DNA from: Actinomycetota bacterium | GTDB lineage: Bacteria; Actinomycetota; Aquicultoria; Subteraquimicrobiales; Subteraquimicrobiaceae | Assembly: GCA_030018275.1 (NCBI GenBank) | Contig: JASEGB010000008.1 | Location: 6,353 to 70,352 of the forward strand | Reading direction: 5' to 3' | DNA length: 64,000 nt | In this document: piece by piece, positions 1 through 64,000 of the stretch | How positions within the stretch are numbered: position 1 is the first letter of the stretch | Layout: every line of letters begins with the position of its first letter | The notes under the pieces: model-generated | What the model was told of the DNA's origin: nothing | Database searches by the model: none | What the model saw: the letters and a program-made list of their open reading frames with translations, nothing else | Position numbers and translations under genes: made by a program

Positions 1-38
1 TAAAGTTGGAATTTAATTTCAAAATCAAGGGAGAAAGA

Positions 39-401
39 ATGAAGTATTCTCACGAGCTTTTTCACGAAGCACTAACGGAGTTATTTAAGCAGTGCGGAGT
101 CAGCCTGAGGAAGTTTGCGCGCAGGTGCAAAGTTGATTATACCTATTTGAGTAAATTAAAAAGAGGCAGGATGCCTGCACCTTCAGACGAGGTTATCAGA
201 AGAATCGCCGCTGGTTTTGGAATCTCACCCGATTATTTCATGGAATATCGGGTTCGAAAAGTTTCCCGATATCTGATGTTAAAACCCAATTTGACAACGG
301 CTTTGTATAGGCTCGCAAATCTGCCCATCGAGGTCCAAAAGAAAATTGAGAGCAAAATCATTAGGGCACTTGAGAAAGATTTCCTAAACGTTCCTGGATA
401 A
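39..401 (+). CDS. XRE-family helix-turn-helix transcriptional regulator
   Basis: SLRKFARRCKVDYTYLSKLKRG HTH pattern; ATG at 39 follows GGGAGA. Confidence 0.75.
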   Translation: MKYSHELFHEALTELFKQCGVSLRKFARRCKVDYTYLSKLKRGRMPAPSDEVIRRIAAGFGISPDYFMEYRVRKVSRYLMLKPNLTTALYRLANLPIEVQKKIESKIIRALEKDFLNVPG

Positions 402-1340
402 AAGGGCTTCAACGAACTCGTTGGCATCAAATTCACACAAATCTTCGAGCCTTTCTCCCACTCCGATGAGCTTTATGGGTATTCTAAGCTCATCAGCAAT
501 GGCGACCACTATGCCACCCTTAGCTGTGCCATCCAATTTGGTGAGGATTATTCCATCGATTTTGAGAGCTTCATCGAACAATCTGGCTTGAGCGATTCCA
601 TTCTGACCGGTTGTAGCGTCTATGACCAGTAAAGTTCTTATATTAGCCTCGGACGCCTCTCTCGCCGCTATGCGCTTGATCTTCTTCAGTTCTTCCATTA
701 AATTCACATAGGTATGCAATCTACCTGCGGTATCGATTAAAAGAACGTTAACTCCCCTGGCTTGTGAGGCGTGGATGGAATCGTAGACCACAGCTGCTGG
801 GTCGGATCCTTTCTGGTGTTTTAGAACGGGAGCTCTAACTCTCTCCCCCCATATTTCCAGTTGCTCAATGGCGGCTGCTCTAAAAGTATCCGCGGCGGCG
901 AGGAGGACTTTTAAACCTCCTTTCATAGCTCGATGAGCGATTTTGGCTATAGCAGTTGTCTTGCCCACACCATTGACCCCAACGATTATTAAGACATTGA
1001 GTTTATTTGCCAGGAAAAGGGGCTCTTTGGAGTCACCAAGAATGCGGATGAGTTCTTCTTTAAGTAGTCCAAGGATTTGGAGAGGATCTTGGATCCTTTC
1101 GATCTCAACGCGTTCTCGAAGGTCCTGGACTATTTTAAGGGTGGCCTTGATGCCGACATCCGCTTGAATCAAAACTTCTTCGATATCATCCCATACCTTT
1201 TCGCCGGGTATTATTGCTCTCGAAAAAATATCGAAAAGTTGGTCGGTTAGTTTTTCCCGACTCCTTCTTAAACCAGTTTTTAACCTTTTAAGCCAACCCT
1301 TTGATGAGTCGCTCAGTTTAAGTTCTCCCCGCTTTTTCAT
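384..1340 (-). CDS. ftsY: SRP receptor GTPase FtsY (NG domain only)
   Basis: GVNGVGKTT, DTFRAAA, DTAGR, TKLDGTAKGG motifs; follows smc. Confidence 0.97.
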   Translation of the reverse strand: MKKRGELKLSDSSKGWLKRLKTGLRRSREKLTDQLFDIFSRAIIPGEKVWDDIEEVLIQADVGIKATLKIVQDLRERVEIERIQDPLQILGLLKEELIRILGDSKEPLFLANKLNVLIIVGVNGVGKTTAIAKIAHRAMKGGLKVLLAAADTFRAAAIEQLEIWGERVRAPVLKHQKGSDPAAVVYDSIHASQARGVNVLLIDTAGRLHTYVNLMEELKKIKRIAAREASEANIRTLLVIDATTGQNGIAQARLFDEALKIDGIILTKLDGTAKGGIVVAIADELRIPIKLIGVGERLEDLCEFDANEFVEALLSRNV

Positions 1341-4068
1341 ACGCTACTTCCTCTTCCGGTTTAAATTTCTGTGAAATGAGTTTGGATATCCCATCAGCCT
1401 GCATGGAAACACCGTAGATTGCATCAGCTATTTCCATGGTTCGCCCTTGATGGGTGATGATGAGGAATTGGACCTTACCCCTAAGCTTGCTTACAAGGGC
1501 GATAAAGCGCTGTAGATTTACGTCATCCAGAGTGGCTTCGACTTCATCGAGTACATAAAAGGGGCTGGGATGCGTATGATAAATTGCAAACAGAAACGCC
1601 AAAGCCACAAGAGCAGTTTCTCCCCCTGATAATAATGATAATTTCTGCAATCTTTTTCCACCGGGTTGAGCTTCAATATCGATGCCCGTATTCAGTACAT
1701 CATCTCTGTCAGTTAAGGTGAGTTCACCCTTTCCACCTGGAAATAAATAGGAGAAGATTGATTGGAAATTTAGGTTAACTTCCTCGAAGGTCTCGAGGAT
1801 TCTATCCTCGATTTTTTTGTCAATGGCTCTAATGACCTTCCCCAAAGCTCGCTTGCTTTCTAAAAGGTCATTGATTTGGGTATTAAGAAACTTTTGCCTT
1901 TCTTCCAAGGCGGCAAAATCTTTCAAGGCTATGGGGTTGACTGGCCCCAATTTAGCGATTTCCTCTTTTAGCTTTTGAATTTGAAATTCATAGGTTCTTT
2001 TGGAACCCCTTGGGCTATCTTTAAGGGCTTTTTCAAGGGAAACACCATATTCCCTCACGATCTTTTCGACCAAGGTTTTGACTTCGAGCTCCAGTTGAGC
2101 CTGGGAAACTTCGAGATGATGTACATTTTCCCGTAGTTGTTCTATTTGTCCGTCCAAGAAGCCCGCTTTGGTTTGGGATTCCTTGATGGATTTTCGAATC
2201 CCCCTTGAAACATTTTCTTCATCAGTGGCTATGTTCTCTAGTTTGGAATCCCACTGCTCAATTTCACTTACCAGCTGACAAAAAAGATTGTGGAGGGGTT
2301 GAATTCGCGTTCTTAAATGCTCTAGTGATCGAGCGATTCCATATTCTGATTTTAGAAGATCTTCAACCTCATTTAACTCTCTCTTGGCTGTAACCAGTTG
2401 TTTCTCTGTATAAACTCTTCGCTCTTCCAGGGAAGCAAGTTCAGCTTGGCATTGGGTAATCTCTTTACGGATTTTATCTCCTTCCTCTGAGGAAAGACCT
2501 TTTTCCTTTTCAAGGACCTGCATTTTATAGTCTAAAATGGTGATTTCTTCCTCAAGAGATGCAATTTCGTCCTTCAGCTTTTTTTGGGGCTTGTCTCCGA
2601 TGGCGGTGGCACGTCTGGGAAGATTCTCCAAAACTTTAAGGAAATTTTCCTGGATCGTTTCCTGTTCATCTTGGATTTTTTCGAGTTTTGCCTTTACATC
2701 CTGACATAATTGGGTCAAATCTCTTAAAGATCCTCTTCCCTCAAGTTTTTGTGATAAATCCAGCAAATTTTGTTGGCAGAGTGCCAATTTTTTGGCTTGT
2801 TTCCTTAAACTGGAAAGGACTTTGGCCAAAGTGCGTTCCAATGCAATCCATGTCGCTTCCTCTTCCCATATTCTTTTTTTCTGTGCGAGCTTTGATTGTT
2901 TTGAATAGATTGCCTGCTCAATTTGCTCAATTTTCTCCTCAATCTTTTTCCTATTTGTTCCAAGGGTTTCCATCCTTTGGTGAAGTTCGGAAAGATAGGT
3001 GTGAATTCGCTTGAGCTCCGTATCGGTAACAAACCTCTCCTCTTTTAGCTGGGCTATCTCCCTTTCTCTTTGGTCTTTTCTCTTTTCAAGCTGATGAATT
3101 TTCTGTCGAAATTCACTCAAACGTTCGATTAAATTCTTGCCCTTCTCTTCGAGAAGGAGAAGCCTACTATTTAACCGCTCGTAGATTCCTTGTAGATGGC
3201 GGCGTTGCTCTCCAATATCACTGACCTGGATACCTTTCTCCTCCAAGCTATTGTGCAGCCACTCCAGTTTTCTTTTCTCCGATGTGAGTTCCTCTCTTAA
3301 GGCATCGATCTTAGAACTGAAATTTTCCTTCTTTATTTTGAGATCATTCCATTTGGATTGAAGCTCCTGAAGCTTCATGATGCAAAGTTCAACCTCAAGA
3401 TCCCTTAACTGCTTTGAAAGCTTTTCATGAGTCTGAGCTCGATTTGCCTGAACTTTTAATGGTTTTAGTTGACGATTGACCTCTTGTAATACATCTTTTA
3501 TTCGAACCAGATTGTGATCCATGGAAACTAGCTTCCGTAGGGCTCTTTCCTTACGCTTTTTATGTCTCAAGACTCCCGCAGCTTCTTCAAGGAGTATCCT
3601 CCTTTCATCGGATTTACTGGTCAAGATCTCCTCGAGTTTGCCTTGACCGACGATTGAACAATCCTTATTCAAACCGCTTTCTGAGAGGAGATCTTGAATG
3701 TCCACAAGGCGGCAGGGTGAATCATTTATGAGGTATTCACTCTCCCCTGAACGCAATATTCTTCGAGTGATGACGACTTCGGAGAATTCAACGGGGAGGA
3801 AACCATCGGAATTATCGAGATAGAGGGAAACTTCCGCTAAACCCAGAGCTGGTCTTAAGCGACTCCCTGCAAATATTATATCCTCCATGGAGGAACCCCG
3901 AAGTGCTCGGGGATTTTGTTCACCCAATACCCAGAGGATGGCATCGGTTATATTACTCTTACCGCTGCCATTGGGTCCGACAATAATAGTTACCCCTGGC
4001 TCGAATTTAAAGAGTGTCTTATCGGCGAAGGATTTAAATCCGCGAAGAGTAAGAGATTTAAGATACAA
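1318..4068 (-). CDS. smc: SMC chromosome segregation ATPase, short (916 aa), no recognisable hinge
   Basis: MYLKSLTLRGFKSF, GPNGSGKSN Walker A, LSGGE signature, VLDEVEA Walker B; conserved rnc-smc-ftsY synteny. Confidence 0.9.
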   Translation of the reverse strand: MYLKSLTLRGFKSFADKTLFKFEPGVTIIVGPNGSGKSNITDAILWVLGEQNPRALRGSSMEDIIFAGSRLRPALGLAEVSLYLDNSDGFLPVEFSEVVITRRILRSGESEYLINDSPCRLVDIQDLLSESGLNKDCSIVGQGKLEEILTSKSDERRILLEEAAGVLRHKKRKERALRKLVSMDHNLVRIKDVLQEVNRQLKPLKVQANRAQTHEKLSKQLRDLEVELCIMKLQELQSKWNDLKIKKENFSSKIDALREELTSEKRKLEWLHNSLEEKGIQVSDIGEQRRHLQGIYERLNSRLLLLEEKGKNLIERLSEFRQKIHQLEKRKDQREREIAQLKEERFVTDTELKRIHTYLSELHQRMETLGTNRKKIEEKIEQIEQAIYSKQSKLAQKKRIWEEEATWIALERTLAKVLSSLRKQAKKLALCQQNLLDLSQKLEGRGSLRDLTQLCQDVKAKLEKIQDEQETIQENFLKVLENLPRRATAIGDKPQKKLKDEIASLEEEITILDYKMQVLEKEKGLSSEEGDKIRKEITQCQAELASLEERRVYTEKQLVTAKRELNEVEDLLKSEYGIARSLEHLRTRIQPLHNLFCQLVSEIEQWDSKLENIATDEENVSRGIRKSIKESQTKAGFLDGQIEQLRENVHHLEVSQAQLELEVKTLVEKIVREYGVSLEKALKDSPRGSKRTYEFQIQKLKEEIAKLGPVNPIALKDFAALEERQKFLNTQINDLLESKRALGKVIRAIDKKIEDRILETFEEVNLNFQSIFSYLFPGGKGELTLTDRDDVLNTGIDIEAQPGGKRLQKLSLLSGGETALVALAFLFAIYHTHPSPFYVLDEVEATLDDVNLQRFIALVSKLRGKVQFLIITHQGRTMEIADAIYGVSMQADGISKLISQKFKPEEEVAYEKAGRT

Positions 4069-4312
4069 AACTACCTCCTGGCTTCAACTCAAAGGTATTC
4101 TACCATAGATAAATCTTGCGATAAATCATCCCTGTTCATACGCTTAAAAGGTGTTATAGCTGCTAAAATGGTGGAAAAATTTTTTCCTCCTTATCAGCTG
4201 CGGGTTTAAAATTTTTTTCAAAAAGGTGTTTCGCCAAAGGGGAGAAATGTGATAAATTGGTTTCTGGTTTGGGTCTAGAATACAACCGCCTGCCCCGCCT
4301 AAAGGAGGTTGT

Positions 4313-5329
4313 ATGCTGAGGGAGAGACCTCTTGCTTTAGTTCTGGCATTTGTCGTTGCACTACTTTTACCACTAAGTGTAGCTAACCCCACCGCCTCTA
4401 ATCCATTAAGCAATGCAGAATTAGAAATTCAAAGGCAACAAACACGGATCTCATCATTAGAGGGGCAAGAGAAGAGTATCCTCATCGAATTAGTAGCCAT
4501 CGATACCAGTCTAGAGCGCAATGAGGAAGAACTTGAATCCCTCAGCGCGAAACTTTCGACTACCCGAGATAGACTCCTCCAACTAGAGGGCGAGTGGCAG
4601 CGAACAAATGAAAAACTTCGTGAGAAAACCGAGATACTCAATGAGAGGATCAAGAATATTTATATCAATGGAGAAGTAAGTCCTGCCCAATTCCTCTTTA
4701 ATTCAAATGATTTTTATACCCTTCTTAAGATTCTAACCTATATGCAAATCATTGCCGCAAACGATGCGGAATTGGTTAGATCTGTAAGCCAGGAAAAGGA
4801 ACGTCTTGAATATCTCAAAGATGAGATCGAAGGGAAGTGTGAATATCTTACCCATTTAAAATCCGAGTACGAATCAAGGCGAGAGTTGCTATCTCAAAAA
4901 CTTAAGGAGAAAAGAAATTTTCTAGATAAAATACGGCGGGAGAAGAGATTAAGCTACGGGAAATTAAGGATACTTAAAACTAGGACCTCTTTGATCAGAA
5001 GCAGGATGCATCAACTACAACCTCCGAGTAGAGGCATCGAGGCAAGGAGCCTTAGGATGCTGGCAACTGCATACTGTCCCTGCAAGATTTGTACGGGCTC
5101 TGGAAATGGAAGAACAGCCACGGGTATGCTCGCCGGATACGGCGTTGTCGCTGTTGACCCCCGTGTCATTCCCCTCGGCACTAAGCTTTATATCTCAGGT
5201 TACGGGGAGGCGATAGCGGGCGATGTTGGCAGATCCATCAAAGGTTATAGGATTGATCTATGTTTCAACACCCACGCTGAGGCTGCAAGATTCGGAAAAC
5301 GCTGGGTTACCGTGGAAATAAGGGATTAA
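4313..5329 (+). CDS. Exported coiled-coil protein with C-terminal 3D (MltA-like) domain
   Basis: Signal peptide, long coiled coil, ATAY...GVVAVDPRVIPLGTKLYISGYGEAIAGDVG...IDL 3D motif. Confidence 0.85.
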   Translation: MLRERPLALVLAFVVALLLPLSVANPTASNPLSNAELEIQRQQTRISSLEGQEKSILIELVAIDTSLERNEEELESLSAKLSTTRDRLLQLEGEWQRTNEKLREKTEILNERIKNIYINGEVSPAQFLFNSNDFYTLLKILTYMQIIAANDAELVRSVSQEKERLEYLKDEIEGKCEYLTHLKSEYESRRELLSQKLKEKRNFLDKIRREKRLSYGKLRILKTRTSLIRSRMHQLQPPSRGIEARSLRMLATAYCPCKICTGSGNGRTATGMLAGYGVVAVDPRVIPLGTKLYISGYGEAIAGDVGRSIKGYRIDLCFNTHAEAARFGKRWVTVEIRD

Positions 5330-6039
5330 TCGTTATTTTCTCCTCGTAGTGTTTCTAAAGCCTCTTGGGCTGCTCTTTGTTCTGCCTTTTTCTTACTCCG
5401 ACCCATTCCTTTGCCTAATATCTTGCCTTGAACCAGAACTTCTACATGAAAAATTCTTTCGTGAACGGGCCCTTCTTCACGGGTAATTTGGTATTCGGGC
5501 ACTGCCCCTAGCTTCTCCATGGTGTATTCTTGGAGAGTCGTTTTAAAATCCGAGAATTCCTTTAAGGTTTGCTCAAAGATTATATCCTTGAAATTTTTGA
5601 GAATGAATTCTCTAACTGCGCTTAAACTTTGATCAAGGTATATAGCTCCCAATACGGCTTCAAAACAATCTGCAAGGATGGATGTCCTTTCTCTCCCTCC
5701 AGTGAGTTCGGCTCCTTTGCCCATAAAAATAAATTCACCCAAGCCTATCCCTTGAGCCACTTTAGCCAAAACTTCAGAGTTAACCAAGTTTGCCCTGAAT
5801 TTTGCCAATTCTCCCTCATTAAATCCGGGGAAGCGGTAGAAGATAAAATCCGTGATCACGAAATTAAGGATGGCATCGCCTAAGAACTCAATTCTTTCGT
5901 AAACTTCCCTTGCGTCCATGCCCATTTCAAAGGCGAAAGAACTATGAGTTAAAGCCCGTTTGAGTAAGTTCTTATTGGAGAAGGTGATGCCGAGATGCTT
6001 CTCCGCTTTTGCGATCCTATCTTTTTCCTCGATCTGCAG
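5326..6039 (-). CDS. rnc: Ribonuclease III (start codon uncertain)
   Basis: ERIEFLGDA signature and dsRBD; the frame stays open upstream of ORF-track ATG 5925 through LGITFSNKNLLKRALTHSS to a TGA at 6046-6048; CTG 6039 is used here as a provisional start. Confidence 0.9.
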   Translation of the reverse strand: MQIEEKDRIAKAEKHLGITFSNKNLLKRALTHSSFAFEMGMDAREVYERIEFLGDAILNFVITDFIFYRFPGFNEGELAKFRANLVNSEVLAKVAQGIGLGEFIFMGKGAELTGGRERTSILADCFEAVLGAIYLDQSLSAVREFILKNFKDIIFEQTLKEFSDFKTTLQEYTMEKLGAVPEYQITREEGPVHERIFHVEVLVQGKILGKGMGRSKKKAEQRAAQEALETLRGENND

Positions 6040-6056
6040 AACATCTCACAACCTTT

Positions 6057-7295
6057 CTATTGGAATCTTGTTATAACCAGTGTAGCATTATGTCCACCAA
6101 ATCCAAGAGAGTTAGACATGGCTACGGAAACAGTCCTTTCTATGGCTACATTGGGAACGTAATTTAAATCGCAGAGGGGATCGGGATTTTCCAGATTTAT
6201 GGTGGGAGGAACAATCCCAGTTTCGATGGACATGGCACAGGCGATCAGTTCTATAGCGCCCGCTGCTCCCAAAAGATGTCCTGTCATCGATTTTGTTGAG
6301 CTCACCACGAGTTCATAGGCGTGCTTTCCAAATACCTTTTTTATGGCCATAGTTTCAAATTCATCATTATAAGGGGTGGAAGTTCCGTGTGCATTTATGT
6401 AATCCACTTGTTTGGGGGAAAGACTAGCCTCGTCTAGGGCCATCTGCATTGCTCGAGCCGCTCCTTCTCCGGTTGGAGATGGTGCAGTGATGTGATAAGC
6501 ATCCCCCGTTAGACCATATCCAACGACCTCTGCATAGATGTGTGCACCTCGGGATCGAGCACTTTCCAAGGTTTCAAGAATAACGATGCCCGCACCTTCG
6601 GACATGACGAATCCGTCTCGCTCGGCATCAAAGGGTCTGCTGGCACGCGTGGGTTCGTCATTGCGTCTCGATAACGCTCTGCAGGCGCAGAAACCAGAAA
6701 CACCAAGAGGGGTGATACTAGCCTCTGAGCCTCCAGCGATGCAGATATCGGCGATTCCCCTTTTGATCATTTCGAAGGCATCGCCAATGGTATGGGTGCT
6801 TGTGGCACAAGCGGTAACCACGCAGGTATTTGGACCCTTGGCTCCGAAGAAGATGGAAACCTGCCCCACAGCTAAATCACAGATCATCATGGGGATAAGA
6901 TATGGGCTCACTCTGCGTGGTCCCTTTTCTAACAGGATTTTGTGTTGTTCCTCGAGGGTTCCCAGTCCCCCAATTCCAGAACCGATTACGACACCCACCC
7001 GCTCGGCTATGGATGGAGTAATCTTGAGTTTTGCATCGTCCAAAGCAAGTTTAGTGGCGGCGATGGCGAATTGGGTGAAGCGATCCATGCGTTTTGCCTC
7101 TTTGGGTTCCATGAAATCGCAGGGATCAAAATTTCGTATCTCTCCTGCTATACGGGTGGGATACTCACTGGCATCGAAGTGAGTGATTTCAGAGATACCC
7201 GATTTACCCATCACCAAAGATTGCCAGTAAGCTTCCTTACCAATTCCAATTGGAGTCACCGGTCCAAGACCCGTGATTACGACCCTTCTCTGCAC
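6057..7295 (-). CDS. fabF: 3-oxoacyl-ACP synthase II
   Basis: RRVVITGLG, TACAT catalytic Cys, NAHGTST, GHLLGAAG, SNSLGFGGHN. Confidence 0.97.
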   Translation of the reverse strand: MQRRVVITGLGPVTPIGIGKEAYWQSLVMGKSGISEITHFDASEYPTRIAGEIRNFDPCDFMEPKEAKRMDRFTQFAIAATKLALDDAKLKITPSIAERVGVVIGSGIGGLGTLEEQHKILLEKGPRRVSPYLIPMMICDLAVGQVSIFFGAKGPNTCVVTACATSTHTIGDAFEMIKRGIADICIAGGSEASITPLGVSGFCACRALSRRNDEPTRASRPFDAERDGFVMSEGAGIVILETLESARSRGAHIYAEVVGYGLTGDAYHITAPSPTGEGAARAMQMALDEASLSPKQVDYINAHGTSTPYNDEFETMAIKKVFGKHAYELVVSSTKSMTGHLLGAAGAIELIACAMSIETGIVPPTINLENPDPLCDLNYVPNVAIERTVSVAMSNSLGFGGHNATLVITRFQ

Positions 7296-7321
7296 TTTAC
7301 ACCACCCTCAAGGTCGCCTCT

Positions 7322-8012
7322 TTAAATTCCCTCGATTAGATTTTTTATAATTTCCCCGACGGGTAAAATCTCCTTTACTTCTCCCACTCGCTCGCCGCAG
7401 AAGACCAAACCCCTCCTCATATCACCCCGCTGTGCTCTCACCAAGGCTTCGATGATGCAATAGTTCTTTTTGCAATGTTTAAGACATTTCACACATCTTT
7501 TATAATCGACCGGTTTGGGGACTTTCCCAACGAAAAGAGCTTTAGTGAAGGAAGTTAGAAGAGCTCTCCCGGGCATGCCCACCGGGCTTTCGATGATTAC
7601 GACATCTTCTGGTTTCCGAATCCTTCGGCCAATTTAGCAACCCTTTCTGAGGATACAATGGGGACGAAGGGTATGTTGGCATTGTGACACCATTTAAAAG
7701 CATCACGGGAAAAGCCTGCTCCTGATATGATTAAATCGACTTTTTCTCGAATGGCAGTCCGAACAAGTTCAGCAAACTCTCCCAGCGCCACCATGATATT
7801 TACTCCGATAATTCCATCAGTCAGTTTTCGAGCACGACGAATATGTTCAACGAGTTCAGGAGAGTGTAACCCGAACCAGCAATAATTCCAACTCCCCCCT
7901 CATTAGCCACAGCTGCAGCCAAAGGGGCAAGGGAGATTCTAACCACCATGCCTCCCTGTATAATTGGCAGTGAAGTCTGCCATTCTCCGATTTTCAATTT
8001 GGGCAACTCCAC
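7322..8012 (-). pseudogene. Nitronate-monooxygenase-family (FabX/UfaA-like, Cys-cluster) flavoprotein, frameshifted and internally deleted
   Basis: Three fragments: LPIIQGGM..LAAAVANEGGVG; GVNIMVA..ISGAGF; SPVGMPGRA..CVKCLKHC..YCI. Frameshift near 7870; deletion junction near 7620 removes the EGxxAGGH and GVQMGTRF segments. Confidence 0.8.
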
Positions 8013-8061
8013 AAGGTATTCCCCCAATAAAAACAATTTTGCTGTTTAAGTAGATTCGCAG

Positions 8062-8304
8062 CTACCCAGCGAGCTTATTTTCAATGTAATCCACCACATC
8101 TTTCACCGTGGTGATTCGCTCTGCATCTTCGTCTGATATTTCGATGCCGAACTCCTCCTCCAGGGCCATAATCAACTCCACAATGTCTAGGGAATCAGCG
8201 TCCAAATCATCGACGAACGAGGTCTCTGGCGCCAACTTATTTTCATCCACAGTCAGCTTCTCTGCGATGATATCCTTCACCTTGTCATAGATCTCATCGC
8301 TCAT
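8062..8304 (-). CDS. acpP: Acyl carrier protein
   Basis: [20 protein letters not shown]; AGGAGG upstream (alternative start 8310). Confidence 0.97.
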
Positions 8305-8359
8305 TTTCATTTCTCCTCCTTTTCGATTAATTTCCACTTTAAAGTGATATATACATTAA

Positions 8360-9103
8360 TTACATTAGCATTCCTCCATCTACCTGAATTACCTGTCCCG
8401 TGATATAGCTGGCTTCATCAGAGACTAAAAAGGCGATGAGGTTTGCGACTTCCTCCGGTCGACCCAATCTTCCCAGAGGAATCTGTCCAATTATCCGTTC
8501 TCTTATTTCATCCGAGAGCCTTCGGGTCATATCTGTTTCGATGAATCCTGGGGCTATGGCATTAACTCGAATTCCCCGTGAGGCTAGTTCTTTAGCCACC
8601 GTTTTGGTCAGTCCAATGACCCCAGCTTTGGAGGCTGAATAGTTGACTTGCCCCGCATTTCCAGCGATTCCCACAACAGAGGCAATATTTACTATGGTTC
8701 CCCGGCGTTGCTTCAACATATATTTTGCCGCCGCCTGTGTGCAATTGAAGGTACCCTTAAGATTGACAGCCAAAACGGCATCCCATTCTTCTTCCTTCAT
8801 TCGAATGAGAAGATTATCCCGGGTAATTCCAGCGTTGTTGACTAAAATATCGATTCCACCGAAGATTTTGACCGTTTCCTCGATAAGTTTTCTTGCTTCC
8901 TCAAGGATGGAGACATTTGCCTCAATGAATGTGGCTTTTCTTCCGAGCTTTTCGATCTCTTGAATGAGCTCATTCGCTTCCTTGCCGGTTATATCGTTGA
9001 CAACGATGTGAGCTCCGAGCTTCGCCAATTTTAAACAAGTTATCCGTCCAATTCCCCTTGCACTCCCGGTGACCAGGGCCACTCTATCTTGCAAATCAAA
9101 CAT
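8360..9103 (-). CDS. fabG: 3-oxoacyl-ACP reductase
   Basis: [24 protein letters not shown] motifs; fab cluster. Confidence 0.95.
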
Positions 9104-9125
9104 TTCACACCCCCAAATTTATTAT

Positions 9126-10070
9126 CTAGGTTAGAGCTTGTATGGTTTGACGAAAAGATTCAGCGTCTTCAACATTTAAAATCTTGACCGAAGGAGCAGC
9201 TCTTTTAACTAGTCCGGAAAGAACTTTGCCTGGTCCTACTTCGATGAAGACATCGATTCCCACTTTGAGCATTTGCAGAATGGATTGCTCCCAGAGTACC
9301 GAACCGGTAATTTGTTTGCGCAATGCATCTTTCAACTCTTCACCCTCTGTGGAAAGTCTTGCCGTGTAATTGGAGACCACTGGTATTTTAGCATCTTTAA
9401 AGGAAATAGCATCCAGGTGGTTAGCGAATCGTCTTTCCGCTTTCTTCATTAAGGGGGAGTGAAATCCCCCGCCTACCTCTAGTTCCACAACGCGTTTGGC
9501 TCCAGCTTCTTTAAACAACTTGGCTGCCCGTTCGACCATCTGTTTTTCTCCTGAGATTACTACTTGACCGGGGCAGTTATAATTGGCGATGTTAATAATC
9601 CCATTGCTTCTCAGAGAGCCCACGATATCTGCGGCGAATGTCGAATCCATGCCCAATACCGCAAGCATCTTTCCCGGTAATTCTCTCGAAGCTTCTTCCA
9701 TAAGTTCAGCTCGCTTGGCAACGAGCTTTAGGGCCTCCGAAAAATCCAATACCCCCGCGGCTACCAACGCGGAGTACTCGCCGAGGCTATGGCCCGCAAC
9801 GATATCGGGTTTAATACCCTCTTTGTTCAAGAGAAACCAGCAAATGAAATTAATGATGAATACAGCGGGTTGCGTATTTACGGTTTCTACTAATTTTTGT
9901 CTTGGGCCATGAAAGCATAGGAGGGAAAGATCTCTTCCGAGAATTTTCTCTGCCTCTTTGAAGAACTGGGCCACTTTTGGAAAAGCGACTAAAGCCCTTC
10001 CCATCCCAACATATTGAGATCCTTGTCCGGGAAAGATAAAGGCAATTTTCCGAATCGAATTCTCCCCCAT
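9126..10070 (-). CDS. fabD: Malonyl-CoA:ACP transacylase
   Basis: FPGQGSQ, GHSLGEY, GFHS, EVGPG. Confidence 0.96.
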   Translation of the reverse strand: MGENSIRKIAFIFPGQGSQYVGMGRALVAFPKVAQFFKEAEKILGRDLSLLCFHGPRQKLVETVNTQPAVFIINFICWFLLNKEGIKPDIVAGHSLGEYSALVAAGVLDFSEALKLVAKRAELMEEASRELPGKMLAVLGMDSTFAADIVGSLRSNGIINIANYNCPGQVVISGEKQMVERAAKLFKEAGAKRVVELEVGGGFHSPLMKKAERRFANHLDAISFKDAKIPVVSNYTARLSTEGEELKDALRKQITGSVLWEQSILQMLKVGIDVFIEVGPGKVLSGLVKRAAPSVKILNVEDAESFRQTIQALT

Positions 10071-10102
10071 CTTTTGAATTAATTTGTATTATTCACAAGA
10101 CG

Positions 10103-10213
10103 GATTAACGCTATGGTGGGGGTGAAGTGCTCCGAAAACACCCGAAGAGGCACTGTCGTGCCCACGGAGCAGGCGCAGTATGGCCGTTTACCCCGTTAGC
10201 GAGTGAAACGAGC
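10103..10213. repeat. Structured palindromic intergenic element between fabK and fabD
   Basis: Nested stems GGGGTGAA/TTTACCCC, TGCTCCG/CGGAGCA, GGCAC/GTGCC; outer TTAACG/CGTTAG. Confidence 0.5.
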
Positions 10214-10238
10214 TTTACTATTTCAAGTTTTATTTACC

Positions 10239-11177
10239 TTAACATTCGCTTAATTCGGTTAAAACCCGACGGGCCTCCGTGACGATATCGCTTATGATCT
10301 CTCGAGCGCTTTTAATTTCATGTATCAATCCAGCACATTGACCAGCCATTACACTTCCCCATTCTACATCGCCTTCGCGCATGGCCAATCGGAGCTTGCC
10401 CACCCCCATTTTCTCTAAATCCTCACCACGACCCTCCGCATCCATCTTTTGAAACTGCTTAGCCAGCTTATTTTTGAGTACCCGCACAGGATGTCCTGTG
10501 GAATATCCAGTAACCACTGTATCTCTGTTCCTGGCTTTGACCACTTTCCCCTTGACGTTTGGATGAATGATACACTCTTCAGCACACATAAACCTTGTTC
10601 CCATCTGAACACCCTTAGCGCCCAGGGCAAGGGCAGCAGCCAATCCTCTTCCATCTGCGATTCCGCCGGCTGCAATGACTGGGATGTTTACCACATCCAC
10701 AACCTGCGGTACCAATACCATAGTGGTTAAATCTCCGATATGTCCCCCTGCCTCCATTCCTTCAGCAATTATCGCATCGGCTCCCACCCCCTCCAGTCGC
10801 TGTGCTAGAACAACGGAGGCGCATACGGGTAGAACTTTTATATTCCTTTCCTTTAAAGCGGGCATATGCCGTCCTGGATTTCCCGCGCCCGTCGTCACAA
10901 TGGGTACTTCTTCTTTTAAAACGACTTTGAACAGTTCGTCTACATGCGGGGCAAGTAGCATGAGGTTTACACCAAAAGGTTTATCCGTGAGCTCCTTTGC
11001 CTTGAGGATTTCCCTTTCCAATTCCGCAGCGGGCATGTGCCCGGCACCAATAATCCCTAAACCACCTGCATTTGAAACAGCAGCTGCCAATTCGGCTGTG
11101 GCAACCCAGGCCATCCCTCCTTGTATAATGGGAAACTCTATCCCTAGCAGATCGCAAATCTCAGTCCTAAAGTCCAT
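10239..11177 (-). CDS. fabK: Enoyl-ACP reductase II
   Basis: PIIQGGM, AEGMEAGGH, AAGGIADG, GVQMGTRF; ATG 11177 follows AAGGAGG. Confidence 0.93.
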   Translation of the reverse strand: MDFRTEICDLLGIEFPIIQGGMAWVATAELAAAVSNAGGLGIIGAGHMPAAELEREILKAKELTDKPFGVNLMLLAPHVDELFKVVLKEEVPIVTTGAGNPGRHMPALKERNIKVLPVCASVVLAQRLEGVGADAIIAEGMEAGGHIGDLTTMVLVPQVVDVVNIPVIAAGGIADGRGLAAALALGAKGVQMGTRFMCAEECIIHPNVKGKVVKARNRDTVVTGYSTGHPVRVLKNKLAKQFQKMDAEGRGEDLEKMGVGKLRLAMREGDVEWGSVMAGQCAGLIHEIKSAREIISDIVTEARRVLTELSEC

Positions 11178-12198
11178 TGGTGACCTCCTTGCTCCATCGG
11201 ACCACATTTGCTCCCCAGGTGAGTCCGGCACCGAATCCAACGAAGAGTAAAATGTCTCCCCGCTTTAATTTCCTTCCTCGCCAAATTTCATCCAAAGCTA
11301 GAGGAATGGAAGCAGTAGAAGTATTTCCGTATTTGTGAATGTTGGTGACCACTTTGTCTGGACTGATCTTTAATTTTTCCACTGCCGTCTCAATAATACG
11401 CTTGTTCGCTTGATGGGGGATGAAATAATCTACATCCTCGATAGAAAGATTGGCTAAATTTAGTGCTCCTTTCGCTGCATCTGAAATGGCACGAACGGCG
11501 AATTTAAATACTTCATTGCCACTCATATGAATGTGGTGGAGTCCAGCTTTGACGGATTTTTCACTTCCGGGAATGAGAGCACCACCAGCTGGTATCTTGA
11601 GTAAATCTGAACCAGAGCCATCGGCGGCCAAATAGTTGGCCAATATCCCATATCCTTCTTCAGCACGTTGAAGAACTACTGCTCCTGCACCGTCTCCAAA
11701 AAGTATGCAAGTAATTCTATCCAACCAGTTTACATAACGAGTTAGGGCATCAGCCCCAATGAGAAGAATCGTCTCAAATGTCCCCGTGGCTATGTATTGA
11801 GAGGCAACGGATAAACCGTAAATGAATCCGGTGCAAGCGGCAGAAATGTCAAAAGCGGGACAACTTGCTCCCAATTTATGCTGGGTAAGACAGGCGGTGG
11901 AGGGAAAAATCATATCGGGTGAAGCGGTAGCCACGATGATGAGATCAATATCTTCGGTATCAACATTAGCATCAATGAGGGCCTTTCGACCCGCTTCCGA
12001 TGCTAAATCTGAAGTACACATGGTTTCGTCGGCGATTCGTCTCTGGATGATACCAGTTCGGGTCTTAATCCATTCGTCGCTGGTGTCCACAATCTGCTCT
12101 AAATCAAAATTTGTTAACACTCTTTCGGGAACATAAGAGCCAATCCCCACTATTCCCACGGAAGGTTTAGAATTAATCTTATTCCCTCTCACGATCAT
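11167..12198 (-). CDS. fabH: 3-oxoacyl-ACP synthase III
   Basis: AACTGF, FIPHQAN, GNTSTAS, GFGAG; exact start uncertain. Confidence 0.96.
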   Translation of the reverse strand: MIVRGNKINSKPSVGIVGIGSYVPERVLTNFDLEQIVDTSDEWIKTRTGIIQRRIADETMCTSDLASEAGRKALIDANVDTEDIDLIIVATASPDMIFPSTACLTQHKLGASCPAFDISAACTGFIYGLSVASQYIATGTFETILLIGADALTRYVNWLDRITCILFGDGAGAVVLQRAEEGYGILANYLAADGSGSDLLKIPAGGALIPGSEKSVKAGLHHIHMSGNEVFKFAVRAISDAAKGALNLANLSIEDVDYFIPHQANKRIIETAVEKLKISPDKVVTNIHKYGNTSTASIPLALDEIWRGRKLKRGDILLFVGFGAGLTWGANVVRWSKEVTNGL

Positions 12199-13183
12199 TT
12201 TCGATGCTTTCCTTTATTGCCAAGACAACATCTTTTCTAACGGTATCTGCAGCTAATCTTATCGAATTCTTGATGGCTTTTGCTTTAGAACTACCATGAC
12301 TGATGATACAAACCCCGTTTATGCCCAAAAGTTGAGCTCCACCGTATTCCTGATAATCGAGTTTTCTTTTCAACTTTTTGAGACCTGGGGCTAGAAGAAG
12401 TCCTCCCAATCTTGAGGCAAAGGATTCGGTAATAGTCGATTTCACCTTAGAGAAAAACATTTCTGCCATACCTTCCATCAATTTAAGAGCTACATTGCCT
12501 GTGAATCCATCACAAACTACGATATCCGCTTTTCCAAATAGAATGTCTCTCCCTTCCATATTACCTATGAACTTCAATTTGGATTTCTCCAATAGTCCAT
12601 AAGCCTCTTGAACTAGCTCATTTCCTTTACCTCTTTCCTCCCCTATATTTAGGATTCCGATGGAAGGATTCTCAATTCTCAGTACATTTGTGAGATAGGC
12701 TTGACCCATCTTAGCGAATTGGAATATGTTTTGAGGTTTACAATCCGTGGTAGCTCCAACATCCAGCAAAAGAACGGGTTTACTAGGAGTAGGAATGATG
12801 GTGGCAATAGCCGGCTTGGAAATTCCCTTGATGCGACCTAGAATCAAGAAAGCTGCACCGACAACAGCCCCAGTGTTGCCAGCAGAAACGATTGCATCTC
12901 CCTTTTTTTCCTGGACCAACTTCATTCCTACAACTATAGAGGAATTTTTCTTGGCTCTCACTGCCCAAGAGGGGTTTTCGCCCATTTCAATTACTTCAGG
13001 AGCCGCTTCAATGGTAATATTACCGGGGGCACCAAACCCGGTCAGCTTGTCCTCTAAGATATCAAGACGACCCACCAATGTTAGTTCAACGCCGGTTTCT
13101 TCCTTGGCAGCCAGAATTGCTCCCTTAACAATCTCCTCTGGAGCATAGTCGCCTCCCATTGCATCTACTGCTATTCTCACCAT
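12179..13183 (-). CDS. plsX: Phosphate acyltransferase PlsX
   Basis: IAVDAMGGDYAP, SAGNTGA, VCDGFTGN, SHGSS. Confidence 0.97.
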   Translation of the reverse strand: MVRIAVDAMGGDYAPEEIVKGAILAAKEETGVELTLVGRLDILEDKLTGFGAPGNITIEAAPEVIEMGENPSWAVRAKKNSSIVVGMKLVQEKKGDAIVSAGNTGAVVGAAFLILGRIKGISKPAIATIIPTPSKPVLLLDVGATTDCKPQNIFQFAKMGQAYLTNVLRIENPSIGILNIGEERGKGNELVQEAYGLLEKSKLKFIGNMEGRDILFGKADIVVCDGFTGNVALKLMEGMAEMFFSKVKSTITESFASRLGGLLLAPGLKKLKRKLDYQEYGGAQLLGINGVCIISHGSSKAKAIKNSIRLAADTVRKDVVLAIKESIENDRERE

Positions 13184-13222
13184 CTTATCCCCAAATGCCA
13201 GTGCAATCCCTCTTCCATGAAT

Positions 13223-13399
13223 TTATTCTATTTCCATTACGCGTTTGCCGCCGTAATAACCGCAGTTCGGACAAACGCGGTGAGCTAGTTTTGGTTGATG
13301 GCACTGTGGGCATTCCAAGAAAGTGGGCATGGAAATCCTCCAATGTGCTCGTCTCTTACCTCGTCTGGATTTGGATATCTTTCTTTTTGGAACAGCCAT
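13223..13399 (-). CDS. rpmF: 50S ribosomal protein L32 (Zn-ribbon type)
   Basis: Hand translation MAVPKRKISKSRRGKRRAHW...CPQC...HRVCPNCGYY; 58 aa, not in ORF track. Confidence 0.97.
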   Translation of the reverse strand: MAVPKRKISKSRRGKRRAHWRISMPTFLECPQCHQPKLAHRVCPNCGYYGGKRVMEIE

Positions 13400-13489
13400 T
13401 TTTACCCCCGTTCATAGTCGGTGGTTTTAAACCATTGATTATAGGCTATCGACAATTGACTGAATTTAACTCTATCGATCACCGATGAT

Positions 13490-14029
13490 TTACTTCTTCA
13501 GTAATTTCTTAAGGATTAAGAATCGAGAATTGATTTCTTGCTTTGAACAATCACACATCCCCTCGTTTAAATTCTTTCCACATATTGGGCACAAACCTTT
13601 GCATTTGGGATTGCAAAGTACCTTCATGGGAATGACCAACAAAAATGCCTGTTCAATGACTGGAGCTAGATCTACCCTCTCGCCCATGATGGGAAAGGTT
13701 TCACTTTCCTCAAGCTCTTGTGATTTTGATGGATGGCAGAATATTTCCTCTATCTTCACTTTCATAGGACAAGCAAATTCTTTAAGACAGCGGTTGCATT
13801 GCAGAATTAAAGTTCCTTCAGCGGTTCCTTGAGCGAGCACGCCGGAGTCCACATTCTCAAGGGTTAAATTCAAATCCACTGGTTTGGCGAATTTGACCTC
13901 CCGCGTTCCCAGGTTTAGAGGGGAAAATTCCTTGCTCATCTTGATCTCCAATTCTTTTCCCAATTCTCTTAATAAATCGGATACATCAATTATTAATTCA
14001 GCCACTTTTCTCCTTTCCTCATTAGACAA
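13490..14029 (-). CDS. yceD: YceD/DUF177 family protein
   Basis: CNRCL and CNPKCKGLCPICG motifs; immediately upstream of rpmF. Confidence 0.9.
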   Translation of the reverse strand: MSNEERRKVAELIIDVSDLLRELGKELEIKMSKEFSPLNLGTREVKFAKPVDLNLTLENVDSGVLAQGTAEGTLILQCNRCLKEFACPMKVKIEEIFCHPSKSQELEESETFPIMGERVDLAPVIEQAFLLVIPMKVLCNPKCKGLCPICGKNLNEGMCDCSKQEINSRFLILKKLLKK

Positions 14030-14167
14030 AAATTATATCATAATCTTGCATCCGCTAAAGTTTAATCCCAAAAAATCGAAAAAATTCTTGTGGAAGGGGA
14101 AGGATACACAAGAACTTTGAAATTAAGATCGGGAAAATAAAGGTTTTATCACCGATAAAAAGGACTT

Positions 14168-14626
14168 TCAGCTTTTGGATTCCATCTTCCCTTGAAGTCT
14201 ATCTCTTCCTCTTTGCACAGCTGTGAGGAGTTTTCCCAGATTTACCTCTAGATTGGCGAGCATCTCATCAGCATAATCCTCAGCGCCCAATCGAATTTCT
14301 CTCTCCTTTGTTCTGGCCATTTCAATGATTTCCGCCGCTTTTTGCTCAGCCAATTTTACAATTTCGGTTTCGGATGTGATGGCTTGTGCCTTCTGTCTAG
14401 CCTCATCTATGATGCGATTCGCTTCCTTCTCTGCTTCCGCCAGCATCTCCTGTCTTTCCTTTACAATCCAGCGAGCTTGTTTTAACTCTTCGGGAAGCGT
14501 ACCCCGCACCTGATCAATGATTTCATAAAGCTTTTGTTCGCTAATTACAACGCTTGAACTAAGTGGAACCTTTTTGCCACGAGCGATAAGATCTTCCAAT
14601 TTGTCGATTAGAGCCATGATATCCAT
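14168..14626 (-). CDS. Conserved coiled-coil protein (DivIVA/ATPase-subunit-like) of the coaD neighbourhood
   Basis: LEDLIARGKKVPL..LPEELKQARWIVKER pattern; follows coaD. Confidence 0.75.
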   Translation of the reverse strand: MDIMALIDKLEDLIARGKKVPLSSSVVISEQKLYEIIDQVRGTLPEELKQARWIVKERQEMLAEAEKEANRIIDEARQKAQAITSETEIVKLAEQKAAEIIEMARTKEREIRLGAEDYADEMLANLEVNLGKLLTAVQRGRDRLQGKMESKS

Positions 14627-14628
14627 GG

Positions 14629-15126
14629 TTATAGACCCCCTCTCTTTGATGGAGAGTGTATTTTGAGCAAGCTCTCTTCAACTTCCGAAGGAACAAGTCC
14701 TTTGACGCAACCGCCGTATTCGGCTATCTCCTTTACAGCACTGGAACTCAAGTAGGCACATTCTGGGCTAGCCATCATGAATAGAGTTTCAATTGTGGGA
14801 TCGAGCTTTCGATTGAGTTGAGCCATTTGAAATTCGTGTTCAAAATCGGAGACTGCTCTCAAACCCCTAATTATTACATGAGCATTGTGTTTCCTGGCAA
14901 ATTCAACAACTAAAGTATCAAAGGTATCGACGACGACATTCTTCATGCCTGAGGTGGCGTTCGTTGCGAATCTTATTCTTTCCTCCAATGAGAAAAGTGG
15001 CTTTTTGGGAGGGCTTTTAGCTATGCCCACTACGACTTTATCGTAAAGATTAAGGGCTCTTTCGATTATATCCAGGTGTCCTGTAGTAATGGGATCATAA
15101 CTTCCTGGACAAACTGCTACTCGCAT
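14629..15126 (-). CDS. coaD: Phosphopantetheine adenylyltransferase
   Basis: PGSYDPITTGH, RGLRAVSDFE; start at MRVAV. Confidence 0.97.
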   Translation of the reverse strand: MRVAVCPGSYDPITTGHLDIIERALNLYDKVVVGIAKSPPKKPLFSLEERIRFATNATSGMKNVVVDTFDTLVVEFARKHNAHVIIRGLRAVSDFEHEFQMAQLNRKLDPTIETLFMMASPECAYLSSSAVKEIAEYGGCVKGLVPSEVEESLLKIHSPSKRGGL

Positions 15127-15187
15127 GGTGGCCTCCTTAAATTCAAATTTCTCCCTCGCCTTTGTGGAATTTATATCTATTTTCTCA

Positions 15188-15760
15188 TTAGCATCTGGGG
15201 TGTTCGCCACATTTGATCTTACTGTAAAAACTCAACGCTGTATCCCCATATCTCCGAGTAAATTGAATTTCCAAATTTTCATTGGGAATCGGAGCCCTGC
15301 GAGAAGAATGTTCTAAAACCGCTACTCCTTCAGGAGCCAGAAAACCTGCGATTTTGTTAAGGACTGAATTTAATTCGACAACGTTAATTTTATAGGGAGG
15401 GTCTAGAAAAATCAAATTAAATTCTTCATTTTCCTCAAGTAGACGCTTAACAATTTCCTCAACCTTATTCTTAAGGATTCTAGCTTTTTGGGAAAAACCC
15501 GTGTGTTCTAAATTTCTCTTTAAAGCCCGAATTGAGGAGGGATTATCATCCACAAAAACCGCAAATTCCGCTCCTCTACTCAAGGCTTCGATACCAAGGC
15601 TACCCGCCCCCGCATATAAATCAAGGACTTTGGATTCCTTGACTTTTTCTCCAAGGATATCAAAGAGCGCCTCCTTTATCCTATCCGCGGTGGGACGTAC
15701 CTCTCTTCCCCTTGGAGCTACTAATTTCCTTCCCCTCGCAATACCTGCAATAACCCTCAT
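15188..15760 (-). CDS. rsmD: 16S rRNA m2G966 methyltransferase
   Basis: MRVIAG, RPTADRIKEALF, DLYAGAG, LDPPY. Confidence 0.95.
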   Translation of the reverse strand: MRVIAGIARGRKLVAPRGREVRPTADRIKEALFDILGEKVKESKVLDLYAGAGSLGIEALSRGAEFAVFVDDNPSSIRALKRNLEHTGFSQKARILKNKVEEIVKRLLEENEEFNLIFLDPPYKINVVELNSVLNKIAGFLAPEGVAVLEHSSRRAPIPNENLEIQFTRRYGDTALSFYSKIKCGEHPRC

Positions 15761-15779
15761 CTAAAATCAGTTCGTTATA

Positions 15780-18182
15780 TTAGCTGTGGAATAGCCACTC
15801 TAAATTAGCTGCAAATTTCCTTTTTACCTCGCCTAACAATAAACGATGTTCCAGTTGGGATAAATTGGGGTCACCTTCAACCAATTCAAATGCCTCTTTT
15901 CTGGCTTTTAAGAGGATGTTGATATCCCTTGTGAGTTTAGCCAGTTTTAAATCGGGCAGACCCGATTGACGGGTACCAAAAAGCTCACCTTCGCCACGGA
16001 TTTCAAGATCGGCTTCGGCGAGTTTAAAACCATCGATAATATTTCCAATGGCCTCAATGCGTCTTTTGCCTTCATCAGTAACCGGATCGGCGAAGAGGAT
16101 GCAGTAAGATTTATACTTTCCCCTACCGATTCTACCTCTTAATTGATGCAGTTGAGCCAGACCGAACCGTTCAGCGTCCTCGATTATCATGACTGAGGCA
16201 TTGGGTACATCGATGCCCACTTCTATGACCGTCGTCGAGATGAGTATATCCAGTGAACCATCTCGGAACTTTCGCATGACTTCTTCCTTCTCCGCAGGTT
16301 TAAGCTTGCCGTGGATGAAACCAACTCTTAAGTCGGGGAAGATTTGAGTTCTAAGCCTCTCGACTTCTTCCATCACCGCTTTTACCTCTAATTTATCGGA
16401 CTCCTCAATTAGAGGACAAATGATATAGCCCTGTCGCCCTCGTTTTATTTCGCTTTTCATCTTCTCATAAGCCCACCGTCGATGTTCGCGATCACAAATG
16501 ATGGTTTCCACATGTTCCGCTAGCTTTCTTCCCTTGGGAAGTTCACGAATGATGGATACATCTAAATCGCCGTAGAGAGTGAGGGAAAGCGTTCGAGGGA
16601 TCGGAGTAGCCGTCATGATGAGAACATCTGGATTATATCCTCGCCCGCCGTGTTTTGGGGCCTTTTCCTTTAAGTTCACTCTTTGCCTCACCCCGAATCG
16701 ATGTTGTTCATCGATTACCGCCAATCCCAAAGATTTAAACTGAACTCCTTCTTGAATGAGGGAATGGGTGCCCACGACGAGATGCACCTCTCCTTGGCGG
16801 ATTTTCTCTTGAATCTCCCCTTTCTCTTTGGGGGATGTACTCCCAGTAAGCAGGGTTACCCTAATACCAAGGGACTCTACCAAATCTCTAATTTTGTGGA
16901 AATGTTGCTCGGCTAAAACCTCGGTGGGAACCATTATTGCCCCTTGATGCCCATTTTGGATGGTGATGAGCAAAGCGGCTACAGCAACAATGGTCTTTCC
17001 CGATCCCACTTCTCCTTGCAAAAGTCGATTCATGGGATGGGGACTGGCTAAGTCTTCCTGTATCTCGGCGATTGCTCTTTTTTGATCTCCGGTTAGTTCG
17101 TAAGGCAATGATGAATAAAAATTCTTTAGGAGCTCGCCTTCGATGATATGCCTGATTCCATTGGTCTCTCGCTCCAAACGCTTTTTTCGAATGGCTAAGC
17201 CAAGCTGCATCAGGAAAAGTTCCTCAAATAGAAGTCTTGATCTCGCCCTGTGGCATAAGGATTCCGTAGTTGGGAAATGAATTTCTTGAAGGGCAAGGGA
17301 TCTGGGGAGTAAATCAAACTTTACGCGGAGCCAGGCTGGAAGAGCATCAGGTAAATCTGCATAATTGTCTATCAGGCATTTTATAATCCGACGTATCATA
17401 CCTACTGAAAGTTTCTGTGTGGCTGGATGTAAGGGCACGATTCTACTGGTGTGAACGGTATCCTGTCCTAAATCCGTCTTCTCGTCGAGAATATCGAAGA
17501 GCGGACTTTCGATCTGTAACTGTCCAAACCTGTAGGAAACTTTTCCACTGAAGGCAACGATTGTTCCTCCCCTTAATCTTTCAGCAATAGAGTTCTGATA
17601 ATCATATCGAGCGGAGGCTTTTGAGAACCATACTCCATAAAGGTAAGCTGTTCCATCATAGATTCCAATGTTTAACAATCGAGTGCCCCTACGCCCTTTA
17701 ACCCGGCGGATGGCTCGTACAACGCCCACTACGGTGACTTCTTCTCCCACTTTAACATCTGAAATCGCCCTCAACTTGGCCAGATTTAAATAGCGGTAGG
17801 GAAAATGATATAATAAATCCTCAATATCCTCAATATTGAGCCGTTTTAGATACCGAGCATTGGCAGCCCCCACATATTTTAATGAGCGGACGGGGGAGTC
17901 GAGGAAAATCTGGTTGTGAGATAATCTTCGCTTCGGAAGAGATTCATCGAGAAGGAATTTTGTAGAATCAAATCTATTCAGTAAGATTAACCGATACGGA
18001 ATTGAAATCTTCGAATAATTCCGAAATGCCTCGGAAAATTGCTCATCCAGATTTCTTGATATAATACTCTCCTTATTTTTTAAATAGCTACCAAAACCTC
18101 CGATTACTGCATTATTTTGAGCTCCTAACCTTTTCTCTAACGCTAGAGCTTTAAAGATACCGTGGACGGAGCCTGCCTCCAA
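15780..18182 (-). CDS. recG: ATP-dependent DNA helicase RecG
   Basis: QGEVGSGKT, DEQHRFG, TATPIPR, QLRGRIGRG. Confidence 0.97.
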   Translation of the reverse strand: MEAGSVHGIFKALALEKRLGAQNNAVIGGFGSYLKNKESIISRNLDEQFSEAFRNYSKISIPYRLILLNRFDSTKFLLDESLPKRRLSHNQIFLDSPVRSLKYVGAANARYLKRLNIEDIEDLLYHFPYRYLNLAKLRAISDVKVGEEVTVVGVVRAIRRVKGRRGTRLLNIGIYDGTAYLYGVWFSKASARYDYQNSIAERLRGGTIVAFSGKVSYRFGQLQIESPLFDILDEKTDLGQDTVHTSRIVPLHPATQKLSVGMIRRIIKCLIDNYADLPDALPAWLRVKFDLLPRSLALQEIHFPTTESLCHRARSRLLFEELFLMQLGLAIRKKRLERETNGIRHIIEGELLKNFYSSLPYELTGDQKRAIAEIQEDLASPHPMNRLLQGEVGSGKTIVAVAALLITIQNGHQGAIMVPTEVLAEQHFHKIRDLVESLGIRVTLLTGSTSPKEKGEIQEKIRQGEVHLVVGTHSLIQEGVQFKSLGLAVIDEQHRFGVRQRVNLKEKAPKHGGRGYNPDVLIMTATPIPRTLSLTLYGDLDVSIIRELPKGRKLAEHVETIICDREHRRWAYEKMKSEIKRGRQGYIICPLIEESDKLEVKAVMEEVERLRTQIFPDLRVGFIHGKLKPAEKEEVMRKFRDGSLDILISTTVIEVGIDVPNASVMIIEDAERFGLAQLHQLRGRIGRGKYKSYCILFADPVTDEGKRRIEAIGNIIDGFKLAEADLEIRGEGELFGTRQSGLPDLKLAKLTRDINILLKARKEAFELVEGDPNLSQLEHRLLLGEVKRKFAANLEWLFHS

Positions 18183-18240
18183 AATTTCCTCCTTATGATT
18201 CCACCTTTACTCAAAGGTGAATTGAACACACCCAAGCATC

Positions 18241-18468
18241 CTAGGAGTAATTCTTGCTTTGTTTATTATCATCGATGGACTCCAAATCATTTAAATCTTT
18301 CACGATTGCATCTACATCTACACCGTGCATTAAGGCCCCAATTTCAATGCTTTCCATAGTTGCTGCTACACAAGCGATACATCCCATGCCATGCTTTATG
18401 AAGATTTCCCTTGCCCTTGGGTGTGCTAGGAGAGCTTCTCGAATTCTCATCTCCTTGTTGAATTGCAT
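18241..18468 (-). CDS. DUF1858-domain small protein
   Basis: HP..IFIKHGMGCIAC..ESIE.GA.MHG pattern; AAGGAG upstream of ATG 18468. Confidence 0.8.
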   Translation of the reverse strand: MQFNKEMRIREALLAHPRAREIFIKHGMGCIACVAATMESIEIGALMHGVDVDAIVKDLNDLESIDDNKQSKNYS

Positions 18469-18631
18469 GGATCTCTCCTTCCCATCGAGAACCACCAAGG
18501 GATTACCAAATTTATTATACATCATAATCATTGACCCTCAAAGGGAGGTATTTTCTTGCCAAAATGGTAAGGTGATGTTATCCTTTTAGGGATTTCAATG
18601 GCCTTTATATGGGTTTATTGGGAGCGTAGAA

Positions 18632-18820
18632 ATGGCAAGAAGGTGTGAAATTTGCGGTAAGGTACCATCCCTTGGGTATAGGATCAGCCATTCGCATCGA
18701 AAAACTCCCCGGCGGTGGAGTCCAAACTTAAGAAAGGTTCGAGCGATAATAGATGGCTCGCCAAGAAAGATAAGTGTTTGTACCAAATGTCTTAAGGCAG
18801 GCAAAGTTGTAAGAGCTTGA
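18632..18820 (+). CDS. rpmB: 50S ribosomal protein L28
   Basis: MARRCEICGK..SHSHRKT.RRWSPNL..VCTKCLK. Confidence 0.97.
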   Translation: MARRCEICGKVPSLGYRISHSHRKTPRRWSPNLRKVRAIIDGSPRKISVCTKCLKAGKVVRA

Positions 18821-18845
18821 GTGGAAGCAAAGTTGGACTTGAAAC

Positions 18846-19634
18846 TCACCCCTTGATGGCCATTGGCAAAATTTGGGATCTTCCTTTACCTATTAAATAA
18901 GCGGATTTGATTTTTTGAAGTACATATTCCTCTGCTAGTTCGACGGCTTTTGGGACTTCCACACCCTGAGCGAGGTGAGCTGCCAAAGCGGAGGAAAAAA
19001 CGCAACCCGTCCCTCGGACATTTGATTCCACTTTTTCGTGCATGTATTCGTAATATGTAGTTCCATTCCACAGGATATCCATGCACTTTTCTCCCTCAAG
19101 ATGTCCTCCTTTAATCAATACCCACTCGGATCCAAAAAGGTGAATCGCCTGAGCAGCTCTTCGCATGTCGTCAAAATCCCTTATGGGAAATCCCGCCAAT
19201 TTTTGAGCCTCGGGGATGTTTGGTGTCACCACTTTCGCCAGTGGGAAGAGACGAACTCTCATCAAGGAAGAACCACTTGGTCCCAAAAGAATGGTACCAT
19301 CGGTGGCCTCAATAATCGGATCCACCACGAGGTTTTCAACTCCATAATCCTCAAAAATTTCCGCAATGGTTTTAACATTTTCCCTCGTTCCCAGCATTCC
19401 TATCTTAGCTGCATCCGGCCTGGCATCGGTGAGAATTGCCCTAATTTGATCACCGACGATTTGGTGAGAAACATTATGGATGGTCATTATCCCGGAGCTA
19501 TTTTGAGCGGTAACCGATGTTATCACGGAGAGAGGAAAAATCCCTAGTTCAAGGAGGTTGAAAATATCGGCTTGTATTCCCGCTCCCCCACTTGGATCCG
19601 AACCTCCTATGGTGAGCACCTTCCTGATTTGCAT
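18846..19634 (-). CDS. thiD: HMP/HMP-P kinase
   Basis: TIGGSDPSGGAGIQAD, TPNIPEA, RGTGC. Confidence 0.93.
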   Translation of the reverse strand: MQIRKVLTIGGSDPSGGAGIQADIFNLLELGIFPLSVITSVTAQNSSGIMTIHNVSHQIVGDQIRAILTDARPDAAKIGMLGTRENVKTIAEIFEDYGVENLVVDPIIEATDGTILLGPSGSSLMRVRLFPLAKVVTPNIPEAQKLAGFPIRDFDDMRRAAQAIHLFGSEWVLIKGGHLEGEKCMDILWNGTTYYEYMHEKVESNVRGTGCVFSSALAAHLAQGVEVPKAVELAEEYVLQKIKSAYLIGKGRSQILPMAIKG

Positions 19635-20650
19635 TTTTTATCTCCTCTCTTGAAATGTTCATAGCCAAACGTAGTAAGCTGAGAAACCTTTCCCTCTTTA
19701 TTGACTAAGCATATTCCCTCTTTTCGATCGACGATTTCCCCAACCTCCGTAACCAGGGTGCCCGTTTCCCCTAATAAGCAATTCTTTATCTCTTCCGCTT
19801 TAGATGGAGGTGCGGTGAACACTATCTCGTAGTCCTCTCCACCATAAAGTGCAAAATCCAATGGTTTCTTTCCCAGAGCCAAAGCTATTTCCCTTACTCC
19901 CTTGGCCACCGGAATTCGATAAGCAAGGATTCTTGCTCCCACTCGACTTTCCTCACAGATGTGATTAATCTCGCTTGCTAACCCGTCGCTTATATCCTCC
20001 ATGGCGTGAGCACCATGCTTTGAAGCGATTCTTGCCTCGACTACCCTTGGTATAGGTACTAGGTGAGCTCTCCTTAAGCTCTTCTCGTATCGAAAAGAGC
20101 CTTTAAACTGAGGATTCAGAAGTAGCTCTAATCCAGCTTTGGATGCACCTAGTCTCCCCGTGACTAAAATTTTATCTCCGATTGTAGCCTCGCTCCTTCT
20201 CCTAAGATATGCCGGTTCAACTTCGCCGATTATTGTGACGCTCAAGGTTATGTGGGGAGCCTCGGTGGTATCTCCCCCAACTAGTGTTAAATGGTATTTG
20301 CGTATTGCCTTCATCATCCCCCTGTAGATCGCCTCGGCGAATTCTACGCTTGTTTTAGTTTTTAAACCCATAGAAACTAAAGCAAAGCGAGGAATACCCG
20401 CCATGGCAGCAATATCACTGATGTTTATGGCCATTGCCTTGTAACCGAGCTCATTGGGGGAAGTAGTGTCCAATTTAAAGTGCACACCTTCGACGAGAAT
20501 ATCGGAGGTTAAGATCAATAATAGATTTGGATCAGAAGTCACCACCGCAGCGTCGTCTCCTATAGGAACAATGATGCGCTTATCCTTTACTGCAGCCATC
20601 TTTGAAATTCTCCTTATAAGACCAAACTCGCCAATATCCTCGATGAGCAT
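19607..20650 (-). CDS. thiL: Thiamine-monophosphate kinase
   Basis: GEFGLI, IGDDAA, EGVHF, NISDIAAMAG, DISDGL, GGEDYE. Confidence 0.96.
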   Translation of the reverse strand: MLIEDIGEFGLIRRISKMAAVKDKRIIVPIGDDAAVVTSDPNLLLILTSDILVEGVHFKLDTTSPNELGYKAMAINISDIAAMAGIPRFALVSMGLKTKTSVEFAEAIYRGMMKAIRKYHLTLVGGDTTEAPHITLSVTIIGEVEPAYLRRRSEATIGDKILVTGRLGASKAGLELLLNPQFKGSFRYEKSLRRAHLVPIPRVVEARIASKHGAHAMEDISDGLASEINHICEESRVGARILAYRIPVAKGVREIALALGKKPLDFALYGGEDYEIVFTAPPSKAEEIKNCLLGETGTLVTEVGEIVDRKEGICLVNKEGKVSQLTTFGYEHFKRGDKKCKSGRCSP

Positions 20651-20682
20651 GGTGACATCTAGTCCATTTCCTCAATATAGTT

Positions 20683-21987
20683 TTAGCATCTTTTGATTCG
20701 CGGCGATTTAAAGAATTCAGCTACTAACTTCATGGCGCAAAATTCCCCGCACATCGTGCACACATCCTCCTGTAGACCCCTTCTTTCCTCACGAGTTTTT
20801 CTGGCCTTTTCAGGATCGATGGCTAGTTTCATTTGTCTTTTCCAGTCTAAGGCTTTTCTAGCCTTGGACATCTGTAAATCCCACTCCGCTGCACCAGGGA
20901 TACCCTTAATGATGTCGGCTGCATGGGCTGCAATTTTTGCAGCAATGACACCCTCTCTTACATCTTCGATTGTGGGAAGGCCGAGATGCTCTCGGGGAGT
21001 CACGTAGCAGAGAAAATCGGCACCTGAAGCAGCAGCGATCGCTCCGCCAATTGCAGAGGTAATGTGATCATAACCGGGTGCTACATCAGTAACTATCGGT
21101 CCCAAAAGGTAGAAAGGAGCACCCTTGCATATGGATTTCTCCATTTTTACTGTAGCCTCGATTTGGTCAAGGGGCACGTGACCTGGACCCTCGACCATAA
21201 CCTGAACTTCAGCCTTTCTCGCCTTATCTACCAGTTCACCTAAGGTTAAAAGCTCCTCGACTTGAGCTCTATCTGAGGCGTCGGCTATGCATCCAGGTCT
21301 CATGCCATCACCAAGGCTTAAGGTAACATCGTACCTCTTCGCTATCTCAAGTAACCTATCGAATTGCTCATAGAGGGGATTCTCTTTATCGTTGTGGAGC
21401 ATCCAGCCGATTATAAATGCTCCCCCCCGGCTGACCACATCAGTTATGCGTCCTTCTTGAGTTAAGGCGTTGAGAGCCTTCCAGGTAACACCACAATGAA
21501 TGGTCATGAAATCCACGCCATCCCTTGCCTGGACTTCTATGACATTAAAGATATGGTCCGGGGTCATTTTTACAATATTTCCGTATTTAATCTTGGCATC
21601 TATGGCTGCTTGGTAGATGGGTACGGTGCCTATGGGGATGGAAGATTTGGTAATTATCGCTCTCCTTATCTTGTTTAAATCTCCCCCCGTACTCAAATCC
21701 ATGACGGTATCAGCACCAGCTTTTACAGCTACCTTAAGTTTCTCAAGCTCCTCATCTATGAGGGGGAAATCCTCTGATGTACCGATATTTGCATTGACCT
21801 TTGTGTGCAAAGCCTCTCCTATCCCTGCGGGACGGGCGGAGGGGTGATTGATGTTTCTGGGGATGACGATTTTGCCTTGAGTAATGTTTTGAAGGATCAA
21901 ATTTAAATTTACCCCTTCTTCCCGGGCCACTCTCTTTATTTCTTCGGGGATTTCCCCCGCTTTGATCCTAGTCACCAACGTGGCCAT
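20683..21987 (-). CDS. thiC: Phosphomethylpyrimidine synthase
   Basis: [29 protein letters not shown]. Confidence 0.97.
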
Positions 21988-21988
21988 A

Positions 21989-22630
21989 TTACTCCTCCTT
22001 TAGCTTAGCTTTGACCTCTCTGATCTTTCTTAGAAGTTCTGAGGTTGCTCTCTTCACATCGGTGGCACAAGCCACAGCAGAGATCACCGCCACTCCATCT
22101 GCTCCCGCTTTGAGCACATCCTCGATGTTATTCAGGGTTATCCCACCTATGGCAACGATTGGAGTTTTCACGGAACTCCTTATTTCAGATAAAGTACCCA
22201 ATCCCACGGGCTGACCGGCATCGCTTTTGCTCGGAGTGAGAAAGATCGAGCCAACTCCAAGGTAATCTGCACCCTCTCTTTCCGCTCGAACTGCCTCTTC
22301 AATGCCACCTACAGAAACGCCGATTATTTTTTCCTTCCCCAGGATTCTCCGAGCATAAAGGAGGGGCATATCCTCCTGACCTAAGTGCACCCCATCGGCA
22401 TCGATGGCTAAAGCTATATCGATTCGATCATTGATTATAAAGAGAGTCCCAGACCGGTGGGTCAACTTTTTAATCTCCGCTGCTATTCTCAGGATATCTC
22501 GCGTGTACCTGTCCTTCTCCCGCAATTGGATTACAGTGGCTCCTCCTGCGATCGCATCTCGAGCGACATCGATATGTGTCCGGCTCAGAACCGGTATTTC
22601 CGTGGTGATCACGTAGAGATCTAAATTCAT
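21989..22630 (-). CDS. thiE: Thiamine-phosphate synthase
   Basis: [28 protein letters not shown]. Confidence 0.95.
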
Positions 22631-22646
22631 ATTCTCCTCTTTGGAA

Positions 22647-23474
22647 TCATTCTTCACCTTTAAATCTACTTTTTAAGATGAAGGATGCTATGTCGGCTGC
22701 TCTTCTTCCCGAAAGGAACATCCCTCCAAATATGGCACCCATCCGTGGAGAACCAAAGACCGTGGCTACAGCCATACCGGCAACTATAAGACCGGGAAAG
22801 ATCTCGCATGTTCTATCCACGACTTCTTTCTCACCTGCTTCGGACCACATGCAACTCTCTCCAATGACCTTACCCGTAAGTGTGGGAAAATTAGCCTCCG
22901 AGATTTTTTGAGAAACAACGCGAGCCACCTCAGCTCCATGACCCGTGGCATCTATTACGAGTTTCGATTTTACGGCGAGAGGATCGACATGGAGATGTGC
23001 AGCTTCAACGGCACCCCAATTTATAACTACACCGGTAACCCTGTTCCCTTCACGGATTATTACATCCTCGACGCTCATACCTATCCATATCTTGGCTCCT
23101 GCCTCGATGGTTGCAGTTGTACATCTTGAAACCGTTTCCACCGAGTCGGCTCTGTAGTAGCCGCCTGGATACTGTTCTAACTTCACTCCTAGTCCATCGA
23201 GAATCCCTTTGGCCCTTTCTTGTATCACGATCTTTGGGAAAAGCATACCTCCTCCCCACATTCCTCCTCCAACATAGAGATTTCTTTCAAAAACTGCGAC
23301 CCTATAATTTTCTTGAGCCAAATATCGAGCTGCAGTTAATCCGGCAGGACCAGCCCCAGCAATGGCCACATCCAAATCGAGACGTTTGGAAAAATCACTC
23401 CAGAATCCGTCAATTATGGCTCTGGTCACCACAGTTTCTTCCAAGGCTTCCCGAGTGCTAAGATCCTTTACCAC
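22647..23474 (-). CDS. thi4: Thi4-type thiazole synthase, non-Cys (His) form
   Basis: GAGPAGL, GGGMWGGG, LHVDP, DATGH, RMGAIFGGM. Confidence 0.93.
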   Translation of the reverse strand: MVKDLSTREALEETVVTRAIIDGFWSDFSKRLDLDVAIAGAGPAGLTAARYLAQENYRVAVFERNLYVGGGMWGGGMLFPKIVIQERAKGILDGLGVKLEQYPGGYYRADSVETVSRCTTATIEAGAKIWIGMSVEDVIIREGNRVTGVVINWGAVEAAHLHVDPLAVKSKLVIDATGHGAEVARVVSQKISEANFPTLTGKVIGESCMWSEAGEKEVVDRTCEIFPGLIVAGMAVATVFGSPRMGAIFGGMFLSGRRAADIASFILKSRFKGEE

Positions 23475-23512
23475 GATGACCTCCTTTGAAAGAACTTTTA
23501 ATAGATCGAGAT

Positions 23513-23548
23513 AAAAAAAAACCGTATTTCCAGCGGAAATACGGTTTT
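23513..23548 (-). terminator. Intrinsic terminator of the TPP riboswitch expression platform
   Basis: 14-bp stem AAAACCGTATTTCC/GGAAATACGGTTTT plus U-tract; its TCCGCTGG can pair with aptamer CCAGCGGA (anti-terminator). Confidence 0.9.
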
Positions 23549-23555
23549 AAAGATA

Positions 23556-23648
23556 TTATCCCTCCGCTGGCATTACCCAGAGCAGGTTCAAAGGGTCGTT
23601 CGATGATATCGAACCTCTCAGCCCGTAACACGAGCTCCCCTGAAATCT
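23556..23648 (-). promoter_or_regulatory. TPP riboswitch
   Basis: GGGGAGC..GGCTGAGAGG..GACCCTTTGAACCTG..GGGTAATGCCAGCGGAGGGA upstream of thi4. Confidence 0.95.
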
Positions 23649-23752
23649 GTGAAGTTTTCATGATTATACACAAATTCAATGCCCTTTGCAAATGCATATT
23701 TATTTCACTCCCTTGATATGCTAACTTATAAGCGGAGATTTGGAGGCATTCG

Positions 23753-24874
23753 ATGGATTTAAAGGGTAAGAGACCGGATGAGATCGGGAAATCTGAACAC
23801 TTTACATACACACGGGCCGGCGTCGATTCCGCCAGGGAGGAGGTTGCCTTGGAGGAGCTGCTGAAGTGGATCAAGAAGACCTTTCGATTGAGGAAGGAAG
23901 TTGGAGTGGCGAAACTTAAGATGGGTTACTTTGCCAATGTCATCGATATCGGACGGAATATGGGAATCGCCATTTCAACCGATGGAGTGGGGACAAAGGT
24001 TCTCATCGCACAAATGATGGGCAAATATGACACCATTGGAATTGACTGCGTAGCCATGAATGTCAATGACATCCTCTGCGTAGGAGCAGAGCCGATTTCC
24101 ATGGTGGATTACATAGCAGTTCAGGAACCACACCCTGACCTACTGGAAGGGATTGGAAAAGGACTTTATCGAGGGGCTCAAATGGCGAGGATAACCATTC
24201 CCGCCGGGGAGATAGCCCAACTAAAGGAGTTAATTAAGGGCAAGAGAGAAACCTATGGCTTTGATTTGGTGGGTACATGCGTTGGCATTGTCTCTCTCGA
24301 TAAGGTGATCATGGGGCAGGATATCCAAGAGGGGGATATTGTGCTGGGTTTGGAAAGCAGCGGTATCCACAGCAATGGTTTAACGCTGGCACGTCAAATT
24401 TTCTTTGACAAGATGGGTTTTGATGTCAACGAGTACTTCGATGAGTTGGGAAGGACCATTGGCGAGGAGCTTCTGGAACCTACCAGGATTTATGTTCCCG
24501 AGGTCACGGAAATTCTAAATTCGGATTTAAACGTGAGAGCCTTGATACATATCACGGGGGATGGTTTTCTCAATTTAACTAGGGTGGCCTCGGAGGTAGG
24601 ATATGTAATAAATTACCTACCTGAACCGCCACCGATATTTTCTTTGATTAAAAAGCTGGGCAACGTAACCGATGAAGAAATGTACAAAGTTTATAACATG
24701 GGCATCGGTTTTTGCCTGGTTATGGCACCAGATGATCTGGCACCTGCTTTGGAGATTATAAAGAAACACGATATAAAGGGCTATCAAATTGGTTGTGTAA
24801 GGGGTAGGGAGAGAAGGATAATAATTGAACCCAGAAAACTCACGAGCAAAGGAAATAGATTTTATGGATATTAG
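23753..24874 (+). CDS. purM: AIR synthetase (phosphoribosylformylglycinamidine cyclo-ligase)
   Basis: YTRAGVD, STDGVGTK, AMNVND, SSGIHSNG, HITGDG, YNMGIG. Confidence 0.95.
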   Translation: MDLKGKRPDEIGKSEHFTYTRAGVDSAREEVALEELLKWIKKTFRLRKEVGVAKLKMGYFANVIDIGRNMGIAISTDGVGTKVLIAQMMGKYDTIGIDCVAMNVNDILCVGAEPISMVDYIAVQEPHPDLLEGIGKGLYRGAQMARITIPAGEIAQLKELIKGKRETYGFDLVGTCVGIVSLDKVIMGQDIQEGDIVLGLESSGIHSNGLTLARQIFFDKMGFDVNEYFDELGRTIGEELLEPTRIYVPEVTEILNSDLNVRALIHITGDGFLNLTRVASEVGYVINYLPEPPPIFSLIKKLGNVTDEEMYKVYNMGIGFCLVMAPDDLAPALEIIKKHDIKGYQIGCVRGRERRIIIEPRKLTSKGNRFYGY

Positions 24875-24950
24875 TAAATTAATTCCTGATTTCTTCGCGC
24901 GTAAGCTATGGGCAAATACAGGATTAAAGAGTGGTTGGGAGGGATTGACT

Positions 24951-25361
24951 TTGAAACTTCGAGCACATCATCTGCTGTGCATCCATGGGTTTCGGGGATT
25001 GGGTTACACCTCTGCATTCGTTGATACTCTGAGGAGAACGATTCAAATCATTAAGGCGAATGAAAACTTATTAATCGAACTCACAAATGAATGCGACATC
25101 CTCTGTTTCGCTTGTCCTCATAAGCTTGGCAATAAATGCGTCAAAGATGGGTTTTCGTGTGAAAAGAAAGTGAGGGAACTTGACGGTGAGGTATTAAGTT
25201 GCTTAGGGTTGAAGCCTGGATCTACTATATCGGTAAAGGCTCTGTTTCCGTTGATTCAAAGGAAGATCGATGAGAAGGATTTGGAGCGGATGTGTGGGGG
25301 TTGTGAATGGTTTGACCTTGGTTACTGTCGGGAGGGACTAACAAGGGGACTTTTGCAGTAA
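24951..25361 (+). CDS. DUF1284 family Cys-rich protein
   Basis: LRAHHLLC..FRGLGY..CDILCFACP..C..CEW..C; TTG start after GGGAGG. Confidence 0.85.
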   Translation: MKLRAHHLLCIHGFRGLGYTSAFVDTLRRTIQIIKANENLLIELTNECDILCFACPHKLGNKCVKDGFSCEKKVRELDGEVLSCLGLKPGSTISVKALFPLIQRKIDEKDLERMCGGCEWFDLGYCREGLTRGLLQ

Positions 25362-25391
25362 AATAGATAAGAGGTAAAATCTCACTTAAAA

Positions 25392-26430
25392 CTATTCGGA
25401 AGTTTTCAATATGGGATAAGGATTGATGGCTCTTCCCCCGCCTGGGTGGAATTCGAAGTGAAGGTGGGATGATCCACCTCTTGCATTTCCAGTATTGCCC
25501 ACGTAACCAATTGTTTGACCGGCTTCAACGCGACCTTCCGTTACAGCATAGCTGCTGAGATGCATATAACAGTAGGTATTCCCGTCGTCTCCATAGAGAT
25601 ATATAGGTCGCTTTTACGCGTACCACTGACACAAGCCACGCAGGGGGTGCCACGTAGGGCAAAGATATCACAACCCTGGTGGCGGTGTCCCCTTCTGGGA
25701 GCTCCCCAAGAATTACAATAGGCATGGGGTCCCGCCACGGGAAAATGAAACCCCCCTATACGATATCTTTGTGAACGGGCAGCGGCTACAAATTTTCGAG
25801 GTCTGTGTCGATTCCTTTTGCAGTCGAATCAATTGAGCTTGAGTTCTCGAAAATAAAGACTTTTGTTTGGCTAATTCTTTCTCCATCTCACGCTGCTTTA
25901 TCTTAAGCGATTTCACGAGTACTCTTTGTCGAATACTTTGGGCGGTGAGTTCATTCTTCATCCCTTCAATCTCAGCCAGGTTTCGTTTAATTTCAACGAG
26001 ATTATTTAGATCTTGTTCACCAATTGCCTGCATCAAATCGAAGCGCATTAGAAATTCAGAAAATGTCTTGGATCCGAATAATACATCCAGAAATTCAACA
26101 TGACCATGGCGATAAAGGAAGTTGATCCTTTGAATTCAAAATAACCTGGCGGTGCTCAAGTTCTTTTTTGGCGGCTTCCAATTTTGTGGTTTTCTCGATA
26201 TCGGCATTAATTCTAGCCAATTTTATCTGGGCGGAATTATACTCCATTGCCAGTTTATTTAATTTCTTGTTCAGGTTATAGATTTGATTTCTAATCTGGG
26301 ATGTCGGTAACCTTTTCTTTTTTGCGGGGGAAGCAATGGAGATTGTGGGGACAATGAGGGAGAGGATCAAAAAGAGGGAAACAATTTGAAAGATTCTAAA
26401 GATGGGAATATCCCTTGATTCGATTTCCAT
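25392..26430 (-). pseudogene. Coiled-coil + M23 peptidase (EnvC-like), multiply frameshifted
   Basis: Signal peptide and coiled coil (26095-26430, 25713-26048), [38 protein letters not shown] spread over different frames. Confidence 0.8.
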
Positions 26431-26661
26431 CGCCCCCAGGAGGTATCCAAAAGCCAGACTCTCCTTTTAATATCATAAAAGAGCAAAAAATGTCAACCTA
26501 AAATACTCTTACCAAATCCATCTCTCTTGCTTTGCACTCTCATTATGATGAGGATAAACTATTTGTATGAAGTACATGGTCACAATTTTCATTGCTCAAG
26601 AAATTTCTCCTTTCTTTATAATCTAATGGAGCAAATAGAATCAGAGGAAAGGGAATGTGAA

Positions 26662-26820
26662 ATGAGATTCTTTGTCATAGTTGTAATACCACTAGCCATC
26701 GGTGTCGCAATTATGATCCTCGTTCGTTATCTCCTGGTGAGGATGGTCACAAAATCCAATGAAGAGAGGGGAAAGGAGCCCGTTTCAAATTCAAAAATTA
26801 AAACTCAAAATGAAAAATGA
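26662..26820 (+). CDS. Small single-TM hypothetical protein (52 aa)
   Basis: MRFFVIVVIPLAIGVAIMILVRYLL hydrophobic helix; purine-rich RBS. Confidence 0.45.
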   Translation: MRFFVIVVIPLAIGVAIMILVRYLLVRMVTKSNEERGKEPVSNSKIKTQNEK

Positions 26821-26962
26821 CAAAGTAAGAACCAAAAATTAAGGTCCTATGTCCAATGTTCAACGTTCAAGTCTTATAATTTTTGACTTTGGACAGAAGC
26901 GGCCCTGAGCAGAAGTTTATGGTTTTATGCCCCACTATGTATGAAGCAAAAGAGGTGAGATC

Positions 26963-28051
26963 GTGAGCAAAAAACCAGGGAAAAATCCCAAGTCTTTTGT
27001 GTTTGGAGCGACTGCTCTGAGTATCATCACCATCTTTGGATGTGCAAAGCATGGTTTGAAGGAAAAAGCAGTGGTCAAGGAGAAGCGAGAAAAACCAGCT
27101 GAAGTCAGGAGATGGGAAAAGAAGATACCAAAGATTTCTGAAGAAGTTTCAAAAAAGCAAGAGATTATCGAGCAAGGTCTAGTTGCCTTGACCCATGAAG
27201 CAACCATGTCTCAATCCACGAGAAAAGCCGTTGAACTCGCCGGTGGTTTTGGGTTCATCAAATCCGGTGAAACCATTCTGGTTAAGGTCAACGCAAATTC
27301 ATATGATCCCTATCCTGGAACTACAAATCCTGAGGTGGTAAAAGAGGTAGTGAAGATGGCTTTTGAGGCTGGTGCAGGAAGGGTAATCGTAGCTGATAGA
27401 TCCAGCATTTACGGCCCCTGGTCTAATACCATGTATAACATGCGCCGAGTTGGGATTGAAAGAGCAGCTCGGGAGGCGGGAGCAACGGTGATAGCTCTTG
27501 AGAACACCGAGTGGATTCATATAAGACCGGAAGGTGCGACTCACTGGAAGGAGGGATTCACCATCCCCAAACTTGTTCAAGAGGTGGATTACATCATTAA
27601 TCTGCCGGTGGTAAAGACCCATGAAGCCGCGGTTTTCTCCATGTCTCTTAAAAATTTTGTTGGACTTATCTCACCTCATGATCGAAGGGTGATGCACGCT
27701 TCACCTCATCTTCAGGAGATGATCGCGGATTTAAATCTGGCTTTTAAACCGAGTTTCATAGTCATGGATGCAAGCAGGGTTTTTGTTACCGGGGGACCGG
27801 CGAGGGGAAGGATAAAAGAGCCACGGATCATTGTGGCTACGAGGGATAGAGTGGCTGCAGATGTTGTGGGATTGGCCCTTTTAAAAACCTTGGGCACCAC
27901 GTCAAGAATTGAAAAAAGAAGTGTGTGGGATCAGCCACAAATTAGAAGGGCGATGGAACTCGAGTTAGGAATCCACGATGCTAGTGAGCTTAAATTCAAA
28001 TGGGAATCGATTGCAGACATGGAGAGGATTACCGATTATGCTCTGCACTAG
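26963..28051 (+). CDS. DUF362 family protein with N-terminal lipoprotein-like signal
   Basis: ILVKVN..TTNPEV, INLPVVKTH, SLKNFVG, DRVAAD; IFGC lipobox-like. Confidence 0.88.
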   Translation: MSKKPGKNPKSFVFGATALSIITIFGCAKHGLKEKAVVKEKREKPAEVRRWEKKIPKISEEVSKKQEIIEQGLVALTHEATMSQSTRKAVELAGGFGFIKSGETILVKVNANSYDPYPGTTNPEVVKEVVKMAFEAGAGRVIVADRSSIYGPWSNTMYNMRRVGIERAAREAGATVIALENTEWIHIRPEGATHWKEGFTIPKLVQEVDYIINLPVVKTHEAAVFSMSLKNFVGLISPHDRRVMHASPHLQEMIADLNLAFKPSFIVMDASRVFVTGGPARGRIKEPRIIVATRDRVAADVVGLALLKTLGTTSRIEKRSVWDQPQIRRAMELELGIHDASELKFKWESIADMERITDYALH

Positions 28052-28119
28052 CAAAGCTAAAGCCAAAATATGTCAAGAGCTCCATAACTCATAACTCATG
28101 TCCCATGACCAAAGGGAAT

Positions 28120-28893
28120 TTAAAATGGAATATCTTCGGGATACGCCGTTTCCTTTACGGGTATCCGTATTTCACCTCTGATGGGACATATCTCCAAGAA
28201 ATCGCACCAGGGACAAAAGTGATTCCTTTGAGGCTCAAACTCCCGAGTACCCTTGATTTTCCCCACGATATTTGCAATCTCTCTTAGACCCTCTTGAAGT
28301 TGCTCATCCGTCCTGAAGGTATCGATTTGCTTGTTCGACTGGAGAAAATAGATGGTCAGTTTAATTGGTTCAAAGTGATATTTTTCTCTAATGGCTAAAT
28401 TATAAAAGGTCAGTTGGAGATCTCCATCGGCTTCCTCCGAGGTCATAGACTTAGCGCCGGTCTTATACTCGATTACCTGGAAGATTCCATTATCCAGCCT
28501 ATCAATTCGATCTACAACTCCCACGAAGATTAGATCCTCTATCTTGACTTCGAAATTAAGTTCTGTAAATAGGGGCTGGACTCGACAATCGTTGGAGCGA
28601 TAAAACCGTTCCAAAATTTTCAAAGCCTTCTTTCCCCAAATCCTTTCCTCATCTCGATTGCCGAAGCCCTCTCTAATCCAATTCTTGCGCAATAAATAAT
28701 GAAGCTTTTCAAGGCTTCTGTCCTCTGGATTTGAAATCCTGAAAAAATCGCGAAGGGCACGGTGAATACTTTCCCCCATACTCATGGGGGGACGAGGTTT
28801 TCTATACTGCTTTCCCAAACAATCCACGTAGAGAAAGCGGTATTTGAGGGGACATTGCTGAAAAGTTGCCAATTTGAAATAGCTTATCTTCAT
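28120..28893 (-). CDS. Standalone RecB/Cas4-like PD-(D/E)XK nuclease with Fe-S cysteines
   Basis: ISY..L..FQQCP, GVVDRID, VIEYKTG, QL.FY, FCPWCDFLEICP. Confidence 0.9.
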   Translation of the reverse strand: MKISYFKLATFQQCPLKYRFLYVDCLGKQYRKPRPPMSMGESIHRALRDFFRISNPEDRSLEKLHYLLRKNWIREGFGNRDEERIWGKKALKILERFYRSNDCRVQPLFTELNFEVKIEDLIFVGVVDRIDRLDNGIFQVIEYKTGAKSMTSEEADGDLQLTFYNLAIREKYHFEPIKLTIYFLQSNKQIDTFRTDEQLQEGLREIANIVGKIKGTREFEPQRNHFCPWCDFLEICPIRGEIRIPVKETAYPEDIPF

Positions 28894-28902
28894 AAATACT
28901 CC

Positions 28903-29055
28903 TAGTTCGGTCGGGGCCGTTGCTGCTGCTGTTCCCAGACGAGTCGGGGCTTAACGGTTCTCTTAAGATGCGCCTTCCAGGATACTCTTAGACCATCACC
29001 TCTGCAGGCACCTCAGACGAGCCATATAGCCGTCCAGGCGACTATTGACCGCTCT
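28903..29055 (-). ncRNA. Candidate structured RNA, resembling an IS110-family non-coding end, between LCP and nuclease genes
   Basis: Folds by eye into a rod with G-U pairs on the minus strand (CCTGGACG/CGTCTGGG, GGCT/AGCC, GTGCCT/AGGCGC); IS110 resemblance is from memory and unverified. Confidence 0.4.
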
Positions 29056-29929
29056 TAAGCTTTTGGAAAACCCGACCAGCAACACCCTGGTCTAGGAAAA
29101 CATAGCTTGCTCGTCCCACAGAGCCGATGCGCCCTGGAAGGACGATGGTCTCGATGTTTTCCCTTTTTACTGAGACCACCAATCTTGCGAGCTGGAACAT
29201 CTCCTTATTCGATAAATTAGTTTCACAATTGCTGGTGACTATGGGCAACCAATTTAACAGGTCAAAGGGGGAATTCTTGTGCCCTTCTTGTTCAAAGATT
29301 GCTACCAGCAGATGCTGCTGATGAGCTGCTCGCCCTAGGTCACCACCGGGGATATGTCTCGCTCGGCAGTAGGCCAGGGCTTGACCGGGATCGAGTTTTT
29401 GAGGACCGGCAGGAAGATTTGCCCCTGCCCATCTGTCATATAAGGGTTTGTCCAAGGTAATTTGAACACCCCCTAAACTTTGGATCATTCTCATGAAACC
29501 ATTAAAGGTGGTGACCATGTAATAATGAATCTGTAATCCACTGTAGTTTTCGACGGCGCGGACCGTAAGCTCGGGTTTACCAAAGGCCATGGCTGAATTA
29601 ATCTTCCCATAGCCCCTCCCGGGAATATAAACTCTGGAATCTCTGGGAAAGGATACGAGAGTAGCCGATTGAGTTGAGGGATTGATTTGAACCAGAATTA
29701 TAGCATCGCTACGTCCAACTATACTTTCAGTGCGAGAATCGCTTCCCAGAAGCAAGATACGCACGGACTCTTTGGAATATGAGTCTAGAGAAACCTCAAT
29801 CCGGCGTTGAATCTTAATGGTCGGTTTTTTCCTCGCAGTTTTGATCCGCTCGCAACACAGCCCCGATAAAACGAGGAAAAAGAGGAGAAGCAAGCAGAGA
29901 ATCTTGCGATTCCAGCAAGGCATGGCCAT
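29042..29929 (-). CDS. LytR-CpsA-Psr (LCP) family protein
   Basis: ILLLGSD, GRSDAI, SFPRDS, KINSA, ALAYCRAR, DLGR..QQ. Confidence 0.95.
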   Translation of the reverse strand: MAMPCWNRKILCLLLLFFLVLSGLCCERIKTARKKPTIKIQRRIEVSLDSYSKESVRILLLGSDSRTESIVGRSDAIILVQINPSTQSATLVSFPRDSRVYIPGRGYGKINSAMAFGKPELTVRAVENYSGLQIHYYMVTTFNGFMRMIQSLGGVQITLDKPLYDRWAGANLPAGPQKLDPGQALAYCRARHIPGGDLGRAAHQQHLLVAIFEQEGHKNSPFDLLNWLPIVTSNCETNLSNKEMFQLARLVVSVKRENIETIVLPGRIGSVGRASYVFLDQGVAGRVFQKLKSGQ

Positions 29930-29931
29930 CC

Positions 29932-30585
29932 CTACTTTGTCTTTTGAGATTTCAATTTTTGATCCACCTTATAATCGAAGATTTGCCAATCGCCCGTGGC
30001 ACTCGGTTCCAAGAGAAATGTAGCCGCATTTTCAAGCACAACCTTGTCTCCACTTTTAAGGACATAAACTGCATTAACTCCAACTTCAGCCACAGCCAGG
30101 GCTGGCTTGAGATTATTGTCGAAGTTAATCCAAAGTCTCGATACTTCAGCGCTCGCATTTTCAATGAAATTTACCTTGTTTGCCAAATCTGCGAGACAGA
30201 GGGCTTTGAAATCTTTGGTTTTTACGGTCTCTTGGACCTGGGGGGCAAAAAAGTTTCCCAATTTGGTGAATCTTCCTCCCTCCCACTGGGAAGGACTAAA
30301 AAATCCAACTTTGTAATAGCCCTCGATGAAATCGATAATCTTCTGGCTTTCTACCTCTCGAAGATGTGCTAACTCCTGAGCTTTTGAGGTGGCAATTTCA
30401 TCGGCAATCACGGTTTCGATTTCCCCTATTTTAAATTTTGGGGTCATGAAGCGCTTTCGGTGTTCCTTGATTTTTTCCCCGCGTTTAGGAACACAGGAGG
30501 TGTGTGACACCACCATGAGGATTATCAAGCATAGGAACAGGAAAGGCAGAATCTTAGATATTCGATGCATAAAGTAAACACCCAA
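29932..30585 (-). CDS. Hypothetical lipoprotein/exported protein
   Basis: N-terminal hydrophobic segment then TSC; abuts LCP gene. Confidence 0.6.
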   Translation of the reverse strand: MGVYFMHRISKILPFLFLCLIILMVVSHTSCVPKRGEKIKEHRKRFMTPKFKIGEIETVIADEIATSKAQELAHLREVESQKIIDFIEGYYKVGFFSPSQWEGGRFTKLGNFFAPQVQETVKTKDFKALCLADLANKVNFIENASAEVSRLWINFDNNLKPALAVAEVGVNAVYVLKSGDKVVLENAATFLLEPSATGDWQIFDYKVDQKLKSQKTK

Positions 30586-30654
30586 TAAGCATGATTCTTT
30601 TTCCTCTCCATTTTTCCTTCCAAAATCTTTAATTTCAATGAGAAATGCCTTAAA

Positions 30655-30706
30655 GTAGAGGCGGGTCTTGTGCCCGCCTAATCCTTGTGGGAAATGAACT
30701 CCCGCA
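30655..30706. repeat. GTAG-type REP plus second palindrome
   Basis: GTAG-AGGCGGG-TCTTGTG-CCCGCCT then TGTGGGA-AATGAAC-TCCCGCA (similar to 37966-37986). Confidence 0.6.
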
Positions 30707-30752
30707 TTAAAAATATTGAGTTGGAGTTCACTCTCAATTTTGGAGGATAAAG

Positions 30753-31268
30753 ATGAGGAGAAAATTAATCATCTTAACCACCGTATTCCTGCTTCTATTC
30801 ATTTCAATAGCTGCCATTGCTTATTACATTATTCGCCCCGAGACATTGGAGGATTATCTACCCAAGGAGATAGAAAATCTCAATCTGATGAAGACCATTT
30901 CGGGCCATCGAGCTCTGATGATGGCAAGAGCATCCCATAGAGGGGAGATCAAGGATGTCTTGGATATAGCCATTGGATATTATGAGAGGGATTTGAGCAT
31001 CTGGATCACTGAGTATCCAAATCCAAACATTGCTGAGAGAGAAACCACGCGAATGGCAAGGGCAATGATTCAATTTGGGAGAGGCTTTGAAAAATTACGG
31101 AAATTTAAATTAAATGGTCAGGAAATTTATCTGACACTACCCGCTGGGAAAGCTCAGTACTTTTGGAGCCGTGAGAACTTCATGATCTATATTATCCCTG
31201 GTCCATTAAGCGAGGAGGAGGTGAAGAGGGCCATAAAACAAATTAATTGGAAAATCTGGTTATTTTAA
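30753..31268 (+). CDS. Hypothetical membrane-anchored exported protein
   Basis: N-terminal TM helix; GGAGG RBS. Confidence 0.65.
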   Translation: MRRKLIILTTVFLLLFISIAAIAYYIIRPETLEDYLPKEIENLNLMKTISGHRALMMARASHRGEIKDVLDIAIGYYERDLSIWITEYPNPNIAERETTRMARAMIQFGRGFEKLRKFKLNGQEIYLTLPAGKAQYFWSRENFMIYIIPGPLSEEEVKRAIKQINWKIWLF

Positions 31269-31486
31269 AATCATTTGTGGCGCCTTTGCCATCTTGTCTT
31301 CTTTAACATCTTCTTATATTTATGCTTTCTTATTTTCTTGCGCCTCTTTTTAACTACAGAACCCATTTTCTCCTTCTCCTGTAAATAAAATAAGGTTAAT
31401 TTTTATCTCAATTAACCTAATATTTTACCACTTTTCGAGGAAAACCCCAATGACCGAATTTCTCTCCAATCAATGGCTGCTTTATC

Positions 31487-31933
31487 TTACCAACGAGGAG
31501 TCGAGCGTGAAGGCTCTGAGAGGATGGTCTTTAATACGTCAGCTCTACTTATAATGCCCACCAATTCCTTGCCTCTTACAACGGGCAATCTTTTAATGCG
31601 TTTTTCTATCATTAAAGTGGCGATCTCTTCCACGGGTGTATCTCCACCTACACATATCACATCGGTTGTCATGATCTCCTTCGCTTTGGTCCCCTTTATT
31701 TTCCAATATTCGTCCTTAAATTTTTTCCGATTTGCCCAGTAATCCGAGATTGGCATTGAGGTCTCTTTATAGATGAGATCACTTTCAGAGACTATACCCA
31801 CGATCTTATTTTCATCATCAACCACTGGGACACCGGTGATTCGATTTTTGAGCAGGATATCGATTATCTCCTTTACCGATGTCTCTCTCTTTATGGTGAT
31901 CACCTTTCTGGTCATAATATCTTTAGCCAGCAT
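31487..31933 (-). CDS. CBS-domain protein
   Basis: AKDIMT..ITGVPVVD..GIVSESD; second CBS KRLPVV..GIISRAD. Confidence 0.92.
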   Translation of the reverse strand: MLAKDIMTRKVITIKRETSVKEIIDILLKNRITGVPVVDDENKIVGIVSESDLIYKETSMPISDYWANRKKFKDEYWKIKGTKAKEIMTTDVICVGGDTPVEEIATLMIEKRIKRLPVVRGKELVGIISRADVLKTILSEPSRSTPRW

Positions 31934-32387
31934 GGATGGCTTCCCTTCCCTGGATAATTATACCCTTTAATATATCGGATTTACTGACGATGCCCACAAC
32001 TCTTCCGTTGCGGGTCACAAATACCCTTTTTACCCCCTTTGTGATCATCAAGGATGCAATTTCTCTGGCGGGGGTATCTTCACTAACACAGATGACGTTC
32101 GTGCTCATGATATCCTGAGCCTTGGTTCCGGTCATTTTCTGGATTTCCTCAACTAATTTTTTATGATTGACGTATCGACCATGTTGGTAGATTAAAGTTA
32201 CAGATATTGGTAATTTCTTTTTATATAGAAGGTCCTCTTCTGTAACAACTCCAATGATCTTACATTTATCATCCACAACGGGGACTCCACTGATTTTATA
32301 ATCGAGCAAAAGAGTTACAATCTCTTCAATGGTAGCCTCCTTTTTTACGACTATTACATCTCTGCTCATGATGTCCTTTGCCTTCAT
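31923..32387 (-). CDS. CBS-domain protein (tandem paralog)
   Basis: AKDIMS..ISGVPVVD..GVVTEED; GIVSKSD. Confidence 0.92.
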   Translation of the reverse strand: MKAKDIMSRDVIVVKKEATIEEIVTLLLDYKISGVPVVDDKCKIIGVVTEEDLLYKKKLPISVTLIYQHGRYVNHKKLVEEIQKMTGTKAQDIMSTNVICVSEDTPAREIASLMITKGVKRVFVTRNGRVVGIVSKSDILKGIIIQGREAIHAG

Positions 32388-32536
32388 TCCTATCGCCTCC
32401 CATTATTTGATCGTTGCTTTTAGAGCTTGTTCTTTTTTTCACAATTTAATTATACCATTTCTGTGAAATGAAAAAAGAATTAGGATCGGAAAAAATTTGG
32501 GAAGAATTTAATTTAAAAGGTCACAAAACCAAAGTA

Positions 32537-32791
32537 TTAAGGAAGAACTTTATAAACTATATCATGCTCTCTCACATGCTCATCGACTTTAAGACCTATA
32601 GCCTGCCCCGCCTTTGCCGTTTGAATCCTCTCGTGTTCTATCTCCATGGACTCCACTTTTTGTGTGAGATCGGTGGTGTGTCCCTTTATGTGGATGGTAT
32701 CACCAACGCTTAAAGTATTGGTTATCTCCACCACCGCCACACCAAGCCTTGTGAAATAATGAGTCACCCTGCCAATCTCTTTTTCTTCCAT
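32537..32791 (-). CDS. Small EF-Tu domain-II-like / U32 C-terminal-like beta-barrel protein
   Basis: IGRVTHYF..GVAVV..L.VGD.IHIKGHTTD..Q.VESMEI.H..A.AG..IG.KV. Confidence 0.75.
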   Translation of the reverse strand: MEEKEIGRVTHYFTRLGVAVVEITNTLSVGDTIHIKGHTTDLTQKVESMEIEHERIQTAKAGQAIGLKVDEHVREHDIVYKVLP

Positions 32792-32873
32792 TTAACATCC
32801 TCCTTTCAAAATACCCAAATTTTTTTGTTTTTCACCAAAGAATGGTCATTTCCTCCTTTGAATTTTTCATTCA

Positions 32874-33647
32874 TTAAATTCCATGGGTGAGTCTATATAT
32901 GAGAAAAGCAGGCAACTTATTGCTCTCCATTTTTTCCTGAGTTTCTTCTATAGGGTAAGATACCCGATGATATTCAAAGGAAAATTTCTCGGAGTCGAAG
33001 ATGATGAAACTCGCCTTTGGGTTGCCATCGCGGGGCTGTCCCACGCTTCCCACATTGATGATGTATCTAAAACCCTCTCGCAGGGTAAATACTTTCCTCT
33101 CTTCTAAGCCTATGGCTTGGCAGACCTGACCTGCCCGTCCGGTAGGCGGACCTGCTGGTAGGCGGGTATCTTTAGGGAATTTCTGAAAAACTATGGGTAT
33201 ATGGGTATGTCCAACAAAGGCTACCTTGGATGTGAAATGGTGAAAATTTGCTTCAGCATCCCAGGTGGAGATGATATACTCCCAGATTGGATTCCTGGGA
33301 CTCCCATGTACTAGGGTAACATCATCGATGGGATTAAGCTCAAGAGGTAAATTTTGAAGATAATTCAGTGATTGCAGAGTGAGTTCCCTACCCGTCCACT
33401 CACAGGCTATTCGAGCATCAAGGCTAAAATCATCCAAATCTATCTTCCCAATTGCCCCCAGATCGTGATTTCCAGCAATGCAAAGATGGGAAAATGAAGC
33501 AAGCAATTCAATACACTCATTGGGATCGGGTCCATAACCCACCACGTCTCCCAGGCACCAAATCTGGTCAACGCCCCTAAGATGCTTTATTACTTCTTTG
33601 AAAGCAGCCAGATTTCCATGGATATCGGCGATAATCCCATAACGCAT
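32874..33647 (-). CDS. Metallophosphoesterase (calcineurin-like)
   Basis: DIHGN, GDVVGYG, GNHD, HGSP, GHTH, NVGSVGQPRD. Confidence 0.93.
   Translation of the reverse strand: MRYGIIADIHGNLAAFKEVIKHLRGVDQIWCLGDVVGYGPDPNECIELLASFSHLCIAGNHDLGAIGKIDLDDFSLDARIACEWTGRELTLQSLNYLQNLPLELNPIDDVTLVHGSPRNPIWEYIISTWDAEANFHHFTSKVAFVGHTHIPIVFQKFPKDTRLPAGPPTGRAGQVCQAIGLEERKVFTLREGFRYIINVGSVGQPRDGNPKASFIIFDSEKFSFEYHRVSYPIEETQEKMESNKLPAFLIYRLTHGI
33130..33166. repeat. Short nested palindromic insertion inside the phosphoesterase CDS
   Basis: CCTGCCC[GTCCGGTAGGCGGAC]CTGCTGGTAGGCGGG, read as RLPAGPPTGRAG. Confidence 0.65.
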
Positions 33648-33930
33648 TTTTACCTCTAAATATTCTCTATTTTCCTATAATCTTCGCCATATTTCACTTC
33701 TATAAGCGCTCCATAACCTCTTGCTATTCCCTCTTGAAGGGTGCAATTCCAGCAATTTCAGCTGCCCGTAATTGCTCAGTTCTTCGCTTGTTGATTATAT
33801 ACCCTTAACTCATCCTTTCCCTCAAGCATATTTCACATCTACATCCAAATTTCCTTTTATTTTTTCATAAGTTTGCTCTCGCAATGGATATTTTACAGAA
33901 ATTCGGTAAAATATTTTATTGGATTTTACA

Positions 33931-34512
33931 TGGACTATTAACAAGTCAAGTTGACACTTTCTGACACTTCTGACACTTTCGGTTTTCATTGTTCTTTGAA
34001 AACTTAATCTTTGGACTTTCAAGAGCCGGGCATCTTTTACCATTTAGGAACTTCTCAGCTGGTGTCTTCCCATTGAGCTTCCATCCCTGATGAGTGCGTT
34101 TGAAGTTGTAATGGTGTAAGAACTCATCGAGATCCTTTTGTAATTCTTCTAGGCTTGTGTAGATCTTCTTGCGAAATGCTAGTTGATAGAAGTCATTTTT
34201 CTTGATCTGGTTGGGCATCTTGGGTTTTGGTCTCTTCTTAGGAGCAAGACCTAGTCTTCCATACTTTTTGAAGTCCTTGAGAAGCTCATAGTACCTGGTC
34301 CTTGAGATTCCAAAGATTTGGCAGGCAGCTTTGACATTATGCCTCTTGGCATATTTGAAAAGCTGCACACGATGATGGATAATTAAATCATCGTGGGACA
34401 TGATTGACCTCCTTTCGGTTTTAGGTTTGAATAATCTAATTTTAACCGAAAGCGTCAACATGTCCTGCGTTTGTCAAAGGGCAAAGTGTTAACCTAACTT
34501 GTTAATAATACT
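33931..34512 (-). mobile_element. Internally deleted IS481-family element (582 bp)
   Basis: 25-bp imperfect TIRs (33936-33960 and 34483-34507, 3 mismatches); TTTTACA(T) direct repeat at 33924 and 34513; subterminal TGACACTT x3. Confidence 0.85.
33946..34401 (-). pseudogene. IS481 transposase remnant: HTH fused in frame to the C-terminal end, DDE core missing
   Basis: VKAACQIFGISRTRYY..PKMPNQ joined to FYQLAFRKKIY..YNFKRTHQG..GKTP; AAAGGAGG RBS. Confidence 0.8.
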
Positions 34513-34561
34513 TTTTACATTTAGGCCAAAAGGACTTTCTACACTGGTTTAAAGGAATTCG

Positions 34562-35749
34562 ATGATGATAAATTTTCTCTGCCTCGTTCTAGGATACCTC
34601 ATTGGCTCGATCTCCCCCTCTTATTTTCTGGGAAAAATTTTGGCGGGAATTGACATAAGAAAAGTCCATCTTAAAGATGCTGGCGTCTCCAATACCTATT
34701 ACATTCTCGGCGTTTGGCCCGCAGTTGTAGTGGCTCTTTTCGATTTATCAAAAGGAATTCTTTCAATACTACTAGCCTATGGGTTAGGGGCAAATTTCCT
34801 CTTTGCTAATTTAGCGGGTTTTTGCGCCATCTTAGGACATCTCTTCCCTTTCTACCTCAACTTTAATAAGGGAGGATGGGGGCTATCCACCTCCGTTGGG
34901 CTCCTATTCATGTACCTGTTTATTTTGGTTGAGTATATTTCCCTCTCCCCATATCCCCTCATAATTTTGGGGCTCATGGTCCTCGCCCTGGTGTGTATGG
35001 GTGCCAAGGGAGAAATGATAGGGCTTTCAGCCCTGCCTCTGTTGGTTTTAATTATTCTCTCGGAAGCTCCGCTGAACCCATTCTCCGTATTCGCCATTTT
35101 GCTCATTTCTTACATTTTTTGGGTCAATACCATCGTTAAATACGACCGAATTTTAGAGGTAAAGAAGAAATTCGAGGACATAAAAATCTGGCGAATATTA
35201 TTGCGTCCCGGGGCTCCGCTTTTCCTACTCTTTTACGATCTTTTTGGGAAGACGTTTGGACTCACACTCGTGGGTGGTCTCGTAATAGTCTTCTTAACTG
35301 TGGATATTTTGAGATTGGGGATCAAGAGGATCAACCTATTTTTATTCAAAAATCTCTTTTTCGCCTTTAAGGAGAAGGAAAGGGTCCAGTTCTCCTCGAT
35401 GACGCTCTTTTTAATTGGAGCTTTTCTTACTTTTCTCCTCTTTGAAAGGAACATCGCCTTTGCAGCTTTGGTCTTTTTGATCTTTGGTGATATTTTCGCT
35501 AAAATCTTTGGGATTTTATATGGAAAACACCGGATTTTTGATGGGAAGAATGTTGAGGGACTGTTGGGATATTTTCTGGCATCTTTGCTCGCTGGTTATT
35601 TACTCCTGCCTTATGTGAATCTTCTCTTTTGGGTGATCGCACTTGGAAGCCTTGCTGCAGCCGTTGCTGAAGTACTGCCCCTTCCCAATGATAATTTCAG
35701 CGTTCCCTTAATTAGTGCTGCTTCTATGCTGGTCACGAAGATATTTTGA
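34562..35749 (+). CDS. plsY: PlsY glycerol-3-phosphate acyltransferase fused to a CTP-dependent kinase-like (DGK1/SEC59/VTE5-type) domain
   Basis: GYLIGSI, DIR..G.SN, DLSKG, GHLFP..KGG; C-terminal GDIFAKIFG..GKNVEG..DNFSVP. Confidence 0.8.
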   Translation: MMINFLCLVLGYLIGSISPSYFLGKILAGIDIRKVHLKDAGVSNTYYILGVWPAVVVALFDLSKGILSILLAYGLGANFLFANLAGFCAILGHLFPFYLNFNKGGWGLSTSVGLLFMYLFILVEYISLSPYPLIILGLMVLALVCMGAKGEMIGLSALPLLVLIILSEAPLNPFSVFAILLISYIFWVNTIVKYDRILEVKKKFEDIKIWRILLRPGAPLFLLFYDLFGKTFGLTLVGGLVIVFLTVDILRLGIKRINLFLFKNLFFAFKEKERVQFSSMTLFLIGAFLTFLLFERNIAFAALVFLIFGDIFAKIFGILYGKHRIFDGKNVEGLLGYFLASLLAGYLLLPYVNLLFWVIALGSLAAAVAEVLPLPNDNFSVPLISAASMLVTKIF

Positions 35750-35828
35750 ACCGCGAGTTATCTCAGCTGGAGATTAACTCCGGGTGTGATTCATTGTACA
35801 TGAGTCATAAATCACTGCATATTTTTCT

Positions 35829-35956
35829 AAAGTGGGTGGGCTAAGGAGGCACTGTGCAGCCGACCGTTAAGCCCGTACGGGAAGAGCTGCGGCCCCGTAC
35901 GGGTCGCACTCTGAGAACCGAGGGAGTAGGCCCGTATGGGCAGTCCACCCATCTTT
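35829..35956. repeat. GC-rich multi-hairpin intergenic element
   Basis: Closing AAAGTGGGTGGGC/GTCCACCCATCTTT; three CCCGTA(C/T)GGG palindromes at 35872, 35894, 35931. Confidence 0.6.
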
Positions 35957-35995
35957 GGATCGTGCCTTAAACAGCAAATTCTGAAATTATGACCA

Positions 35996-36589
35996 CTATA
36001 ATTCATCGTATGTTTTCATTTTCTTCAAAATGGGATATGGGTTTATCCAAACGTCATCTTCTTTGATTCCAAAATGGAGATGGGGAGGTGTCCCCCTCGC
36101 ATTACCCGTGTTTCCGACATACCCGATGATTTGTCCTAACCTAACTTTATTTCCTTCTTCGATGCCAATGACCCAAGTTTCCAAGTGTGCATAGTAGTAA
36201 TATCTTTTGTCTCTTCCCCGGATTCCGATAAAGTTGCCGCTGATGGGCTCGGTGCCAATCTTCTCCACCTTGCCTTCAACACAGGCATAAACAGGGGTTC
36301 CTCTTGGAGCGAAGATATCCGTACCTTCATGTAAGTGATAGTAAGGGATATATCTCGGGGCATGCCAGTCATTAGAGTAACTGCAGTTACCAGCCACTGG
36401 GAAGCAATATTCAATCTTATATACACTTTTGCGAATGGGTACTCGGATTTGTATAAACTCGGGGAAAGCTACCACCGATACAAAAAGCAGAGCTACGAGT
36501 AAATTAGCCAAAATGACCAGAACAATTGCAGCCGTTAAAATCCGATCAAAAAATCTATTCTTTAATATAGCTATGGTGCGAGTGGTCAT
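35996..36589 (-). CDS. M23 family metallopeptidase, membrane anchored
   Basis: HEGTD (HxxxD), YAHL, HLH motifs. Confidence 0.92.
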   Translation of the reverse strand: MTTRTIAILKNRFFDRILTAAIVLVILANLLVALLFVSVVAFPEFIQIRVPIRKSVYKIEYCFPVAGNCSYSNDWHAPRYIPYYHLHEGTDIFAPRGTPVYACVEGKVEKIGTEPISGNFIGIRGRDKRYYYYAHLETWVIGIEEGNKVRLGQIIGYVGNTGNARGTPPHLHFGIKEDDVWINPYPILKKMKTYDEL

Positions 36590-36778
36590 CGTCGTAAATT
36601 CCTAAGGGCTCCATTCTTGAAATCTAATCAAATTGTTCCTTCGCTTTAGTCTTATGAACTCCTTCCAAATTTTAAAATTTCCAGAAGAGAAATTAGACGA
36701 ATAAAACTGCATTATGATAGAATGACGTCAAACTTTTGGTTAAAAAATATTTTTGTTTATTAAGGTAATAGCTAAACT

Positions 36779-36971
36779 ATGAAGAAAGCAGCTTATAAAT
36801 GGGTTAAGCAAGTCAAACATGATCTTCACTCGCTATCCCGATGTTGCAGAAGTGGTGCCCTTTGAATAATATGATAAGACAACCGCTGAGGAGAAAGTGT
36901 CTGTGGCTAAAAAAGTATTCCATCTTCTAAAGCCAAGGTATAAGATGTTGGAGGAGAAGGAAGATGGCTAA
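36779..36971 (+). pseudogene. HEPN toxin remnant
   Basis: MKKAAYKWVKQVKHDL joined out of frame to TRYPDVAEVVPFE*YDK..; overlaps the MNT start. Confidence 0.7.
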
Positions 36972-37296
36972 AACAATTTTAACTGACCCTTGGGCTAATA
37001 GATTTGTTCATAAAGCTCTGCCGCTAATAAGAAAAGAATTTTCTCCTCAAAAGGTCATTATTTTTGGCTCAAGGGCGAAGGGAAAAGCGAGGAAAGAAAG
37101 CGATCTTGACGTCATCTTGGTTTCAAGCACCTTCAAGGACGTGAAATTTTTAAAGAGAATGCCGATGGTTTTAAGGAAAATCCCCTTTCCAAAACACATC
37201 GATTATATCTGCTACACTCCTGAGGAGCTTGAAAGCTTAAAAGATAGTTCAATTATCTTAGACGAAGCCTTAAAGGAGGGAATCGAGGTAAGTTAG
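36964..37296 (+). CDS. Minimal nucleotidyltransferase (MNT antitoxin-like)
   Basis: IFGSRAKG..ESDLDVILVS..D.ICYTPEE. Confidence 0.9.
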   Translation: MAKTILTDPWANRFVHKALPLIRKEFSPQKVIIFGSRAKGKARKESDLDVILVSSTFKDVKFLKRMPMVLRKIPFPKHIDYICYTPEELESLKDSSIILDEALKEGIEVS

Positions 37297-37310
37297 AGAG
37301 TTTTGCACTC

Positions 37311-37928
37311 ATGTCAAAAGCCTTGATCATCAACAATTATCTCAATTCGAGGGAAGTCAGGGAACTCGCCCAAGTGGTTGGAATATTCTGCGATTATGAG
37401 ATCTGGTCCTATGGAGAGATAGATGTGGAATATAAGCTTAAAGGAAATATAGGAGCGGTAATCCTTAGCGGTTCGGAGGCAAGGATCGTTGAAACTCAGC
37501 ATGTGGCGAAGTTTAATCATGTGGCTAACTTGATAAGGCGCATTGAAATACCCCTCTTGGGTATATGCTTTGGTCACCAGCTTATGTGTTTGGCATTGGG
37601 AGCTGAGGTGGGAGCACTAGAGAGAGTTGTAGATAAGTTTGAATTCGTTCGAATTATCGGGAGGAATGATCTCTTTAAGGGATTTAAAGCTGGGCAGAGC
37701 ATTCCCTTGGCGGAATGGCACCACGACTATGTAAAGAAGGATAGTCTTCCCAAGGCGAACTTAAGATTGCTGGCGGATTCACCATCCTGTGAGGTTGAGG
37801 CGGTAAAGCACGATACCAGACCGCTTTATGGCATCCAATTTCACGCCGAGAGATTCCACATTCGAGGAGAGGAGCACAGAGAGGGCATCCAAGTTATAGA
37901 AAATTTCTGCTCAATGATTAGGAATTGA
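37311..37928 (+). CDS. Class I glutamine amidotransferase domain protein
   Basis: ILSGS, LGICFGHQ, QFHAE. Confidence 0.88.
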   Translation: MSKALIINNYLNSREVRELAQVVGIFCDYEIWSYGEIDVEYKLKGNIGAVILSGSEARIVETQHVAKFNHVANLIRRIEIPLLGICFGHQLMCLALGAEVGALERVVDKFEFVRIIGRNDLFKGFKAGQSIPLAEWHHDYVKKDSLPKANLRLLADSPSCEVEAVKHDTRPLYGIQFHAERFHIRGEEHREGIQVIENFCSMIRN

Positions 37929-37961
37929 GCTTGCGTTCTTAAGCAAGAAAACCACTTGAAA

Positions 37962-38017
37962 GTAGCGCGGGAGTTCATCTCCCGCATTCTTTTGGGCGGG
38001 GATAAACCCCACCCTAC
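37962..38017. repeat. Inverted REP doublet (GTAG family)
   Basis: GTAG-CGCGGGAG-TTCAT-CTCCCGCA on plus; GTAG-GGTGGGG-TTTA-TCCCCGCCC on minus, between convergent genes. Confidence 0.7.
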
Positions 38018-38045
38018 GTGAATAAATGATTATGGGCAATTATTT

Positions 38046-38996
38046 TTACTTCGGGCTTAATTTCTTGAGTCTTTCGATCCCCTTATCGATCTCGGTGACC
38101 AGCTTTTCATGCAACTTGGTATTGCTCGCGGCGATGGTTGAGACTTGGGCTTCAACTCCTGAACCTAAAAGAGGATGATCATCCAAAGGATTGCCCCATC
38201 CATCGGTTATGATGCATCCTGCCTCTTGAGCGATCAGAGTAGCTGCGGCAATATCATAGGGGTTGTTATTGAGGATGTTCCCCTTCCCCACCCTTTCAAA
38301 TTCCCTTTTCACCCAGGGAACTTCTTCGATCATCCGCTTTCCGATATCAACATAGGCATCCATCTGCCCAGTGAGAAGACGTGTGATGGAGAAGCAAGCA
38401 CTGCCTATATCGAAGACTCCTCCATTAACCGAAGAGATGTTGACTAAATCCCCAAGCACCGTTATAAGGAGATCGGCGGGTCGTCCTCGAAATCCAAAGG
38501 TCCAGAAGAGTGTGGCGAGGTCCACATTTGTGCTTGGAGTGGGCTCCATTTCTTCCCCATTTCTCTCAATCCTTACACCCTTACCTCTTTCGGCGGTGAA
38601 CATAGTGTCATTTTTGATCTCCTGGACACAGCCATAAAAGACATCCTTCATGAGTGGTTTGGGTTTATAAGTAGCAACTGCCACTGAGACGCAGCAGGAT
38701 TCCAGACCGGCAGCTGCGGGGCGAGAACCATCGACCGGATCCACGATGAGCACATACTCTGGCTCTCCGAAAATAACGAGCCCCTTGTCCTCTGAATAAT
38801 AAGCGATATTCCCCTGAGCTTTTAAGTAGGATTCAACCTCTCTCTCGGCTATTTCATCGATAGCAAAGGTGGTATTCCCACCCACTGCTTGACCAAGAGA
38901 TACTCTTGATGCAATTTTCCCCAAATGGGGCTTGACTATCCTCTGAATCCTTTGAGTTAACTCATACGCTAAATCCTTAATATCCATCCCTGCCAC
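38046..38996 (-). CDS. Inositol monophosphatase / FBPase family protein
   Basis: SED, DPVDGS, PYDIAAA..EAG. Confidence 0.88.
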   Translation of the reverse strand: MAGMDIKDLAYELTQRIQRIVKPHLGKIASRVSLGQAVGGNTTFAIDEIAEREVESYLKAQGNIAYYSEDKGLVIFGEPEYVLIVDPVDGSRPAAAGLESCCVSVAVATYKPKPLMKDVFYGCVQEIKNDTMFTAERGKGVRIERNGEEMEPTPSTNVDLATLFWTFGFRGRPADLLITVLGDLVNISSVNGGVFDIGSACFSITRLLTGQMDAYVDIGKRMIEEVPWVKREFERVGKGNILNNNPYDIAAATLIAQEAGCIITDGWGNPLDDHPLLGSGVEAQVSTIAASNTKLHEKLVTEIDKGIERLKKLSPK

Positions 38997-39412
38997 TACC
39001 CAAACTCTTTAGGATCCACCCTACTAACCTCTTCAATTTGGTCAAAGTGCTTATCTGTGCTAATGATTTCCCTGATATCGTTATTTATCATCACTGCAAC
39101 GTGAATATGGTCACGAGGAGGTAGGTCAGGATATTTTTTTAGGAGTTCGAAGGTTATTTCTACTTCCCTTTTGGTTACAGACAAAACGTCTGAAACAGCA
39201 ACCGAAAAATCCTTTGCCGTCTCTAACCCATCTTTTCCTTTGCCTATCATAAAATATCGATATAAGATCTCCTGTAATACTTCAGTATCAGTAACAGCTG
39301 TGATTTTTTCATCGCCTATATCTCTCAAGATAGCGGAGCAGGATTGCTTGTACTCATGCCCTTTACCAACCGCATACATCACTATATTTGCGTCAATGAA
39401 ATATATGCTCAT
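38996..39412 (-). CDS. VapC-like PIN toxin
   Basis: FIDANI, EVLQE, PRDHIHVA, STDKHFD. Confidence 0.9.
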   Translation of the reverse strand: MSIYFIDANIVMYAVGKGHEYKQSCSAILRDIGDEKITAVTDTEVLQEILYRYFMIGKGKDGLETAKDFSVAVSDVLSVTKREVEITFELLKKYPDLPPRDHIHVAVMINNDIREIISTDKHFDQIEEVSRVDPKEFG

Positions 39413-39654
39413 AGAATAGCTCCCTTCATTATCTCTTCTTCCATTTTTTCCCAATCATCTATGGGTAATTCACGCGAAAGCATACGTTCGACCGCTTTTT
39501 TCTTCTCTAACTTGGTGCGTTCATGTAGCAACTTTTCTATTGCCTCTCGAATAACAGAAGCCACTGATTTCTTACGCTTTTTAGCATACAATTCAAGTTT
39601 CCTATACTGCTCTGGCGATAATAATATTTGTAGGCGTTTAGTGAGCTCAGACAT
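39409..39654 (-). CDS. Ribbon-helix-helix (CopG) antitoxin
   Basis: RLQILL..YRKL..AK..KKSVASVIREAI; 4-nt overlap with the PIN gene. Confidence 0.88.
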   Translation of the reverse strand: MSELTKRLQILLSPEQYRKLELYAKKRKKSVASVIREAIEKLLHERTKLEKKKAVERMLSRELPIDDWEKMEEEIMKGAIL

Positions 39655-39885
39655 CTCAATTCCTCCTTAAAATGTGTATGTGGATATTATACATCACTAT
39701 CAGCTTAAATCAAATTTCGCAAACAATCAAATCCCACCCACGATTCAAAAATCGATATCTAAAGAGATTTTGCCGCGAAAATTTACTCACTACCAGCAGC
39801 TTTAAAAAATTACTCGTTTAGGAGGATTTTAGCAATTTATAGCGAATGTAATGCAATAATGATTTTGTTACTTAAAGGAGGGGAG

Positions 39886-40731
39886 ATGGGGGGGCGAGCA
39901 AGAGATCAAGTAAAAGGAGATATTGCAAAAAGCACATTTTTCTGGAATTTATATGGGATATGTTATGATGGCATAAATATCGCTATGCCCTATCGCAAAC
40001 TCCTTTTTGATGCATATATAAACCTTGATATCCGGCCAGGACACAAAATTTTAGATGCGGGCTGTGGAACAGGTAATTTCGAAAGATTCATCTCGAGTAG
40101 AAACATTCCTCCTATCGAAATAGAAGCAGTAGACTTCTCACCTATTATGTTGTCTCGTGCGAGGAAGAAATGCAAGGATTTAAAGTTTGTTAATTTTGCT
40201 TTAGTGAACTTAGATGGAAAGTTACCTTATCCAGATGATACGTTTGATCGCATACTTTGTATAAATGTCCTCTATGCTTTAGAGAATCCACAAAATACCA
40301 TTTGTGAATTTATTCGTGTACTTAAACCAGAAGGAAAGATGGTTCTTACAAATCCAAAACCTGATTCTCGATTCGCACCACTTATTCAAGATCATTTTAA
40401 GAGGATTGGAAATATTTGGGGATTCTCTCGAAAAGCAGGGGTTCTAGCAAAAACACTACTAATGTTATCCACCATTGGTCTTATCCCAATTCTAATAAAT
40501 GTATTTATAATCGATAAAAAGGGAAGAAAGCAGGAATATCACTTTCTACCAGAAGAGGAATTTGTAACAGTATTTAAACAAAATGGTTTCGGGGGCATCG
40601 AAATAGAACCCGCTTATGCGGATCAAAATTTGTTTATAGTAGTGGCGGAAATCATTCCTCAAGAAACGAGGATGCAGTCCATTAATTTTGAATCGATGGA
40701 ATTTCCATCCAAACGCTCATCGAGGTCTTAA
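39886..40731 (+). CDS. Class I SAM-dependent methyltransferase with C-terminal hydrophobic segment
   Basis: ILDAGCGTG, AVDFS, FDRILCINVLY, LKPEG; GVLAKTLLMLSTIGLIPILINVFII. Confidence 0.9.
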   Translation: MGGRARDQVKGDIAKSTFFWNLYGICYDGINIAMPYRKLLFDAYINLDIRPGHKILDAGCGTGNFERFISSRNIPPIEIEAVDFSPIMLSRARKKCKDLKFVNFALVNLDGKLPYPDDTFDRILCINVLYALENPQNTICEFIRVLKPEGKMVLTNPKPDSRFAPLIQDHFKRIGNIWGFSRKAGVLAKTLLMLSTIGLIPILINVFIIDKKGRKQEYHFLPEEEFVTVFKQNGFGGIEIEPAYADQNLFIVVAEIIPQETRMQSINFESMEFPSKRSSRS

Positions 40732-40815
40732 GATATAATTCTCGGTAGTTAGATTTCATACCTTTTTCTTCTAAGAATTTGTTTGCGATAACTACTTGGA
40801 AGGGGAGTTATATTA

Positions 40816-42324
40816 ATGTCAAAATTTGGAGGTTTAATGCAAAATTTAATAATGGTTAATCCCAAAAGAGTAAACTTGTTCCTTTCAAATGCTCCTGCAA
40901 AGCTTTTAGAAAAGCTAGGAAGGAAAAATGCTTTAGCAGTATTCCGTGAGGCAGCTCAAAAGGTATCAGCCTACCAATATTTTCTCGAAGAGCACAGTAT
41001 TGATCCTAGGAAAATAAAGTACTGGGAGGAAATTCCTCTTACAGACAAGGAGAATTATTTTAGGAAATACCCATTTGAGGAACTCTGTTTAGAACCCTTG
41101 GGTATGATGGACATTATTTACCGTAGCTCGGGAAATTCAGGACAACCATTTTACTGGCCGCAGTTAGCGAGTAAGGACAAAATGATACCTGCATACTTTG
41201 ATCTTTATTACAACTATCTTCTTGATCTGAGGCATTCAACACTGATTGTCAACGTTCTCGCTATGGGTACGTGGGTTGCTGGAATCACAATCACAACAAA
41301 TCTAAAACAAATAGCATTAAAGGACGATTATAAACTAACTATTGTTTCCCCCGGGTCTGATATTAAAAGTGCTTTAGAACTAATTGAGAGATTCGGTAAG
41401 CTATACGACCAAATCTTAATAATTGGCTACCCGCCTTTTACTGAACATCTTATATCAAAAGGAGAGGAAACAGGGATCAAGTGGCAAGAAATGCGGATAA
41501 GAATTCAAACGGGGGGTGAGCCATTCACAGAAGCTTGGCGTGAGAAAGTTAAGGAAAGATTAGGGATAGCTAAGGATGATCTTCTTGGAGTAACTAGTGT
41601 TTTTGGTTCATCTGATACTGGCTCTGGAATGGTTGGTTTTGAAACCGCACTCACTATCTTAATTAAAAAGCTGGCTTCCCAAAATGAGAAGTTATGCGTA
41701 GAACTATTCAAAGGCATCCGATTGCCGACTTTAATGCAGTTTGTACCCATGAGCTACTTTATAGAGGAAATTGATGGTGAGATTGTGCTTACCGCCAAGA
41801 GTGGTATTCCATTAGTCCGCTACAATATTCATGACCGAGGAGGAGTGGTTTCCTTTGACAAAATGGTAGAAATACTTCACTTGCATGGGTACGATGTAAT
41901 CTCACTTCTTTCTCAAATGGGATACAAAACTATCTGGCGTCTGCCTTTCTTTTACTGCTTCGGTCGGAGAGACGCTGTTTCAATCGATGGTGCTAATATC
42001 TATGCCGAAGATATCCAGGAGGCTATTTCAGAAAAGGCAATAAAAGAAATCAATAATTTTAAGCTATCAATTGAGGAAGGTGAAAAACAAAATATGCGCT
42101 TTATAATTTTTGTGGAGTTGAGAGAAGGTATAGAACCGAAAGATGAAATGGTAAAGTTATATCATAATATTTTCTTAGAAAAGCTCCTGGAATTGAACGA
42201 TGATTTTCGTAAATCGTACCAAGATAATCCCCAATCTTGCGATCCTTTAATTAAGATTTATAAGCTTGGTCAAGGACCATTTGCTGAAGATGTTGGGAGA
42301 ATTAAACAAAAACGCATCATTTGA
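40816..42324 (+). CDS. Phenylacetate-CoA-ligase-like (ANL) adenylating enzyme
   Basis: RSSGNSG P-loop variant, IGYPP, GGE, FGSSDTG, PLVRYNIHD, GRRD..GANIY, C-terminal Lys. Confidence 0.85.
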   Translation: MSKFGGLMQNLIMVNPKRVNLFLSNAPAKLLEKLGRKNALAVFREAAQKVSAYQYFLEEHSIDPRKIKYWEEIPLTDKENYFRKYPFEELCLEPLGMMDIIYRSSGNSGQPFYWPQLASKDKMIPAYFDLYYNYLLDLRHSTLIVNVLAMGTWVAGITITTNLKQIALKDDYKLTIVSPGSDIKSALELIERFGKLYDQILIIGYPPFTEHLISKGEETGIKWQEMRIRIQTGGEPFTEAWREKVKERLGIAKDDLLGVTSVFGSSDTGSGMVGFETALTILIKKLASQNEKLCVELFKGIRLPTLMQFVPMSYFIEEIDGEIVLTAKSGIPLVRYNIHDRGGVVSFDKMVEILHLHGYDVISLLSQMGYKTIWRLPFFYCFGRRDAVSIDGANIYAEDIQEAISEKAIKEINNFKLSIEEGEKQNMRFIIFVELREGIEPKDEMVKLYHNIFLEKLLELNDDFRKSYQDNPQSCDPLIKIYKLGQGPFAEDVGRIKQKRII

Positions 42325-42461
42325 TAAAAATGAACGAGTTTTGTGACGAAATCCCTCTCACCCTCCCGCTTTATGGCTTTCTCAAATTTAAGCAACCCCT
42401 AAAGTACCTGACAATTGATACCGATAATTAATGTGATAATTGCGAAAGGAGGATTTCAAAG

Positions 42462-44951
42462 TTGCCTCTTCCTTTTTTTCATTTATGTATTTTATGCGCA
42501 ATAATAATCTCCATTGTGATTATGGGATCATTTGTCTATTTCAGAGATAGGAGAAGTAGTACCCACAGAGCTTTTGCTGCTCTGACGCTTAGCATTACCA
42601 TTTGGATATTATCTCTCTATATATCTGATCTACATCTGAGTTATAGCGCAGCACTTTTGTGGAATCGTATAGTAATGGCCGCAGGTGTTTCAATGGGAAT
42701 GACCATATTTCATTTTTCTATGGTTTTCCCAGAAAGGAAAGTTTGGCTCCCTCCATGGTATAAGTTTGGAAACTTTTTTATCGGCTTTCTTTTTATCCTG
42801 GCAACCCTTTTCACTGATTTAGTTGTCAAGGAAATCCAATACTTTAACTGGGGCATTAATATTGCTTCTGGATACTTATTCATACCTGTGCTGATTTGGG
42901 CTTCGAGTATTGTTGGAGCTACTTTTATTAATTTTGGCATAAAATTTTTCAAGTTCCAGGGGATAAGAAAAATTCAACTTTTGTATTTATTTGCTGGTTT
43001 TTTCTTTTTTCTTGGAATCGGGATGATAACTAATCTAATTCTCCCAGTAATAACTGGCATGAATCCTCTGGCTAAGTTTGGTCCTTATTTCGTTGTATTT
43101 TTAGTAGGTTTCACTGCTTATGCGATTGTTAAGTATCGTCTCATGGATATTAGGTTGGTTGTGGCCAGAAGTGTGGTTTACTCACTATTAGTTCTAGCTA
43201 TAGGTGCCATTTACATTTCAATAATCTTCTTCCTAAAGCGCGGTTATGAAACCACTTTGCACATTAATCGAGACACATTGTTTATCATTGCTGGATTTGC
43301 AGTTGCCTTTGGATTCCAGCCTCTGCGAAGGTTTCTGCAGAAATATACGGATAAAATCTTCTTCAAGGAAATGTATGATCCCCAAGAGCTATTGGGCAAG
43401 CTGAGTAAAATAATGAGTTCCACATTGAAGCTCGATGACCTGCTAAATTCGATGTTGAAGATGATTGTAAGTGAGATGAGGATAGGCAAAGCAGCTTTTG
43501 TCCTAACGAGTAATGGAGATATCATCCATGTAAAAACGATTGGATACGGAAGAATATTGAATTCCTCCTGGAGGAAAGTAGCCAGTTTGATTAAAGACAA
43601 AGAGATAATTGTGGCCGATGAATTAATGGAAGAGTCTAAGGAAAAGGATATCCTGAGGGAATTGGAAATAGCCGTTTTGGTTCCCTTACAAGCGGAAAGT
43701 AACCTCATCGGGGTATTAGTACTGGGTGAAAAGCGATCGGGGGATATGTTCACCATTCAAGATTTGAAATTCTTGGGGGTTTTAGCTCCTGAAGTGGCAG
43801 TTGCCATAAAGAATGCGGAGCTATTTGAAGAGAAAGAGAAAAGGATTTTAGAGCTCAGCGCCCTTAATAAGCTGGCTTTTTCATTGGGTGCGGAGTTGGA
43901 TATAAAGGATATTTTGAATCAAGCTATTGATCAAGCACTTCTTGTAACCGGAGCGGATTCAGGTTCAATAATGCTTCTAGACGAAGAGACGCAGACGCTC
44001 ACTATTAAAGCAGCTCGAGGCATTGAGCCCCAATTCCAGAGAAAGACAAGGTTGAAGGTTGGTCAAGGGATCGCTGGTTGGGTAGTGAAGGCGAGTGAGC
44101 CCCTGATCATAACGGACACGGAAGATGGGCGCTTTAAAGAGCTCTTGCGACGCGATGAGATTATATCCGCCCTTTCCGTTCCCCTTAAAGCCAAAGAAAA
44201 GGTCATCGGAGTCTTAAGTGTAAATCGTAAAACTTCTAAAGAACCCTTCACCAAGGAAAATCTGAATCTGATTTCTTCATTTGCTGCCCAGGTGGCTGTA
44301 GCTATCGAAAATGCGAGGTTATACAAGGATTTGGAGATGACCTTCTTGGGTGCCATCTCCGCCCTAGCTGCTGCGGTGGAAGCGAAGGATCATTATACCT
44401 TCGGACACTCACAGGTGGTTACAAGGTACGCCATAGCCATTGCCAAGGAGCTTTCCTTACCCGAGAGCGAGATCGAAAGCATTCGGATTGCGAGTATGCT
44501 CCATGATATCGGCAAGATAGGGTTGGATGGTACTATTCTGAATAAACCGGGTAAATTAACTCCCGAGGAAAGAGCCCTGGTCAATCTACATCCCCTCATA
44601 GGTGTCAACATCCTCAAATCATTGGAGTTCTTGAAAGGGGCAATACCACTCATCCTTTATCACCATGAACATTTCGATGGTATGGGTTACCCAGAAGGAA
44701 TAGCTGGAAAAGCAATTCCTCTAGGAGCGCGGATTATTGCTGTGGCTGACGCTTTCAATGCGATGGTTTCAGAACGTCCCTATCGCTCCGCACTAAGTAT
44801 TGAGGAAGCAATCGAAGAACTTAGAAATTACTCAGGTACCCAATTTGATCCTACCGTAGTCGAGGCATTTTTGAGGATACTGCGAAGAGAATCAAGCGAA
44901 CCCCCTGAAATGTATCTAAAGACTACTACCGACTCCTCACCCCCAACTTAG
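42462..44951 (+). CDS. Membrane sensor: 7TM (HisKA_7TM-like) - GAF - GAF - HD-GYP phosphodiesterase
   Basis: ~7 hydrophobic helices ending YAIVKYRLMDI; two GAF-like repeats (VPL..GVL, AIENA); HDIGK, HHE..DG.GYP, AVADAF; TTG start after AAAGGAGG. Confidence 0.9.
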   Translation: MPLPFFHLCILCAIIISIVIMGSFVYFRDRRSSTHRAFAALTLSITIWILSLYISDLHLSYSAALLWNRIVMAAGVSMGMTIFHFSMVFPERKVWLPPWYKFGNFFIGFLFILATLFTDLVVKEIQYFNWGINIASGYLFIPVLIWASSIVGATFINFGIKFFKFQGIRKIQLLYLFAGFFFFLGIGMITNLILPVITGMNPLAKFGPYFVVFLVGFTAYAIVKYRLMDIRLVVARSVVYSLLVLAIGAIYISIIFFLKRGYETTLHINRDTLFIIAGFAVAFGFQPLRRFLQKYTDKIFFKEMYDPQELLGKLSKIMSSTLKLDDLLNSMLKMIVSEMRIGKAAFVLTSNGDIIHVKTIGYGRILNSSWRKVASLIKDKEIIVADELMEESKEKDILRELEIAVLVPLQAESNLIGVLVLGEKRSGDMFTIQDLKFLGVLAPEVAVAIKNAELFEEKEKRILELSALNKLAFSLGAELDIKDILNQAIDQALLVTGADSGSIMLLDEETQTLTIKAARGIEPQFQRKTRLKVGQGIAGWVVKASEPLIITDTEDGRFKELLRRDEIISALSVPLKAKEKVIGVLSVNRKTSKEPFTKENLNLISSFAAQVAVAIENARLYKDLEMTFLGAISALAAAVEAKDHYTFGHSQVVTRYAIAIAKELSLPESEIESIRIASMLHDIGKIGLDGTILNKPGKLTPEERALVNLHPLIGVNILKSLEFLKGAIPLILYHHEHFDGMGYPEGIAGKAIPLGARIIAVADAFNAMVSERPYRSALSIEEAIEELRNYSGTQFDPTVVEAFLRILRRESSEPPEMYLKTTTDSSPPT

Positions 44952-44953
44952 AA

Positions 44954-44978
44954 TGGTGCGCTTGGCGGGATTTGAACC
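44954..44978 (-). repeat. 25-bp duplicate of the tRNA-Arg 3' end (att-like)
   Basis: TGGTGCGCTTGGCGGGATTTGAACC identical to 45153-45177. Confidence 0.9.
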
Positions 44979-45152
44979 ACGCTCCAGTCGCTTCGCTCCT
45001 TCCAGGGCTCCGCCCCTAGGACGCCCCCGATGAAATCGGGAGGCTGCCCCAAATGCTTGCCCGTACGGGCAAACCCCCTAGTCACGGTTTCAAATCTGCG
45101 GCAGTTTACAAGATTTACAACCATTTGGAATGAGCGATCAATTAACGTTACT

Positions 45153-45228
45153 TGGTGCGCTTGGCGGGATTTGAACCCGCGACCTTGGGATCCGGAGTCC
45201 CACGCTCTATCCCCTGAGCTACAAGCGC
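45153..45228 (-). tRNA. tRNA-Arg(CCG)
   Basis: GCGCTTG acceptor, TGGGA-CTCCGGA-TCCCA anticodon arm, GGTTCAAATCC, encoded CCA. Confidence 0.97.
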
Positions 45229-45256
45229 AAAATTTATACTCTATCTAATCCAAATC

Positions 45257-45282
45257 AAACGGGTCTAAAGACCCGTTTCTAC
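45257..45282 (-). repeat. GTAG-type REP
   Basis: GTAG-AAACGGGTCT-TT-AGACCCGTTT. Confidence 0.75.
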
Positions 45283-45293
45283 TTTTTTGGGAA

Positions 45294-45575
45294 CTAGTAA
45301 TATCTTATATAAAAGGAGTCAAATTCGCCAGTGTAATCTTCCCACTGAACATCAATATTTCTGACATGAGCTTCGGGTGGACCTATATGACACCAGTCCA
45401 CCATCCTGCGAACTTTATCCTCCTCCCCTTCAAAAACAGCTTCCACTCGGCCATCAGAGCAATTTCTCACCCAACCCGCTACATCGAGCTTTTCAGCCTG
45501 GTGACAAGTATAAGAGCGAAAGAAAACACCTTGAACTCTGCCTTCTATCAGAACATGGGCGCGAACTTTTGACAT
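45294..45575 (-). CDS. acyP: Acylphosphatase
   Basis: GRVQGVFFR, GWVRN..DG.VE. Confidence 0.95.
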   Translation of the reverse strand: MSKVRAHVLIEGRVQGVFFRSYTCHQAEKLDVAGWVRNCSDGRVEAVFEGEEDKVRRMVDWCHIGPPEAHVRNIDVQWEDYTGEFDSFYIRYY

Positions 45576-45612
45576 TTTCTTTATCCATCAATTGGTAAAA
45601 GTCTGTTCTTTT

Positions 45613-45672
45613 AAACAGGTCTAAAGACCTGTTTCTACATAAAATAATTGGAGTCTAAAGACCTATTTCTAC
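45613..45672 (-). repeat. Two GTAG-type REP copies
   Basis: GTAG-AAACAGGTCT-TT-AGACCTGTTT (45613-45638) and a degenerate copy (45647-45672). Confidence 0.75.
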
Positions 45673-45695
45673 TTTTTGGGAGAACTAGACTATCG

Positions 45696-46235
45696 TCAGT
45701 GGATGCGTTTCAAGAAGGGTTCTATGTATCTACGCTGCACGGGGTCGACTGATTGCTCCAATAGGACCAAGACAATGTATCGAGGTTCAAAGGGAGTGGC
45801 CTTGGGATACATTTTAGCCTCATATGGAAGCCTATTTCCCTTCAAATAATTGCAAGCTGAGCAAGCAGTGGTTACATTATCCCAGGTATCTGTACCACCT
45901 TTGCAGAGGGGTTTTACGTGCTCTCGAGTTAAATACTCCCCCTTTCTAAATTCACTTTTATGACGTCCACAATATTGGCAGGTATAGTGATCCCGGGCAA
46001 AAAGTATGGAATTGGTAACTATTCCGCGAAGCCTGCGGGGAATTTCCACATATTTAATTAATCTAATCACCAGTGGGTATGGATACTCACGTTTTTCAGA
46101 GCGAATACGCTTCTCCACATGTTCCTCTATAACCTCTGCTTTTTCTTTAAGCACCAGAATTATTGCCCGTCTAACTGGTACAAAAGTGAGGGGCTCCGCA
46201 CTGGCGTTTAAAATTAAAGTTTTCCCCACAATCAC
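45696..46235 (-). CDS. HNH endonuclease
   Basis: LILNAS.EPL, RD..TCQYCG, EHV.P..GG..W.N.TTAC..CN..K. Confidence 0.9.
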   Translation of the reverse strand: MIVGKTLILNASAEPLTFVPVRRAIILVLKEKAEVIEEHVEKRIRSEKREYPYPLVIRLIKYVEIPRRLRGIVTNSILFARDHYTCQYCGRHKSEFRKGEYLTREHVKPLCKGGTDTWDNVTTACSACNYLKGNRLPYEAKMYPKATPFEPRYIVLVLLEQSVDPVQRRYIEPFLKRIH

Positions 46236-46340
46236 CTTTAAGCTCCTTTTTATTTTTCTCTATAATAGCATCCCAAAACTTGTCAAGTTCTCGAGTCATC
46301 TCTTCCCCATCCTCTAGATGAGATGATATTAAGACTGAAT

Positions 46341-46601
46341 CTAAGACTGGGTCTTTTCCTTGAATTCCTTTATTCTATTGAGTAAATCTTCTTTAAAATA
46401 TATATGACCCAGTCCCGTTATCCTTCTCTTGGCTATTTGGGATTGGGATACTATTACATATCGCCAGTTCCCAGTGGTGGAAGAATATATGGTAGTCACC
46501 ACTTTATCGCCCCTGAGTTCTGTGAGCATTTTCTGTAAACATTCAACATCCTCTGTTTTATGAACCGGTTTGCCATCCCTGGGCTTGAAATATTTTTTCA
46601 T
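46341..46601 (-). CDS. Hypothetical protein
   Basis: 86-aa ORF with AAGGTG RBS, co-oriented with HNH. Confidence 0.55.
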   Translation of the reverse strand: MKKYFKPRDGKPVHKTEDVECLQKMLTELRGDKVVTTIYSSTTGNWRYVIVSQSQIAKRRITGLGHIYFKEDLLNRIKEFKEKTQS

Positions 46602-46733
46602 CAGCCATCACCTTATTTAACTTTATCATTAACTAACGAAATACCTCAAGACATCCCACGGCGATATTAAAGCTCTTTTTCTCCAATGCCGAGTAAATGT
46701 TTGAAATGAGGAACTATTTGGGAGGGATGGGAA

Positions 46734-47411
46734 ATGGATGCATCAAAAAACAATGAAGGCTATGAAGTTTTGGAACTCTTTGGTATTAAATTAAAGGTCA
46801 AAAATCCGCGAATTGCGAAAATTCTGACTATGGATGCCAAAGAGGTGCTAACCGAGGACATTCGAGTGCTTAGGAAAAAATTAGCTGAGCCAGATCGAGA
46901 GGAATCGGGATTTGAGGAGATACCATCGATTTCGGAGATAGAGTCCCACAGCGTTTACCGAAAGGTCATCAATTCCATAGGCAAAAGGTTGGAATTCGAT
47001 GTGAATTTGGGTGATCTATGGAGATCAACTACCGGGATGACCATCATCGTGAAGGCAATAAAGGACGGTCTCAATTTCAATCAGGCCCGTAAGTATGTAA
47101 GTGAGCTTGCTACTCAGCAAAGCAGAATAAGAAATGAGAATGCCGGGTTGTTCATAGTCGGCGATAATATCAGTTGCGATATCTTAAAAGCGGCTATCCG
47201 CAGTCAGAACTTATATCATTTGATGCGAGTGATTTCCTATGAAAATTTCAACCAAATTTTGCAACTAAAGGAAGGAGGGTACCTCAATCATAAAGGTGTA
47301 GTAACATTGATGGTACCGTTGGATAATATAGATGTGGGAGAATTAATAAATGTGATAAAAGCGGCTGCTGCACCAGCAAAATTGGAAAAATATTTCGCCA
47401 AAAGAAAGTGA
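46734..47411 (+). CDS. Hypothetical protein, possible degenerate restriction-endonuclease fold
   Basis: GGGAGG RBS; D.WRS.TG.TI.V, LFIVG, RVIS...L.LKE pattern lacking the ExK residues. Confidence 0.5.
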   Translation: MDASKNNEGYEVLELFGIKLKVKNPRIAKILTMDAKEVLTEDIRVLRKKLAEPDREESGFEEIPSISEIESHSVYRKVINSIGKRLEFDVNLGDLWRSTTGMTIIVKAIKDGLNFNQARKYVSELATQQSRIRNENAGLFIVGDNISCDILKAAIRSQNLYHLMRVISYENFNQILQLKEGGYLNHKGVVTLMVPLDNIDVGELINVIKAAAAPAKLEKYFAKRK

Positions 47412-47412
47412 T

Positions 47413-47937
47413 TTAATGAGCCAGAGCTTTTGCCAATGCTTCCCCAAATTGCTCAGCGGCTTCCGGACCATCTGCTGTGATGATTTTCCCATCGACTTCG
47501 ACCTTGCTCGCTGTATAGTAGACACCTTTCGCCGTCAATTTACCGGCTTCTGATGGCCAAACCGTCGCCTTTTTGCTGGTTAAAACTCCAGCATTAGCTA
47601 AGGTTACTGGGGCGATGCATATTGCCCCTAGCACTTTGTCAGCTTTTACTATCGTTTGTGCAATTTCATGGGCTTGGGGATCGTGCCAGAATTCAGAAGC
47701 ACCTGAACCCCCAACGAAGATCACAGCGTCAAAATCCTTTACATCTGCTTCATCGAGAAGAATATCGGGTTCCACCCGCAAGCCAAACATGCCCATTGCT
47801 GGGGAACGCTCTGAGGAAGCTACTGAGATCTGGGCCCCACTTTTTTCGAGAATAGTCCTGGGCTTTTGATATTCCTCATCTCTAAAATCCCTGTTAGCTA
47901 TCACCATCAATATCCGTTTTCCAGCCAAATCCGGCAT
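47413..47937 (-). CDS. DJ-1/PfpI family protein
   Basis: FRDEEY, FVGG.G, GAIC.AP..LA.AG, ITADGP. Confidence 0.92.
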   Translation of the reverse strand: MPDLAGKRILMVIANRDFRDEEYQKPRTILEKSGAQISVASSERSPAMGMFGLRVEPDILLDEADVKDFDAVIFVGGSGASEFWHDPQAHEIAQTIVKADKVLGAICIAPVTLANAGVLTSKKATVWPSEAGKLTAKGVYYTASKVEVDGKIITADGPEAAEQFGEALAKALAH

Positions 47938-47955
47938 TGTCTTTAAATCCCCTCC

Positions 47956-48291
47956 TTATCTAATATCGGTTATATCAGCTGTCTTAACCTGCTCTTTCCT
48001 CTGCGCACTTACAAGCCCCTGGTATATCTCACGAAATGCTATAAATATTAATATCGATATGAGTAACCCAAGTGCGGGATCTAGGAAAACATTGAAAACA
48101 CTTAATCTGGGAGCATAGCTAACCAAAAAATTCATCAACCTTCGCAAAAACTGGACGAAGATCGCCAAGATCACAAAATCCAGAGCTTTGAATTCCGGGG
48201 GAATGAGCTTTCTTGAGAGATAGGCGTAATAAAGAGCAACAAATTGAATTACCAGGGAAACAAAGTGCACTGTTTCAATGTAAGATTTCAT
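47956..48291 (-). CDS. Small 3-TM membrane protein
   Basis: Three hydrophobic helices; GGAGGAG RBS. Confidence 0.65.
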   Translation of the reverse strand: MKSYIETVHFVSLVIQFVALYYAYLSRKLIPPEFKALDFVILAIFVQFLRRLMNFLVSYAPRLSVFNVFLDPALGLLISILIFIAFREIYQGLVSAQRKEQVKTADITDIR

Positions 48292-48458
48292 ATTGCTCCT
48301 CCCACCTTAAATTTTGATTAAATAAGTTTTAAAATTATTTAATAATACAAATTATTTCTTCAATACATGCGATTATCCTTTTTGTTTATCAAAAATTTTG
48401 GAGATGGCTTTGCGTGGTAAATAATTTTTAAAATTTTATCAATTTGTAAATAATTTCC

Positions 48459-48485
48459 TTGACTTCATCGATGGAAGGGTATAAT
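48459..48485 (+). promoter_or_regulatory. Sigma70-like promoter
   Basis: TTGACT-N15-TATAAT (spacer is short) just before a structured non-coding segment. Confidence 0.5.
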
Positions 48486-48495
48486 TTAAAAATTG

Positions 48496-48671
48496 GCTCC
48501 GGGAAGCGAGTAGGAGAAACTTCGAAAGAAGGCACTCTGAAAGTTACCCGGAGCTATTTTATATAAAAGTTAAATTAGCCGATTATTAATAATGAAGACC
48601 TGAGAGGAGTGTAAGCAACTCCGCCGAGAAGATCTCGGAATGCATTGGCTTTCAACCCTCTCAGGTCTTCA
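48496..48671 (+). ncRNA. Candidate unassigned structured RNA(s)
   Basis: Domain 1 GCTCCGGG/CCCGGAGC with CTTC-GAAA-GAAG; domain 2 perfect 15-bp stem 48593-48607/48657-48671 enclosing two hairpins. Confidence 0.45.
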
Positions 48672-48806
48672 CATGTCACAGTTAAGAAAGCTATTCTCAG
48701 TCCTGATTTTTCCTACCGCACTAAAATTTACTCGTTGTCTGCTTAACTACCATATGATATTCTAAGTGAGGATTCACTAGCGAGATCGGTTAGCACCAGA
48801 CCGAGA

Positions 48807-48881
48807 TGGGGAGTGGTCGAATGGTAAGACGCCAGACTCTGGATCTGGAGGTTGCAGGTTCGAGCCCTGCCTCCCCAGCCA
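48807..48881 (+). tRNA. tRNA-Gln(CTG)
   Basis: TGGGGAG acceptor, CCAGA-CTCTGGA-TCTGG, GGTTCGAG, CCA. Confidence 0.97.
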
Positions 48882-48884
48882 CAG

Positions 48885-48961
48885 GGCGCATTCGTCTAGT
48901 GGCCTAGGACACCGCCCTCTCAAGGCGGAGATCGCGGGTTCGACTCCCGCATGCGCCACCA
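48885..48961 (+). tRNA. tRNA-Glu(CTC)
   Basis: GGCGCAT/ATGCGCC acceptor, CCGCC-CTCTCAA-GGCGG, GGTTCGACTCC, CCA. Confidence 0.97.
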
Positions 48962-49146
48962 ACAATACTAAAAAATTTTCAAAAAGCGGGAAATTACGCC
49001 CGGGGGGATTTTTTGCGTTGCCTATACGGATAGGGGTAAAAGTGAACCTGGTTCTTTCCCCTCTGCTTTGCTAGGTATAGGGCTTCATCGGCCCTACTTT
49101 TAGATGGTAAGCATATTATGGAAAGAGGAGACAAACTTTGGGAAAT

Positions 49147-50754
49147 CTAAACGGAGCTTCGTGGCAGGATTTTTTGTGCTCTCCTTAGGCGATCTATCGC
49201 GCGCCTCTTTCCTAAAAGTTCAAGGGTTTCAAAGAGGGGTGGGCTCACCATTCTTCCGGTAACCGCAACCCTTATTGGCTGAAAAACCTCTCGCGCGTGA
49301 AGTCCGAGCTCGTTCTGGAGAGACCTGAGGGTCCTTTCGATCCCCCCTGAATCGAACCTATCCAAAGATTCCAACCTCTCTGTAGCCATTGATAAAACCT
49401 TGGGTACTTCAGGAGCACTTAAGATCTTTTCAACGGATTTTGGATCCCATTCCACATCCTTGAAGAAGAAATCCGCGAGCTCAACGACCTCGGCGAGATT
49501 TTTCATCCTCTCTTGCTCTAAAAAAACAAGCCTCTCTAACCAGCTCATTTTCCTTTTATCCGGCGCCTCAGCTAAATAGCCCGCTCTTTCAAGAAAGGGA
49601 ATAATCTCGGCCGCAAGCCTCTTAACTGGAGCATGGCGGATATAATAACCATTCATCCACTCAAGTTTTCCAATGTCAAAAACGGCTGGGGCTTTCGATA
49701 CCCTCTCCAGAGAAAATTTCTCGATCAGTTCATTCCTACTTATCAAGGTGGTTTTCTCATCTAAAGACCAGCCCAAGAGAGCTAAGTAGTTGACCATCGC
49801 TTCCGGTAGATATCCTTTATTTCGATATTCTTCAATGGATGTAGCTCCGTGACGCTTACTCAAAGGTTTCCGATCAGGTCCCACAATCATCGGTAGATGC
49901 GCAAATAGCGGAGGTTCCGAGTTCAGAGCGTTGTATAGAAGAACCTGTTTTGGTGTGTTGGGCAGGTGATCCTCTCCCCGAATTACGTGGGTAATCTCCA
50001 TGGCTTTATCGTCGACGACTACGGCGAAGTTATAGGTTGGGCTGCCGTCGGCTCGAAGAAGGACGAAATCATCGAGGAGTCTATTCTCGAAGTGAACTTC
50101 GCCTCGAATGAGATCGGATATGGTGGTTACCCCTTCAAGGGGACAAGCAAATCTTATAGCCGGTTTTCGCTCCCTTTCGAGCACCCTCCTCTGCTCAGAA
50201 CTTAAAGCTCGGCATCTTCTGTCGTAGCGAGGCGGGATGCCCGCCTTGAGAGCTTCCTCGCGTCGAGTCTCAAGCTCCTCTGGAGTGCAGTAACAAAAGT
50301 AAGCCTTTTTTTCATCGAGCAAACGCTGGACAGCCTCGTGATAGAGTGAGAATCGTTCGGTCTGGCGATAGGGGCCTTCGTCCCAATCCAGACCGAGCCA
50401 TTTTAAGGAGGAAATGATCACTTCTATCGCTTCCTCCGTCGATCTAGTGCGATCGGTATCCTCTATCCTGAGAATGAAACTTCCCTTATTCTTTCGAGCA
50501 AAAAGCCAATTATAGAGGGCTGTTCGGGCTCCTCCGATATGCAAATAACCGGTGGGACTGGGAGCAAAGCGGACACGGACGGCTTGCCCTTTGTCCCTTA
50601 TTGCCTGTCGCAGATCTTGTTCTATTTGTTTTTCGAGCCATTCTTCCTCGAGCTTGCGTCTTTTGTCGGGAATTACTTTCGTGGGAGGGGGCATCGGCTT
50701 TCTGATTGACTTGTAGATATCCAGTTCGTCGGAGATTTTCTTTTTCTTACTCAT
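49147..50754 (-). CDS. gltX: Glutamate-tRNA ligase with ~58-aa N-terminal extension
   Basis: RFAPSPTGYLHIGG, RIEDTD, C.C..E..C, PLSKR; start MSKKKK at 50754. Confidence 0.95.
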   Translation of the reverse strand: MSKKKKISDELDIYKSIRKPMPPPTKVIPDKRRKLEEEWLEKQIEQDLRQAIRDKGQAVRVRFAPSPTGYLHIGGARTALYNWLFARKNKGSFILRIEDTDRTRSTEEAIEVIISSLKWLGLDWDEGPYRQTERFSLYHEAVQRLLDEKKAYFCYCTPEELETRREEALKAGIPPRYDRRCRALSSEQRRVLERERKPAIRFACPLEGVTTISDLIRGEVHFENRLLDDFVLLRADGSPTYNFAVVVDDKAMEITHVIRGEDHLPNTPKQVLLYNALNSEPPLFAHLPMIVGPDRKPLSKRHGATSIEEYRNKGYLPEAMVNYLALLGWSLDEKTTLISRNELIEKFSLERVSKAPAVFDIGKLEWMNGYYIRHAPVKRLAAEIIPFLERAGYLAEAPDKRKMSWLERLVFLEQERMKNLAEVVELADFFFKDVEWDPKSVEKILSAPEVPKVLSMATERLESLDRFDSGGIERTLRSLQNELGLHAREVFQPIRVAVTGRMVSPPLFETLELLGKRRAIDRLRRAQKILPRSSV

Positions 50755-50837
50755 GCATCCCACCGTTTTAGTAATTATTAACCCTGGACATAATTCATTC
50801 ACGGGAGTTTCTTCCACCACGCTGTTTATCAGGTCAA

Positions 50838-50956
50838 TGCAAAATGTAAAAATCAAAAATAAAAATCACAAATCAAAATGTAAAATTGTTATTTTTTAAA
50901 CCATTTTAAATTTTGGATTGTCATTTTGCACTTTTCATTTTGGATTTTGAATTTGA
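50838..50956. repeat. Imperfect inverted repeat built from ~7-bp units
   Basis: Left arm GCAAAAT/GTAAAAA/TCAAAAA..., right arm ATTTTAA/ATTTTGG/ATTTTGC/ATTTTGA. Confidence 0.7.
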
Positions 50957-51006
50957 GATGAGCTCAATTGAGATTTATGTCTAGCTATAGTGATTATGTC
51001 CATGTT

Positions 51007-51831
51007 TCAATTTGACAACGGGTCACGCTCTCTTATCAGGGTAATTTTACTCCCAACTTTTAATCCTAACTTGACGGAGGCACTTCCCTGGTTTACAGCA
51101 ATACAAAGATGATCAGATGAATCCACCAATAAGAGGAGCTCACCAGCCTTTACTTCGCCAAAAGTCCTCAAAAGGGGCAGGATTATACCCTTCTCATCCC
51201 ATTTTACCAAAATTTGGTTTTTCAATCTTATGCCACATTTCATCAACTCATGTAGGGTTACATTTAAGCGAAGGGTTCCAAATTTATCTACATCAATGAC
51301 CTCGCAAATTATTTCCTCTCCTGAAATCCTTGCTTTGGACCAAGGGGTTTGGACAAGGTCATTTATATCGATTTCCGGTCCAAACTCATCTATATCCTTC
51401 CCTGCAGCTAGGTGAGCAGCAGCAGGGGCGAAGATGTCTCTTCCGTGAAAGGAGGGGCAAATTGGTTTGTGCATATATCTTTCATTGGTTATCTCGACAA
51501 CCCTTTTAATCCCTCCTAATCTTTGAGCTGTGGGAATGAGCAGCCCATTATCGGGTCCTATCAAGTAATCTCCCCTTTTGGTCAAGATTATTATAGCCCT
51601 CCTCTTGGTTCCCACACCGGGATCGACTACGGCTAAATGAATCCCCTTGGGCATGAAGGGAACTGCACTAGCGAGTAGTAGAGCACCCTTCTTTACATTG
51701 AAATTTGGAACTTCGTGAGAAATATCGATGATCTCAGCGTGAGGAGCAATCCCCTTCACGACACCTTTGCAGACTCCAACCCATCCATCAGCTAAGCCAA
51801 AATCGCTTAAGAATGTTATAATGGGTCCCAT
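51007..51831 (-). CDS. SAM hydrolase / chlorinase-fluorinase family (DUF62)
   Basis: FLSDFG..D, DISHEV, VVDPGVGT.R, PDNGLL, SFHGRDIFAP, DKFG. Confidence 0.93.
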   Translation of the reverse strand: MGPIITFLSDFGLADGWVGVCKGVVKGIAPHAEIIDISHEVPNFNVKKGALLLASAVPFMPKGIHLAVVDPGVGTKRRAIIILTKRGDYLIGPDNGLLIPTAQRLGGIKRVVEITNERYMHKPICPSFHGRDIFAPAAAHLAAGKDIDEFGPEIDINDLVQTPWSKARISGEEIICEVIDVDKFGTLRLNVTLHELMKCGIRLKNQILVKWDEKGIILPLLRTFGEVKAGELLLLVDSSDHLCIAVNQGSASVKLGLKVGSKITLIRERDPLSN

Positions 51832-51979
51832 TTGTCTCCTCTCAATCCTTTCATATGAACATAAAATGGTTAAAGTGTGTTACCCTTCCCTAATGTCTAA
51901 GGTGTCAGCCTAACTCGTTAATAGTCCAGGTTACGACTCAGCCTGTAGATTTATGTCTAGGCAAGATGCTCGGGAAAAC

Positions 51980-53293
51980 TTACAGATGGTGATCTCTTAG
52001 GCTAATCTGATAAAGCCTTCGGTAGACCACATTTATTTGCCAGAATACAAAAAACTTGTATATGGAACGCAGGTGCCGTAAGGATTTAAGCATTCTCATG
52101 AAGATTGCCCAATAGGAGTAAACCTTCTGGCAGGCCCAATCATAATGGGCTCGAAATTCCTCGGGTGACATGAGCTTGGGATGGAACACCACGTGAGTAG
52201 TGTCATATTTCTCCCACCTGTTGTGCAGAATGCGTCCGGTTTCCTCCAACTTCTCGCGGAGAGCAGTTCCCGGATAGGGAGTTAACACAGTAAGTTGGGG
52301 AACCTCTATATTCAACCGTTTGATGAAATTCACGGTTCTTTTAAATACACCCGGATCTTCTTCATCAAACCCGAAGACAAAGCAACCAATAATCCCTATT
52401 CCTTGGGAGTGTATCCTGCGAATGGCTTCTGCGTATTCGATTATCTTATTCACCTTTTTGCCCATGGCTTCGATGGCCTCGTTCACCAGGGATTCGAAAC
52501 CCATGAGTATTCCAACGCAGCCACTGCTTGCAGCCAACTTTAGCAAGGACCAATCCTTTGCCAGATTGAGGGAACCTTGACTTATCCACTTTATCTTCAA
52601 AGGGATTAAGGCTTTGAAAAGCTCCTTAGCATACTTGGGATTTCCCACAATATTATTGTCGGTGAAGAATATAAACCTCTCCTTCAAATCCTTTATCTCT
52701 TGTACAACCTCCTGGATGGGTCGATAGCGGATGTTGTTACCGAAAAAAGTCGTGGTAGAGCAAAAACTGCAGTTGAAGGGACAGCCCCTTGATGTCTCTA
52801 CTTTGGGGACATTCACATAAGCTTTTTCATTCATTAAATCTCGACGAGGCCTTGACAGATTCGTCAGATCGGGTTTCTTCTTTGAACGATAGAATTTTTG
52901 AAGACTCCCTCTTCTGAAATCATCGAGCATCTTCTGCCAGACTCCCTCCGCTTCTCCCAGGATAATAGCATCGGCATGGGCAATTGCCTCCTCCGGTACG
53001 AGGGTAGGATGAACGCCTCCCATCACTACCTTTACCCCTCGAGTGCGAAACTCATCGGCGATCTCATAGGCCCGGGGGGCACTTGGGGTAAGAGTGGTAA
53101 TGCAAACCAGATCAACCGGTTTATTGAAATCGATTTCCTCCACATTCTCATCGGTGATGGAGACTTCAACGTCGGGGGGATTCAACCCAGCTAAAATGGG
53201 TGGAGTTAAGGAACTCATATACATCTTTCCAAATAACCTCACATTCGTTGGGTGATAGGGTTGGATAATTTCTAACTTCAAAATAATCACCAT
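51980..53293 (-). CDS. B12-binding-domain radical SAM protein
   Basis: GGVHPT, GEAE, SRGCPFNCSFC, DNN, TPYPGT. Confidence 0.92.
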   Translation of the reverse strand: MVIILKLEIIQPYHPTNVRLFGKMYMSSLTPPILAGLNPPDVEVSITDENVEEIDFNKPVDLVCITTLTPSAPRAYEIADEFRTRGVKVVMGGVHPTLVPEEAIAHADAIILGEAEGVWQKMLDDFRRGSLQKFYRSKKKPDLTNLSRPRRDLMNEKAYVNVPKVETSRGCPFNCSFCSTTTFFGNNIRYRPIQEVVQEIKDLKERFIFFTDNNIVGNPKYAKELFKALIPLKIKWISQGSLNLAKDWSLLKLAASSGCVGILMGFESLVNEAIEAMGKKVNKIIEYAEAIRRIHSQGIGIIGCFVFGFDEEDPGVFKRTVNFIKRLNIEVPQLTVLTPYPGTALREKLEETGRILHNRWEKYDTTHVVFHPKLMSPEEFRAHYDWACQKVYSYWAIFMRMLKSLRHLRSIYKFFVFWQINVVYRRLYQISLRDHHL

Positions 53294-53302
53294 CCATTAA
53301 TT

Positions 53303-53692
53303 TTAAATCTCCAATTCCCTTCCATAATCATCTGCGAGCCTGTGGACATCATCCTCAAGGGAATAGCCGAAGGCAACCTCCAATATCCTCCCCCTTTTTC
53401 CCTTGGAGGATATGCGGTGAACCTGACCCGCTGGGATGAAAAACTCTTCACCCACCTTGGCATCGTGGATCTCATCGCCGATTTGAACCCTTAAACCCTT
53501 GTCCAGTATCACCCAGGTGTCGCTCCTTAAGTTGTGCCAATGCAAACTGGTTTCTTGATTGGGTTGTATGGTGATGAGCTTCACGGAACAGGTTTTATTG
53601 AGAGCATAAATGTTTAAATGACCCCAAGGCTTATCGACCTTCATGACCACCACCTTCATTCTTCTACCATATTCATTCACATTATAGCGCAA
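53303..53692 (-). CDS. Mannose-6-phosphate isomerase type II C-terminal-like cupin
   Basis: KPWG, SLHWH..RS..W, IPAG..HR, LEV..G..EDD..RL.DDYGR. Confidence 0.85.
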   Translation of the reverse strand: MRYNVNEYGRRMKVVVMKVDKPWGHLNIYALNKTCSVKLITIQPNQETSLHWHNLRSDTWVILDKGLRVQIGDEIHDAKVGEEFFIPAGQVHRISSKGKRGRILEVAFGYSLEDDVHRLADDYGRELEI

Positions 53693-53712
53693 ATCAAAAT
53701 CAAACCTTCGAT

Positions 53713-54174
53713 CTATAAAATTTTCAAAAGATTGACCATTTCAATGGTGGACATGGCTGCCTGCCAACCCTTGTTGCCGGATTTAGTGCCAGCGCGCTCT
53801 ATTGCTTGCTCGATGGTATCGGCGGTAATTATCCCAAAGGAGATGGGGACACCGGTATCCAAATTTATCTTGGCAATGCCCTTGGCTACCTCGCTGCAGA
53901 TGTATTCAAAATGGGGGGTATCACCCCGAAGAATCACCCCCAGACAGATGAGACCGTCGTATCTCTTGGAGAGGGCCATCCTCCTGGCGATCAATGGTAT
54001 CTCAAAGGAACCCGGAGTCCAAACCACCTCGATGTTTTCATCCCGAGCATCATGTCGCTTGAGGGCATCCATTGCCCCTTCCAAAAGTCTTTTACTTAAA
54101 AACTCATTGAATCGACTGACGATAATCCCAAATTTAAAATCCCGCGCAATAAGTTTCCCTTCATAAATTTTCAT
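53713..54174 (-). CDS. ribH: 6,7-dimethyl-8-ribityllumazine synthase
   Basis: VSRFN, PGSFEIP, RGDTPHF, RAG.K.GNKG. Confidence 0.97.
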
Positions 54175-54254
54175 GATTTCCTCCCTTCCATTATCGACCC
54201 TGGTTACTCAAAAATCGTCGCCTGCAGTGAGTTAAGAATTGCTTTTTCGAGCGA

Positions 54255-55463
54255 CTAGTCTTCTAGCTCAAATAGGTGAGCTAATTTATCTCTTTTGACT
54301 CGTAAGTAGTCGATGTTGTGAAAACTAGGTCGTACAACCAGCGGTACCCTTTCGGTGATCTTTAAACCATAACCCTCCAATCCCACTATCTTTCTGGGGT
54401 TATTGGTCATTAAACGCATCGATGTGATGCCCAAATCGACCAATATTTGAGCCCCAATGCCATAGTCCCTGAGGTCTGGCGGGAAACCCAGCTCTTTATT
54501 CGCTTCTACTGTATCCTTCCCTTCTTCCTGAAGCTCATAAGCCCTGAGTTTATTGACAAGTCCTATGCCTCTCCCCTCCTGTCCTATAATGTACAGAAAG
54601 ACTCCGCGCTCCTCCTGAGCTATCTTCTTTAAAGCTTCCTCCAATTGACCTCCACAATCGCAGCGAAGGGAGCGAAATACATCTCCGGTCAAGCACTCAG
54701 AGTGAACTCGAACTAGGATATCATTTCCGCCTTCAACTTTCCCCTTGACCAGTGCTAAATGGCATTTTCCATCCAAAATACTTTCATAACCGATAGCTGT
54801 AAACATCCCATATTTTGTGGGTAGATTTACCTCCGCGATGCGTTTCACGAGTTTCTCGGTGCGGTGGCGAAATCTAATTAGGTCTGCAATGGTTATCATC
54901 CTCAGACCAAATTTTCCTGCGATTTTCTCCAATTGGGGAACCCGGGCCATGGTTCCATCCTCATTCATGATCTCACAGATGACACCCGCTGGGAAAAGTC
55001 CCGCTAATTTTGCCAAATCCACGGCTGCTTCGGTATGGCCGGCTCTCTCCAAAACCCCGCCTCTTTTGGCTCGAAGCGGGAAAACGTGACCGGGCATGGA
55101 GATATCCTCCGGCTTGGTCTTAGGATTTACGACCGTTCGGATGGTGATTGCTCTATCGCGTGCGGATATGCCCGTAGTTGTGTTGTGCTTCGCATCGATG
55201 GAAACCGTAAAGGCAGTTTCATGAGATGATGTATTGTTGGGAACCATGGTGGGGATTTTAAGCTGGTCCAATCTCTCGAGGGTACAGGGTAGACAAATGA
55301 GACCTCTCCCGTGTTTGGCCATGAAATTTATAGCCTCAGGGGTAACTTTCTCCGCAGCCACGCAGAAATCTCCCTCATTTTCACGATCCTCATCATCCAC
55401 TACGATGACCATCCCACCCCTTTTTATCTCCTCGATCGCTTCTTCGATGGAACTAAAAGCCAC
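54255..55463 (-). CDS. ribBA: Bifunctional DHBP synthase / GTP cyclohydrolase II
   Basis: [35 protein letters not shown]. Confidence 0.97.
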
Positions 55464-55467
55464 CTCT

Positions 55468-56115
55468 TCACCCCCCTGAAGTAAAACCGTGTTTTAAAAG
55501 CGTTTCTAAAGTTAGATTGCCCTTAACCGATTTTCTTAAGAAGCTTTCGATATACTTTCCGAAAATATCCGCTTCCAAATTTACTTTGAGACCTGGACCC
55601 TTAAAACCCAATGTTGTTACCCTTGCCGTGTGGGGAATAATGGAAATAGTGAAAGCGGAAGTAGAAATATCGACTATGGTCAGACTCACTCCATCTACCG
55701 CAATTGAGCCTTGCGGTATTAAATATCGACTAACTTGAGACGGAGCCTCGATCTTAAGGATAATTGCATTACCTTTCCTAATTTTGTTGAGGATTGCTCC
55801 TACACCATCAACATGCCCGGTTACCATATGCCCACCGAGACGATCATGGAATCTCAAAGCCCTTTCCAAATTCACGACATCTCCGGATTTTAACTCGCCC
55901 AGATTCGTCCTTTCCAGCGTCTCGGGCGAAATATCCACTCGAAATCCATTCCCCCTTCGCTCGGTAACCGTGAGGCAGACTCCATTTACAGCGATGGAGT
56001 CTCCAATCTTCAAATCCTCCGTCACCTTTGGGGCAAATACCTCCAAAGTGCATTTACCTCCGCTTTTCGTGAGTGCTTTAACTCCTCCAAGTTCCTCAAT
56101 TATGCCCGTGAACAT
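55468..56115 (-). CDS. ribE: Riboflavin synthase alpha chain
   Basis: [32 protein letters not shown]. Confidence 0.97.
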
Positions 56116-56188
56116 ACCACAACTCCCTTGAAAGATAGGGATGAGTTATGAGTCATAAGTGAAAAGAGAAAGAAGAATTCTTGTTTCA

Positions 56189-56232
56189 CTCTAGACTTAT
56201 CCCTCTAGACTTACTCCCTCTAGACTTACTCC
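56189..56232. repeat. 15-bp tandem repeat (x3) across the ribD stop codon
   Basis: CTCTAGACTTACTCC x2 plus a 14-bp variant; encodes GVSLE GVSLE G*. Confidence 0.85.
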
Positions 56233-57321
56233 CTTCTTAGGGTAGGCTTCTATCATCAGGTCTTCGCCGACCCTTTTCACGTCCGTTATTTTAAGGTTGG
56301 GTGCCTGGTCAATGGCTTCAATGCTTTCTCCGCCTATAACTCCAGGGGTATCATCTCCTCCTATGAGTTTTGGAGCGATAAAGAACAAAAATTTATCCAC
56401 GATTCCAGCCTTGATGGCCGATGCGCTGAGCAGCGAACCTCCTTCCAAAAGAACGCTGGTTATCTCCCTTTCTCCCAGTTCCTTCATGAGTTTGACCAGG
56501 TCAACTCTTCCATCTTTTCTGGGGACGGGGAGAACTTCAACCCCGTATTGGCGAAGAGTTTGAATTTTTTCTTCATCAGCATTAGCAACGGCCAGAATTG
56601 TGGGAATCTCTGAAGCCGTTTTGACTATCTTGGAATCCAGGGGGATTCTTGCTTTACTGTCTATGATGATGCGAATGGGATTATGTGTTTCTCCACCCTG
56701 AAGTCTCACCGTAAGTAGGGGATTATCCAGAAGAACGGTTCCTATTCCAACCATGATAGAATCGTATTCACCGCGGAGGCGATGGACTTCCTTGCGGGAT
56801 TTCTCACTCGTTATCCGGGTAGCACTCCCTCTTTTTGCCGTAATTTTCCCATCCATACTCATGGCCACTTTCATTAAAACGAAGGGCAAACCCGTCGTTA
56901 TGTACTTAATGTAGATCTCATTTTGATGAGCGATTTCTTGGCTTAAAATGCCCACTTCGACGTCGATTCCTTTGAGTTTAAGCTGCTCGATACCCCTTCC
57001 ACAAACCTTGGGATTGGGGTCGATTAATCCCACTATAACCCTTGAAATTCCAGACTCAATGATCGCTTCAGTGCAGGGAGAAGTTCTTCCATAAATACAA
57101 CAGGGTTCCAGAGTTATATACATCGTAGCCCCTTTTGCCTCCTCCTGAGCTTCATTAAGGGCGTTTATCTCAGCGTGAGGCTCCCCAGCTCTGGTGTGGA
57201 AACCTTCCCCCACTATTGCTCCATCCTTAACTATTACCGCTCCCACAAGGGGATTGGGGCTGGTTCTTCCTCGCCCCTTCTCTGCTAGCTCGATTGCCCG
57301 CCTCATGTATTGTCCATGCAT
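56197..57321 (-). CDS. ribD: Riboflavin biosynthesis deaminase/reductase
   Basis: NPLVGAV, HAE, EPC....TSPC, MSMDGK, LLEGG; start MHGQY after GTGAGG. Confidence 0.96.
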   Translation of the reverse strand: MHGQYMRRAIELAEKGRGRTSPNPLVGAVIVKDGAIVGEGFHTRAGEPHAEINALNEAQEEAKGATMYITLEPCCIYGRTSPCTEAIIESGISRVIVGLIDPNPKVCGRGIEQLKLKGIDVEVGILSQEIAHQNEIYIKYITTGLPFVLMKVAMSMDGKITAKRGSATRITSEKSRKEVHRLRGEYDSIMVGIGTVLLDNPLLTVRLQGGETHNPIRIIIDSKARIPLDSKIVKTASEIPTILAVANADEEKIQTLRQYGVEVLPVPRKDGRVDLVKLMKELGEREITSVLLEGGSLLSASAIKAGIVDKFLFFIAPKLIGGDDTPGVIGGESIEAIDQAPNLKITDVKRVGEDLMIEAYPKKGVSLEGVSLEG

Positions 57322-57372
57322 GAGAATTCCCTCACAGCTAAAATAGCCATTCCAATATTTTTGTCTCTTATT

Positions 57373-57402
57373 AAAAAGAAATGCCAAGGAGAGGTCCTTG
57401 GC
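57373..57402 (-). terminator. Terminator of the FMN riboswitch expression platform
   Basis: GCCAAGGA-CCTC-TCCTTGGC followed by ATTTCTTTTT. Confidence 0.85.
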
Positions 57403-57422
57403 AATAGCCAATACTCAAGGAA

Positions 57423-57681
57423 CCTTCTCCCATCCAGACTATACTGTCGGCTCTGGAATTCCCTTTCGGGTCACCAGATCCACCCCACCTTAAGCACTAG
57501 TGCTAATTATTTGGTAATTGGTATATTATTCTTATTCACCCAATAACCTAGTGACCTAATTGCCCAAATGGGATTCGCGGGCTTTACCGCCGGTCGGGAC
57601 TTCCCACCACCAATACTTGCTGCCACTCTCTTCCTCACTTAGAGCAAAGTAGCTTGGCAGTAGGTCACCCTGCCCCGAAGG
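57423..57681 (-). promoter_or_regulatory. FMN riboswitch with large insertions (~260 nt)
   Basis: CCTTCGGGGCAGGGTGA..TCCCGACCGGCGGTAAAGCCCGCGA..GATCTGGTGA..ATTCCAGAGCCGACAGTATAGTCTGGATGGGAGAAGG upstream of ribD. Confidence 0.92.
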
Positions 57682-57718
57682 TTTCCCATATTTCATTTGC
57701 AAAAACTATAACAAAAGA

Positions 57719-58417
57719 TTACAGCTTAGGCAAGCCTGTCTGCCGACAGGCAGGGGAAATTACTTTTCTTAAGTTCCTTATGGCCTCGCCGATATCAATG
57801 TGGTTAAAAATGGCAGAACCTGCAACTAGGATATCCGCCCCCGCCTTTACGATATCCAGGGCATTCTTCTGAGAAACCCCTCCATCAACCTCTATTGCTA
57901 CCGAAGGATTGCGCTCTTCAATCATATTTTTAAGAAGACGTATCTTCTCTAGGGTTTGAGGAATGAACTCTTGTCCCTCAAAACCAGGATTAACTGACAT
58001 AATGACCACGAAATGTATCTCCGGTAGAATGTTGATGAGATTTGTTAGAGTTGTTGCAGGATTTAGGGCTACTCCAACACCTAGATTACTATAAGTCTTA
58101 ACCCTCTGGATTACTCGATGTAGATGAGTACAGGCTTCAAAGTGGACGGAGAGGAGATTGGCTCCAGCTTCAATGAAATCCTCGATGAAGAATTCTGGGT
58201 TCTCGATCATCAGGTGCACATCAAAGGGGATATTGGCATACCGCTTGATAGCAGAAATTGCGGAGGGACCGATGGAGATATTGGGCACGAAATGACCGTC
58301 CATGACATCGATATGGATGTAATCCGCTCCGGCTTCTTCAGCTCGCTTGACTTGCTCTCCCAGGCATGCAAAATTCGCCGACAAAATTGAGGGAGCAATC
58401 TTTACCCTTTTTACCAT
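57719..58417 (-). CDS. rpe: Ribulose-phosphate 3-epimerase
   Basis: IAPSILSA, HIDVMDGHFVPN, MSVNPGF, EVDGG. Confidence 0.97.
   Translation of the reverse strand: MVKRVKIAPSILSANFACLGEQVKRAEEAGADYIHIDVMDGHFVPNISIGPSAISAIKRYANIPFDVHLMIENPEFFIEDFIEAGANLLSVHFEACTHLHRVIQRVKTYSNLGVGVALNPATTLTNLINILPEIHFVVIMSVNPGFEGQEFIPQTLEKIRLLKNMIEERNPSVAIEVDGGVSQKNALDIVKAGADILVAGSAIFNHIDIGEAIRNLRKVISPACRQTGLPKL
57735..57754. repeat. 20-bp near-palindrome inside the rpe 3' end
   Basis: CCTGTCTGCCGACAGGCAGG, read as PACRQTG. Confidence 0.7.
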
Positions 58418-58533
58418 AGGGATTCCTCTCTTAAGGTAAAAGTAATTTTAACATTGAGTTTTCCTTCCTTCAAGAACTTTCTGCCTAACTCTTATCTTGT
58501 CCCGAACCTAAATTCCAAGTCCCGAATTCCCAA

Positions 58534-59870
58534 CTAACTCTCCTTTCTAAATCTACAAACAAATAAACCATCGGTTCCATGCCTATGGGGCAAGAGCTGA
58601 ATGAATTTAAGAGGCATTTCAGCCCTTAAGGAGGGAGGAAAGAAAGAGGAGATATCCTCAAGGGAAAATTCAGGATGCTTTTTCAAGAATTCCTTCGCCA
58701 CCTGCTCACTTTCCCTCTTCGAGATGGTACACACGGAGTACACCAGCACCCCCTTTCTTTTAAAAATTTTGAAGCCGAATCCAACAGTCTCGATTGTAGA
58801 AGGGAAAGTTCATCAATCTGCCGAGGAGTTTTCCGCCATCTAGCATCGGGTCGCCTGGCTAAGCCACCCAATCCCGAGCAAGGGGCATCCACCAAGACTC
58901 TATCCACGGGTGATTCCACAATCTCTCCAAGCCTTGTGGAATCACCTTGAATGATTTGGACGTTTTTGATACCTAAGCGTGAGCAATTATCCCTAACCAA
59001 TCCTAAGCGATTTTGATGGATGTCCACGGCGATTATCCTTCCCTCATTCCCCATTAACTGAGCAAGGTGAGTGGTCTTTCCTCCCGGGGCTGCACAAGTA
59101 TTTAAAATAACCTCCCCGGGTTTGAGGTCTACTATATGACCAACCAAGATGGAACTCTCATCCTGTAATAAGAATAGCCCTTCTCTGAATTCTGTGAGCT
59201 CGGTTACACTCCCCATATCCTCGACAATCAGGGCTTCGGGCAACCAACTTGAGCTAATTTTAAGTCCTTCACTTTCAAGGCGACGAGCCAAATTTGAGAG
59301 GGAAATTTTGAGGGTGTTCACTCGAATAACCATTCGAGGGCGAACATCATTTGTTTGGCACAGTAAAGCGGTCTCCTCAAAACCGAAATCCCTTACCTAC
59401 ATCTCTACAATCCAGCACGGGTGGGAATGCTTAAAGGAGATATACCCAATGGGTCATCTTGGTGGTCGGGCCAGGGAAGTTTTTCCCTGCCTCGAATGAC
59501 CCTGTGCAGGATCGCATTGACGAAACTCCCCATAGCGGGGTGAAAGTATTTCTTGGCTAATTCGACAGTTTCGTTGCAGAAGGCGTGATTGGGAATCTTA
59601 TCGAGGTAAAGAATTTGATAACAACCAAGCCTAAGGATATCCAAGGCTTTCTCTTGAATCTTGCTCGGCTTTGGCGGGTAAAAGCGGGTTAAAATCCAAT
59701 CCAAAGTGCCTTCATTTCTAAGGGTTCCGCACGAGTTCAGCAACTAGAGCTCTGTCGCGCTTTGATAGATCACTTTCCGCCAAAAGTCTGGAGAGAACGA
59801 GATTGGCATAACTCCCAGTCTCATGAACCCTGCATATTGCCTCCAAAGCCACTTCCCTCGCAGTTTTCAT
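58534..59870 (-). pseudogene. rsmB: 16S rRNA m5C967 methyltransferase (Sun/RsmB), broken
   Basis: ATG 59870 overlaps the fmt stop; NusB-like part, CAAPGGKT, DAPCSG, YSVCT in different frames; at least 3 frameshifts (~59730, ~59440, ~58750) and a TAG at a Trp-like position (~59398). Confidence 0.9.
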
Positions 59871-60829
59871 GCAATTCGCCTCTCGAGTTTCTCTCCAGCT
59901 TCTACTCTATATCCCCTGCAGAATTCAGCAGCGATCATCCTTCTCCTGCCTTCGGGTTGAACTTCGACCATGAGAAGTTGGCCCCGTCCACAAGCAACTA
60001 TAAAACCTTTGTTGGCATCGACATCGATGATCATTCCCGGTTCACGGATCGATATCTGAAATTTGGCATCTGGCATCACTTCTGCCCACCAAATTTTAAG
60101 CCTCTTACCTTTATAAAAGGTGAAAGCACCTAGGGAAGGATTCAAAGCTCTAATGAGATTCCTTATTCCATCTGCGGGAAGAGCCCAGTCTATTATCATT
60201 TCATCTTTTTCTATTTTGGGAGCATAGGTTGCATTCTTGTGATCTTGCTTAATGGGGGTAATGGCTCCCTTCGATAACCCTTCAATGGTCGATAAGAGTA
60301 ACTCCGCTCCTAGCTTGGAAAGTTTATCCTCCAAGTTTCCCGAGGTATCGTCGGGGGAAATTGGAATGGCAGATTGCAAAAGGATGTCCCCAGTATCCAA
60401 ACCTTGATCCATGAGCATCGTGGTGATACCCGTCATCGTGCAACCATCAAGGATCGCCCTTTGGATGGGAGCAGCCCCCCTATACCTAGGGAGAAGAGAG
60501 GCATGAACATTGACACAACCATACCTGGGCAACTCGATCAACCAATTGGGTATGATCTTCCCATAAGCCACTACCACGATGATATCGGGCTTTAACAAGC
60601 TAATTTCCCTTCGCACTTCATCACTTCTCAAGGTCTCAGGTTGAAAAACGGGGATTCCATGTCGGAGGGCAAATTCTTTCAGAGGAGGTGGGGTGGGTTT
60701 CAAGCTCCTTCCCTTGGGACGATCCGGCTGAGTAACAACGGTAACTATTCCATAACCAGCCTTGAGGAGAACTTCGAGACTAGGGATTGCGAAGTGCGGA
60801 GTTCCCATGAATAATACTCTCATAATCAT
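59867..60829 (-). CDS. fmt: Methionyl-tRNA formyltransferase
   Basis: FMGTP.FA, TQPDRP.GR, NVHASLLPRYRGAAP, LDTGD. Confidence 0.97.
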   Translation of the reverse strand: MIMRVLFMGTPHFAIPSLEVLLKAGYGIVTVVTQPDRPKGRSLKPTPPPLKEFALRHGIPVFQPETLRSDEVRREISLLKPDIIVVVAYGKIIPNWLIELPRYGCVNVHASLLPRYRGAAPIQRAILDGCTMTGITTMLMDQGLDTGDILLQSAIPISPDDTSGNLEDKLSKLGAELLLSTIEGLSKGAITPIKQDHKNATYAPKIEKDEMIIDWALPADGIRNLIRALNPSLGAFTFYKGKRLKIWWAEVMPDAKFQISIREPGMIIDVDANKGFIVACGRGQLLMVEVQPEGRRRMIAAEFCRGYRVEAGEKLERRIA

Positions 60830-60881
60830 CTATCACCCCAAATTTCATTAATTAAGCAAGAATTAAGTCGAGCAAGTTAAA

Positions 60882-61376
60882 TTACTGAATACGAATATAT
60901 TGGCTTATCTGTTGCAGAGCCTTTTGACGCTCGCTTTTACTTGCCCGGTCAAGGATGAGTATCCCATCAAGATGATCGACCTCGTGCTGAATAATCCTGG
61001 CCTGCAACCCTTCCATGGATAACTCCAGTCCCTTTCCTTGAGGACTAAGGGCTTTAACCTTAATCTTTTGGGGGCGGCTTATGAGAATTCTGACACCCGG
61101 AAGACTTAGGCAGCCTTCCTCCTGCACCTCAGTTTCCTTACTTCGCCAAATAATTTGAGGATTGATGTAAACGGATGGCCCATCACCTAAGTCAGAGACT
61201 ATAACCCGCTTTAAAATCCCTATTTGAGGAGCAGCCAGTCCCATTCCAGGAGCATTGTGCAATGTATCGATGAGATTCTTCGCCAGCTTTTTGACCTCTT
61301 GATCGATTTTTTCTATGGGAAATGCCTTTTCCCGTAGCACGGGATCACCAAACTTCCTAATTTCCAGAACCGCCAC
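60882..61376 (-). CDS. def: Peptide deformylase
   Basis: GMGLAAPQIG, EGCLS, QHEVDHL. Confidence 0.97.
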   Translation of the reverse strand: MAVLEIRKFGDPVLREKAFPIEKIDQEVKKLAKNLIDTLHNAPGMGLAAPQIGILKRVIVSDLGDGPSVYINPQIIWRSKETEVQEEGCLSLPGVRILISRPQKIKVKALSPQGKGLELSMEGLQARIIQHEVDHLDGILILDRASKSERQKALQQISQYIRIQ

Positions 61377-61487
61377 CTATGCTCACCTCAAAGTCCGATC
61401 TCTTAATCGACCACGCAATCACCCGTTTAGGCTGTAGCCAAAAGTGAAATTATCTTTTTACTCCCAACTCCTCACTACCGACTAAAT

Positions 61488-63956
61488 TTAGAGTAGCCAC
61501 ACGGGATCCACATCTATGAATAGGGTCACATCTTTGGAATATTTCTCCGGTAATAATCGTTTGTGATTTTCCTTAAGAAAAGTCTTAACGGCACGAGGAT
61601 TTGATATCTTAAGGACAATGTGCCATCTATATTTATTTCCCAGCTTCTGAAGAGGGGCGGGTGCTGGACCGAGGAGATCAAAAAGACCGTCGAGTTTGCT
61701 TTGGAGAAACCTTCCAATGCTTAATGCTACTTCCCTTGCCCTCCTTTCATCCCTTGCCGATATCAGAATGTTAATCAATTCGCAGAAGGGAGGATATTTT
61801 AACTCCTTCCTCAAACTTATCTCTTTCAGGTAAAAGGAATCGTAATTTCCTCGGAGCATCGCCTTAATGGCATAATTTTCGGGACAATATGTTTGAACGA
61901 CCACGGTTCCGGGTCGTTGTCCTCTACCAGCTCTTCCACCAACCTGCATTAATAGTTGAAAAGTTCGCTCCGCTGCCCTGAAATCTGGGAGATTAAGAGC
62001 GGTATCCGCATTTATGATTCCTACCAAGGTGACCTCAGGAAAATCGAGTCCCTTGGCGATCATCTGAGTACCCAGGAGCACTCCCACCCTCTCTTCCTTA
62101 AACTCAATCAACCTGCGCCGATGGGCACCTCTTCGAACCGTAGTATCAGCATCCATCCTGATTATGGGCAAATCTGGAAATAAATTTTTGAGTTCGCTTT
62201 CAACCCTCTGAGTTCCAACGCCGAAATAGCGAATCCGATGACCCTTACATTTAGAACAGACACAAGGAGCGGGTCTTACATAACCACAGTGGTGGCACTT
62301 TAAAACCCTCTTATCCTGATGATAAGTCAGCGAAACGGCACATCTTTTACATTTTATCACCAAACCGCAATCCCTGCACAGCAGAAAACCGCAGTAACCT
62401 CGTCTATTCAAGAATAATATCATTTTCCCTCTGGAATTGATACATTCCTTCATCCGTTCGCGTAGAGTTGAACTGAATATGCCTTTATTGATTTCCCTCC
62501 TCATATCCACCAGCTGTATACCTGGCAATGGTCTGTTCTCAATGCGTCTGGTCAAATAAATTAGTTCATACTCTCCCCTTTCCGCTTTGAACTTGCTCTC
62601 CACTGATGGAGTAGCGCTTCCCAAAATCACACAAGCGTTGTTCAACTGAGCTCGTTTTAATGCTACATCTCGGGCATGATATCTAGGATTTCGATTTTGC
62701 TTATAGGTGCTCTCATGCTCTTCATCCACAACAATCAATCCCAAATTGCTTACGGGGGCAAACAATGCTGAGCGAGCACCCACTACCACCTTATAACGTC
62801 CTTCCCTGACCCTTCTCCACTGGTCAAATCTCTCACCCAAACCCAATCCACTGTGGAGAATGGCCACGATCTCACCAAACCTTGAGCGGAAACGATGCAC
62901 CATTTGTGGGGTGAGAGCAATCTCTGGGACCAAGACGATGGCGGTCTTTCCTTTCTTGAGGATGTGGGAGATGGCTTGAAGATAGATTTCCGTCTTTCCA
63001 CTTCCGGTGACACCTTGTAAGAGAAAAACGGAGGGTGCTTCTCCATCGATTGATTCCGTGATCCTTTGAAGAGCCTCGGCTTGCTCGCAGGTCAAAGTGG
63101 AAGGAGTTTGAAAATTTTCGGGATAATAAAAATCTGCATCTCGAAATGTTGGATGATCGAAAATCTTCACAATTCCCTTACCCACGAGCGATTTTAGGGA
63201 GGTATAAGAAGCATCCACCAAGGATAGCAACTCGTGGACGGGCATTTTGGGTTCTTCCGAAAGGACCTCCAATATTCTTTGCTGCTTGGGTGCTTTAGTA
63301 GTTAAAGATCTAGCTACCGTTTCAGCTTCCTGACTGGATAAATTGAGCCGAATATACCGTTCTTTTTTGACATCAACCCTGGGTTGCGATATCCAATATT
63401 TCTTGAGAATAAACTTTTTCCCCTCTAGCTCTTTTAAAGCCGAGGAGATTTTCCCGCCACATGATTTCTTTAACGCCCGAAGTGAAATTTTTCCTCCAAG
63501 GACTGCCATCTTACGAAGAATTTCCCGCTGTCTAGGAGCTGTGGGTGAGATTTGCTTTAGCAGGTCTACGAGTTTACCATTGAGGATTATCTCTTGAGAG
63601 AGTTTACGCCCCCTCCCAGGTGGGAAGGCGAGCTTAAGAGCTTCTCCTAGCGTGCAGAGATAATGGTCAGCGATCCATTGGCAAAGTTTGATCATCTCTT
63701 CACTGAAAACTGGGGTCTCGTCCAAGATATCTATTATGGAACTGAGATGGGAAACGGTGGATTTGGATTTGAAACCCACTACGTAACCAATTTTAAGACT
63801 CGGACCGAAGGGAACTAACACCATTGATCCAATGCAAATTCTGGAGGATAGCTCGGCTGGAATTAAATACTCGAAGGGATGATCCACTTCATGAGGGGGA
63901 ATATCTACGATTATTTCGGCGTATTTTTTATCCTTCAAAGTAAATTTTTCGAACAT
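61488..63956 (-). CDS. priA: Primosomal protein N'
   Basis: GVTGSGKT, DEEH, four CxxC pairs, GTQMIAKGLDF, QVGGRAGR. Confidence 0.97.
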   Translation of the reverse strand: MFEKFTLKDKKYAEIIVDIPPHEVDHPFEYLIPAELSSRICIGSMVLVPFGPSLKIGYVVGFKSKSTVSHLSSIIDILDETPVFSEEMIKLCQWIADHYLCTLGEALKLAFPPGRGRKLSQEIILNGKLVDLLKQISPTAPRQREILRKMAVLGGKISLRALKKSCGGKISSALKELEGKKFILKKYWISQPRVDVKKERYIRLNLSSQEAETVARSLTTKAPKQQRILEVLSEEPKMPVHELLSLVDASYTSLKSLVGKGIVKIFDHPTFRDADFYYPENFQTPSTLTCEQAEALQRITESIDGEAPSVFLLQGVTGSGKTEIYLQAISHILKKGKTAIVLVPEIALTPQMVHRFRSRFGEIVAILHSGLGLGERFDQWRRVREGRYKVVVGARSALFAPVSNLGLIVVDEEHESTYKQNRNPRYHARDVALKRAQLNNACVILGSATPSVESKFKAERGEYELIYLTRRIENRPLPGIQLVDMRREINKGIFSSTLRERMKECINSRGKMILFLNRRGYCGFLLCRDCGLVIKCKRCAVSLTYHQDKRVLKCHHCGYVRPAPCVCSKCKGHRIRYFGVGTQRVESELKNLFPDLPIIRMDADTTVRRGAHRRRLIEFKEERVGVLLGTQMIAKGLDFPEVTLVGIINADTALNLPDFRAAERTFQLLMQVGGRAGRGQRPGTVVVQTYCPENYAIKAMLRGNYDSFYLKEISLRKELKYPPFCELINILISARDERRAREVALSIGRFLQSKLDGLFDLLGPAPAPLQKLGNKYRWHIVLKISNPRAVKTFLKENHKRLLPEKYSKDVTLFIDVDPVWLL

Positions 63957-64000
63957 ATGTTCTCACTTCTTCATTATAGGGGAAAGGTAGCAAAGGTCAA

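Follow-up and report, generated by a model that had tools for sequence, protein, structure and literature searches.

The hinge is regarded as indispensable to SMC complexes and as one of their defining features, serving both as the dimerisation point and as a site of DNA contact. The stretch of DNA analysed here, a 64-kb window, carries an smc gene whose product of only 916 residues appears to lack this domain. The locus raises the question of whether the gene is the genuine smc of its organism and, if so, how its product could hold two protomers together. A preliminary description of the DNA had left two options: either the protein is a lineage-specific condensin whose apex or dimerisation mode is new, or its gene has suffered an in-frame deletion, as have other genes of the window.

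Identity and orthology of the 916-residue SMC

The smc coding sequence (nt 1318–4068, minus strand, as are all features within it) starts with a TTG codon and has a strong ribosome-binding site, with a Shine-Dalgarno sequence AGGAGG (nt 4074–4079, minus strand) located 5 nt upstream and read directly from the DNA. The Pfam family SMC_N covers residues 2–895 of the protein (1.5e-68). With the NCBIfam model TIGR02168 (SMC_prok_B) the protein reaches 786 bits, where the cutoff is 567; the match is split into two stretches, the first of which aligns residues 2–483 with model positions 1–486. Because this score exceeds the curated cutoff, the protein is classed with the bacterial Smc equivalog. NCBI labels these proteins merely as 'AAA family ATPase', which for hinge-less SMCs amounts to an annotation gap.

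The ABC ATPase head is split, as in other bacterial Smc proteins, into an N-terminal half (aa 1–166; nt 3571–4068), modelled by AlphaFold (AF2) as strands and helices with a pLDDT of ~85, and a C-terminal half (aa 746–916; nt 1321–1833). All of its motifs are present and form invariant columns in a 120-sequence alignment, namely Walker A (G31–S38; nt 3955–3978), Q142, the signature SGGE (S814–E817; nt 1618–1629), Walker B (nt 1543–1560, with D841–E842) and H873 (nt 1450–1452). The earlier claim of a 916-residue protein with a complete SMC head is borne out.

The gene overlaps ftsY (nt 384–1340, minus strand) by 23 nt at its end, an overlap that recurs in a second locus, L001. On the other side lies a PcsB-like gene encoding a coiled coil and a 3D domain (nt 4313–5329, plus strand; Pfam 1.7e-15), followed by rnc, which encodes RNase III (nt 5326–5925, minus strand). 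The smc gene is thus located between rnc and ftsY as first described, but the arrangement is not the canonical one, since the opposite-strand 3D-domain gene is interposed after rnc. This insertion is present in L001, absent from L082, the locus around the hinged relative P0003, and limited to the window lineage. An rnc/smc/ftsY/ffh neighbourhood was found in the window, in L001 and in L082. The order plsX-fabH-...-fabD-fabG-acpP-fabK-fabF-rnc-smc-ftsY is common to the window and L082, with the hinged smc of L082 occupying the identical fab-rnc-smc-ftsY-ffh slot. Because the gene order matches that of L082, we assign the window smc as the orthologue of the hinged smc. The synteny shows that the gene is the organism's orthologous smc and descends from a hinged smc. 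It is also the sole chromosome-organising SMC gene of this bacterium seen within the 64 kb analysed.

Several SMC-like proteins resemble the window SMC in outline. Rad50/SbcC proteins likewise combine an ABC head with a hairpin coiled coil that has no globular hinge, but they carry a CxxC hook and act with an Mre11/SbcD partner. The window SMC has no hook, and no Mre11/SbcD-like partner stood out beside its gene, where the neighbours are ftsY and the 3D-domain gene. RecN has an SMC-like head and a coiled coil and dimerises at its far end without a hinge; it is far shorter than the window SMC and its gene context also differs. The generic NCBI name and a view limited to the 64-kb window would leave room for a paralog or another protein of these types, with the true hinged smc elsewhere in the genome. 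We consider this very improbable, as the gene fills the exact slot of the relatives' hinged smc and its product scores above the SMC equivalog cutoff. The other family models stay far below theirs, with no more than 77 bits for Rad50 (cutoffs 700–1087), 25 bits for SbcC (cutoff 478) and 46 bits for RecN (TIGR00634; cutoff 408). In addition, a 2025 study of hinge-less SMCs detected no hinged smc beside the hinge-less ones in the genomes it covered (PMC12153180).

Extent of the loss and selection on the shortened gene

No match to the SMC_hinge family (PF06470) was found in the window SMC even at E ≤ 1, while the identical Pfam scan detected the domain at 4.3e-21 in P0003, the nearest full-length relative. 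The middle of the protein is all-helical in two AF2 models of the monomer, with no hinge fold, and its sequence contains no CxxC. The initial reading of a protein with neither hinge nor zinc hook therefore stands. A hinge HMM custom-built from close relatives also gave no match in the window SMC. This HMM proved too narrow, as it missed seven full-length SMCs of more distant groups as well, and the presence or absence of a hinge was judged by Pfam for this reason. The window SMC is accordingly a variant with SMC-type head and arms but neither hinge nor CXXC.

The SMCs nearest to that of the window have a hinge and come from Coriobacteriia, Aquicultor-like and unclassified Actinomycetota MAGs; they are 1173–1201 aa long and carry PF06470, and the hinged orthologue in these relatives has 1181 aa. 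With the canonical Smc of the Smc-ScpAB complex (B. subtilis; TIGR02168), the window SMC shares the head sequence, the ATPase motifs, long helical arms, the smc-ftsY operon position and an above-cutoff equivalog score. It differs in having no PF06470 hinge and ~50 fewer residues per arm, its arms of ~276 and 296 aa comparing with ~340 aa in hinged relatives. Alignment to these relatives shows a net loss of ~270 residues, comprising the hinge and, in each arm, the ~50 residues next to it.

The position of the junction is less sharply defined than the size of the loss. The descending arm matches the C arm of hinged relatives collinearly (offset +271 in P0003), and collinear homology of the ascending arm is clear only to approximately aa 394–400. 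According to segment z-scores and diagonal scores, the junction lies within aa 395–498 (nt 2575–2886), which show no clear homology to either arm apart from a weak C-arm signal at aa 391–450. A PDB sequence search with aa 395–500 returned chance coiled coils only. MAFFT places the alignment gap at 440/441 with 7 sequences and at 391/396 with 120, and phmmer extends collinearity with P0003 up to aa 472. These placements disagree, and alignment did not yield an exact deletion junction.

We found six distinct 916-aa copies of the protein in NCBI, Logan and JGI assemblies that are independent of one another; carriers of the gene include GCA_040755895.1 and the assemblies that contain MDI6689075.1, P0347 and P0348. 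The copy with 89% identity aligns with the window gene over 2751 nt of codons without a gap or stop (dS 0.28, dN/dS 0.19), having diverged at 9% of nucleotides with zero indels. The dN/dS values of the neighbouring ftsY and pcsB-like genes are 0.23 and 0.20, respectively, and that of the C-terminal head half is 0.08. Neutral simulations with an equal number of substitutions led to an expectation of ~11 premature stops, and none of 5000 runs was stop-free. Judged by these substitution patterns, the comparison shows that the hinge-less smc is fixed and that purifying selection has maintained it ever since the hinge was lost. Both original options accordingly hold in part, as the gene arose by a loss of ~270 residues from a hinged smc and has become a fixed, selected state.

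Two other genes of the window have decayed. The fabK gene carries two frameshifts and an internal loss of ~85 aa, and rsmB is split and truncated. Because the window holds these decayed genes, some relaxation of selection in the window lineage is possible. The comparison of smc with other deletions in the window is apt in that fabK and rsmB deletions exist, but those genes are frameshifted or split whereas smc is intact. A disabled remnant, in which smc would be a non-functional or only partly functional gene of a decaying genome, could draw on these two genes and on a dN/dS of 0.19 that is not especially low. This reading is disfavoured and we rate it as highly improbable, given the intact reading frame at a divergence where ~11 stops would be expected under neutrality, a dN/dS equal to that of ftsY, the stronger constraint on the C-terminal head and the uniform length of all six copies. 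A misassembly or recent deletion might be suspected from the full-length relatives, yet an assembly that collapsed the hinge region has only the unusual length in its favour and is practically dismissed by six distinct 916-aa sequences from three sources, one of them 9% diverged without an indel.

Predicted architecture of the arms and tip

In the AF2 models, the window SMC consists of helices at aa 167–442, 450–481 and 494–673 onward. The ascending arm helix (aa 167–442; nt 2743–3570) ends at a short segment, LEGRGSL (aa 443–449; nt 2722–2742), where the helix breaks in both models. It is followed by the first descending helix (aa 450–481; nt 2626–2721), a non-helical Pro/Gly loop (aa 482–493; nt 2590–2625) with a pLDDT below 50, and the remainder of the descending arm (aa 494–745; nt 1834–2589). 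The loop first noted, ENLPRRATAIGDKPQK, corresponds to aa 481–496 (nt 2581–2628). It had been taken as the only break in the coiled coil; the loop is indeed there, but LEGRGSL forms a second break. The AF2 confidence at aa 400–500 is modest (pLDDT ~41–67 in the full model). In Foldseek searches, the AF2 model resembled SMC heads with coiled coil, and a long antiparallel intramolecular coiled-coil arm is predicted for the window SMC. With aa 380–540 alone, the best matches were antiparallel helical hairpins at non-significant E values (E > 0.3), which provide a hint of topology only.

A hairpin tip at aa 443–449 gives arms of 276 and 296 aa, whereas a tip at the Pro/Gly loop gives 315 and 251 aa. 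Among the six copies, no stretch varies more than LEGRGSL, where 4 of 7 sites differ; in the Pro/Gly loop, 3 of 12 sites do. The helices flanking LEGRGSL contain 3 variable sites where ~7 would be expected in these six closely related sequences, and are conserved to the same degree as the heads. Furthermore, the tips of other hinge-less SMCs that carry a pair of cysteines align onto the LEGRGSL position. Because the arms balance, the Cys-pair tips align there and a variable loop sits beside near-invariant flanking helices, LEGRGSL rather than the Pro/Gly loop is likely to be the tip of the modelled hairpin. The Pro/Gly loop, which the preliminary description had favoured as the apex, probably interrupts the descending helix as a bulge, ~40 residues down from the tip.

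The middle of the protein would thus fold as a single long antiparallel helical hairpin of ~276 and 296 residues, ~41 nm in length, with a tight turn at LEGRGSL. The only mid-arm cysteines near this tip, Cys431 and Cys455, are separated by 23 residues, symmetric about residue 443 and invariant in all six copies. In our heptad reading, both lie in the core, Cys431 (nt 2776–2778) at a 'd' site in the ascending helix, 12 residues ahead of the tip loop, and Cys455 (nt 2704–2706) at an 'a' site in the descending one.

A turn of 5–7 residues with no hinge to enforce fold-back also makes a domain swap topologically possible, in which the long helices would pair between two chains, as an antiparallel coiled coil, to form a dumbbell whose two ends each bear a composite head. 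All SMC-family proteins known to us fold intramolecularly, however, and the AF2 monomer brings both head halves together in a model that matches SMC structures with head and coiled coil. The helix break also coincides with a Gly-containing loop that marks the exact geometric centre. We regard a domain swap as improbable.

A possible far-end contact and other hinge-less SMCs

The reading that we favour, with some reservation, is that of a selected, orthologous smc whose product forms a helical hairpin tipped at aa 443–449 and would still function as an ATP-driven Smc with a dimer contact through the tip-flanking helices. ScpA and ScpB would presumably be its partners. In place of the hinge, the far-end contact would come from the flanking helices (aa 418–440 and 448–477), which we infer could pack side by side with those of a partner, and the core cysteines Cys431 and Cys455 might join this contact. 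As for the partner subunits, a check for scpA and scpB gave no Pfam match to ScpA or ScpB among the 61 ORFs of the 64-kb window that were scanned. Other than smc, ftsY, fabF and fabG, these include every ORF that reaches 148 aa, and a few below that length.

Experiments in B. subtilis offer a precedent for a far-end contact of another kind (PMC5344682). B. subtilis Smc with its hinge swapped for a Rad50 zinc hook supported normal growth (Mol Cell 2017, PMC5344682), indicating that it is not critical which fold the dimerisation module has. These engineered Smc(Zh) and Mini-Smc proteins, with hinge replaced or arms shortened, are still able to function and parallel the window SMC in this respect, but they keep a defined dimerisation module, either hinge or zinc hook, whereas the window SMC shows none. 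The window SMC arm of ~285 aa also falls inside the range of 270–320 aa in which shortened B. subtilis Smc was non-functional (PMC5344682).

The window SMC is not unique, contrary to what had been implied, as hinge-less SMCs as such have been known since 2025, when a clade from marine Actinobacteria was published (Environ Microbiome, PMC12153180). That clade shares with the window SMC its SMC-type heads, the lack of hinge and CXXC, an actinobacterial affiliation and the lack of a hinged smc seen alongside; it differs in lineage and setting from the window SMC, whose nearest relatives are hinged. Beyond the published clade, we found hinge-less SMCs in at least six further lineages. In several of these, an invariant Cys pair sits right at the tip and resembles a zinc hook (P0127, P0128, P0129, P0168, P0152 and relatives); P0291 is another example of such a tip. 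Hinge-less SMCs of 915 aa from spirochaetes, among the matches listed in a contig scan with the pattern MEDIIFAG, have a strongly conserved tip motif, with neither ftsY nor rnc within 10 kb of their genes. The window SMC has neither the close Cys pair nor the conserved tip motif of these clades. In a simple NJ tree with unresolved deep nodes, the window clade joined the hinged P0003/P0004 with 55% bootstrap and never grouped with other sampled hinge-less clades; a common origin with the Cys-pair clade was recovered in 0 of 200 bootstraps and rejected. Within this sample, drawn from outside the published marine sequences, the tree makes the hinge loss in the window lineage look independent.

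These tips bear on the strongest rival, a functional hinge-less Smc without any stable tip contact, whose dimer would be held only by ATP-engaged heads, a kleisin bridge and lateral arm–arm contacts. The short tip loop varies more than any other part of the protein, there is no conserved motif, close Cys pair or CxxC, and the hydrophobicity of the tip region exceeds the arm mean by only ~1.5 SD, which is not decisive. On the other hand, the tip-flanking helices are as conserved as the heads, and other independent hinge-less lineages evolved conserved tip devices, the invariant Cys pair and the spirochaete motif, which suggests that, after hinge loss, selection acts to keep a far-end contact. 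We know of no evidence for an Smc that works without a far-end dimerisation module. The B. subtilis experiment itself exchanged the hinge for another dimerisation domain and did not remove it (PMC5344682). A protein without tip contact is in our judgement unlikely, but it would be an open-ended rod in which ring closure at the far end is impossible and whose action on DNA is unlike that of canonical Smc. Taken more broadly, the alternatives of either an undescribed minimal far-end module, such as a four-helix contact possibly with a metal or redox clamp at Cys431/Cys455, or no far-end closure at all, are put forward only tentatively. If either applied, the protein would be a natural minimal Smc that shows what the hinge is really needed for.

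An orthologous smc of a free-standing bacterial lineage that lacks a hinge and is selected as strongly as ftsY provides a natural test of the SMC motor without a hinge, and the recurrent loss of the hinge supplies natural counterparts to the engineered hinge replacements. The alternative tips now available for comparison are a bare turn in the window SMC, the conserved motif of the spirochaetes and, in other lineages, a Cys pair; they lend themselves to direct assays of dimerisation, metal binding, ring closure and complementation. Whether it has an undescribed far-end module or no far-end closure, the window SMC would then be one of several ways in which lineages have independently dealt with the loss of the hinge, beside the Cys-pair 'hook' tips and the spirochaete motif.

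The hinge-less smc gene and its orthologs

The smc ORF (1318–4068, minus strand) encodes a protein of 916 aa from a TTG start codon with a perfect AGGAGG 5 bases upstream; its 3′ end and the beginning of ftsY share 23 nt. In the Pfam scan, SMC_N spans aa 2–895 (1.5e-68) and SMC_hinge (PF06470), the central dimerisation domain, is absent even at E ≤ 1; as a positive control, the identical scan detected SMC_hinge at 4.3e-21 in P0003, the closest full-length relative. The NCBIfam bacterial SMC equivalog TIGR02168 matched in two stretches with 786 bits (cutoff 567), the first covering model positions 1–486 and aa 2–483 of the protein, and the Rad50, SbcC and RecN models all scored far under their cutoffs. 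Walker A (G31–S38), Q142, the signature (S814–E817), Walker B (D841–E842) and H873 do not vary across an alignment of 120 sequences. These profile results and invariant ATPase motifs confirm the preliminary description of a 916-aa SMC that has a full head and lacks a hinge.

Outside the two clusters of 916-aa copies, the best matches (about 120 listed of 8000 scored) are 1173–1201 aa long and contain PF06470; these relatives, from Actinomycetota, Coriobacteriia and Anaerosomatales MAGs and also Candidatus Aquicultor, are ~53% identical overall. The locus of hinged P0003 (L082) has the order plsX-fabH-(three extra genes)-fabD-fabG-acpP-fabK-fabF-rnc-smc-ftsY-ffh-rpsP and onward. The window has the same order with a single exception, an opposite-strand gene for a coiled-coil and 3D-domain (PcsB-like) protein lying between rnc and smc (4313–5329, plus strand; also at 1–857 of L001, the locus of the copy P0002). 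This insertion is missing from L082 and thus gives the window smc its own 244-nt upstream region, so that the canonical rnc-smc-ftsY slot previously assigned to the gene holds for the order but not for direct adjacency to rnc. By gene order, the window smc is the ortholog of the hinged smc of these relatives. Scanning 61 ORFs of the window turned up neither a ScpA nor a ScpB domain.

Homology to the hinged relatives is clear in the N-terminal arm until about aa 394–400 and in the C-terminal arm from about aa 495–500, with an offset of +271 in P0003. The intervening 100 residues convincingly match neither arm, and three alignments placed the gap at three different points. The net loss is ~270 residues, comprising the hinge (~170) and ~50 from each arm.

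The preliminary description had also allowed for a misassembly or recent deletion. The 90% cluster of the protein holds four distinct sequences of 916 aa each from NCBI, Logan and JGI assemblies, including MDI6689075.1 (labelled 'AAA family ATPase'), and a second cluster at 89% identity adds two copies, P0002 (MEW6189537.1, GCA_040755895.1) and P0288. The codon alignment of the window and P0002 genes spans 2751 nt with zero gaps (90.9% nucleotide identity, dS 0.28, dN/dS 0.19); regional dN/dS was lower in the C-terminal head (0.08) than in aa 381–520 (0.34), and that of the neighbouring ftsY and pcsB-like genes was 0.23 and 0.20. When the same 250 substitutions were simulated under neutrality, a mean of 11 premature stops arose and the open frame was kept in 0 of 5000 runs. 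The gapless copies and the simulation indicate that the hinge was already absent before these lineages diverged and that selection has maintained the hinge-less state; the readings as an artefact or a pseudogene are rejected.

Other features of the window

The fabK gene (enoyl-ACP reductase II, NMO family; 7322–8036, minus strand) is a pseudogene broken into three ORF fragments, each in a different frame, which implies two frameshifts, and lacks ~85 internal residues, among them the GGH and FMN region; its L082 ortholog is intact at 332 aa. The rsmB gene (58683–59743, minus strand) is split and truncated, with two partial profile matches: a 112-aa ORF covers only positions 54–133 of the NusB-domain profile and a separate 216-aa ORF only positions 4–133 of the 199-position methyltransferase profile. 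RNase III is 199 aa as called, compared with 234 aa in L082. Its conserved N-terminal ~40 residues, HLGITFSNKNLLKRALTHSSFAFE (5926–6045, minus strand), are encoded in frame ahead of the first ATG/GTG/TTG, with no canonical start codon preceding them, and rnc either uses a CTG or ATC start or has lost its start codon. A 152-aa PIN-domain ORF overlapping an 81-aa upstream ORF (38996–39654, minus strand) looks like part of a VapBC-type toxin-antitoxin pair with it, and an HNH endonuclease ORF lies at 45696–46235.

Probable position of the tip and possible dimerisation

The full-length AlphaFold model, built with the 120-sequence alignment (pLDDT 78), consists of a helix at aa 167–442, a break at 443–449 (LEGRGSL), a helix at 450–481, a break at 482–493 and a helix from 494 onward, with no strands or globular domain in the middle. 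The second break is the core of the Pro/Gly loop (aa 481–496) noted initially. A single-sequence model of aa 380–540 (pLDDT 81) showed identical breaks, and its top Foldseek matches, all non-significant, were antiparallel two-helix hairpins (chemoreceptor, p85 iSH2, dynein stalk). A turn at 443–449 would give arms of ~276 and ~296 residues and one at the Pro/Gly loop arms of ~315 and ~251, and the tips of other hinge-less SMCs coincide with aa 443–449 on the alignment. The arm arithmetic, helix breaks and aligned tips together place the tip at nt 2722–2742. LEGRGSL is therefore favoured over the Pro/Gly loop as the probable tip, and the latter is probably a bulge in the descending helix, ~40 residues from the tip.

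Variation among the six copies peaks in the tip loop (4 of 7 sites), and the flanking helices vary as little as the heads (1 of 23 sites in aa 418–440; 2 of 30 in aa 448–477). Cys431 and Cys455, within these helices, are invariant in the six copies, symmetric about residue 443 and, by our own heptad reading, located in adjacent core layers. These features hint that the tip-proximal helices might form an interface, in which case dimerisation could proceed through them instead of a hinge, perhaps with the participation of Cys431 and Cys455. A non-hinge contact is plausible given that B. subtilis grows normally when the hinge of its Smc is exchanged for a Rad50 zinc hook (PMC5344682) and that the yeast Rad50 hook is replaceable by the MukB hinge (PMC6969161). 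Pointing the other way, B. subtilis Smc shortened to arms of 270–320 aa is non-functional (PMC5344682), and the ~285-aa arm of the window protein falls within that range.

Hinge loss in other lineages

An abundant clade of 'hinge-less' SMCs without CXXC was described from marine Actinobacteria in 2025 (PMC12153180). Searching 1.84 billion representatives with the window protein, we found short SMCs with a single collinear match, namely P0127 (918 aa), P0128 (930), P0129 (933), P0168 (945), P0193 (858 aa, 17 cluster members) and P0234 (936), and others matching in two stretches, P0152 (1003 aa) and P0187 (838 aa); Pfam detected PF06470 in none of them. P0193 has a Gly-rich tip, GYWIEAGVIDGEVGLDKG, with no hinge match. 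P0145 (960 aa, Candidatus Subteraquimicrobiales) and P0164 (822 aa) exhibit the opposite shrinkage, keeping the hinge on much shortened arms. In addition, at least nine Spirochaetota/Leptospirales MAGs (L002–L010, GC 35%–62%) each encode an SMC-like protein whose length is exactly 915 aa (for example, L002 10001–12748). The hinge was absent in all four scanned with Pfam, neither ftsY nor rnc lies within 10 kb of these genes, and all nine proteins share an invariant mid-arm motif, YEDGFRSILFDKTGIHAEKE, with no cysteines at that place.

A central Cys pair, 3 to 15 residues apart and exactly at the tip of the coiled coil, occurs in P0128, P0129, P0289, P0290, P0291, P0292, P0306, P0168, P0127, P0152 and P0269; both cysteines were confirmed by alignment or position in 10 of the 11, P0269 being counted solely because it shares the 90% cluster of P0168. 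The paired cysteines are invariant, whereas the intervening loop and the coiled coil on either side vary freely. Such pairs were present centrally in 5 of 11 hinge-less representatives tested, a strong enrichment over the 128 hinged SMCs examined, whose middles contained close pairs at a rate of 0.02 per 50 residues. The P0291 gene occupies the smc-ftsY-ffh slot, and L084 10001–12808 is among the loci that encode such a pair. From its sequence, the pair looks like a zinc-hook-like hinge replacement with two or more origins, since the P0152 lineage stands apart from the other lineages. The conserved tip devices (Cys pair and YEDGFRSILFDKTGIHAEKE) argue that losing the hinge brings selection for a far-end contact. 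Neither device is present in the window protein, whose tip is consequently the least understood among them.

In a neighbour-joining tree built from columns of the head and the proximal arm (200 bootstraps), P0152, P0187 and P0193 grouped with hinged partners at 100%, 100% and 87%, and the window clade with hinged P0003/P0004 at 55%. A shared origin of the window clade with the other hinge-less clades was recovered in 0 of 200 bootstraps. Arm length, roughly estimated as (total length − 340)/2, is ~287–302 aa in six hinge-less lineages including that of the window and ~249–259 aa in two others; the former cluster falls between 238 and 341 aa, the natural arm-length modes for hinged Smc (PMC5344682). 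Hinge loss is recurrent, with any count of independent events a lower-bound estimate given the poorly supported deep nodes of the tree. The window gene encodes a genuine orthologous Smc that lacks the hinge and is kept by selection, and it represents a variant of a known system; hinge-less SMCs in general have one earlier report, from 2025, and the window protein is a separate case with a tip architecture of its own.

Follow-up and report, generated by a model that had tools for sequence, protein, structure and literature searches.

A candidate signal synthase and receptor module combining a PaaK-type ligase, a membrane methyltransferase and a 7TM-GAF-GAF-HD-GYP sensor

We describe a cassette of three genes, encoding a methyltransferase, a PaaK-type ligase and a multi-pass membrane sensor, in a window of 64,000 nucleotides (the whole stretch of DNA analysed) from an Actinomycetota bacterium. 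The module recurs in many uncultured bacteria, among which gene order and sensor output differ, and because of this recurrence it probably represents a maker of a small-molecule signal together with its receptor. For the three genes of the window, we put the chance that they form such a signal-maker and receptor module, judging from genomic context, at about even. A synthase and receptor interpretation had been proposed in a preliminary description of this DNA; its core agrees with the conserved linkage to sensors of varied output, while the accompanying hint of a mobile island is not supported (see below).

The three genes lie on the plus strand in the order methyltransferase, ligase, sensor, co-oriented as first described, with intergenic gaps of 84 and 137 bp in the list of open reading frames. 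The first encodes a membrane-associated class I SAM methyltransferase of 290 aa (39859-40731, plus strand). Position 39886, originally taken as its beginning, is an internal ATG nine codons into the reading frame and represents an alternative start; the gene itself is present. It is followed by a PaaK-type adenylate-forming (ANL) ligase of an uncharacterised family (40816-42324, plus strand; 502 aa), predicted to be cytoplasmic, and by the sensor with its 7TM-GAF-GAF-HD-GYP architecture (42462-44951, plus strand; 829 aa). No transporter gene was found within the cassette of the window. The surroundings comprise a VapBC pair, an inositol monophosphatase, a GATase, a tRNA-Arg and an acylphosphatase. 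Pfam searches of the flanking reading frames found no aromatic-catabolism genes near the cassette, in line with the initial reading.

To place the cassette among its relatives, we assembled 67 non-redundant ligases (at most 90% identity) outside a cyanobacteria-type clade, 30 of which have at least 2 kb of flanking sequence on both sides. A HisKA_7TM gene lies within 1.5 kb of the ligase in 25 of these 30 loci and a homologous membrane methyltransferase or ThiF-like gene within 2.5 kb in 24, counts that are not phylogenetically independent, since related Patescibacteria contribute many of the loci. The linked loci stem from Saccharibacteria, Kerfeldbacteria, Berkelbacteria and other Patescibacteria, from Coriobacteriia and other Actinomycetota, and from a gammaproteobacterial MAG. 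The same set of three genes is found in a Coriobacteriia MAG (L012) and also at locus L109, where the sensor is split in two. Elsewhere the arrangement varies: the sensor is encoded downstream on the same strand, convergently or divergently, or a ThiF gene stands between ligase and sensor. The sensors end in a histidine kinase, a GAF-kinase or a GAF-HD-GYP output, and a Pfam check of the ligase-adjacent sensors assigned 45 of 49 to PF16927, with HisKA in 31, HATPase_c in 29, GAF in 14 and HD_5 in 2. The co-occurrence of the ligase with HisKA_7TM proteins of differing outputs, which the preliminary description had put forward as a check, is thus observed in 25 of 30 loci; the homologues are linked in many lineages, with the methyltransferase as a recurrent third partner. 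A pairing of this kind, i.e. ligase or methyltransferase with a HisKA_7TM sensor, is not described in the literature searched.

By contrast, none of 31 loci of the cyanobacteria-type clade has a 7TM gene within 4 kb of the ligase, and this large cyanobacterial clade often shows Ser/Thr kinases instead. A gammaproteobacterial/planctomycete subclade also carries the ligase without the sensor; its neighbours are SelO, an M48 peptidase, an ABC transporter and OYE. The response regulators that adjoin the sensors are mostly bare receiver domains. Together with the HD-GYP output in the window, this suggests that the sensor does more than switch transcription of a catabolic operon next to it.

Variant modules carry ThiF-like enzymes plus MFS or SWEET-type transporters. 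At several Patescibacteria loci an MFS transporter is encoded between ThiF and ligase; MFS proteins can import as well as export. In a search with the PADLOC defence models the ligase had no match, and the methyltransferase and ThiF gave generic domain matches only. ThiF/E1-type enzymes usually activate the C-termini of proteins or peptides, and the ThiF gene overlaps or abuts the ligase gene at many loci. In such variants, ligase and ThiF-like enzyme might acylate or adenylylate the sensor or the response regulator and so tune the receptor post-translationally. We regard this as very improbable: the window has no ThiF, no ThiS-, MoaD- or ubiquitin-like reading frame ending in GG was found near any module (14 GG-ending frames look spurious, most of them antisense inside the ligase), no E2- or JAMM-like protein was found with the ligase at the loci examined, and none of the solved PaaK-family neighbours acts on a protein.

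The ligase co-varies specifically with the 7TM domain. As a control for shared descent, albeit an imperfect one, we used the sensor's own kinase core. Ligase distances correlate with those of the 7TM domain at r = 0.64 and with those of the kinase core at r = 0.45; with the kinase core held constant, the partial correlation of ligase and 7TM domain is 0.51, a value reached by 0 of 2000 permutations, and with the 7TM domain held constant that of ligase and kinase core is 0.006. Co-evolution of ligase and 7TM domain had been suggested as a check at the outset, and ligase distances indeed follow the 7TM domain, not the kinase core attached to it. The window itself is a mosaic. Its ligase is nearest (68% identity) to the ligase of a Saccharibacteria MAG from a ThiF-type module, and its methyltransferase and sensor are nearest to those of L109; the ligases of L109 and the window share just 41% identity, and strict co-descent of ligase and sensor thus does not hold here. 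This mosaic, and the origin of many loci from related Patescibacteria MAGs, could suit a linkage that means nothing functionally, with synteny simply inherited or genes of unrelated processes hitch-hiking. Such an explanation is scarcely credible, as the genes stay adjacent over distant phyla even where order, orientation, output domain and accessory enzyme differ, the partial correlation concerns the 7TM domain specifically, and the cyanobacteria-type control loci lack a 7TM gene within 4 kb of the ligase.

The hint of a mobile island lay in AT-richness, a tRNA duplicate and VapBC, each of which we could recover. The AT-richness holds modestly (GC 0.395 in the cassette vs 0.439 in the window), with GC contents of 0.368 for the methyltransferase, 0.380 for the ligase, 0.366 for the 7TM part and 0.447 for the rest of the sensor. 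The VapBC pair (38996-39654, minus strand) lies outside the module and is confirmed by Pfam matches of VapC to PIN (38996-39454; 6.4e-12) and of VapB to RHH_1 (39409-39654; 1.8e-4); it was not found at homologous cassettes. On the other side, also outside the module, ARAGORN places a tRNA-Arg(ccg) (45153-45228, minus strand), and a repeat search located the reported duplicate, an exact 25-nt copy of the tRNA 3' end (44954-44978) that starts two bases past the sensor stop codon. Shuffled sequence never gave two matches to this 3' end. The two repeats (44954-44978 and 45153-45177) enclose 174 bp, with the cassette outside. A third copy is absent at up to 3 mismatches, no integrase occurs among the flanking reading frames scanned, and Rfam returned the tRNA and no other RNA. 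Among 25 other cassette loci scanned for tRNA, 24 have none and one (L019) has a tRNA pair ~9.5 kb upstream of the ligase. Because the tRNA repeats bracket 174 bp and not the cassette, we see no evidence of an island.

Moreover, the sensor family was approached independently of the ligase by a reciprocal look-up, in which 7TM proteins were retrieved by their 7TM domain alone. At locus L091 a LuxI/TraI-like synthase is encoded directly upstream of the 7TM sensor, with a 73% relative at L173; at L174 an acyltransferase-methyltransferase fusion adjoins the sensor, and at L175 a methyltransferase gene follows directly downstream of it. The N-terminus of the L174 fusion (5e-15) and the L091 synthase (1.4e-12) match TIGR03694. 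PlsC-type acyltransferase genes adjoin the module at L001 and occur near the LuxI-like/7TM pair at L091. These 7TM sensors beside other predicted types of acyl-signal synthase lend independent support to the reading as signal-maker and receptor.

No Pfam family matches the ligase. Its AF2 model (pLDDT 91.4) is a two-domain ANL fold of the short PaaK type, and Foldseek returned as top matches PaaK2 (2y4o), BT_0428, HCL, AjiA1/NatL2 and ClxA, with TM-scores of up to 0.72 at 13-19% identity and E-values of 1e-17 to 1e-21 for PaaK2, BT_0428 and HCL. With PaaK and the PaaK-family AMP-ligases (AjiA1/NatL2, ClxA, HCL) it has in common the fold, the P-loop (A3; SSGNSG), the hinge Asp (A8; D340 in RYNIHD) and the catalytic C-terminal Lys (A10; K497). 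The atypical motifs pointed out earlier, SSGNSG at 104-109 and FGSSD at 263-267, are both legible in the translation. In an alignment of 76 ligases K78, E235, D340 and K497 are invariant and SSGxSG nearly so; S104, S105, G106, G109, G264 and D267 are near-invariant across the family. Compared with this group, the ligase is ~70 residues longer and its A5 motif reads FGSSD or YGAAD, not YGxTE. It is further set apart by the low identity given above, scores far below equivalog cut-offs, the missing Pfam match and the lack of a paa or benzoxazole context. Identity with catabolic PaaK was considered and rejected, as scores were 40.8 bits vs a cut-off of 700 (NF041878) and 33.4 vs 646 (TIGR02155), with the N-terminal half alone aligning. 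The paa catabolic genes are absent near the window ligase and at related loci. With scores this far below cut-off and no paa neighbours, the catabolic alternative raised at the outset falls away as far as PaaK is concerned.

Activation of acids for catabolism is nevertheless typical of PaaK-type and other ANL ligases, with PaaK and HCL among the structural neighbours, and the module might sense and consume its ligand. The 7TM domain would then detect an external or host-derived carboxylic acid, which the ligase and the methyltransferase or ThiF-like enzyme would activate, detoxify or inactivate, much as RpfB turns over DSF. Patescibacteria rely on host metabolites, the MFS protein encoded between ThiF and ligase is a possible importer, and linkage and co-variation fit a common ligand equally well whichever direction the chemistry runs. 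Downstream catabolic genes (thioesterase, beta-oxidation, paa), however, are absent in the window and related loci, the same sensor type adjoins biosynthetic LuxI-like and N-acyl-amino-acid-synthase-like enzymes, and a membrane-embedded methyltransferase is more easily explained as the maker of a lipophilic product. We consider consumption or turnover unlikely and infer that the task of the enzymes is synthesis of the ligand, not its consumption or recycling.

The methyltransferase matches class I SAM families in Pfam, best Methyltransf_31 (1.8e-21; 76.8 bits vs a cut-off of 27) and also Methyltransf_11/25, and contains, in a Rossmann-type SAM domain, the GxGxG-type motif ILDAGCGTG. None of the NCBIfam equivalogs reaches its cut-off; there is weak likeness to phospholipid N-methyltransferase and fatty-acid O-methyltransferase models. 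The hydrophobic insert, previously described as a hairpin, is present as one strongly hydrophobic segment (~200-218; KD 2.52). The insert (about residues 195-220) is kept in 14 of 18 ligase-adjacent homologues, several of which have extra N-terminal TM helices, some with 2-3 additional ones. Such a membrane anchor, the weak likeness to lipid-modifying enzymes, the PlsC-type genes at L001 and near the L091 pair and a sensing domain lying wholly within the membrane would also suit envelope-lipid homeostasis, in which ligase and methyltransferase (with PlsC-like acyltransferases at some loci) remodel a membrane lipid while the 7TM domain keeps track of this lipid or of some bulk membrane property, i.e. 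feedback and not communication. This is quite improbable in our view, since ThiF-like enzymes and MFS or SWEET-type transporters better fit a soluble or exported small molecule, LuxI-like partners indicate diffusible acyl signals, and co-variation specific to ligase and 7TM domain suggests a specific ligand over a bulk property.

The sensor begins with a HisKA_7TM input domain (residues 1-230; 42462-43151, plus strand), matched by PF16927 over residues 11-230 with 41.4 bits vs a cut-off of 28.6. Its AF2 model shows seven helices (pLDDT 80-92 over residues 10-200) arranged as a seven-helix bundle with a beta-hairpin loop, in agreement with the hydropathy peaks. Foldseek gave weak GPCR-like matches for this domain and no enzyme or transporter. 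No ligand of HisKA_7TM is described in the literature searched. Tandem GAF domains follow (residues ~302-466 and 479-616; 43362-44309, plus strand), each stretch being matched by Pfam GAF, GAF_2 and GAF_3 and the first also by a DgcA-type GAF model of NCBIfam. The HD-GYP output with the C-terminal tail extends to the stop codon (44367-44951, plus strand), and residues 636-799 match HD_5 at 1.5e-42 (145.7 bits vs a cut-off of 27.2). The HD and GYP motifs are intact, as claimed before, with HD at 681, HHEH at 734 and GYP at 742. A NosR-type c-di-GMP phosphodiesterase model of NCBIfam matches at 2.4e-45, below its own cut-off. The output is a predicted cyclic-dinucleotide phosphodiesterase of the HD-GYP type.

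In the favoured reading as signal-maker and receptor, the ligase would adenylate a carboxylic acid in the cytoplasm, most likely a fatty or aryl-acyl one, and transfer the acyl moiety to an acceptor with a thiol or an amine. Anchored at the membrane through its insert, the methyltransferase would methylate the product or its precursor, most plausibly by capping a carboxylate as methyl ester, which would yield an uncharged lipophilic molecule able to partition into and across the membrane and so be released. The seven-helix bundle of the adjacent sensor might bind this molecule inside the membrane; the tandem GAF domains would relay the change, and the HD-GYP domain would change how it hydrolyses c-di-GMP or a similar cyclic dinucleotide. 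Density-dependent (quorum) behaviour could follow from such a circuit. In other lineages the core of ligase and 7TM domain is wired to histidine-kinase outputs, with the ThiF-like enzyme replacing or joining the methyltransferase, often together with an MFS transporter.

HisKA_7TM is widespread, and signalling in Patescibacteria is little known. The genetic pairing with a ligase, methyltransferase or ThiF-like enzyme, and elsewhere with LuxI-like or N-acyl-amino-acid-synthase-like enzymes, offers a concrete route to the HisKA_7TM ligand. If true, our reading would provide a new signal class and receptor family, a function for a ligase family without a Pfam model, and membrane sensing of a self-made lipophilic molecule tied directly to cyclic-di-GMP turnover. 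A bolder proposal, which we hold to be rather doubtful, is that PaaK-type ligase, methyltransferase or ThiF and HisKA_7TM sensor make up a family of cell-cell signalling systems that has so far escaped recognition and that would serve Patescibacteria (CPR) and some Actinomycetota as their principal quorum-sensing-like language. Under this proposal, host and epibiont lineages might both use, or eavesdrop on, one and the same signal, since the window ligase shares 68% identity with its counterpart in a Saccharibacteria MAG and the window methyltransferase and sensor have another origin.

Several known systems resemble the cassette. The DSF system of Xanthomonas comprises the ANL acyl-CoA ligase RpfB, the multi-pass sensor RpfC, the HD-GYP c-di-GMP phosphodiesterase RpfG and the synthase RpfF. 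An ANL ligase, a multi-pass membrane sensor and an HD-GYP output are likewise found in the window; however, RpfB is a long-chain FadD-type enzyme of signal turnover and the window ligase is PaaK-type, the HD-GYP domain, unlike RpfG, forms one protein with the sensor, joined through GAF domains, and lacks a receiver domain, and an RpfF-type enoyl-CoA hydratase (crotonase family) is absent from the cassette and related loci. An acyltransferase related to LuxI/FeeM, the PEP-CTERM/exosortase N-acyl amino acid synthase TIGR03694, goes together with PrsK, a multi-pass membrane GAF sensor kinase. The L174 fusion, the L091 synthase and the window sensor (weak PrsK match in NCBIfam, 1e-5) resemble this system with all scores below family cut-offs; exosortase/PEP-CTERM genes were not seen, and the window has a ligase, not a GNAT acyltransferase. 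In Vibrio LuxM/LuxN and CqsA/CqsS and in Legionella LqsA/LqsS, the synthase gene lies beside that of a polytopic sensor whose TM domain binds the hydrophobic signal. L091 and L173 of Patescibacteria, with their LuxI-like synthase and HisKA_7TM kinase, have exactly the LuxM/LuxN kind of layout. The window differs from these pairs in its synthase candidates, a PaaK-type ligase and a methyltransferase, in its PF16927 sensor and in its HD-GYP output. In the phcBSRQ system of Ralstonia, the SAM methyltransferase PhcB makes a signal that is a lipophilic fatty-acid methyl ester and is encoded beside its membrane sensor kinase PhcS (PMC8578825). PhcB/PhcS is a precedent for a methyltransferase signal synthase beside a sensor kinase, a likeness drawn by description; the phc system has no ANL ligase and signals by phosphorelay to PhcA, whereas the HD-GYP output of the window is fused to the sensor. 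The neighbourhood of synthase gene and membrane-sensor gene typical of LuxM/N, CqsA/S and PhcB/S is conserved in 25 of our 30 loci, and the cassette probably belongs to this known kind of synthase with membrane sensor, built from different components.

The cassette comprises three genes on the plus strand. The first (ORF 39859-40731) encodes a methyltransferase of 290 aa, assigned to the class I SAM-dependent enzymes by Pfam (Methyltransf_31, 1.8e-21) and with a readable ILDAGCGTG motif; the start at 39886 in the preliminary description is an in-frame ATG nine codons inside this ORF. After a gap of 84 bp follows an ORF for a ligase of 502 aa (40816-42324), which has no Pfam match, and after a further 137 bp a sensor of 829 aa (42462-44951). 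According to Pfam, the sensor is built from a HisKA_7TM input domain (7TM; residues 11-230), two GAF domains and an HD_5 domain (residues 636-799, 1.5e-42). Its HD and GYP motifs, described earlier as intact, are indeed so, being found at positions 681 (HD), 734 (HHEH) and 742 (GYP). A VapBC pair (PIN/RHH by Pfam) lies to the left of the cassette and a tRNA-Arg(ccg) gene at 45153-45228 on the minus strand; ORF and Pfam analyses thus reproduced the described arrangement of three co-oriented genes, flanking VapBC and a duplicated tRNA-Arg 3' end. The stretch had also been called AT-rich. Its GC content is lower than that of the window, most so in the methyltransferase, the ligase and the 7TM-coding part, but the difference is modest (0.395 vs 0.439). 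A promoter and terminator scan gave fewer matches than shuffled sequence and no convincing terminator between the cassette genes, and neither backs nor contradicts an operon.

We then asked what kind of enzyme the ligase is. It scores weakly against the NCBIfam model of PaaK (40.8 bits against a cut-off of 700, covering the N-terminal half), and a sequence search of the PDB returned PaaK2 at E = 1e-3. An AlphaFold2 model built from a 76-sequence alignment (pLDDT 91.4, pTM 0.88) matched best to PaaK2 (2y4o), the Bacteroides acyl-CoA ligase BT_0428, 2-hydroxyisobutyryl-CoA ligase, AjiA1/NatL2 and ClxA, with E-values of 1e-15 to 1e-21, target-normalised TM-scores of up to 0.72 and sequence identities of 13-19%. 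AjiA1/NatL2 and ClxA are biosynthetic AMP-ligases of the PaaK family. Conserved across the ligase family are the SSGxSG P-loop (104-109), E235, the hinge aspartate D340 (within RYNIHD) and the C-terminal catalytic lysine K497. In place of the usual YGxTE motif, the family has YGAAD and the window ligase FGSSD, the atypical feature noted before. Because the fold matches and these residues are kept, the ligase is predicted to be an intact PaaK-type adenylating enzyme of a family that is without a Pfam model. A catabolic PaaK or PaaK orthologue is rejected, as the NCBIfam score and the gene context, in which aromatic-catabolism genes are lacking as reported, both speak against it. So is an anti-phage defence system, since no PADLOC model matched the ligase.

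To follow the gene neighbourhood, ligase relatives were gathered from three sources: a protein database gave 91 matches, all lacking a Pfam domain; a set of genomes with a single representative of each GTDB species gave more than 571, with 80 loci retained; and JGI metagenomes gave more than 527, again with 80 loci retained. Clustering at 90% identity gave 108 non-redundant ligases, and a neighbour-joining tree set a cyanobacteria-dominated clade (39 representatives) apart from the other 67. Outside this clade, a HisKA_7TM-type gene lies within 1.5 kb of the ligase in 25 of 30 loci with at least 2 kb of flank on both sides; within 4 kb it was found in none of the 31 cyanobacteria-type loci with the same flanks. 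A methyltransferase or a ThiF-like adenylating enzyme (ThiF), tallied for the loci outside the clade, occurs within 2.5 kb in 24 of 30 (ThiF in 16, methyltransferase in 11, both in three). As the 7TM calls were round-2 matches of our own HMM, they were validated by Pfam: among 49 ligase-adjacent sensors, PF16927 was found in 45, HisKA in 31, HATPase_c in 29, GAF in 14 and HD_5 in two. The proposed linkage of ligase and 7TM protein is therefore borne out with differing outputs.

In most loci the sensor lies directly downstream of the ligase on the same strand. It is convergent in L013, L014, L015, L021 and L124 and divergent in L007, a ThiF gene stands between sensor and ligase in L006 and L025, and two 7TM genes flank the ligase in L013/L089. 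Among the lineages represented are Saccharibacteria, Kerfeldbacteria, Berkelbacteria and other Patescibacteria, Coriobacteriia and other Actinomycetota, as well as two MAGs, one gammaproteobacterial and one labelled Eubacteriales. A coriobacterial locus (L012) shows the same cassette as the window, methyltransferase–ligase–7TM-GAF-HD-GYP, and it recurs in a sediment-metagenome contig (L109), there with a sensor divided into two parts. Ligases without a sensor also exist, in L041 and L055 and in a gammaproteobacterial/planctomycete subclade whose neighbours are SelO, an M48 peptidase, an ABC transporter and OYE. That the linkage carries no meaning at all seems barely credible to us. In cyanobacteria (heterocystous and others, L026-L088, e.g. 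L074 8110-9810, L061 and L028), the ligase relatives are ~34-35% identical and have no 7TM neighbour. One or two divergent membrane Ser/Thr kinases with readable HRD, DFG and APE motifs lie within 1 kb in 14 of the 31 loci.

Two versions of the module predominate: methyltransferase–ligase–7TM, often with GAF, and ThiF–(MFS)–ligase–7TM-kinase; methyltransferase and ThiF occur together in three loci. The ligase-adjacent methyltransferases are homologous to that of the window, and the hydrophobic element recognised there recurs as an insert after the Rossmann core in 14 of 18. Since this insert is so common and several of the enzymes bear two to three extra N-terminal TM helices, the methyltransferase probably acts at the membrane. 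An enzyme set serving membrane-lipid homeostasis would also work at this site, a reading that we consider unlikely. No equivalog cut-off is reached by the ThiF-like proteins, which can be placed in the E1/ThiF family in a generic sense. By analogy with pathways that combine ThiF, an AMP-ligase and a methyltransferase, sulfur-carrier (thioacid) chemistry was considered; no ThiS/MoaD-like ORF with a GG end was found near any module, which leaves this idea unsupported and speaks against carrier chemistry in cis of either the sulfur or the ubiquitin-like kind. Protein modification, to which an E1-type enzyme might point, is accordingly given very little weight. Upstream of the module, at a distance of a few kb, several Patescibacteria-type loci encode a large secreted C39/CHAP-peptidase plus VWA protein along with a small one resembling GreA/GreB (L001 2025-4756, L004 4411-6285, L006 4622-4855, L008 3786-4325); they may reflect lineage synteny or an extra module component.

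For the 7TM domain, an AlphaFold2 model from a shallow alignment (pLDDT 75.7 overall, 80-92 across most of residues 10-200) has seven helices and a beta-hairpin loop at 122-136. Foldseek gave weak, generic matches to seven-helix GPCRs (E of at least 1.7e-3, TM 0.3-0.5) with no enzyme or transporter among them. The search is thus uninformative and offers nothing towards catalysis or transport, so that a transporter or enzyme was dismissed; nothing in the model contradicts a receptor role. Word-indexed protein searches returned 13 proteins with the window 7TM domain alone and two with a LuxI-like protein. Matches to the 7TM domain alone served for four reciprocal look-ups. Directly upstream of the 7TM gene of P0101 (L091, Patescibacteria), with a gap of 3 bp, lies a LuxI/TraI-like gene of the AHL-synthase type (PF00765; NCBIfam TraI 2e-14, TIGR03694 1.4e-12). 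The same layout is seen with its 73% relative in L173, and in both Patescibacteria MAGs a 217-aa LuxI/TraI-like protein immediately precedes a HisKA_7TM histidine kinase (L091 6345-8593, L173 1982-3868), possibly an acyl-signal system in CPR bacteria. At P0096 (L175, a short contig), a methyltransferase gene comes after 7TM-GAF genes in tandem, L174 has an acyltransferase–methyltransferase fusion (94-1833), and P0098 (L092) sits at a contig end and is uninformative. Across the four look-ups, one of them at a contig end, members of this sensor family thus occur beside three types of enzyme that transfer acyl or methyl groups. Such a pattern would be difficult to account for if the sensor did not perceive something that these enzymes produce or alter. 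Enzymes that consume the sensed compound or turn the signal over would modify it as well; we regard this as a lesser possibility, ahead of lipid homeostasis.

Co-evolution of ligase and 7TM domain, a check suggested at the outset, was assessed by distance correlation in 28 ligase/sensor pairs with kinase outputs. Ligase distances correlated with those of the 7TM domain at r = 0.64 and with those of the kinase core of the same sensor at r = 0.45. The partial correlation of ligase and 7TM domain given the kinase core was 0.51, reached by none of 2000 permutations, while that of ligase and kinase core given the 7TM domain was 0.006. This fits a specific coupling of ligase and input domain, with the kinase core as an imperfect proxy for shared descent. 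The window ligase shares 68% identity with its counterpart in L001, a Saccharibacteria MAG (GC 0.30) whose module is of the ThiF type with a kinase output. The methyltransferase (57%), the 7TM domain (41%) and the GAF-HD-GYP part (63%) are closest to L109, where the ligase shares 41% identity with the window ligase. As judged from these identities, the window cassette is of mosaic ancestry, which suggests that module parts were exchanged between Patescibacteria and Actinomycetota lineages. L001 carries a second HisKA_7TM gene ~7 kb downstream of the ligase (16592-17512), 38% identical to the window 7TM domain and closer to it than the ligase-adjacent kinase of L001.

The 3' end of tRNA-Arg(ccg) recurs as an exact 25-nt copy at 44954-44978, two bases past the sensor stop codon; no shuffled sequence contained two matches. 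Read in tRNA orientation, the intact tRNA is followed by 174 bp, the repeat and then the cassette, which therefore lies outside whatever the tRNA repeats delimit. No third copy was found at up to three mismatches, Rfam matched no family in the 174-bp spacer, and the flanking ORFs scanned encode housekeeping proteins (e.g. PlsY, M23 peptidase, GltX, DJ-1 and acylphosphatase) and an HNH protein, with no integrase or transposase. In the 25 related loci that were scanned, the cassette never adjoins a tRNA: 24 are free of tRNA genes, and the pair in L019 lies ~9.5 kb upstream of its ligase. A mobile island is rejected on these grounds: the repeats span 174 bp without the cassette, and third copy, integrase and tRNA linkage elsewhere are absent. 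The segment 44954-45228 looks like what an old integration or deletion left behind, and it does not enclose the cassette; old horizontal acquisition of the cassette is still compatible with its lower GC content and mosaic ancestry.

Two further repeats were seen in the window. A 26-nt palindromic, terminator-like element, AAACGGGTCTAAAGACCCGTTTCTAC, is present in three copies (45257-45282, 45613-45638 and 45647-45672; 77-100% identical) that flank the acylphosphatase gene (45294-45575) and may form a repeated intergenic hairpin family. A 28-nt repeat has three copies within 31666-32390 (75-100% identical, spacings of 436 and 261 bp), inside or beside the adjacent minus-strand ORFs 31487-31933 and 31923-32387, and probably reflects paralogous gene segments.

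Taken together, the genomic comparison lends strong support to the three genes as a putative module, and a signal-maker with its receptor is the best-supported reading, which we hold to be about evenly poised. In such a module the ligase would activate an acid, the membrane methyltransferase would cap the product, the 7TM bundle would perceive the lipophilic product inside the membrane, and the GAF-GAF-HD-GYP part would turn perception into changed cyclic-dinucleotide hydrolysis. The regulators adjoining the sensors are mostly bare receiver domains, which, with the HD-GYP output of the window, argues against the sensor as a mere transcriptional switch for a catabolic ligase. Judging by the LuxI-like partners and the fusion of an acyltransferase with a methyltransferase, the signal might be an ester of a fatty acid or of an N-acyl amino acid, a guess to which we give a low probability.

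Our literature search returned no paper linking a PaaK-like ligase with HisKA_7TM or describing such a module. Cassettes of a synthase and a membrane sensor are known from LuxM/LuxN, CqsA/CqsS and LqsA/LqsS, and the DSF cluster contains the ANL ligase RpfB and the HD-GYP protein RpfG. Unlike DSF/Rpf, the window has no RpfF-type gene and its HD-GYP protein no receiver domain; unlike PaaK, its ligase falls outside the equivalog. The methyltransferase PhcB and the kinase PhcS form a further synthase and membrane-sensor cassette (PMC8578825). Although the window proteins appear to lie outside the PhcB/PhcS, Lux, Cqs, Lqs and DSF families, their cassette follows the same logic as all of these systems.
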